Below are positions 1 through 11,808 of a stretch of 11,808 nt of DNA, one piece after another; within the stretch, counting starts at the first letter, position 1, and each line of letters starts with the position of its first letter. The notes under the pieces were generated by a model. That model was given only the letters and a program-made list of their open reading frames with translations, did no database searches and was not told where the DNA came from. The stretch comes from Candidatus Iainarchaeum sp. (lineage in GTDB: Archaea > Iainarchaeota > Iainarchaeia > Iainarchaeales > 0-14-0-20-30-16), in the NCBI GenBank assembly GCA_903916665.1, contig CAIWXP010000120.1, forward strand, positions 1 through 11,808, written 5' to 3'. The position numbers and the translations under genes were made by a program.

Positions 1-298
1 TATTATTATTTTTTAATGTTACATAGAATAATTTAATATTATGTTTTCTTGCCATATAATCTTCTGCTAATTTAACCAATCCTTTACCTCTAGATTCTGG
101 AGACAAAACAATTTGAACAAAACCTGAATTCTCGGGTGATTTACAAGGTACAAATCCAACTACACCTACTTTTTTATTATCCCACATAATGCTGTAATAC
201 TTTCCATCTTCTACTATTTTCATAACATCTTTATCTTTTAAAGTTTTAAAATAATCTTCATCAAAATCTATTAACTTAACAGCCATCATATCAATCAT
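1..298 (-). CDS. GNAT-family N-acetyltransferase-like protein, partial (3-prime end lies beyond the left window edge)
   Basis: Absent from the supplied ORF track because it runs off the edge. The minus-strand frame is open from 298 to 1 (99 codons, no stop): MIDMMAVKLIDFDEDYFKTLKDKDVMKIVEDGKYYSIMWDNKKVGVVGFVPCKSPENSGFVQIVLSPESRGKGLVKLAEDYMARKHNIKLFYVTLKNNN. The ATG at 298-296 overlaps the TGA stop (297-295) of the upstream gene (ATGA overlap); alternative ATGs lie at 289 and 286. VLSPESRGKGLVKLAEDY resembles GNAT motif A (R/Q-x-x-G-x-G/A acetyl-CoA loop). The family call rests on this one motif. Confidence 0.5.
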   Translation of the reverse strand, partial: MIDMMAVKLIDFDEDYFKTLKDKDVMKIVEDGKYYSIMWDNKKVGVVGFVPCKSPENSGFVQIVLSPESRGKGLVKLAEDYMARKHNIKLFYVTLKNNN

Positions 299-963
299 CC
301 TCTTTTATTTTTTTCTTTACTTTTTTTAATTCGTTTTTCTGCTTTATAAATATAATAAGAATAAATCACAATAATTATTGCAGAAATAATTATTGGAATA
401 ATTAATAAAAAGAAGCAAAGCTTTTGAAATATTAATCCTAATAATGCTATAAATGCACTAATTATGAATAAATTTGAACCAAATATATGAGTTTTATTCC
501 AATTTTCATCACTATTCAAAGTCCAGGGCGTTCTTATACCTACAAAATAATTTCTTTTTGTATGTTTTAACATTACACCCAGATAAAAAAACAAAAAGAA
601 AAATCCAGGAATTATGGCAACACCAAAATTAAACGTTTTTCCCAAACCAAAAATAATAATTAATAATTGCATGTAAAGCATGAATAGTAAAAATGTTAAA
701 ACAAAACCATCATAGTACTTTTGGAAATATTTATAATTCTCCTTTAAAGGATCAAATCTAGGCAAAAAATATAATAATAAAAACAATATTCCTGACATTA
801 TTGGCATCAATAAAACAGCTAATAATTTAGAACTATGCCCATTTACATTCCCATTAATATCCCAATGACTAGGAACTACGTCTGGCAAATAAAAATAGGC
901 TAAAAGACTTATAACAAATAAAATTACTAAAATGATAATTGCAAAATAATTACTTTTATTCAT
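295..963 (-). CDS. DUF1648 + SdpI-family integral membrane protein (SdpI/YhfL-like immunity/signalling protein family)
   Basis: 222 aa with multiple hydrophobic helices. N-terminal YLPDVVPSHWDINGNVNGHSSK matches the DUF1648-type motif. Central RNYFVGIRTPWTLNSDENWNKTH is the hallmark SdpI-family motif (GIRTPWTL...W). The tail is Lys-rich (KAEKRIKKSKEKNKRG). ATG start at 963, TGA stop at 297-295. Confidence 0.8.
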   Translation of the reverse strand: MNKSNYFAIIILVILFVISLLAYFYLPDVVPSHWDINGNVNGHSSKLLAVLLMPIMSGILFLLLYFLPRFDPLKENYKYFQKYYDGFVLTFLLFMLYMQLLIIIFGLGKTFNFGVAIIPGFFFLFFYLGVMLKHTKRNYFVGIRTPWTLNSDENWNKTHIFGSNLFIISAFIALLGLIFQKLCFFLLIIPIIISAIIIVIYSYYIYKAEKRIKKSKEKNKRG

Positions 964-983
964 AGTATTAATACTAATTAAAG

Positions 984-991
984 AATATAAA
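984..991 (-). promoter_or_regulatory. Putative TATA box (TTTATATT) with a purine-rich BRE-like flank, positioned for a leaderless SdpI-family transcript
   Basis: The minus strand reads GTAGAAAGGA-TTTATATT-CTTTAATTAGTATTAATACT-ATG. The box centre is about 24-25 nt upstream of the ATG at 963, the spacing expected for a leaderless archaeal mRNA. No SD-like sequence sits near the ATG. Confidence 0.35.
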
Positions 992-1009
992 TCCTTTCTA
1001 CACTATCAA

Positions 1010-1753
1010 TTAGGCTTTGATTTTAGAAAATAGATAACTTCCAATGCCCAATGCAACAAAAGTTAATAGCCCTAGAATTATAAAATCTAATAATATACCA
1101 AAATGTGCCACTCCACCAAATGCTGCTCGTAAACCATCCACCCCATAGGATAATGGGTCTACAACAGCAATCCAAGTTATAATAGAGGGCAAACCTTCTA
1201 AAGGGAATAATGCTCCTGATAAAAAGAAAATTGGCATTACTAAAAAATTCATAATCAATTGGAAACCTTGCATATCATCTAAAACTGAAGCAATTGCAGT
1301 TCCCAAAGCAGTAAAAAATAAAGCTATTAAGAAACCAAAAACTAAAGCCAAAGGCAATAAAGCAAAATTTATCTGGAAACCAAACAATAAAGAAATCAAA
1401 AGAACAATTAATCCTTGGGCCAATGAAATTGTTGCACCACCCAAAGTTCGTCCAACCATAATCTTAAATCTTGAAACTGGTGCAACTAAAGTTTCTTTCA
1501 AAAAACCAAACTGCTTATCCCAAATAATTTCTATACCTGAAAACAAAGCAGTAAATAAAATACTCATTGCAATAATCCCTGGTGCTAAAAATTGAATATA
1601 ACTACCTCCACCGGCTTTTGCAAATATTGGACCAAAGCCAAAGCCAAAGGCAACTAAAAATAATAAAGGTTGTGCTATTGAACCAATAATTCTTGATTTA
1701 GATCTTAAATATTTTTTAATTTGTCTTAACCAAAGAATACCAATAGGACCCAT
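1010..1753 (-). CDS. ABC-2 type transporter permease (DrrB/NodJ-like exporter membrane subunit)
   Basis: 247 aa with about six hydrophobic segments. The N-terminus LRQIKKYLRSKSRIIGSIAQPLLFL is typical of ABC-2 permeases. Its ATG (1753-1751) shares one base with the TAA stop (1755-1753) of the upstream ATPase gene (TAATG), which implies translational coupling. Confidence 0.85.
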   Translation of the reverse strand: MGPIGILWLRQIKKYLRSKSRIIGSIAQPLLFLVAFGFGFGPIFAKAGGGSYIQFLAPGIIAMSILFTALFSGIEIIWDKQFGFLKETLVAPVSRFKIMVGRTLGGATISLAQGLIVLLISLLFGFQINFALLPLALVFGFLIALFFTALGTAIASVLDDMQGFQLIMNFLVMPIFFLSGALFPLEGLPSIITWIAVVDPLSYGVDGLRAAFGGVAHFGILLDFIILGLLTFVALGIGSYLFSKIKA

Positions 1754-2556
1754 TACTTTCGCCCCCAGGCTTTTGCATGAACTTTAAACTGATCTTTAGT
1801 TGTTGCAATTTCATCTCTAATTTCATGACCTGTTAATTCAATAAATGCATCTTCCAAAGTTTTTGTTTTTGTTTGTTTTTTTAATTCTTCACCAGTGGAT
1901 TCAATAATAATCTTTCCTTTATCTATTATTGCAATCCTATTTGCAACTCTATCAGCTTCATCCATATAATGAGTTGTAAAAAATATTGTTGTTCCTTCTT
2001 CTTTATTCATTTTTAATATATAATCCCAAATATGATTTCTTGTTTGAGGATCTAAACCTAAAGTGGGTTCATCTAAAAATAATATTTTAGGATGATGTAA
2101 TAAACCTCTTGCAATTTCTAATCTTCGTTTCATACCACCAGAAAACTCTTTTACTAAACTATCTTTTCTTTCCCAAAGTTCAACAAACTTTAATAATTGT
2201 TCAATTCTTGGCTTTATTGTTTGTTTAGAAACATTATACAAAACAGCATGTAATTCCATATTTTCCCAAGCAGTTAAATCATCATCTAAGCTAGGATCTT
2301 GAAAAACTATACCAAAAGTTTTACGAATTTCGTTTGCACTAGTTGTTAAATCAAAACCATTTAATTTTACTATGCCAGAAGTTGGTTCTAAAATAGTAGT
2401 TAACATTTTAATGGTTGTTGACTTTCCAGCACCGTTTGGTCCTAGGAACGCAAATATGTCTCCTTGATTAACATCAAATGATATATTATCAACAGCAGTA
2501 AAGTCTTTGAACTTTTTCGTTAACCCTTTTACTTCAATTGAAAACATATACATCAC
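1753..2556 (-). CDS. ABC transporter ATP-binding protein (DrrA/NatA-like, partner of the ABC-2 permease)
   Basis: Walker A GPNGAGKST, Q-loop GIVFQDPSL, ABC signature FSGGMKRRLEIARGL, Walker B ILFLDEPTLGLD, H-loop FFTTHYMDEA and C-terminal LEDAFIELTG. The track start at 2556 is a GTG. In-frame ATGs at 2553 and 2547 (MFSIEVKGL...) are at least as likely, and GTGAT at 2556-2552 could serve as the RBS for the 2547 ATG. Confidence 0.95.
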   Translation of the reverse strand: MMYMFSIEVKGLTKKFKDFTAVDNISFDVNQGDIFAFLGPNGAGKSTTIKMLTTILEPTSGIVKLNGFDLTTSANEIRKTFGIVFQDPSLDDDLTAWENMELHAVLYNVSKQTIKPRIEQLLKFVELWERKDSLVKEFSGGMKRRLEIARGLLHHPKILFLDEPTLGLDPQTRNHIWDYILKMNKEEGTTIFFTTHYMDEADRVANRIAIIDKGKIIIESTGEELKKQTKTKTLEDAFIELTGHEIRDEIATTKDQFKVHAKAWGRK

Positions 2557-2684
2557 AAAATAAATACTAAAATAAGATTCTATTTTAATTTTGTTAATTT
2601 TCTAATAAAATTAAAATTAACTATAATTATAAAAAGCAAATTACATATATAAATGTATCGGTAACGATAGTTTGATAATCAATC

Positions 2685-3977
2685 CTATGGGTTAACTAAT
2701 TGACCCATAAATAATATATTTCTTGTTTCCTTATCAATTATGTAAAACATAAATGGATGATTTGCATCAAATACTTTTGGTTCCTGTGGATTTATAGGCA
2801 TTGCCGTAGCCACAACACCAATTACTGTTGCTGCAGCTGCTTCTGTTCCTTCTTCATTAACTTCAATAAATGCTTTATGTATTACATCAGAAACAAATAA
2901 ATTTTTATTGCCAGTAAATCCAGATAAATCTGCTTTATCTGTAAAAACATCTTTTAAACCCAAATCAATTAATTGATTCTTTAAATTATTGTAGGTAACT
3001 TCTAATTTAAATTTTGGTAAATATAAATCTACCTTCTCAAAATTCATATTACTTAAAACAGTATTTAATTTATTATTGTCAAAATCATTTAATGAATTTA
3101 AATCTGTTTTGGGTAAAACTACAATCATTGATAATTGATTTCCTTTATAAGGCAATTCAATTGCTTGTAATTTTGAATCTTCAAAATAATTAAATCTTTC
3201 ATCAAAAATACTCATATAATTTACTTTTGATGTTATACCAAAATCATTATTAAAATCTTTTTCTTCTGTATTTTCTGGTTTAAATGCCAATAACCAAGAT
3301 CCTTTAAAATATATTGCATTTGCAATAACAATTCTTGTTGATGAATCTATAAAATCCTTTGATATTATATCTTTAATTTTACCATTTGTTTGATTCTCAA
3401 CCCAAGTATTAATTATTTTTACTGCACCATCAACATTACTAAAATCCAAATTATCTAAATTTGCACCATAGTATTTTTTTGCATTGCCAATATATTCTGG
3501 TAATAACGAAAAGTTATTATTTACCCAAATAGCATTTGCAGTACTTAATTTATATTCATTATTATCACTATTATAAGAATTATAAATATTTGCAAAAGCA
3601 GGTCTTCTAATTTCTAAACTAGGATAACCAAAAACATCATCTAATTCTTTTTTTGTATTTTCTTTTGAAGCTTCACTTAAAATAGCAAAAGCATCTGTTA
3701 TACTATATGGTGAATAAAATTGATTCTCTGTTTTTGACAATTCTTTGTATAATTTAAAACCAAATTCATTATTTCCAGTAATAACACTTGATAAAGAATC
3801 TGAACTTAAATTATAATCAATAACTGAATTTGAATTATTTATGGTGTTTAAATCGTTTAAACCATTTGAATCAGAAATAACAGGATTATTATTACTATTA
3901 TCAACTAAAATTCCTACACCTAACACAATTCCAATAACTACTAAAATAACAACCGTTGTTAAAACTTTATATAACAT
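2685..3977 (-). CDS. Serpin (serine protease inhibitor, inhibitory type) with N-terminal signal-anchor and Asn/Ser-rich tether
   Basis: 430 aa. Serpin landmarks are NAIYFKGSW (s3A), LYLPKFKLE, HKAFIEVNEEGTEAAAAT (s5A plus hinge), and FDANHPFMFYI, which fits the PROSITE serpin signature pattern as I recall it. The C-terminus is LFMGQLVNP. The N-terminus MLYKVLTTVVILVVIGIVLGVGILV is one long hydrophobic helix with no lipobox Cys, followed by a low-complexity N/S linker of about 40 aa before the serpin core (NNEFGFKLYKEL...FYSPYSI). Confidence 0.95.
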   Translation of the reverse strand: MLYKVLTTVVILVVIGIVLGVGILVDNSNNNPVISDSNGLNDLNTINNSNSVIDYNLSSDSLSSVITGNNEFGFKLYKELSKTENQFYSPYSITDAFAILSEASKENTKKELDDVFGYPSLEIRRPAFANIYNSYNSDNNEYKLSTANAIWVNNNFSLLPEYIGNAKKYYGANLDNLDFSNVDGAVKIINTWVENQTNGKIKDIISKDFIDSSTRIVIANAIYFKGSWLLAFKPENTEEKDFNNDFGITSKVNYMSIFDERFNYFEDSKLQAIELPYKGNQLSMIVVLPKTDLNSLNDFDNNKLNTVLSNMNFEKVDLYLPKFKLEVTYNNLKNQLIDLGLKDVFTDKADLSGFTGNKNLFVSDVIHKAFIEVNEEGTEAAAATVIGVVATAMPINPQEPKVFDANHPFMFYIIDKETRNILFMGQLVNP

Positions 3978-3981
3978 AGAA

Positions 3982-3986
3982 TCACC
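3982..3986 (-). promoter_or_regulatory. Shine-Dalgarno-like GGTGA upstream of the serpin ATG
   Basis: The minus strand reads TATGGTGATTCT-ATG, with a 4-nt spacer. It is the only G-rich pentamer in this intergenic region. Confidence 0.35.
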
Positions 3987-4010
3987 ATAAACTACATTAG
4001 ATATAACTTT

Positions 4011-4024
4011 ATTTTATATATAAA
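4011..4024 (-). promoter_or_regulatory. Putative archaeal-type TATA box (TTTATATATAAAAT) for the serpin gene
   Basis: The minus strand reads CCAATAAG-TTTATATATAAAAT. The box centre is about 43 nt upstream of the serpin ATG (3977). A TSS about 26 nt downstream of the centre would give a leader of roughly 17 nt containing the GGTGA at 3986-3982. The AT-rich background makes chance TATA-like strings common. Confidence 0.35.
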
Positions 4025-4044
4025 CTTATTGGCTATATCAAAAA

Positions 4045-4518
4045 TTAATTCAATAAAACTATTGAAAAATTTAAAATACTGGCAAATGTTACCCAAAGTA
4101 AATAAGGTATTAGTAAATAAGCACTTATTGGTGATATTTCGAAACATATAATTATGTTTACTAATATAGCAATCCACAATATGAATATTTCTATTAATGC
4201 AAATAATGGTTTGTGTAAACCAAAAAACAAAATACTCCAAAACAAATTCAAAACCAATTGTATTGCAAAAACAATTAATGCTAATTTTACTCCTGAATAA
4301 CCAAAGCCATAGGACACTATTAAATACAAACTAATTCCCATTAAAATAAACAATGCTGTCCATACTGGTCCAAAAATCCAATTAGGGGGATTAAAAATTG
4401 GTTTTTTGATAGTTTTGTACCACGTTTTAACAGAATTTGTTGTAAATATTGACCCTAAAAAACCTATAATCAAAGGTATTGTAATACATATTATTAAGCT
4501 TAACAAATTAAATGTCAT
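4045..4518 (-). CDS. tspO: TspO/MBR family tryptophan-rich sensory protein (5-TM tetrapyrrole-binding membrane protein family)
   Basis: 157 aa with five hydrophobic helices. WYKTIKKPIFNPPNWIFGPVWTALFILMGISLYLI matches the conserved TspO N-terminal motif (WY..L.KP...PP...F..VW..LY..MG). The C-terminal YLLWVTFASILN matches the family's last helix. It lies 19 nt downstream of the preceding gene. Confidence 0.9.
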   Translation of the reverse strand: MTFNLLSLIICITIPLIIGFLGSIFTTNSVKTWYKTIKKPIFNPPNWIFGPVWTALFILMGISLYLIVSYGFGYSGVKLALIVFAIQLVLNLFWSILFFGLHKPLFALIEIFILWIAILVNIIICFEISPISAYLLIPYLLWVTFASILNFSIVLLN

Positions 4519-4537
4519 AGTATCACAAAATTATTAT

Positions 4538-4939
4538 TTATTGCATTTCTAATAAAACTTTCAAAAGATTTTCAGAATCTTTCATTTCTTTTTCAATGGC
4601 TTTAATAAATGATTCTGGTACTTTCTCTAAACCCATAAAATGTAAGCCATTACTTTCTAAATATAAATAACTTATTTTTAATTTTTGCAATGCTAAATAA
4701 TAGGGATCTTGAGATGCTTTTCTAATTTTGGAAACTTTTTTAGTTTTTAAATATTCTTTTAATAATCGTTCATATTCTGATCTTAAAAATTGTGCATGAT
4801 TATATGCTTTTTGAAAAAGATTCTTTGGTATGGGTCTAAATTTTAGATAACCAAATTCTCTCAATGCCCAAAGATCTGTTTCTGTTTGTTTAATTACTTC
4901 TCTAGATCTTGTATGGCATTCTGGAAATCTTACAGGCAT
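4538..4939 (-). CDS. Hypothetical protein, 133 aa, soluble, Lys/Glu-rich, predicted helical; no family recognised
   Basis: Clean ATG-to-TAA ORF. There are only 9 nt (AGTGAGAAT) between the giant gene's TAA and its ATG, and 19 nt to tspO. No TM segment or signal peptide. I could not assign any conserved motif (N-terminus MPVRFPECHTRSREV...). Support for a real gene comes from its operonic position and the lack of overlap with other ORFs. Confidence 0.6.
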   Translation of the reverse strand: MPVRFPECHTRSREVIKQTETDLWALREFGYLKFRPIPKNLFQKAYNHAQFLRSEYERLLKEYLKTKKVSKIRKASQDPYYLALQKLKISYLYLESNGLHFMGLEKVPESFIKAIEKEMKDSENLLKVLLEMQ

Positions 4940-4948
4940 ATTCTCACT

Positions 4949-7900
4949 TTAACTATAACTTAATGCATGATGTTTTTTTCGTTTTCTATTTGCACTATAA
5001 ATAATTATTGCTAAAATAATTATTAATACAATCATAATATACCAATAATTATTTGTTGTAGTATCTTGTTCAATACCATTGTTTGCTATTGGTTCTACAA
5101 CAGTATTATTATCTTCAACAATAACATTATTATTTTCTGAATTATTATTATCAATTACATTTGTATTATTGTTATTTGAAATTGTATTTGTATTATTATT
5201 TTCAACTACTGCATTATTATCTATTATTTTATTTACATCTTCTAATGCAATTATTGGATCATTTATTACTTTTAATTCAAAGTTTGCTTTTCCATTTGTA
5301 ATTGATAATAATTTTACGCTCAAATCATAGTTTCCATCACCATCATAGTCTCTTTTTATTGATTCACCAATTGCTAAAGTGTAATTCATTGGCGTAGAGT
5401 ATAAATCAAATGAAACACTATTAAAATCTGAATTTATATCTTTAATTATTAATTTATGTCTTATACCATAGTGTCCTTTTTTATCAACAGTAAATTCAAT
5501 TGTTTGATTTAAAGAAATACCTCTTAATACACCTGAGTTATTTACTACTAATGTATTAGATCCAGAACCTGAAGAATTAGAATTGTTATTTGGTTGTTGA
5601 TATTCTTCTAATCCTTGCCATCTTAATACAGGCAAACCATTTTGAGTTTCCCAAATAGTATTAAAATTCCAATTAGTTAAAGGTGCATTTGATGAATTGT
5701 AAAAATAACTTAAATTATTTTGGATTAAAGTACAATCTGTAGATAATGAATTATCATCTTCACTAATACAATCATACCCTGGATTACTAACATAGGATCC
5801 AACAACTAATGAATCGAATTCAGAATATTCATTATGTTGCTTTAAGCCTACTAAGCTTCCAATAGTATCTGGGCCATCACCTAAATTGGTTAAGTTACTC
5901 ACAGTAAAAGAATTTCTAATATCTTCTCCTGATAAGAATCCTACTAAACCACCTACATTATTGGAACCAGAAACATTTCCTGATGAATATGAATTATAAA
6001 TACTCATTTCTGCAGGACCCATAAATCCTACTAAACCACCTACATTATTGGAACCAAAAACATTTGATTTAGAATAACAATTTCTAATAATTGAATTATT
6101 TGCAGATCCTACTAAACCACCTACATTGTCACTACCAGAAACTAAATTATTATCTGAATAGGATTGTCTAATTGCACCTATATTTTGACCTGCTAAACCA
6201 CCTACTGCAAAATACCCCGTTACATTTCCATTAGCATAGGACTTACTAATAGTTCCTGAACTACTTCCAACCAATCCACCAATAGATTCACCAGAAGAAT
6301 TTACATTACCAGTAGCAAAGGAATTAGAAATATTACCATCGTAAGAAGCTCCAACTAAACCACCAACACCATAATTCCCATTTACATCAGCAGAAGAATG
6401 AGAATTAATGGTAGTACTTGTTTGTAATACACCTATTAATCCACCTACACTTTCATTATTTGCAAATACATTCCCAGATGAACTTGAATTAATTACTAAT
6501 CCATTATTTATTTCTGCAGCTAATATTCCTACAGTTGAAAAACCAATAATATTTGCATCAATTAAATTTACACTTGATATTATTGAATTATTAACAGTAC
6601 CAAATAACCCAACATGAGATCTATTAGGCCAATTAGCATACAAATTTAATATATTATAATTGTTTCCGTAAAAATTACCACTAAATTGATCATCCATACC
6701 TATTGTATAAAATCCATTACTTTCATTAGCATACCACGAATTTTCATTATCTTCACAATCTGTTTGATTATTATAATCAAAATCAGAACAATGTGCAGCA
6801 ACAAAATTCCACGTATTAGTATCAGAACAATCTATATTATTAATTAATTCATAATTGTTCCCCTGAGAATAATTTATATTCTGTAAATCTAAACATGAAT
6901 TTATATCATAGTGACCATCGTGATCATTATCATTGATTAATTGTTCCCAATATAATATAGGATAATTATCATCTCTTACTTTCCAAACAGTTGAAAAGTC
7001 CCAATAGCCTGATGCATAAACATTAAAATCAGGATTGTAAAAATCATTGTAATCTTGTGCTTTAAAAACATTATCTGGATATTCTTCTGCATCCCAATAG
7101 GGCATATTTGAATTATTATACCACCAAAAATTATTTACTGTAAAATCATCAGAATAATCATATAAAATAATTGCTGAATCTGGATTCAATGTATTTACTG
7201 TTGAATAACAATTATTTATTTCTAAATAGGGTACTTCGCCAACAAAACCACCTGATGCATTACCATTAATATCTCCAGTAGTATAGCTATTTGAAATAGT
7301 TAATGATAAACCACTATCATTATTCTCTGCTCCATAACCTACAAATCCACCTATATCTGAAAATGCATTTATATTTACATTTGCATAATCGTTGTAAAAA
7401 AGTAAACTATTGTCATTGGTGTAAGAATTAACTGTTCCAACTAAACCACCAACATCGCTTCCATTTAAAACAAAAATATTAACATCTGCAAATGATTGTA
7501 TAATACTAAATTCATAGTCTTCTTCTTCAACATTTTGACTTTCAAATAATCCTATAAATCCACCAACATTTTGTATTTCATTGTCAGAAGATATATTTCC
7601 TTTAAAATAGGATTTTTCAATGTGAACACTTGTTCTTCCTTCGTTATTTAATCCACCTACTAATCCACCAATATCACTACCAGTTACAAATATATTTGCA
7701 TCTGCACCTGTGTTTTGTATATTTGGATAGGGAGTATAACCAATTAATCCTCCAACATTCTGTTGTGCATTTATATCTCCATAAAATAATGAGTTTGTGA
7801 CATTAATACTTGATGTATAATATTGGTCTTCATCTGAGCTATAATACATTGCATAGCTAGATCCTACTAAACCACCAACATCATTTTGGCCAATAATATT

Positions 7901-10900
7901 AGCATCAACATAAACTGTATTCAAAGAACAATTTGGATTATCATCTTCAATATTACAATCCATTTCACCAATTATTCCTCCAACACTACTTCCACTATGA
8001 GCATCAATATTACCAAAGAAACTTGAATTATCAATTGTTATATCTGATCTATTATCACAGGGTTCTTGTCCTGAAATACCTACTAATCCACCAACATAAC
8101 CCATAACACCAAATATATTTGCATCAACTCTTGAATTCTTTATATTTGTAAAACAACTTAAACCTACTAATCCACCAACAGCAAATACACCTAAGAAACT
8201 ACCAGTAGCAGTTACATTTGTAATATTTAAATTATTATTTCCGGTTGACATTGATACCAACGCACCAACCATTATTTCTCCAATTATATTGGCATTAATT
8301 ATATTCAAATCCTTAATTGTTACTTCACTATTATTTGAATCAACAACACCAAACAAACTAGCAAAATTATTTTCTGAATTTATATACAAATTACTAATAC
8401 TATTATTATTACCATCAAAATTTCCAGTAAATGGAATTTCAGTTCCTAAAGGAATAAATCCCAAATATTTATCTTGAATCCAATTAGCTGCTTGAGCATC
8501 ACAATCTTCTGGATTATTAATATCAGGGAAACCATCACAGTGTGCAGGGACAAAATTCCATGTGTTAGTATCAGAACAATCAATATTATTTCCTAAACTA
8601 AAATTTGCATCTAAAAAATTGTTGATATCTTGTAATTGATTACAATCAGTAACAACAAATGGATCATCAAATGTTCCTGTACCAGAAAATGGCGCATATG
8701 TAACATTTACATTTATATCATTTATTGTTTCATTACCAGCATTATCTACTGCTTTAATAAAATAGGTATGTTCCCCCAATTCTTGTGTGTACACATTAAT
8801 TGAAGTATTCAAATCATTGCTTACCCAATTAACATTATTATCACTGAAAAGATATTCTTTTATTCCCGATAAACTATCTGTTCCAGTATAATTTAATTGA
8901 AAATCTAAAGTTGAATTATGAGTATATAAATCAGAATTATTATTTGGCGAATTAATATTTAAATCTGGTGCAGTTTTATCTATCAAAATATATTTTGTAT
9001 ATTGATTACCATCCACACCAAAGAAATTCTTTGAATAATAAGTAATTCCATTTCTACCTTCTGTTGTAAATGAAATATTTGAATTATATAATTCAGAAAT
9101 TATTCCCCCACCAACAATATTTTTCAATGTAAAACCTGTACCATCACCAAAAGAATATGCCCCATCACCAAGATCAACATATACATCGTGATTAAAAGTT
9201 ATTGGATCTACTAAATCAACAGCACTACTTGGATACTGTCTTACTACCCAGGCATTACCTTGAGAATCAAATGATATTCCTTTTTGCCAACCCAACCATG
9301 GATGAATATCAAGACTATTATTTAAAGGATTAATTACTGAAACTCCGTCCATTGCACCATAATCATTTGCTACCCAAACCTTACCATCTAAACCAATAGA
9401 AACATCATTAGGGTGATCTTGAAGATTAATTGTTGCAATTACAGACTGAGTTTCTGGATCAATTCTTGAAATTGAGTCACTCCAATAATTTGATACCCAA
9501 ACATTGTTATTTAAATCAACTGCAATACCTGTTGGAGATGCGCCTACCGAAATATTGTAATCATTTGTATTTGTTGTTGCATTTATAAAAAATACTTTGT
9601 CTAAACCACTTACTGCCACCCAAACATTTTGATCAGGACCTACTGCAATATCATAGGGATTACCACCAATATTAATTGTTGCAATAACTTCATTTGTATC
9701 TAAATCTATTCTATATACAAATCCATCAAAACTAGACACCCAAGCATTATTATTTGCATCAATTGCAATACCCCACGGTCTTGAATCTAAAGGAATTGTA
9801 TTAAAAATTTCATTTGTATTTGCATTAATACCATAAATTTCTGAAGAATCAAATCCAGTTACCCAAGCATTACCATAATTATCTACTGCAACACTATAGC
9901 CAACATTTGGAATATCTATTGTCGCTTCTAATTCATGAGTAATAGTATTTATTTTATATAATTTTTTTGCACTCGTTGCAGACACCCATAAAGTATCTGG
10001 AGAAAAATTATTAATTAAATAATAACTATTTCCACATCCTGATCCATTATCAACACAGGTTAAATGTAAATCTATATCACTATTATGCCACGCATCAAAA
10101 TTAATATCTACATCGGTTGTTGCAGATGCTGTTTGATATTTTAAAATTGGATAATTATTGTTTCTAGTTTTCCAAATGTTTTGTAAATCCCAAATCATAA
10201 TTGGATCCTCTACTTCAGAACCTTGGAACCAACCCAATCCTCCTCGCGCAGGAACCATTATATTACAATGAGAATTATCTTCTGAATCACAAAAAAGAGT
10301 ACTATCATCACTAGATTGGTAACCCCATAATTCATTTACAGAACCATAACTATTAACAGTTCCAAATAAAAAACCAACATCAAGAGGCCCAGAAATATTT
10401 CCAACACTAAATAAATTATTTGCATTTGTTAATTGAGTATCTACTCTACCAATTAAACCACCAGCATTACTTGATATTGCATTTACATCTCCAGAATTAT
10501 AGGAATTATTAATATAATTATTTGTTAACAAAAAACCAGCTAATCCACCAACATAATTATTTCCATCTATATTTCCAGAATTATAGCTATTTAAAATATT
10601 TAAATCATAGCCTGAATAACCAATTAAACCTGAAACATAATCATTACCAAAAATATTGCCTGTTGAAAAACTTTCATTAATTATTACATTATTATTAGTA
10701 TCAAACTGTTCTGATTGCCCAATTAAACCACCAACATAATTACTATTAGAATAAATTGATCCTATATTTAATGAACGGTAAATATTTGTTTGTCCATTAT
10801 CTGAACTTGCAGAACCAATAGCTCCTATTAATCCACCTACATTATTTGCATCATCAACAACATTAATATCAGCATAGTTACTAGAATTCAATATATTTGC

Positions 10901-11808
10901 AGCCCTAACTCCATTTCCTTCTCCCAATAATGCAATTAGACCCCCTACTGCATAACCAGAATTTCCAAAATCATAAATCTTACCATAGTTATCTGAATGA
11001 TTTACTGTAAAATTATTTGCAGTCAATACATACCCAATTAATCCACCTACATTTGTATACCCCTTAATTGTACCATAATTATTTGACCGATAAATATTTA
11101 CGTCTCCAAATGTACCAATATTAGCAATTAAACCAGCTGCATCAAAACTATCTAAATCAGTTGTATTAACATTTGCATAATTATTTGAATTAATTATATT
11201 TGTTATACCGCTTGCATTAATATTTAAATATCCTATAATACCTGCTGCATCCGAATGACCGGCAGAAATATTTCCTGAAACGTTAACATTGGAAACTGTG
11301 AAACTTACATTATGTTGGTCATAATCTACGCCTATCTGGCCAGCCAATGCACCAACATCTTCATAACCACTAATATTAAAATCTGCCAAAGTTAAATCTT
11401 TAATTACAACATTATTATCAACAAATATAGTACTAAATACTCCTACCGTAGATAAATTTGGATTATTAATATACAATCCACTTATTGTATGATGATTTCC
11501 ATCAAAATTACCTCTAAATGGATGAAAATAATCACCTATTGGTTGCCAACCCAATCCACCATTCCAAAAATCGCCACCTTCATGAGTTTGATCAAAACAA
11601 TTTATATCATTTGCTAAAGCAAAATAGGGTACATAAAAATTATCAAAATTATCTGGCTCAGTATTTGCAGGATCTAAATGAAAAATCATAAAAGACAGGT
11701 CCCAACAATTATATATTGGACAAGGATTATTAGATGTTTGACCTAATTTAAAGGTTCCATCATCGTTATAGTCTAAACAAATTCCATTGGCAAAAACTAA
11801 ATTTAAAA
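4949..11808 (-). CDS. Giant cell-surface protein (5-prime partial): 3x GLUG-motif beta-helix modules + beta-propeller + Ig-like domain + C-terminal TM anchor; putative adhesin
   Basis: The track ORF (4949..11689, 2246 aa) begins at an internal Met. I translated the same frame upstream (11690-11806) and it stays open to the window edge: ...LNLVFANGICLDYNDDGTFKLGQTSNNPCPIYNCWDLSF-MIFHLDP. At least 2,285 codons are therefore visible. There are about 31 GG[LI][VI]G-type GLUG motifs in three blocks, each ending in W.F..[IV]W......[YL]P[IV]L.[YW][QE]. The C-terminus is YWYIMIVLIIILAIIIYS + ANRKRKKHH. Paired Cys residues and very many N-x-S/T sequons fit an extracellular location. Confidence 0.9.
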   Translation of the reverse strand, partial: LNLVFANGICLDYNDDGTFKLGQTSNNPCPIYNCWDLSFMIFHLDPANTEPDNFDNFYVPYFALANDINCFDQTHEGGDFWNGGLGWQPIGDYFHPFRGNFDGNHHTISGLYINNPNLSTVGVFSTIFVDNNVVIKDLTLADFNISGYEDVGALAGQIGVDYDQHNVSFTVSNVNVSGNISAGHSDAAGIIGYLNINASGITNIINSNNYANVNTTDLDSFDAAGLIANIGTFGDVNIYRSNNYGTIKGYTNVGGLIGYVLTANNFTVNHSDNYGKIYDFGNSGYAVGGLIALLGEGNGVRAANILNSSNYADINVVDDANNVGGLIGAIGSASSDNGQTNIYRSLNIGSIYSNSNYVGGLIGQSEQFDTNNNVIINESFSTGNIFGNDYVSGLIGYSGYDLNILNSYNSGNIDGNNYVGGLAGFLLTNNYINNSYNSGDVNAISSNAGGLIGRVDTQLTNANNLFSVGNISGPLDVGFLFGTVNSYGSVNELWGYQSSDDSTLFCDSEDNSHCNIMVPARGGLGWFQGSEVEDPIMIWDLQNIWKTRNNNYPILKYQTASATTDVDINFDAWHNSDIDLHLTCVDNGSGCGNSYYLINNFSPDTLWVSATSAKKLYKINTITHELEATIDIPNVGYSVAVDNYGNAWVTGFDSSEIYGINANTNEIFNTIPLDSRPWGIAIDANNNAWVSSFDGFVYRIDLDTNEVIATINIGGNPYDIAVGPDQNVWVAVSGLDKVFFINATTNTNDYNISVGASPTGIAVDLNNNVWVSNYWSDSISRIDPETQSVIATINLQDHPNDVSIGLDGKVWVANDYGAMDGVSVINPLNNSLDIHPWLGWQKGISFDSQGNAWVVRQYPSSAVDLVDPITFNHDVYVDLGDGAYSFGDGTGFTLKNIVGGGIISELYNSNISFTTEGRNGITYYSKNFFGVDGNQYTKYILIDKTAPDLNINSPNNNSDLYTHNSTLDFQLNYTGTDSLSGIKEYLFSDNNVNWVSNDLNTSINVYTQELGEHTYFIKAVDNAGNETINDINVNVTYAPFSGTGTFDDPFVVTDCNQLQDINNFLDANFSLGNNIDCSDTNTWNFVPAHCDGFPDINNPEDCDAQAANWIQDKYLGFIPLGTEIPFTGNFDGNNNSISNLYINSENNFASLFGVVDSNNSEVTIKDLNIINANIIGEIMVGALVSMSTGNNNLNITNVTATGSFLGVFAVGGLVGLSCFTNIKNSRVDANIFGVMGYVGGLVGISGQEPCDNRSDITIDNSSFFGNIDAHSGSSVGGIIGEMDCNIEDDNPNCSLNTVYVDANIIGQNDVGGLVGSSYAMYYSSDEDQYYTSSINVTNSLFYGDINAQQNVGGLIGYTPYPNIQNTGADANIFVTGSDIGGLVGGLNNEGRTSVHIEKSYFKGNISSDNEIQNVGGFIGLFESQNVEEEDYEFSIIQSFADVNIFVLNGSDVGGLVGTVNSYTNDNSLLFYNDYANVNINAFSDIGGFVGYGAENNDSGLSLTISNSYTTGDINGNASGGFVGEVPYLEINNCYSTVNTLNPDSAIILYDYSDDFTVNNFWWYNNSNMPYWDAEEYPDNVFKAQDYNDFYNPDFNVYASGYWDFSTVWKVRDDNYPILYWEQLINDNDHDGHYDINSCLDLQNINYSQGNNYELINNIDCSDTNTWNFVAAHCSDFDYNNQTDCEDNENSWYANESNGFYTIGMDDQFSGNFYGNNYNILNLYANWPNRSHVGLFGTVNNSIISSVNLIDANIIGFSTVGILAAEINNGLVINSSSSGNVFANNESVGGLIGVLQTSTTINSHSSADVNGNYGVGGLVGASYDGNISNSFATGNVNSSGESIGGLVGSSSGTISKSYANGNVTGYFAVGGLAGQNIGAIRQSYSDNNLVSGSDNVGGLVGSANNSIIRNCYSKSNVFGSNNVGGLVGFMGPAEMSIYNSYSSGNVSGSNNVGGLVGFLSGEDIRNSFTVSNLTNLGDGPDTIGSLVGLKQHNEYSEFDSLVVGSYVSNPGYDCISEDDNSLSTDCTLIQNNLSYFYNSSNAPLTNWNFNTIWETQNGLPVLRWQGLEEYQQPNNNSNSSGSGSNTLVVNNSGVLRGISLNQTIEFTVDKKGHYGIRHKLIIKDINSDFNSVSFDLYSTPMNYTLAIGESIKRDYDGDGNYDLSVKLLSITNGKANFELKVINDPIIALEDVNKIIDNNAVVENNNTNTISNNNNTNVIDNNNSENNNVIVEDNNTVVEPIANNGIEQDTTTNNYWYIMIVLIIILAIIIYSANRKRKKHHALSYS
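4952..5047 (-). other. C-terminal transmembrane anchor plus basic cytoplasmic tail of the giant protein
   Basis: YWYIMIVLIIILAIIIYS (hydrophobic, about 18 aa) is followed by ANRKRKKHHALSYS and the stop. No LPXTG, PGF or PEP motif precedes it. Confidence 0.85.
5048..5254 (-). repeat. Asn-rich low-complexity stalk (NN[NT]x[VI][IV][DE] quasi-repeats)
   Basis: IIDNNAVVENNNTNTISNNNNTNVIDNNNSENNNVIVEDNNTVVEPIANNGIEQDTTTNN lies immediately before the TM anchor and contains several N-x-T/S sequons. Confidence 0.8.
5255..5551 (-). other. C-terminal membrane-proximal beta-sandwich-like domain of unknown family, with a DxDxDG loop
   Basis: LVVNNSGVLRGISLNQTIEFTVDKKGHYGIRHKLIIKDINSDFNSVSFDLYSTPMNYTLAIGESIKRDYDGDGNYDLSVKLLSITNGKANFELKVIND shows an alternating hydrophobic/polar beta pattern. 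It is bracketed by the low-complexity linkers QQPNNNSNSSGSGSN and the Asn-rich stalk. Confidence 0.45.
5609..6940 (-). repeat. GLUG beta-helix module 3 (Cys-rich head, about 9 short regular GLUG repeats, cap NWNFNTIWETQNGLPVLRWQ)
   Basis: The head is DHDGHYDINSCLDLQNINYSQGNNYELINNIDCSDTNTWNFVAAHCSDFDYNNQTDCED...FSGNFYGNNYNILNLYANWPNRSHVGLFGTV. It is followed by a regular period of about 22-29 aa, I.NS[YF]..GNV.G...VGGLVG. Examples: IRNCYSKSNVFGSNNVGGLVGF, IYNSYSSGNVSGSNNVGGLVGF. Confidence 0.8.
5937..6127 (-). repeat. Near-identical intragenic DNA direct repeats inside module 3
   Basis: 5937-5978 (aatcctactaaaccacctacattattggaaccagaaacattt) and 6024-6065 (aatcctactaaaccacctacattattggaaccaaaaacattt) differ at one position over about 42 nt and lie 87 nt (29 codons) apart. 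A third copy of the 22-nt core atcctactaaaccacctacatt is at 6106-6127. They encode (S/D)NNVGGLVG(F/S). Confidence 0.85.
6941..8689 (-). repeat. GLUG beta-helix module 2 (Cys-rich head, about 11 GLUG repeats, cap YWDFSTVWKVRDDNYPILYWEQ)
   Basis: The head is GTFDDPFVVTDCNQLQDINNFLDANFSLGNNIDCSDTNTWNFVPAHCDGFPDINNPEDCD...GFIPLGTEIPFTGNFDGNNNSISNLYINSENNFASLFGVV. GLUG motifs: VGALVSM, VGGLVGL, VGGLVGI, VGGIIGE, VGGLVGS, VGGLIGY, IGGLVGG, VGGFIGL, VGGLVGT, IGGFVGY, SGGFVGE. Confidence 0.8.
8690..8980 (-). other. Ig-like (OmpL47-type / bacterial Ig-like) domain of the giant protein
   Basis: KTAPDLNINSP...TGTDSLSGIKEYLFSDNNVNWVSNDL...ELGEHTYFIKAVDNAGNET follows the pattern TAP ... D.LSG[IV]...Y....W ... 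G.H.....A.D.AGN.E, which is typical of these Ig-like surface domains. Confidence 0.6.
9185..10009 (-). repeat. Beta-propeller region, 6-7 blades of about 41-43 aa (YVTN/NHL/Vgb-lyase-like repeats)
   Basis: The recurring unit is P.GIA[VI]D..[GN]N.WV.......I.RI[DN]..TN.VI.TI.[LI]. Examples: SRPWGIAIDANNNAWVSSFDGFVYRIDLDTNEVIATINIG, GNPYDIAVGPDQNVWVAVSGLDKVFFINATTN, ASPTGIAVDLNNNVWVSNYWSDSISRIDPETQSVIATINLQ, DHPNDVSIGLDGKVWVANDYG, WQKGISFDSQGNAWVV. Confidence 0.75.
10130..11808 (-). repeat. GLUG beta-helix module 1 of the giant protein (head partly outside the window; about 11 GLUG repeats; cap WDLQNIWKTRNNNYPILKYQ)
   Basis: The head is ...FALANDINCFDQ...GWQPIGDYFHPFRGNFDGNHHTISGLYINNPNLSTVGVF. 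It is followed by repeats of about 20-30 aa, each ending in VGALAGQ, AAGIIGY, AAGLIAN, VGGLIGY, VGGLIAL, VGGLIGA, VGGLIGQ, VSGLIGY, VGGLAGF, AGGLIGR or VGFLFGT. The cap motif is encoded at 10133-10192. Confidence 0.8.

Follow-up and report, generated by a model that had tools for sequence, protein, structure and literature searches.

Introduction

Among the prokaryotic serpins, the membrane-anchored proteins constitute a recognised class (PMC8233489). Miropin, the best suited term of comparison for the present work, is a lipoprotein serpin displayed at the cell surface of Tannerella forsythia; it captures proteases of foreign origin and is believed to shield surface proteins (10.1101/2025.09.05.674453). 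A literature search combining DPANN archaea and serpins gave nothing relevant. The present analysis deals with a serpin gene from an archaeon of the DPANN type and with the genes that surround it in a stretch of DNA of 11,808 bp, hereafter the window, which corresponds to an entire contig with a G+C content of ~27%, no longer contig being found to carry its proteins. In the order of transcription, the window encodes a giant protein with GLUG repeats, a 133-aa ORFan, a TspO protein, the serpin, an ABC ATPase, an ABC-2 permease, a membrane protein of the SdpI/DUF1648 type and a GNAT acetyltransferase. These eight genes had been proposed to form a single envelope island devoted to cell contact and self-protection. 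The account preferred here, to which a probability of about 65% is attributed, is that the window represents an ordinary piece of the AT-rich chromosome of a DPANN-type archaeon, made of four or five independent units that face the same way.

Gene content and organization of the window

All of the ORFs of at least 100 aa found in the window are located on the minus strand. The ORF list confirmed the eight co-oriented genes of the original prediction, seven of which are complete or nearly so and the eighth cut at its 3' end (Table 1). The spacers deduced from the coordinates agree with the figures given previously, namely, in the direction of transcription, 9, 19, 67 and 128 nt, an overlap of 1 nt, 46 nt and an overlap of 4 nt. 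The families to which the genes had been assigned were upheld by matches to Pfam and NCBIfam profiles.

Table 1. Location and main characteristics of the genes and long spacers of the window, in the direction of transcription.
Feature	Coordinates	Strand	Characteristics
Giant cell-surface protein	4949..>11808	-	>2,285 aa; 5'-truncated by the contig end
133-aa ORFan	4538..4939	-	9 nt after the giant gene, 19 nt before the TspO gene
TspO/MBR family membrane protein, 157 aa	4045..4518	-	PF03073, 167 bits, profile 1-144 of 145
Spacer TspO-serpin, 67 nt	3978..4044	-	TATA-like TTTATATA at 4017-4024
Serpin, 430 aa	2685..3977	-	PF00079, 369.5 bits, profile 2-370 of 370
Spacer serpin-ABC ATPase, 128 nt	2557..2684	-	TATA-like TTTATATA at 2646-2653 and a T5 run
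ABC transporter ATPase, DrrA subfamily, 267 aa	1753..2556	-	TIGR01188, 328.9 bits (cut-off 312.45); PF00005
ABC-2 permease, DrrB-like, 247 aa	1010..1753	-	PF01061, 133 bits; six TM segments
Spacer permease-SdpI-like, 46 nt	964..1009	-	TATA-like TTTATATT at 984-991, ~20 nt before the SdpI-like ATG
DUF1648 + SdpI-domain membrane protein, 222 aa	295..963	-	PF13630, 71.3 bits; PF07853, 56.5 bits; six TM segments
GNAT acetyltransferase, N-terminal 99 aa	1..298	-	PF00583 (Acetyltransf_1), 24.3 bits (cut-off 20.7)

The uniform orientation of the genes and the abundance of membrane proteins are unremarkable and fall within what chance would give in such genomes. Adjacent genes lie on the same strand with a probability of 0.58 in the loci of the relatives and of 0.63 in all fetched loci of at least 10 kb, which gives a probability of 0.02-0.04 for seven same-strand adjacencies in a row, and same-strand runs of at least eight genes hold 16% of the genes in the fetched loci. 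With a crude hydropathy criterion, transmembrane (TM) segments were predicted in five of the eight products, a sixth product being the ATPase partner of one of them; with TM segments occurring in 40% of the ORFs of the relatives, at least five out of eight corresponds to P=0.18.

The GC3 values are uniform (0.10-0.20) across all of the genes of the window and, being uniformly low, leave nothing that looks recently imported. Scans for Rfam families, tRNAs, tandem repeats and other repeats revealed nothing in the window beyond the repeats coding for the GLUG modules.

Proposed transcription units

Gene content, spacing, family membership and the distribution of the genes among relatives are observations, whereas the transcription units considered here, like the localisation and biochemical roles of the products, are deduced from the sequence. 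The original prediction distinguished four units, consisting of the giant, ORFan and TspO genes, of the serpin gene alone, of the ABC pair, and of the SdpI-like and GNAT genes, and this division appears plausible in view of the TATA-like motifs that occur in the three long spacers. Both the TATA-like box and the GGTGA motif announced ahead of the serpin gene are present, the latter 5 nt before the ATG, and a T5 run directly follows the TspO stop codon, so that the spacer of 67 nt probably harbours a promoter proper to the serpin. A T5 run also follows the stop codon of the serpin, and the spacer of 128 nt may combine the roles of promoter and terminator; the spacer of 46 nt is another candidate promoter. 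Taken together, the TATA-like boxes and T-runs of the three spacers suggest separate transcription units. Across the whole window, the motif TTTATAT[AT] is not enriched (14 matches versus 12.6 expected). Three of its six minus-strand matches are nevertheless found in the 241 nt of the three long spacers, which precede the serpin gene, the genes of the ABC pair and that of the SdpI-like protein, and it is this location alone that counts, as a suggestive feature.

Properties of the encoded proteins

The serpin matches conserpin and clade-B serpins among the solved structures (PDB) with E=1e-77. It displays the canonical inhibitory hinge EEGTEAAAAT, which conforms to the P17-P8 consensus permitting loop insertion (E-x-G-T-E-A-A-A-x-T) and is invariant in an alignment of 24 relatives. 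Judging from this hinge, the serpin would be of the inhibitory type, with a P1 residue predicted as Thr or, alternatively, Ala/Met. The N-terminus consists of a hydrophobic anchor or signal (aa 5-25, one predicted TM segment) followed by a linker rich in Asn residues. The lipobox Cys is absent from this N-terminus (…VLGVGILVDN), whereas most relatives of the clade possess a lipobox-like SG-C. Since a TM segment is predicted, the window serpin may be tethered by an uncleaved anchor. An exact look-up of the window serpin gave no record. Database searches returned thousands of matches, many of them with lipobox-like signals, and DPANN and CPR-type organisms seem commonly to possess anchored serpins of the inhibitory type.

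The TspO protein is covered over its whole length by PF03073, as expected of the TspO/MBR family with its five TM helices; the crude hydropathy count gives six segments for the window protein. It matches solved structures of TspO (E=1e-21) and shares 58-71% identity with its counterparts in the clade.

The permease of the ABC-2 pair scores 221.1 bits with TIGR01247 (drrB), 2 bits below the cut-off of 223.05, and its gene overlaps the ATPase gene by 1 nt. For the SdpI-like protein, no relative of solved structure was found. Its stop codon and the GNAT start overlap within an ATGA sequence, and only the N-terminal 99 aa of the GNAT protein are available because the contig ends there.

The giant gene runs up to the contig end with its reading frame free of stop codons and is thus 5'-truncated, a point absent from the original prediction. 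Its product contains three modules of GLUG repeats (Pfam Glug, 72.6 bits), which correspond at the gene level to internal repeats coding for VGGL(V/I)G, and a β-propeller at aa ~559-775 (matches to Vgb_lyase, NHL and YVTN), together with a weak, sub-threshold match to the Ig-like Big_13 domain (16.2 bits versus a cut-off of 27, E=0.015). An Asn-rich linker then leads to the C-terminal part, a predicted TM anchor followed by a basic tail. The description of this protein as an adhesin is an assumption.

The 133-aa ORFan matched nothing but itself, either in 5.8 billion clusters (word-based search) or in 1.84 billion representatives (full phmmer search), and gave no match in Pfam, NCBIfam or PADLOC. 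An identical protein occurs in two other samples, and the GC3 of the gene (0.119) resembles that of the neighbouring genes. The AF2 model (pLDDT 70) is all-helical and predicts a soluble protein folded as a generic helical bundle, for which Foldseek found no match in the PDB with E<0.001, nor any below E=0.4. Comparison with the unknown ORFs of similar size in the related loci L007 and L098 revealed no relationship.

The position of the ORFan directly downstream of a giant surface protein is that usually occupied by immunity genes, and it has been considered whether the giant could be a polymorphic toxin accompanied by its immunity protein or, more broadly, whether the stretch, or its giant-ORFan and ABC parts, could be a recent mobile or defence island. 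The variability of the region among relatives and the occurrence of HicAB and ParE toxin-antitoxin genes and of an integrase in their syntenic region would agree with such an origin. However, no toxin domain was matched in the giant, whose C-terminus consists of a linker, a TM anchor and a basic tail, the GC3 is uniform, and neither an integrase nor a tRNA nor flanking repeats were found within the window, as bounded by the contig ends. As regards defence, PADLOC gave only a generic similarity to ABC/AAA ATPases, and this for the transporter ATPase. An origin of this kind is thus considered very improbable.

Gene neighbourhoods in the close clade

The serpins closest to that of the window are 62-71% identical to it and belong to DPANN archaea, the closest named relative being labelled 'Candidatus Diapherotrites archaeon CG08'. 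Within this clade, the identities reach 72-84% for the Hef helicase (75-80% over the full length), 75-82% for an ornithine/DAP decarboxylase (OrnDC), 60-76% for the serpin and 58-84% for TspO. In view of the identities of Hef and OrnDC the genomes are close, and a gene order shared by descent is therefore expected.

Depending on the lineage, the serpin and TspO genes occur in different surroundings (a minus sign in brackets gives the strand). In L015/L098, Hef(-), a 347-aa ORF(-) and OrnDC are followed by TspO, a spacer of 52 nt, the serpin, a spacer of 0 nt, an SdpI-like gene whose product is 59% identical to that of the window, a 132-aa ORF(-) and a 728-aa ORF(-). In L158-160, the order is Hef(-), serpin, TspO with an overlap of 1 nt, a 34-aa ORF and OrnDC, and in L163 the TAG codon of the serpin directly precedes the ATG of TspO (0-nt gap). 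Other lineages have kept one partner only. In L003-6, Hef(-), the serpin and a 174-aa ORF occur with, farther on, a 730-aa ORF(-), a 270-aa ORF, Zip and MscL, and TspO, ABC and SdpI genes are lacking; conversely, TspO is found without a serpin in L012 (Hef(-), TspO, a 269-aa ORF, BacA, OrnDC) and in L011 (a cut 709-aa ORF(-) and TspO, then, farther on, a 705-aa ORF(-), Zip and MscL). Finally, L007-10/L097 associate a GNAT gene and the serpin with a convergent ABC-2 permease and ATPase, respectively 55% and 64% identical to those of the window. The GNAT protein encoded beside the L007 serpin was rejected as an orthologue of the window GNAT (27% identity over 77 aa).

TspO and the serpin are thus immediate neighbours with the same orientation in four of the six lineages of the clade (the window, L015/L098, L158-160 and L163), in both gene orders. 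The adjacency of the serpin to an SdpI-like gene recurs once, in L015/L098, and that to an ABC-2 pair also once, in L007-L010/L097, where the pair is convergent to the serpin and hence shares no operon with it. The giant, the ORFan and the window's GNAT do not recur beside these genes in the relatives; for the giant, tblastn (E<=1e-4) against ~160 related loci gave no match.

These data bear directly on the eight-gene island, in which contact with a partner would be made by the adhesin, protection of the surface would fall to the serpin, and export of, or tolerance to, a membrane-active factor would be due to the ABC-2 and SdpI-like proteins. The tight packing of co-oriented genes, the five TM products with their ATPase partner, and the recurrence in relatives of a serpin next to TspO, SdpI or ABC genes speak in its favour. 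The part of the proposal that withstood comparison is precisely this pairwise recurrence of TspO-serpin, serpin-SdpI and serpin-ABC in close relatives. The eight-gene set itself does not recur, since three is the largest number of its members found together in any relative, and the window contains no toxin, bacteriocin or SdpC/SdpR-like gene; the convergent ABC pair of L007, the absence of the giant and the ORFan from all of the relatives, and an orientation and membrane content no different from expectation also weigh against it. A functional unit of eight genes is hence regarded as hardly credible. The original prediction had named the lack of any conserved pairwise adjacency as its refutation, which is not what the neighbourhoods display, because some pairwise adjacencies recur in close relatives. 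It had also asked whether the 133-aa orphan recurs beside GLUG giants, and neither gene is present in the related loci.

A smaller association deserves separate attention. A co-expressed envelope unit specific to this DPANN clade could consist of TspO and the anchored serpin, joined in some cases by the SdpI-like protein. In such a unit, a sensor or ligand binder of the membrane could, for instance, be coupled to a surface protease inhibitor so as to shield the surface of an episymbiont, and the giant, the ORFan, the ABC pair and the GNAT would be bystanders. Besides the direct adjacency in both gene orders, the overlap or 0-nt gap between stop and start codons in the lineages with the swapped order, the 0-nt spacer between the serpin and SdpI-like genes in L098, and the identities to the window proteins, which co-vary (71/68/58% for TspO and 69/67/62% for the serpin), are consistent with this possibility. 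The swapped order, however, represents a single lineage, L159 and L163 being sisters (76% identity for the serpin, 84% for TspO), and the order of two genes can be exchanged, their adjacency being kept, when one copy of each is lost after a neutral tandem duplication. Moreover, TspO and the serpin show as much synteny with Hef and OrnDC, which have no plausible functional tie to them, as with one another; one partner has been lost alone, and independently, in L003-6, L007, L011 and L012; and the TspO and serpin genes of the window have between them a T5 run, a TATA-like box and a Shine-Dalgarno motif (SD). A literature search on TspO and serpins yielded nothing relevant.

Serpin loci outside the clade

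A scan of the genome collection returned, among the matches listed, serpins of 38-47% identity and no close relatives, and these served as the outgroup set. The survey comprised 130 non-redundant serpin loci with flanks of up to 10 kb, which amount to 1.53 Mb and originate from a variety of archaea and bacteria. TspO occurs in the flanks of none of the 130 loci, which also counts against the TspO-serpin unit as a functional pair, a reading finally judged unlikely, albeit clearly less so than the larger island. In a Pfam census of the immediate neighbours, no family was found more than twice among 120 downstream genes or more than four times among 114 upstream genes, the commonest upstream neighbours (4/114) being wHTH regulators, and neither a recurrent partner nor a protease partner emerged.

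Four DrrAB-like pairs were counted among the 130 loci, i.e., ~1 per 380 kb, a frequency that would correspond roughly to the genomic background. A convergent pair of this type adjoins the serpin, or is located one gene away from it, in L007 and in the distant Aenigmatarchaeota locus L036. The DUF1648 proteins encoded beside serpins in the Planctomycetota loci L077 and L091 are not equivalent to the window protein: they are of the HAAS-DUF1648 type, devoid of an SdpI domain, and convergent. Recurrence beyond shared local synteny, which characterises a conserved multi-gene system, was thus found neither in the clade nor among the 130 outside loci.

Interpretation of the locus

According to the preferred account, the window would comprise a first unit made of the lineage-specific giant, the ORFan and TspO, which could be read together in view of their short spacers; a second consisting of the membrane-anchored, inhibitory-type serpin with its own TATA box and SD; a third corresponding to a standard ABC-2 exporter of the DrrAB type; and a fourth associating the SdpI/DUF1648 membrane protein with the GNAT acetyltransferase. 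The genes of TspO, the serpin and the SdpI-like protein would be 'residents' of a plastic slot in the chromosome, located in relatives beside the Hef helicase and also housing the ornithine/DAP decarboxylase. The source genome is represented by one contig, so the place of the window in the Hef slot is one that we infer. Most of the adjacencies would be inherited local synteny, reshuffled and eroded in each lineage, to which the giant with its ORFan, and an ABC-2 pair inserted between the serpin and SdpI-like genes, would have been added in the lineage of the window. This decarboxylase, itself unrelated, travels with these genes, and inherited synteny thus explains most of the linkage. The genes are ordinary members of known families, and each product most likely does the usual job of its family.

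What argues against the preferred account is that the adjacency of TspO and the serpin has been kept although their neighbours were reshuffled, and that their tight coupling, like that of the serpin and SdpI-like genes in L098, hints at co-expression. The convergent DrrAB-like pairs close to the serpins of L007 and L036 also argue against it. A true TspO-serpin unit, often with an SdpI/DUF1648 protein, would be an undescribed one, kept through local rearrangements in one clade of DPANN archaea. In an episymbiont, it could connect the inhibition of proteases at the surface with a membrane protein that senses or transports a ligand. In any case, the occurrence of a serpin beside TspO in one clade offers a testable lead for the roles of both families in prokaryotes.

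As a cell-contact and self-protection module, the window finds no support: the giant and the ORFan are absent from relatives, and all of the recurring adjacencies are confined to a shallow clade. Had the whole island been one system, it would have represented a new kind of archaeal apparatus for contact and self-protection, which the evidence does not support. The caveat that accompanied the proposal, of a coincidental linkage in a compact genome, comes closer to the evidence. The Hef-adjacent slot, for its part, illustrates clearly how envelope genes gather in a region of local plasticity in reduced archaeal genomes.

Comparison with known systems

The giant shares multiple GLUG motifs with GLUG surface proteins such as the N-terminal regions of the streptococcal Zmp/IgA1 proteases, and weakly matches Peptidase_M26_N and ZmpA. 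It differs from them in that no peptidase domain was detected, and by its inserted β-propeller and its C-terminal TM anchor of archaeal style. By analogy, its role would most likely consist in surface attachment or interaction.

With the sdpRI-sdpABC system of Bacillus, the SdpI-like protein has in common the DUF1648 + SdpI architecture and the six TM segments of SdpI/YfhL. Its gene is coupled to GNAT, whereas the counterpart in L098 is coupled to the serpin, and neither an SdpR-like repressor gene nor an SdpC-like toxin gene occurs in the window or beside the L098 orthologue. An SdpI immunity function thus finds no support, the defining SdpR/SdpC partners being missing.

The ABC-2 pair resembles DrrAB, of the daunorubicin-resistance family, in the association of an ATPase with a six-TM ABC-2 permease and in the overlapping stop and start codons. 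The ATPase is shorter, as ~60 aa of the DrrA domain that forms the C-terminus of the 328-aa orthologue from L007 are missing. The export of a hydrophobic compound would be the most likely role of the pair, by comparison with its family.

Like bacterial TspO, e.g., the tryptophan-rich sensory proteins of Rhodobacter and Bacillus cereus, the TspO of the window shows a full-length PF03073 domain and similarity to the solved structures, but its score remains below the NCBIfam equivalog cut-off (107 versus 180 bits). The binding of a tetrapyrrole or lipid ligand in the membrane is the role most likely to be expected from this resemblance.

With respect to miropin, the window serpin is distinguished by its archaeal (DPANN) host, by the absence of the lipobox Cys, and by a TM segment of uncleaved appearance followed by an Asn-rich linker. 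Both proteins nevertheless possess a full-length serpin fold, an inhibitory hinge and an N-terminal export or anchor sequence, and the covalent trapping of extracellular serine/cysteine proteases at the cell surface, as performed by miropin, would accordingly be the most likely role of the archaeal protein.

Variable Slot Beside the Hef Gene in Close Relatives

The loci of the close DPANN relatives L003, L006, L011, L012, L098 and L159 share a common backbone (Table), inside which occurs a variable slot whose contents differ from one relative to another and consist of different mixes of TspO, serpin, SdpI-like protein, ornithine/DAP decarboxylase, BacA, integrase and unknown ORFs. In these DPANN genomes, the slot constitutes a local gene-flux hot spot. 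The L012 contig, which encodes a protein with a Sigma70_r4 domain, otherwise bears an archaeal-type Hef and FEN1.

Table. Location of the backbone, serpin-associated and repeat features
Feature	Location	Remarks
HicA-DUF7387-FtsZ ... ParE-FEN1-Hef(-)		backbone, first side of slot
730 aa Cep192/ASH-like(-), 270 aa, Zip, MscL, DEAD helicase, CSD		backbone, second side of slot
Sigma70_r4 protein, 269 aa (56.5 bits)	L012:10477-11286	directly after TspO
HAAS + DUF1648	L091:11262-12386	single ORF, convergent to serpin
HAAS (2967-4184), DUF1648 (2552-3034)	L077:2552-4184	two adjacent, overlapping ORFs, convergent to serpin
Giant DNA repeats	window 6759-6856 and 8508-8605	
Giant DNA repeats	window 11465-11522, 8378-8435, 6632-6689	

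Serpin and GLUG Giant of the Window

In the alignment of the serpin N-terminus (window 2685-3977, residues 1-65) with its relatives, a lipobox-like SG-C motif follows the signal in most serpins of the clade, whereas the Cys residue is absent from the window copy and from the L003-6 group of related loci. The window serpin additionally exhibits an Asn-rich insertion of about 20 residues (…DSNGLNDLNTINNSNSVIDYN), which occurs in none of the aligned relatives. L001, a short ENA contig, is 100% identical to the window across 1,281 nt and departs from it at L001:1282-1334 (window 3923 downwards), within the region coding for the serpin transmembrane segment, to continue into unrelated, GC-richer sequence; this divergence most likely corresponds to a chimeric assembly end rather than to a variant.

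A similar Cys-containing head (…DCSDTNTWNF…GNFDGN…) is found at the start of all three GLUG modules in the giant protein. The 72-78% identity among the corresponding DNA repeats (Table) suggests that the modules were duplicated within the giant gene itself.

Serpin Neighbours and the ABC-2 Pair

Outside the close clade, HAAS and DUF1648 domains are encoded directly downstream of, and convergent to, the serpin in two Planctomycetota (Pirellulales and Sedimentisphaerales), at the loci L077 and L091 (Table). Among the immediate upstream neighbours at 114 serpin loci, only winged-helix regulators (HTH_45, MarR_2, ArsR-like) are slightly recurrent (3-4 of 114).

The ABC ATPase of the window (1753-2556) consists of 267 residues, versus 328 for its 64% identical counterpart from the related locus L007, which contains a DrrA1-3_C domain. 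Relative to this counterpart, the window ATPase appears to be devoid of about 60 internal or C-terminal residues. In the Aenigmatarchaeota locus L036 (10001-13997), a distant serpin (39% identical) and a DrrAB-like pair convergent to it lie one gene apart; the pair is 51-53% identical to that of the window, and the serpin-to-ABC geometry is the same as that of L007.

What the first reader, a model, noticed from the sequence alone, without database searches (positions are those of the whole stretch)
2685..3977. Membrane-tethered, inhibitory-type serpin in a minimal, AT-rich genome context
The ORF has all the core serpin landmarks and a textbook inhibitory hinge (EEGTEAAAAT, P17-P8). Small Ala residues at P12-P9 are the established requirement for loop insertion. 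A single N-terminal hydrophobic helix without a lipobox, followed by an Asn/Ser-rich linker of about 40 aa, suggests the inhibitor is held at the cell surface on a flexible tether rather than secreted free. Prokaryotic and archaeal serpins are known but sporadic. No protease gene lies in the window, so the target may be exogenous, from a host, partner or competitor.
Basis: partly seen in the sequence, partly recalled or inferred. Interest (0 to 1): 0.6.

Follow-up and report, generated by a model that had tools for sequence, protein, structure and literature searches.

The report
Surface-exported inhibitory serpin, DPANN-like archaeon
The gene is a genuine, full-length protease inhibitor of the serpin family from an uncultivated small-genome (DPANN-like) archaeon, exported and probably held at the cell membrane; it is a well-formed but ordinary member of an already annotated family.

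Summary
Window 2685-3977 (minus strand) encodes a 430-aa protein that matches Pfam Serpin end to end (369 bits, E 2.7e-110).

- **Inhibitory features:** the hinge is the canonical EEGTEAAAAT (aa 375-384). The shutter and breach residues are conserved. Canonical counting puts P1/P1' at Thr391/Ala392, in an uncharged aliphatic loop.
- **N-terminus:** Lys4 is followed by 21 uncharged residues with no Cys, then an acidic Asn/Ser-rich segment that is disordered in the model.
- **Relatives:** the nearest (62-73% identity) come from DPANN archaea (Ca. Diapherotrites) and share local gene order. Most of them carry a lipobox Cys where this protein has a longer hydrophobic helix. Membrane attachment therefore looks conserved, with only the anchor type changing.
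- **Unresolved:** cleavage after Gly22, which would release a free serpin, cannot be excluded.
- **Target:** no protease gene lies in the window or beside the close relatives, so the target remains unknown.

Membrane-anchored and lipoprotein prokaryotic serpins are already described (Spence 2021; miropin), and NCBI already labels relatives "serpin family protein". I rate it a new member of a known kind, of low-to-moderate interest.

The parts
2685..3977 (-). Complete serpin gene, 430 codons plus a TAG stop
   Evidence: ORF list. Pfam PF00079, 369.5 bits. The start codon is supported by the homologous N-terminus of P0003, with 17 of 27 residues identical.
3966..3977 (-). n-region MLYK. Lys4 is the only positive charge before residue 75.
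3903..3965 (-). Hydrophobic segment V5-V25 (21 uncharged residues, no Cys). Predicted signal-anchor / TM helix. A possible signal peptidase I site follows G20-V21-G22.
   Evidence: Kyte-Doolittle 19-residue maximum of 2.96. AF2 helix at residues 2-24. Length comparison with lipobox relatives: median 15 residues before the Cys, against 21 here.
3777..3902 (-). Asn/Ser/Asp-rich acidic linker, aa 26-67 (11 N, 10 S, 5 D, no K/R). Residues 24-49 are disordered in the model; residues 59-67 already belong to helix A.
2688..3776 (-). Serpin domain, aa 68-430
   Evidence: Pfam positions 2-370 of 370. AF2 pLDDT mostly above 90. Foldseek TM 0.93 and rmsd 1.3 A to cleaved antichymotrypsin.
3699..3719 (-). 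Shutter motif FYSPYSI. S89 and S92 correspond to alpha1-AT S53 and S56.
   Evidence: BLASTP map to the verified alpha1-AT sequence. Invariant in alignment A1.
3294..3320 (-). s3A motif NAIYFKGSW. N220 and W228 correspond to alpha1-AT N186 and W194.
2826..2855 (-). Hinge EEGTEAAAAT, P17-P8 (E375-T384)
   Evidence: Essentially invariant (P9 and P8 each identical in 110 of 111) in 111 prokaryotic relatives, though those hits were selected by shared words.
2772..2825 (-). Variable part of the reactive-centre loop, VIGVVATAMPINPQEPKV (P7 to about P11')
   Evidence: Entropy peaks at P3/P2 and at P2'-P7' across relatives. AF2 pLDDT below 50 for residues 393-401.
2802..2807 (-). Canonical P1-P1' = Thr391-Ala392, opposite alpha1-AT Met358-Ser359. 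The scissile bond has not been mapped experimentally.
   Evidence: The same counting holds for archaeal serpins with mapped sites, according to PMC5297747.
4017..4024 (-). TTTATATA, an archaeal TATA-box-like element 40 nt upstream of the ATG. A possible promoter for this gene alone.
   Evidence: The motif count over the whole window is not above chance (16 found, 13.2 expected), so this is suggestive only.
3982..3986 (-). GGTGA, a Shine-Dalgarno-like element 4 nt before the ATG
   Evidence: Read directly from the sequence; not tested statistically.

Best explanation
The gene encodes a canonical inhibitory serpin of an uncultivated, AT-rich, DPANN-like archaeon. Its nearest relatives are from Ca. 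Diapherotrites/Iainarchaeota.

**Export and location (inferred).** The N-terminal segment (Lys4 plus 21 hydrophobic residues) would direct Sec-dependent export in an N-in/C-out orientation. It most likely stays in the membrane as an uncleaved signal anchor. The serpin body would then hang outside the cell on a disordered, acidic Asn/Ser-rich linker of about 25-35 residues.

**Mechanism (from established serpin biochemistry, not shown here).** A target protease cleaves the exposed reactive-centre loop near V388-V389-A390-T391|A392-M393. The acyl-enzyme is trapped as the hinge (P15-P9, GTEAAAA) inserts into beta-sheet A as strand s4A. The result is an irreversible covalent complex. The uncharged, small-aliphatic loop predicts subtilisin-, proteinase-K- or elastase-like targets rather than trypsin-like ones.

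**Biological role (inferred).** The serpin would protect the cell envelope and its surface proteins from secreted serine proteases. No cognate protease is encoded nearby.

**What is shown and what is inferred.** Family membership, the inhibitory-type sequence features, the predicted fold and the comparative anchor pattern are shown. Topology, retention in the membrane, inhibition and target class are inferred.
For: **Family and fold**
- Pfam Serpin match over the full profile, 369 bits, and 197 PDB serpin matches.
- The AF2 model has mean pLDDT 86.5 and superposes on cleaved serpins at TM 0.93, rmsd 1.3 A. P15-P2 are modelled as an inserted strand, so the hinge sequence is compatible with insertion.

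**Inhibitory-type features**
- P17 E, P15 G, P14 T and P12-P9 AAAA are present.
- The equivalents of S53, S56, N186, W194, K290, H334, E342 and P391 are all conserved.
- The hinge is invariant and the P3-P7' region hypervariable across 111 relatives. This is the pattern expected for inhibitors that are diversifying their specificity.
- Characterised archaeal serpins are real inhibitors of subtilisin- and chymotrypsin-like proteases (PMC5297747).

**Export and anchor**
- There is a single hydrophobic segment of 21 residues. The positive charge lies before it, and 5 Asp with no Lys/Arg lie after it.
- Almost all of the 114 prokaryotic relatives examined have an N-terminal hydrophobic segment.
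- Fifty have a lipobox, with a median of 15 hydrophobic residues before the Cys. The 63 without a detected lipobox have runs clustering at 18-23 residues.
- Within the 10-member clade, the basal members P0010 and P0008/9 have lipoboxes. The Cys-less, lengthened segment shared by the window protein and P0003-5 therefore looks derived.
- Lipoproteins and the AliA lipidation enzyme family are predicted to be prevalent in DPANN (PMC12462473).

**Archaeal / DPANN origin**
- P0003 (69% identity by BLASTP) is from a Ca. Diapherotrites MAG, where its neighbours include FtsZ, FEN1/XPG and Hef.
- Synteny is shared: TspO-serpin-SdpI in L007, and the ABC-2 pair next to the serpin in L004-6, with 55-65% identity.

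**No cis protease:**
Against: - No experiment and no dedicated signal-peptide or topology predictor was available. G20-V21-G22 (S-I-G in P0003) fits the -3/-1 rule, so cleavage and release are possible.
- The AF2 model shows the loop-inserted state, not the metastable native state. This is a known bias of such models and does not show that a native inhibitory state exists.
- The canonical P1 is Thr, an unusual P1. Thr-Ser/Ala at P1-P1' is fairly conserved across relatives (60/111 and 97/111), while P3 and P2 vary most. The true scissile bond may therefore be shifted, and the target class is uncertain.
- The invariant hinge in the hit list is partly a selection artefact, because hits were chosen by shared 5-residue words.
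- The organism is inferred from relatives only.
Confidence: 0.65

Rival explanations
1. The protein is a secreted, free inhibitory serpin. The N-terminal segment would be a classical Sec signal peptide cleaved by signal peptidase I after Gly22 (LGVG|ILVD), releasing a soluble serpin that starts ILVDNSNNN.
For: - Small residues sit at -3/-1 (G20, G22), and P0003 has S-I-G at the same place.
- This is the position where sister proteins have the lipoprotein cleavage site.
- Some characterised prokaryotic serpins, such as chloropin, are described as secreted through a signal peptide (PMC10090351).
Against: - The hydrophobic run continues across the putative site (ILV follows G22). It totals 21 residues, which is TM length and longer than the 15-residue median of the cleaved lipoprotein signals in relatives.
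- There is no polar c-region.
- AF2 models one continuous helix over residues 2-24.
- The loss of the lipobox Cys coincides with a lengthened hydrophobic stretch, as expected if attachment is being preserved.
Confidence: 0.28
2. The serpin regulates an endogenous secreted or membrane-bound serine protease encoded elsewhere in the same genome, rather than defending against foreign proteases. Tk-serpin/Tk-subtilisin and Pnserpin/PnCHT are precedents.
For: - Both characterised archaeal 'hub' serpins inhibit proteases of their own organism (PMC8233489; PMC5297747).
- The absence of a protease from 11.8 kb says nothing about the rest of the genome.
Against: - No protease neighbour occurs in the three distinct contexts seen for the close relatives.
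- Only 1 of 87 serpin loci has an S8 homologue within 6 kb, so there is no operonic pairing.
- DPANN genomes are small and depend on partners, which makes foreign proteases plausible targets. This last point is inference only.
Confidence: 0.4
3. The protein is a non-inhibitory serpin, acting for example as a binding, chaperone or storage protein, or it folds directly to the latent state.
For: - AF2 returns the loop-inserted conformation.
- Tengpin lacking its N-terminal segment folds to the latent state (PMC1905895).
- Thr at the canonical P1 is unusual.
Against: - The hinge is the textbook inhibitory consensus, with no Pro or bulky or charged residue at P14 or P12-P9. The shutter and breach residues are all conserved.
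- Non-inhibitory serpins typically deviate at exactly these positions (PMC8233489).
- AF2's preference for the relaxed state is a general modelling bias.
Confidence: 0.06
4. The protein is a cross-class inhibitor whose main targets are cysteine proteases (papain-like or others), as for serpin B3/SCCA1.
For: - Serpin B3/B4 are among the best natural PDB matches, at about 1e-68.
- The relatives have a small polar residue at P1 (Thr/Ser) and a hydrophobic residue at P2 (Leu/Met/Ile). From general knowledge of papain-like specificity, this would suit S2-driven cysteine proteases.
Against: - In the window protein itself P2 is Ala.
- There is no direct evidence.
- Similarity to clade B serpins reflects the consensus-like 'hub' nature of this group (PMC8233489), not shared specificity.
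Confidence: 0.08

Closest known systems
'Hub-like' / Group S prokaryotic serpins (Spence et al. 2021, PMC8233489), including archaeal Tk-serpin and Pnserpin
   Same: - The hinge is the same ExGTEAAAA motif.
- The sequence is consensus-like: the best PDB match is the consensus design conserpin, followed by clade B serpins.
- The source is an archaeal or environmental organism.
- The predicted mechanism is the same suicide-substrate inhibition.
- Canonical P12-to-P1 counting holds for archaeal serpins with mapped sites.
   Different: - Spence et al. hypothesised intracellular housekeeping roles for hub serpins. This protein and nearly all of its relatives carry export or anchor signals.
- The source is mesophile-like, very AT-rich and DPANN-like rather than a hyperthermophile.
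- There are no Cys residues and so no disulfides.
- Placement in Group S itself was not tested, because no reference sequences were available.
Miropin (Tannerella forsythia), a surface lipoprotein serpin
   Same: It is an inhibitory serpin displayed on the outside of a prokaryotic cell through an N-terminal anchor (PMC12686026). The nearest relatives of the window protein also carry lipoboxes.
   Different: - The window protein has no lipobox Cys. Its anchor would be a TM helix.
- The organism is an archaeon, so any lipid anchor in its relatives would be made by the AliA/AliB-type pathway, not by Lgt (PMC12462473).
- It belongs to a different phylogenetic group (miropin is Group T), and the RCL differs.
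- Miropin's targets are host proteases in a human-associated niche.
Diapherotrites-like DPANN serpin clade (P0002-P0010, e.g. the hypothetical protein of Ca. Diapherotrites archaeon CG08, GCA_002779075.1)
   Same: - Identity over the alignment is 58-73%.
- The hinge is identical, and the s1C motif is near-identical (KVFNANHPF in relatives, KVFDANHPF here).
- The neighbours are shared: TspO, SdpI/DUF1648 and the DrrAB-type ABC-2 pair.
- P0003-5 share the same Cys-less N-terminus, with 17 of 27 residues identical.
   Different: - The RCL sequence from P4 to P8' is unique to each member.
- Six of the nine relatives use a lipobox instead of the long helix.
- The window protein has the longest and most Asn/Ser-rich linker.
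Tengpin (Thermoanaerobacter tengcongensis)
   Same: It is a prokaryotic inhibitory serpin with an N-terminal extension of about 56 residues before the serpin domain (PMC1905895).
   Different: - In tengpin, part of the extension packs on the serpin body and traps the native state. Whether residues ~50-67 do this here is unknown.
- The tengpin paper does not describe a membrane anchor.
- Tengpin is bacterial and belongs to Group T.

Membership tests
Serpin superfamily (Pfam PF00079 / MEROPS I4) | Full-length sequence match to the family profile, above the curated threshold | tested here: met
   369.5 bits against a cutoff of 27; profile positions 2-370 of 370.
Serpin superfamily (Pfam PF00079 / MEROPS I4) | Serpin fold: three beta-sheets plus 8-9 helices | tested here: met
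   AF2 model with pLDDT 86.5. Foldseek TM 0.93 and rmsd 1.3 A to cleaved alpha1-antichymotrypsin, with 414 PDB matches at E<=0.001.
Inhibitory serpins | Hinge consensus: P17 Glu, P15 Gly, P14 Thr/Ser, small residues at P12-P9, no Pro | tested here: met
   E375-E-G-T-E-A-A-A-A-T384, aligned to alpha1-AT E342-M351.
Inhibitory serpins | Conserved shutter and breach residues (alpha1-AT S53, S56, N186, W194, K290, H334) | tested here: met
   S89, S92, N220, W228, K322 and H367 are present and invariant in alignment A1.
Inhibitory serpins | Exposed RCL with 17 residues from P17 to a defined P1, and a metastable native state | tested here: inconclusive
   Canonical counting gives T391, but the scissile bond has not been mapped. 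The primed side is 4-6 residues longer than in alpha1-AT. AF2 modelled the inserted state, not the native state.
Inhibitory serpins | SDS-stable covalent complex with a target protease | not testable with these tools
   Requires recombinant protein and protease assays.
Membrane-anchored prokaryotic serpins (class in Spence 2021; miropin-type surface lipoproteins) | N-terminal export signal that retains the protein at the membrane, either a TM-length hydrophobic segment or a lipobox | tested here: inconclusive
   The 21-residue uncharged segment, the positive-inside charge pattern and the AF2 helix at 2-24 favour an anchor. A G-V-G site compatible with signal peptidase I exists. No SignalP or DeepTMHMM was available.
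Membrane-anchored prokaryotic serpins (class in Spence 2021; miropin-type surface lipoproteins) | Lipobox [LVI][ASTVI][GAS]C | tested here: not met
   The protein has no Cys. The lipobox is present in sister proteins P0002 and P0006-P0010.
Group S ('ancestral-like' archaeal/bacterial serpins, Spence 2021) | Phylogenetic placement with Group S reference sequences | not tested
Only the shared ExGTEAAAA hinge and the consensus-like similarity were seen.
DPANN archaeal origin of the contig | Nearest homologues and synteny in DPANN genomes, with archaeal marker genes on related contigs | tested here: met
   P0003 is from a Ca. Diapherotrites MAG. FtsZ, FEN1 and Hef lie beside the serpin in L001 and L007. 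TspO, SdpI and the ABC-2 genes are syntenic at 55-65% identity. The window itself carries no universal marker gene, so this evidence is indirect.

The most novel reading that the evidence does not exclude
Serpins may be a recurrent, envelope-anchored component of the cell surface of small-genome episymbionts (DPANN archaea and CPR bacteria). They would shield the symbiont's exposed adhesins, such as the >2,200-aa surface protein three genes upstream, from host or community proteases. On this reading membrane attachment is the selected trait, because lineages swap a lipid anchor for a TM helix. The conserved Thr-Ser/Ala at the canonical P1-P1' would point to one shared, still unidentified class of target protease.
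Probability: 0.15. Interest if true: 0.5.

Novelty: new member of a known kind. Interest (0 to 1): 0.25.

Why it matters
The physiological targets of prokaryotic serpins are still largely unknown. The papers found here say so explicitly (PMC8233489, PMC10090351), and one hypothesises intracellular housekeeping roles for the consensus-like archaeal group.

This gene and its roughly 110 closest prokaryotic relatives almost all carry export or anchor signals, which argues for extracytoplasmic action in that group. No paper in the searched library discusses serpins in DPANN or CPR organisms. If a tethered serpin protects the surface of a host-dependent archaeon, it would be a small but concrete handle on how such cells survive in protease-rich consortia.

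Taken on its own, though, the gene is a routine, correctly predictable family member.

Tried and rejected
- **First genome-contig scan.** The scan with the single sequence found nothing. The second, with alignment A1, gave 574 relatives, but none from the window's own species.
- **Tengpin as a membrane-anchored precedent.** The paper contains no mention of a membrane, so I dropped that recollection.
- **Defence-island reading.** PADLOC has no hit for the serpin. Only the ABC ATPase gives generic ATPase hits, and NCBIfam places it as DrrA-type at 328.9 bits, above the cutoff.
- **Phage origin.** There is no PHROG hit.
- **Protease domain hidden in the giant neighbour.** The only signal is a sub-threshold Peptidase_M26_N hit covering the GLUG region. 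There is no HExxH motif and no Ser-protease motif.
- **Serpin-subtilisin gene pairing.** A tblastn search with subtilisin BPN' found 1 hit in 87 loci and none in the window.
- **Archaeal class III (pilin-like) signal peptide.** I read the N-termini against the K-[GA]|hydrophobic motif as I remember it. P0003 has K-A-L, but the window protein has K-V-L, so the -1 Gly/Ala requirement is not met. Rejected.
- **Promoter statistics.** TTTAWATA occurs 16 times against 13.2 expected. The TATA box upstream of the serpin is therefore only suggestive.
- **Horizontal transfer from eukaryotes or contamination.** The gene's GC content (24%) and GC3 (10%) match its neighbours, and its relatives are syntenic. 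Rejected.
Full report
**1. Observation**

The window holds seven ORFs, all on the minus strand. The ORF at 2685-3977 encodes 430 aa.
- It matches Pfam PF00079 (Serpin) with E 2.7e-110 and 369.5 bits. Residues 68-430 cover profile positions 2-370 of 370.
- It matches 197 distinct PDB serpin sequences. The best is the consensus design conserpin (E 4.5e-77), followed by a Trichinella serpin (9j91; identified through PMC11905679) and clade B serpins.
- NCBIfam has no specific model for it.
- The gene's composition (24.4% GC, 10% GC3) matches its neighbours. It is native to the contig.

**2. Anatomy**

It proved identical to PDB 2qug_A, so I used it to transfer the standard numbering (33% identity over 371 columns).

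| alpha1-AT residue | Window protein |
|---|---|
| S53 / S56 (shutter) | S89 / S92 |
| N186 | N220 |
| W194 | W228 |
| K290 | K322 |
| H334 | H367 |
| E342 (P17) | E375 |
| M358 / S359 (P1 / P1') | T391 / A392 |
| P361 | P394 |
| P391 | P430 |

- **Hinge.** EEGTEAAAAT (aa 375-384, nt 2826-2855) is the textbook inhibitory consensus.
- **Reactive-centre loop.** The loop around the canonical scissile bond reads V-V-A-T|A-M-P, which is uncharged and small-aliphatic. The primed side is 4-6 residues longer than in alpha1-AT.
- **P1 counting.** By the alignment in PMC5297747, the mapped cleavage sites of the archaeal serpins aeropin and Tk-serpin fall at the same canonical offset (P12+11). That supports the counting used here.
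- **N-terminus.** M-L-Y-K is followed by 21 uncharged residues, V5-V25. The 19-residue Kyte-Doolittle maximum is 2.96. The protein contains no Cys.
- **Linker.** Residues 26-67 have 11 Asn, 10 Ser and 5 Asp, with no Lys or Arg.
- **Topology.** With Lys4 before the helix and an acidic flank after it, the positive-inside rule predicts an N-in/C-out orientation. The serpin domain would therefore be extracytoplasmic (inference).

**3. Predicted structure**

AlphaFold2, run with a 31-sequence alignment, gave mean pLDDT 86.5 and pTM 0.79.
- Residues 2-24 form a helix.
- pLDDT is below 50 for residues 24-49 and 393-401.
- Helix A begins at residue 59, and the core is mostly above 90.
- Residues 377-390 (P15-P2) are modelled as a beta-strand.

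The best Foldseek matches are cleaved or latent serpins, for example cleaved antichymotrypsin at rmsd 1.3 A and TM 0.93. This shows that the hinge fits as strand s4A. It says nothing about whether the native state is metastable, because such models commonly return the relaxed state.

**4. Relatives and origin**

- The word-indexed search returned 7,468 hits at E<=1e-20 among 8,000 scored candidates.
- Nine proteins, P0002-P0010, are 62-71% identical by BLASTP (58-73% in alignment A1). They form a clade with the window protein in a neighbour-joining tree.
- P0003 is a 'hypothetical protein' of Ca. Diapherotrites archaeon CG08 (GCA_002779075.1).
- On those contigs the serpin sits beside archaeal genes: FtsZ, FEN1/XPG and the Hef helicase-nuclease.
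- Gene order is shared with the window. L007 has TspO-serpin-SdpI/DUF1648. L004-6 have the ABC-2 permease/ATPase pair next to the serpin, though there the serpin and the ABC pair are convergent rather than co-oriented as in the window. Protein identity is 55-65%.
- More distant relatives (34-47%) occur in at least 574 species-representative genomes. They include DPANN (Woese-, Nanohal-, Micr-, Alti- and Iainarchaeota), CPR/Patescibacteria, methanogens, Bathyarchaeia, Thermoplasmatales, Nitrosopumilaceae and many bacterial phyla.
- Against 185,579 species this is still sparse, so 'sporadic' is fair, but the taxonomic spread is wide.
- NCBI already names many of these relatives 'serpin family protein'.

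**5. Anchor or cleaved signal?**

Almost all of the 114 prokaryotic hits examined start with a hydrophobic segment.
- Fifty have a recognisable lipobox, with a median of 15 hydrophobic residues before the Cys.
- In the 63 without a detected lipobox, the uncharged run clusters at 18-23 residues. The shorter cases in this group are mostly lipobox variants that my pattern missed, or classical signals.

Within the close clade:
- P0002 and P0006-P0010 carry L/F/V-S-G-C.
- The window protein and P0003-5 share a homologous, Cys-less N-terminus with 17 of 27 residues identical. It reads LGVG-ILVD / LSIG-FLVD at the corresponding place.
- The lipobox members P0010 and P0008/9 branch basally, so the Cys-less state looks derived.
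- The loss of the Cys coincides with hydrophobic residues replacing the polar residues that follow the Cys in the relatives. This lengthens the stretch to TM size.

This is what one expects if membrane attachment is being maintained. Lipoproteins and the AliA enzyme family are reported to be prevalent in DPANN (PMC12462473), so the relatives' lipoboxes are plausibly functional.

However, G-V-G (S-I-G in P0003) satisfies the -3/-1 rule for signal peptidase I, and I had no dedicated predictor. I put retention at about 0.6-0.65 and cleavage with release at about 0.3.

**6. Reactive-loop variation**

I counted from the hinge in 111 prokaryotic hits.
- P17-P8 are essentially invariant. This is partly a selection artefact of word-based hit collection.
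- Entropy peaks at P3 and P2 (3.4 and 3.2 bits) and at P2'-P7' (about 3-3.7 bits).
- The canonical P1 is Thr in 60 of 111, and P1' is Ser or Ala in 97 of 111.
- P4 is Met, Val or Ile in 107 of 111.

The hydrophobic P4 and the uncharged P1 region suggest subtilisin-, proteinase-K- or elastase-like targets. This is an inference from general protease specificity. The relative conservation of Thr-Ser/Ala leaves open a one-residue shift of the real scissile bond, or a shared target class.

**7. Context and targets**

None of the window's other genes is a protease:

| Gene | Coordinates (nt) |
|---|---|
| SdpI/DUF1648 membrane protein | 295-963 |
| DrrB-type ABC-2 permease | 1010-1753 |
| DrrA-type ABC ATPase | 1753-2556 |
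| TspO | 4045-4518 |
| 133-aa protein of unknown family | 4538-4939 |
| Surface protein of more than 2,246 aa | 4949-11689 |

- The close relatives have no protease neighbour in three distinct contexts. The only peptidase nearby is an M99 metallocarboxypeptidase two genes away in L001.
- A tblastn search with subtilisin BPN' hit 1 of 87 serpin loci and did not hit the window.
- The serpin has 67 bp upstream containing TTTATATA 40 nt before the ATG, and GGTGA 4 nt before it. It has 128 bp downstream with a T-run and a second TTTATATA ahead of the ABC genes. It is probably transcribed on its own. The TATA motif is not enriched over the whole window.
- PADLOC and PHROGs give nothing for the serpin.

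**8. Comparison with what is known**

- Spence et al. 2021 (PMC8233489) describe 'hub-like' prokaryotic serpins with the ExGTEAAAA hinge. They report that most prokaryotic serpins have N-terminal transport peptides, and they include a 'membrane anchored (prokaryotic serpins only)' class.
- Miropin is a surface lipoprotein serpin (PMC12686026).
- Chloropin is described as secreted (PMC10090351).
- Tengpin's N-terminal extension traps the native state (PMC1905895). This raises a possible second role for residues ~50-67, just before helix A.
- No paper in the library discusses serpins in DPANN or CPR organisms.

**9. Verdict**

It is plausible on the tether, with new comparative support, but the tether is not proven. 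The target question remains open. The gene is a new member of a known kind, and its interest is low to moderate.

Noticed in passing
window 4949-11808 (-): A giant surface-protein gene. The 2,246-aa ORF has GLUG motifs, YVTN/beta-propeller repeats, and a C-terminal TM helix followed by a KRKK tail. The reading frame stays open from its first ATG to the contig edge, so the gene is truncated at its 5' end and its N-terminal signal lies outside the window. It has no HExxH motif; the only peptidase signal is a sub-threshold Peptidase_M26_N hit over the GLUG region.
   Followed up: partly
window 4538-4939 (-): A 133-aa ORF between the giant gene and TspO, separated from them by gaps of 9 and 19 bp. 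It has no Pfam, NCBIfam or PADLOC family, and only a marginal PHROG hit at E 0.009. It found no tblastn match in any of the 87 fetched loci.
   Followed up: partly
window 295-4518 (-); L007 7141-9565; L004 8190-11187: The TspO - serpin - (DrrAB-type ABC-2 pair) - SdpI/DUF1648 neighbourhood is partly conserved in the nearest relatives at 55-65% protein identity. In L004-6, however, the ABC pair is convergent with the serpin rather than co-oriented. No functional link is evident.
   Followed up: partly
111 prokaryotic relatives of the serpin (P0001-P0120), RCL offsets from the hinge: The canonical P1-P1' is Thr-Ser/Ala in most relatives (Thr in 60 of 111; Ser or Ala in 97 of 111), and P4 is Met, Val or Ile in 107 of 111. 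The most variable positions are P3, P2 and P2'-P7'. This hints at a shared target class or a shifted scissile bond.
   Followed up: partly
P0006 vs P0007 (relatives on L004-L006): These two proteins, which I saw differ only here, show a one-Ala difference in hinge length (EEGTEAAAAT against EEGTEAAAAAT). This is a natural one-residue polymorphism in the length of the RCL on the N-terminal side of P1, a length that is normally tightly constrained in inhibitory serpins.
   Followed up: no
window 1-11808: All seven genes are on the minus strand. The plus-strand GC skew is negative in every 500-bp window, with a cumulative value of -6.1. GC3 is only 10-20% in every gene.
   Followed up: no
window 5141-5200: A 27-bp tandem repeat (2.2 copies, 78% matches) inside the Asn-rich C-terminal stalk region of the giant protein.
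   Followed up: no
L001 1-4470: The Diapherotrites-type contig carrying the serpin orthologue P0003 also holds several toxin-antitoxin modules (two HicA genes, one paired with HicB, and ParE) within 10 kb.
   Followed up: no

Follow-up and report, generated by a model that had tools for sequence, protein, structure and literature searches.

Reading frame and its integrity

What is encoded by a reading frame that occupies 58% of the window, the whole 11,808-bp stretch of DNA analysed, and leaves it still open at one end? To answer this we translated the minus strand, on which positions 4952–11806 form a single stop-free frame of 2,285 sense codons, closed by a TAA stop at 4949–4951. No stop occurs 5′ of the frame up to the contig edge and, since the window is the entire contig, the N-terminus of the protein is truly absent. 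The original prediction had described the frame in just these terms, with its length, its share of the window and its missing N-terminus, though not its strand; the outer coordinate that it gave, 11808, lies two bases out of frame (the frame ends at 11806).

Could so long a frame arise by chance? At this base composition 0.091 stops are expected per codon, from which P ~1e-95 for 2,285 codons, and in 50 shuffles the longest open stretch reached 147 codons. A chance origin is impossible. A or T occupies 89% of third codon positions, as against 60–63% of positions 1 and 2, as expected of a real coding sequence. We conclude that the long frame is real and that it codes for a membrane-anchored surface protein of more than 2,285 residues, containing three GLUG β-helix modules, a β-propeller and an Ig-like domain. 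The visible part is acidic (pI about 4) and amounts to ~247 kDa. An exact look-up of this partial product gave no match, and in a scan of the JGI metagenomes with the propeller region the best identity was only 35%. Profile searches, together with two AlphaFold models, bear out nearly all the modules that had been predicted. From N- to C-terminus its parts are as follows.

11726..11806, minus strand: N-terminal fragment, aa 1–27, preceding the first GLUG head; cut by the contig end, frame open to the edge
10127..11725, minus strand: GLUG module 1, aa 28–560 (Pfam Glug, motif list, paralogy to module 2)
10004..10126, minus strand: linker, aa 561–601, with the Cys pair C584/C591 (TCVDNGSGC); low AlphaFold confidence
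9161..10003, minus strand: YVTN/NHL-type β-propeller, aa 602–882 (profiles, AlphaFold, Foldseek, phmmer)
8927..9160, minus strand: β-rich spacer, aa 883–960, with an FGDG motif; poorly modelled (pLDDT <50)
8696..8926, minus strand: Ig-like domain, aa 961–1037, signature ...TGTDSLSGIKEY...GEHTYFIKAVDNAGN... (sub-threshold profiles; match to the Ig repeats of P0076 and P0094)
6929..8695, minus strand: GLUG module 2, aa 1038–1626 (Pfam Glug, motif list, paralogy)
5609..6928, minus strand: GLUG module 3, aa 1627–2066 (Pfam Glug, AlphaFold, Foldseek)
5270..5608, minus strand: Ser/Asn linker, aa 2067–2084, then small β-sandwich, aa 2085–2179 (AlphaFold)
5048..5269, minus strand: Asn-rich low-complexity stalk, aa 2180–2253 (33% Asn; disordered in the AlphaFold model)
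4952..5047, minus strand: TM helix, aa 2254–2272 (YWYIMIVLIIILAIIIYSA), and basic tail (NRKRKKHHALSYS) (hydrophobicity, AlphaFold helix)

Might the frame nevertheless be an artefact of assembly, a chimera or the collapsed repeat modules of several genes? The sequence comes from a short-read metagenome contig whose end cuts through the gene, and the encoded protein is repetitive. However, the GLUG modules are only 28–36% identical in protein, and the longest DNA repeats inside the gene measure 66 nt (83% identical) and 98 nt (76% identical). These are too diverged for misassembly, so that a collapse of repeats is unlikely. At the module boundaries, where a frameshift or chimera had been envisaged as the weak point of the original prediction, the frame is intact, as it is across all 6.9 kb; no shift in base composition, GC skew or codon-position bias was seen along the gene. 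Moreover, the 3′ end of the gene recurs in independent assemblies: two of them, from ENA (L001 and L002), match the final ~100 codons and the genes downstream at 100% identity. An assembly artefact is scarcely credible.

The GLUG β-helix modules

The chain had been predicted to hold three GLUG modules, and several lines of evidence bear this out. The Pfam family Glug (PF07581) scores 71.9 bits (cut-off 20.5), with four reported stretches along the chain, the strongest of them at aa 1810–1836 in module 3. Motifs of the type G-G-[LF]-[IV]-G, 26 in number and 27–40 aa apart, fall into three clusters (aa 188–449, 1211–1519 and 1788–1952). The modules are paralogous over their full length: residues 16–558 (module 1) align to 1066–1621 (module 2) with E 8e-39, and 1068–1484 (module 2) to 1651–2016 (module 3) with E 5e-60. 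The two heads of the first pair align only from about aa 28 (PIYNCWDL in module 1, PFVVTDCNQL in module 2).

How is each module built? Module 1 has a Cys-containing head ending PIG...F.G.FDGN.H.I..L.I, at least nine GLUG turns (aa 188–449) and a cap that ends W..Q.IW.....NYPILKY. Module 2 has a four-Cys head, ten GLUG turns (aa 1211–1519) and a cap ending YWDFSTVWKVRDDNYPILYW. In module 3 a four-Cys head is followed by seven regular turns of 27–29 aa (aa 1788–1952) and a cap ending WNFNTIWETQNGLPVLRW. The Cys quartets are conserved between the heads of modules 2 and 3, which is consistent with an extracellular location of the heads. With a Cys head, turns of 27–29 aa and a W...W...YP.L cap, the modules are a clean example of their kind with clear boundaries.

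The fold was read from the AlphaFold model of module 3, and modules 1 and 2 were assigned to it by paralogy. Residues 1627–1966 of module 3 form a β-solenoid of three strands per turn at pLDDT >90, whereas its cap, like the other caps, the spacer at aa 883–960 and the Ig-like domain, is modelled at low confidence. Compared with 3n6z, the module 3 model gives a Foldseek E of 4e-06 and an rmsd of 3.0 Å over 307 columns. It also matches the IgA1 proteases 7uvk, 6xjb and 6xja with a probability of 1.00.

The propeller, the spacer and the Ig-like domain

What separates module 1 from module 2? The linker sequence TCVDNGSGCGNSYY, at aa 583, carries the predicted pair of cysteines (C584 and C591). Beyond it, the propeller, for which six to seven blades had been foreseen, is recognized by the YVTN repeat model TIGR02276 (55.6 bits against 27.85, in four stretches) and by Vgb_lyase, PF24684 (51.1 bits against a cut-off of 50). 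AlphaFold places 27 strands here at pLDDT >90, a model consistent with a roughly seven-bladed propeller of ~41 aa per blade; in the DNA, four copies of a repeat (family D7) are spaced ~123 nt apart in this region. By sequence and by fold alike the top match is 1l0q_A (phmmer E 4.5e-25; Foldseek E 2e-21 over 457 columns). The next Foldseek matches are the BtuG surface lipoproteins; BtuG binds its ligand on the propeller face.

The spacer that follows (aa 883–960) may be a degenerate PKD-like domain. An FGDG motif stands at aa 886–889, just after the propeller, but where phmmer aligns the spacer with the PKD domain of 1l0q, around WDFGDG, the alignment is non-significant, and the Pfam profiles give no PKD match after the propeller.

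Is the Ig-like domain at aa 961–1037 akin to OmpL47, as had been predicted? Its score against OmpL47 (NF047446), 21.8 bits, is below the cut-off of 40, as are its scores against Big_13 (18.3, below 27) and Big_7 (14, below 24.1). On the other hand, it is homologous to eight tandem Ig repeats of two GLUG proteins, P0076 and P0094 (E per domain as low as 4e-08). We therefore describe it as Ig-like without a named family.

The C-terminal anchor

A small β-sandwich, an Asn stalk, a TM helix and a basic tail were all found where they had been predicted. The sandwich has eight strands in the AlphaFold model, mostly at a pLDDT of about 70–85; it matches no Pfam family, and its structural matches are to generic small-sandwich folds only. 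One third (33%) of the residues of the stalk are Asn. The segment before the TM helix reads ...EQDTTTNNYWYIM. The helix itself (aa 2254–2272) is the sole strong hydrophobic segment at the C-terminus and is followed by the basic tail NRKRKKHHALSYS; AlphaFold models a C-terminal helix at aa 2253–2277. Helix and tail are identical in sequence in the L001 and L002 assemblies. None of the sorting motifs LPx[TSA][GAN], PGF, PEF and PEP occurs in the whole visible protein, and for want of such a motif we rejected it as a substrate of sortase (LPxTG) or of archaeosortase/exosortase (PGF-, PEF- or PEP-CTERM).

Relatives

How unusual is this protein? GLUG giants number in thousands, and five to nine modules per protein are common among them. 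Their head–repeat–cap β-helix is the same and is likewise reused along the chain, as in P0001 (3,707 aa), P0002 (2,622 aa, from an archaeal contig) and P0005 (nine modules); identity is 27–39%, the alignments cover as much as 45% of the query, the best E is 4e-227, and the modules recur with a periodicity of 330–560 aa. Some of the giants (P0076, P0094) also share the Ig repeat. Most are anchored or secreted otherwise, by TPS, T9SS or flagellin termini, and the homologues carry TPS, ESPR, T9SS, cadherin, FN3 and HYR domains, that is, they occur in surface and adhesin contexts. One has an adjacent ShlB/TpsB transporter gene. Elsewhere, GLUG modules are found in haemagglutinin-like proteins of two-partner secretion, in T9SS-sorted surface proteins and in the substrate-contacting β-helix of streptococcal IgA1 proteases.

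No member of the GLUG family with the present architecture has been characterized experimentally, so that the earlier statement that no characterized protein has three such modules is literally true. As a mark of novelty it fails. The head recurs up to nine times per protein among the 120 best homologues, at least 30 of which have five or more copies, and a C-terminal TM helix with basic tail is present in three of the 120 (P0027, P0036 and P0082). The propeller is another matter: the 120 best GLUG relatives all lack one in the same chain, and the pairing is absent from the 59 word-indexed and the 150 best exhaustive matches to the propeller. Judged from the sequences compared, the union of GLUG helix and YVTN propeller within a single chain does look unusual. 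The gene thus adds the YVTN propeller, not seen in the relatives examined, as a domain partner of GLUG. What is new in the protein is the mix of domains; the kind is known, a large family of presumed adhesins that has been little studied.

The GLUG β-helix fold is shared with the M26 IgA1 metalloproteases of Streptococcus and Gemella (ZmpA; 6XJA, 6XJB, 7UVK, 7UVL) and with 3N6Z, the β-helix of a 'putative IgA1 protease' of Bacteroides ovatus (Foldseek E 4e-06 to 2e-04, probability 1.00). The proteases have one such helix, the present protein three, with other accompanying domains and another anchoring. In IgA1 protease the helix is mobile and gates the active site, moving ~10 Å upon IgA1 binding (PMC7695701). 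Is the present protein then an IgA1 protease? Peptidase_M26_N scores 21.5 bits, below its cut-off of 27.7, and ZmpA 29 bits (cut-off 3000); motif and profile searches of the 2,285 aa returned neither HExxH nor Peptidase_M26_C. Having neither the M26 catalytic domain nor HExxH, it was rejected as an IgA1 protease.

The YVTN–PKD surface protein of Methanosarcina mazei (1L0Q), likewise extracellular, has a YVTN propeller of seven blades with a β-sandwich after it. Its identity to the present protein is only ~20–30%; here the propeller unit sits between GLUG β-helices, and the domain after it is poorly modelled and no clear PKD. Propeller and Ig units on surface proteins are already well known (1L0Q, P0305). 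The giants of the SPEARE or SVXNc_0300 type from nanohaloarchaea (DPANN) are also very large, acidic, membrane-anchored ectodomains with Ig-like modules, and have been proposed to bind host cells (PMC10266531). They differ in their length (5,000–9,400 aa), their VirB4/TraG-like ATPase domain and their N-terminal signal peptide; GLUG modules are not reported for them, and the likeness is one of size, charge and layout. Among the giant surface proteins of uncultured bacteria and archaea GLUG modules are common; in the literature searched, only five papers name them. One paper proposes that the GLUG proteins of a host-associated archaeon are adhesin-like and terms the motif itself 'of unknown function' (PMC9723798).

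Proposed role and its alternatives

What might such a protein do? We infer that it is probably a cell-surface, type-I-anchored, rigid and multivalent binding protein, that is, adhesin-like; a surface-exposed, C-terminally anchored binding protein is also the most reasonable reading of the architecture originally predicted. A signal peptide located off the contig would direct its export; the lone C-terminal helix would fix it in the membrane, leaving the short basic tail in the cytoplasm. Outward from the membrane would then come the flexible Asn-rich stalk, the small β-sandwich and GLUG modules 3 and 2; beyond module 2, the Ig-like domain, the seven-bladed YVTN propeller and at least one further GLUG β-helix, module 1. 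The heads of the modules would be extracellular and presumably stabilized by disulfides, while the faces of the β-helices and the top face of the propeller might bind a partner surface or polymer.

Might the protein instead be a structural component of the envelope, of the S-layer type, that forms or decorates a surface layer and binds no foreign partner? Archaeal S-layer proteins are commonly tethered by a C-terminal TM anchor with a stalk. Both are present here, in an acidic protein (pI about 4), and the PDB entry closest to the propeller unit bears the annotation 'surface layer protein', from Methanosarcina. However, at >247 kDa the protein is far above typical lattice-forming S-layer proteins, the profile searches returned no S-layer family (SLH, DUF1608 etc.), and a mosaic of many fast-diverging modules is typical of adhesins; we consider a structural role rather unlikely. 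A displayed enzyme, with the propeller as a Vgb-type lyase or lactonase or the β-helices as polysaccharide lyases or hydrolases acting on a substrate or host wall, seems to us unlikely. The Vgb_lyase score, just over its threshold, makes activity of the propeller a formal possibility, and Foldseek matches Vgb lyase structures with E ~1e-13; yet no Vgb structure is among the PDB sequence matches at E ≤ 1, whereas good sequence matches are found among non-enzymatic propellers (YVTN, PknD-sensor, Pizza). The parallel β-helix is indeed a common fold of polysaccharide-active enzymes (Foldseek ranks 7–40), but helices of the pectate-lyase type match with a probability of 0.04–0.28, as against 1.00 for GLUG helices, and no catalytic motif was found in the visible 2,285 aa.

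There is little to recommend contact-dependent delivery of an effector or toxin, of the filamentous-haemagglutinin/CDI type. Many of the best GLUG homologues do carry TPS (PF05860) and ESPR and are named as filamentous haemagglutinin family, and a TpsB transporter lies downstream of one of them. Here, however, the C-terminus is a membrane anchor, atypical for TPS exoproteins, and not a toxin domain, and the 4.9 kb downstream hold no TpsB or immunity-like gene. TPS systems, moreover, need an outer membrane, which DPANN archaea and CPR bacteria are not known to have. We judge such a role very unlikely.

A more specific form of the adhesin-like role, which we consider rather unlikely, is that the protein attaches an ultra-small DPANN or CPR episymbiont to its host or partner, its propeller, newly inserted between GLUG helices, being a receptor-binding head on rigid β-helical spacers. 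Such an architecture would be new among the adhesins described, and in it the GLUG module would serve as a structural spacer or a secondary binding surface. Should the source be such an episymbiont, the gene would be a candidate for mediating attachment. As the evidence stands, the protein adds one to the known mosaic surface proteins and opens no long-standing question.

Neighbouring genes

The next genes downstream of the GLUG gene encode a 133-aa protein, TspO and a serpin. The 133-aa protein had no relative in a scan of genome contigs, and exact matches to it and to the ABC ATPase were found only on contigs of 1.3–1.5 kb; an exact look-up of the serpin gave no match. A sigma-70 scan returned 39 promoter-like sites where 41 were expected, the terminator scan found 0 terminators, and tRNA and Rfam searches of the window gave no match. 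The closest copies of the ABC operon are in 'Micrarchaeota' MAGs (70–76% identity), followed by dozens of CPR MAGs (66–72%), and in three CPR loci TspO adjoins the ABC genes, which speaks for the CPR side. Ribosome-binding sites of the GGTGAT/GTGAT type, together with a TATA-like box that precedes the start of SdpI by 29 nt, may lean, weakly, to the archaeal side.

Integrity of the giant reading frame

Could chance or faulty assembly have produced a reading frame of this size? All 11 listed gene-like ORFs of at least 60 aa in the window lie on the minus strand, and the giant frame runs for 2,285 sense codons to a TAA at 4949–4951 and is open upstream to the contig end. At the stop frequency given by base composition (0.091 per codon), P for this frame is about 1e-95; the longest open stretch in 50 shuffles was 147 codons. 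A or T fills 89% of third codon positions, matching real coding sequence in a genome of about 27% GC. Chance cannot explain the frame. It is real, as originally predicted, save that its outer coordinate of 11808 must be amended, the correct frame starting at 11806. Since the window is the whole contig, the N-terminus is truly absent.

The original prediction had also left room for an assembly artefact. This is very unlikely: the longest internal DNA repeats, 66 nt (83% identity) and 98 nt (76%), are short and too diverged to be misassembled, and window positions 1624–3150 and 3922–5249 are matched independently, at 99.5–100% identity, by three short contigs belonging to other ENA assemblies. 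The first 1,281 nt of one ENA contig, k141_816506, are 100% identical to the window, while its last 53 nt (1282–1334) are without a match, reflecting either strain variation at the serpin gene start or a chimeric contig end.

GLUG modules, propeller and membrane anchor

The Pfam Glug profile (PF07581) scores 71.9 bits on the giant protein against a cut-off of 20.5, and a motif scan found 26 cores of the G-G-[LF]-[IV]-G type in three clusters.

Residue positions of the GLUG core clusters and linker (gene on the minus strand)
aa 188–449: GLUG cores, first cluster
aa 583–591: Cys-pair linker TCVDNGSGC, between module 1 and the propeller
aa 1211–1519: GLUG cores, second cluster
aa 1788–1952: GLUG cores, third cluster

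Judged by alignment, the clusters sit in full-length paralogous modules: module 1 (16–558) aligns with module 2 (1066–1621) at 28% identity (E 8e-39), and module 2 (1068–1484) with module 3 (1651–2016) at 36% (E 5e-60). Each begins with a head ending in PIG...F.G.FDGN.H.I.NL.I, continues with GLUG turns and closes with a cap ending in W.F..(I/V)W......(Y/L)P(I/V)L. The module 2 and module 3 heads share four conserved cysteines. We modelled aa 1627–2285 with AlphaFold from an alignment of the three window modules and 16 modules carved from homologues. Residues 1627–1966 are predicted as a three-strand-per-turn beta-solenoid with pLDDT above 90; the module 3 cap is of low confidence. In Foldseek the solenoid matches the Bacteroides ovatus GLUG beta-helix 3N6Z (E 4e-06, rmsd 3.0 Å over 307 columns) and the IgA1 proteases 7UVK, 6XJB, 7UVL and 6XJA; pectate-lyase-type helices reach a Foldseek probability of only 0.04–0.28. 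The modelled solenoid thus groups with the solved GLUG beta-helices.

What lies between modules 1 and 2? The proposed propeller scores 55.6 bits with the YVTN profile TIGR02276 (cut-off 27.85) and 51.1 bits with PF24684 (cut-off 50). In the AlphaFold model of aa 558–1060, residues 602–882 form 27 strands with pLDDT above 90, consistent with seven blades. Among PDB entries, 1L0Q is closest to it both in sequence (E 4.5e-25) and in fold (E 2e-21, 457 columns); this structure shows tandem YVTN-propeller and PKD domains from a surface protein of Methanosarcina. Next, by fold alone, come surface lipoproteins of the BtuG type and Vgb lyase. Residues 883–960 are poorly modelled. The adjoining segment (961–1037) had been called an OmpL47-like Ig domain. 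Its Ig-like character holds, in that it matches eight tandem Ig repeats in two GLUG proteins (P0076 and P0094); the OmpL47 label does not, its match being below threshold, like those to Big_13 and Big_7.

At the C-terminus, an eight-strand sandwich (aa 2085–2179, pLDDT mostly about 70–85) and a stalk, 33% Asn and disordered in the model, are followed by a single strong hydrophobic helix, YWYIMIVLIIILAIIIYSA, and then NRKRKKHHALSYS; AlphaFold places a helix at 2253–2277. The giant protein lacks HExxH and any sorting motif for sortase or archaeosortase, and identity as an M26 protease is ruled out, the catalytic features being absent. Profiles, paralogy and models together show the predicted architecture to have been right nearly item by item.

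How unusual is this architecture?

In a word-indexed search in which 8,000 candidates were scored, 1,729 GLUG proteins reached E <= 1e-5. The best 120, nearly all giants of 1,400–4,000 aa, are 25–42% identical over 9–45% of the query. Heads and caps repeat along the best relatives with a period of about 330–560 aa. Heads number up to nine (in P0005), seven in four others and at least five in at least 30 of the best 120, so three modules are ordinary; a C-terminal TM helix with basic tail occurs in 3 of the 120. The novelty originally claimed for three modules with such an anchor is thereby lost.

The propeller is another matter. It is present in none of the best 120 GLUG giants; PF07581 is found in none of 59 word-indexed propeller relatives; and an exhaustive HMMER search across 1.84 billion representatives gave 29,058 propeller matches, headed by multi-propeller giants from bacteria with T9SS, the best 150 of which contain no GLUG module. 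A JGI metagenome scan gave no close propeller relative, the best being 35% identical. Among the best matches listed, the pairing of GLUG with a YVTN propeller appears uncommon; as the top of each list was inspected, it is rare rather than demonstrably unique. All parts of the protein are assignable to known families, and we place it among the GLUG motif-containing surface proteins, whose features it bears.

Proposed function

The analysis establishes the folds, the module order, the single C-terminal TM helix and the absence of catalytic signatures. Beyond this, we propose a type I surface protein. Stalk and sandwich would lift a rigid beta-helix chain and the propeller–Ig unit off the membrane, and binding would occur through the helix faces and the propeller top face. 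We propose a binding protein because of the domains accompanying GLUG modules in homologues, which are diverse (TPS, ESPR, T9SS sorting, cadherin, FN3, HYR, flagellin N/C termini), and because the GLUG beta-helix in IgA1-protease structures moves when substrate binds. That helix is independently folding and mobile, gates the active site and shifts on substrate binding (PMC7695701). Methanimicrococcus GLUG proteins have been proposed as adhesin-like (PMC9723798), and ectodomain proteins of giant size, anchored in the membrane, are well recognised in DPANN archaea (PMC10266531). That the protein is instead an S-layer component, a surface enzyme or a CDI-type effector is in each case less well supported than binding.

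Neighbouring genes and possible archaeal signals

Genes downstream of the giant gene
4538–4939, minus strand: 133-aa protein, no Pfam family
between this gene and the serpin, minus strand: TspO
2685–3977, minus strand: serpin, 430 aa (PF00079, E 3e-110), third gene downstream
1010–2556, minus strand: ABC-2 exporter pair, downstream of the serpin
between the ABC-2 pair and GNAT, minus strand: SdpI-like membrane protein
2–298, minus strand: partial GNAT acetyltransferase ORF (PF00583, 24.3 bits, cut-off 20.7)

The 133-aa protein, predicted to be cytoplasmic, starts 9 nt past the giant gene stop, so that co-transcription is probable. Two further ENA assemblies carry it at 100% identity, and a search of 185,579 species genomes found no relative. 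An N-terminal TM helix plus an Asn/Ser-rich spacer mark the serpin as a membrane-tethered protease inhibitor, and it could protect envelope proteins. The GNAT ORF is cut by the contig start, and shares 4 nt with the 3' end of the SdpI-like gene. The neighbourhood is envelope-flavoured; no functional tie of the downstream genes to the giant gene was found in it.

Identity of the ABC pair is 70–76% to its counterparts in MAGs with the label Micrarchaeota, and 66–72% to those in Woesearchaeota, Nanoarchaeota and many CPR MAGs; TspO adjoins it, about 1 kb upstream, in three CPR loci (L031, L022, L054). This suggests a cassette common to different domains of life, and its presence in both DPANN and CPR MAGs deprives it of value for taxonomic placement. 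Ribosome-binding sites resembling GGTGAT, together with a TATA-like box, lean archaeal. The window probably comes from a lineage of ultra-small cells, DPANN or CPR. P0002, the closest well-covering GLUG homologue, is on an archaeal contig with Alba and MJ0043_C (JGI 3300041075, Ga0452204_002472); another homologue, P0004, is bacterial, with a TpsB partner. A second giant gene, which encodes more than 3,111 aa and carries repeats of CBM96 and disaggregatase type, lies about 4 kb from P0002.

Other carriers of GLUG modules

About 25 homologues of 2,126–2,491 aa (P0037, P0042, P0050 and others in the range P0071–P0120) join flagellin N/C domains (PF00669, PF00700) with GLUG repeats; these would be giant flagellins with the GLUG beta-helix as a surface-exposed insert. 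A BFVD fold search gave predicted GLUG-like beta-helices (E 1e-6 to 3e-10) in the phaeovirus proteins EsV-1-160 and FirrV-1-A51, in an environmental protein of Megaviridae and in a 'putative IgA1 protease' of Siphoviridae, so viruses too would seem to use the module.
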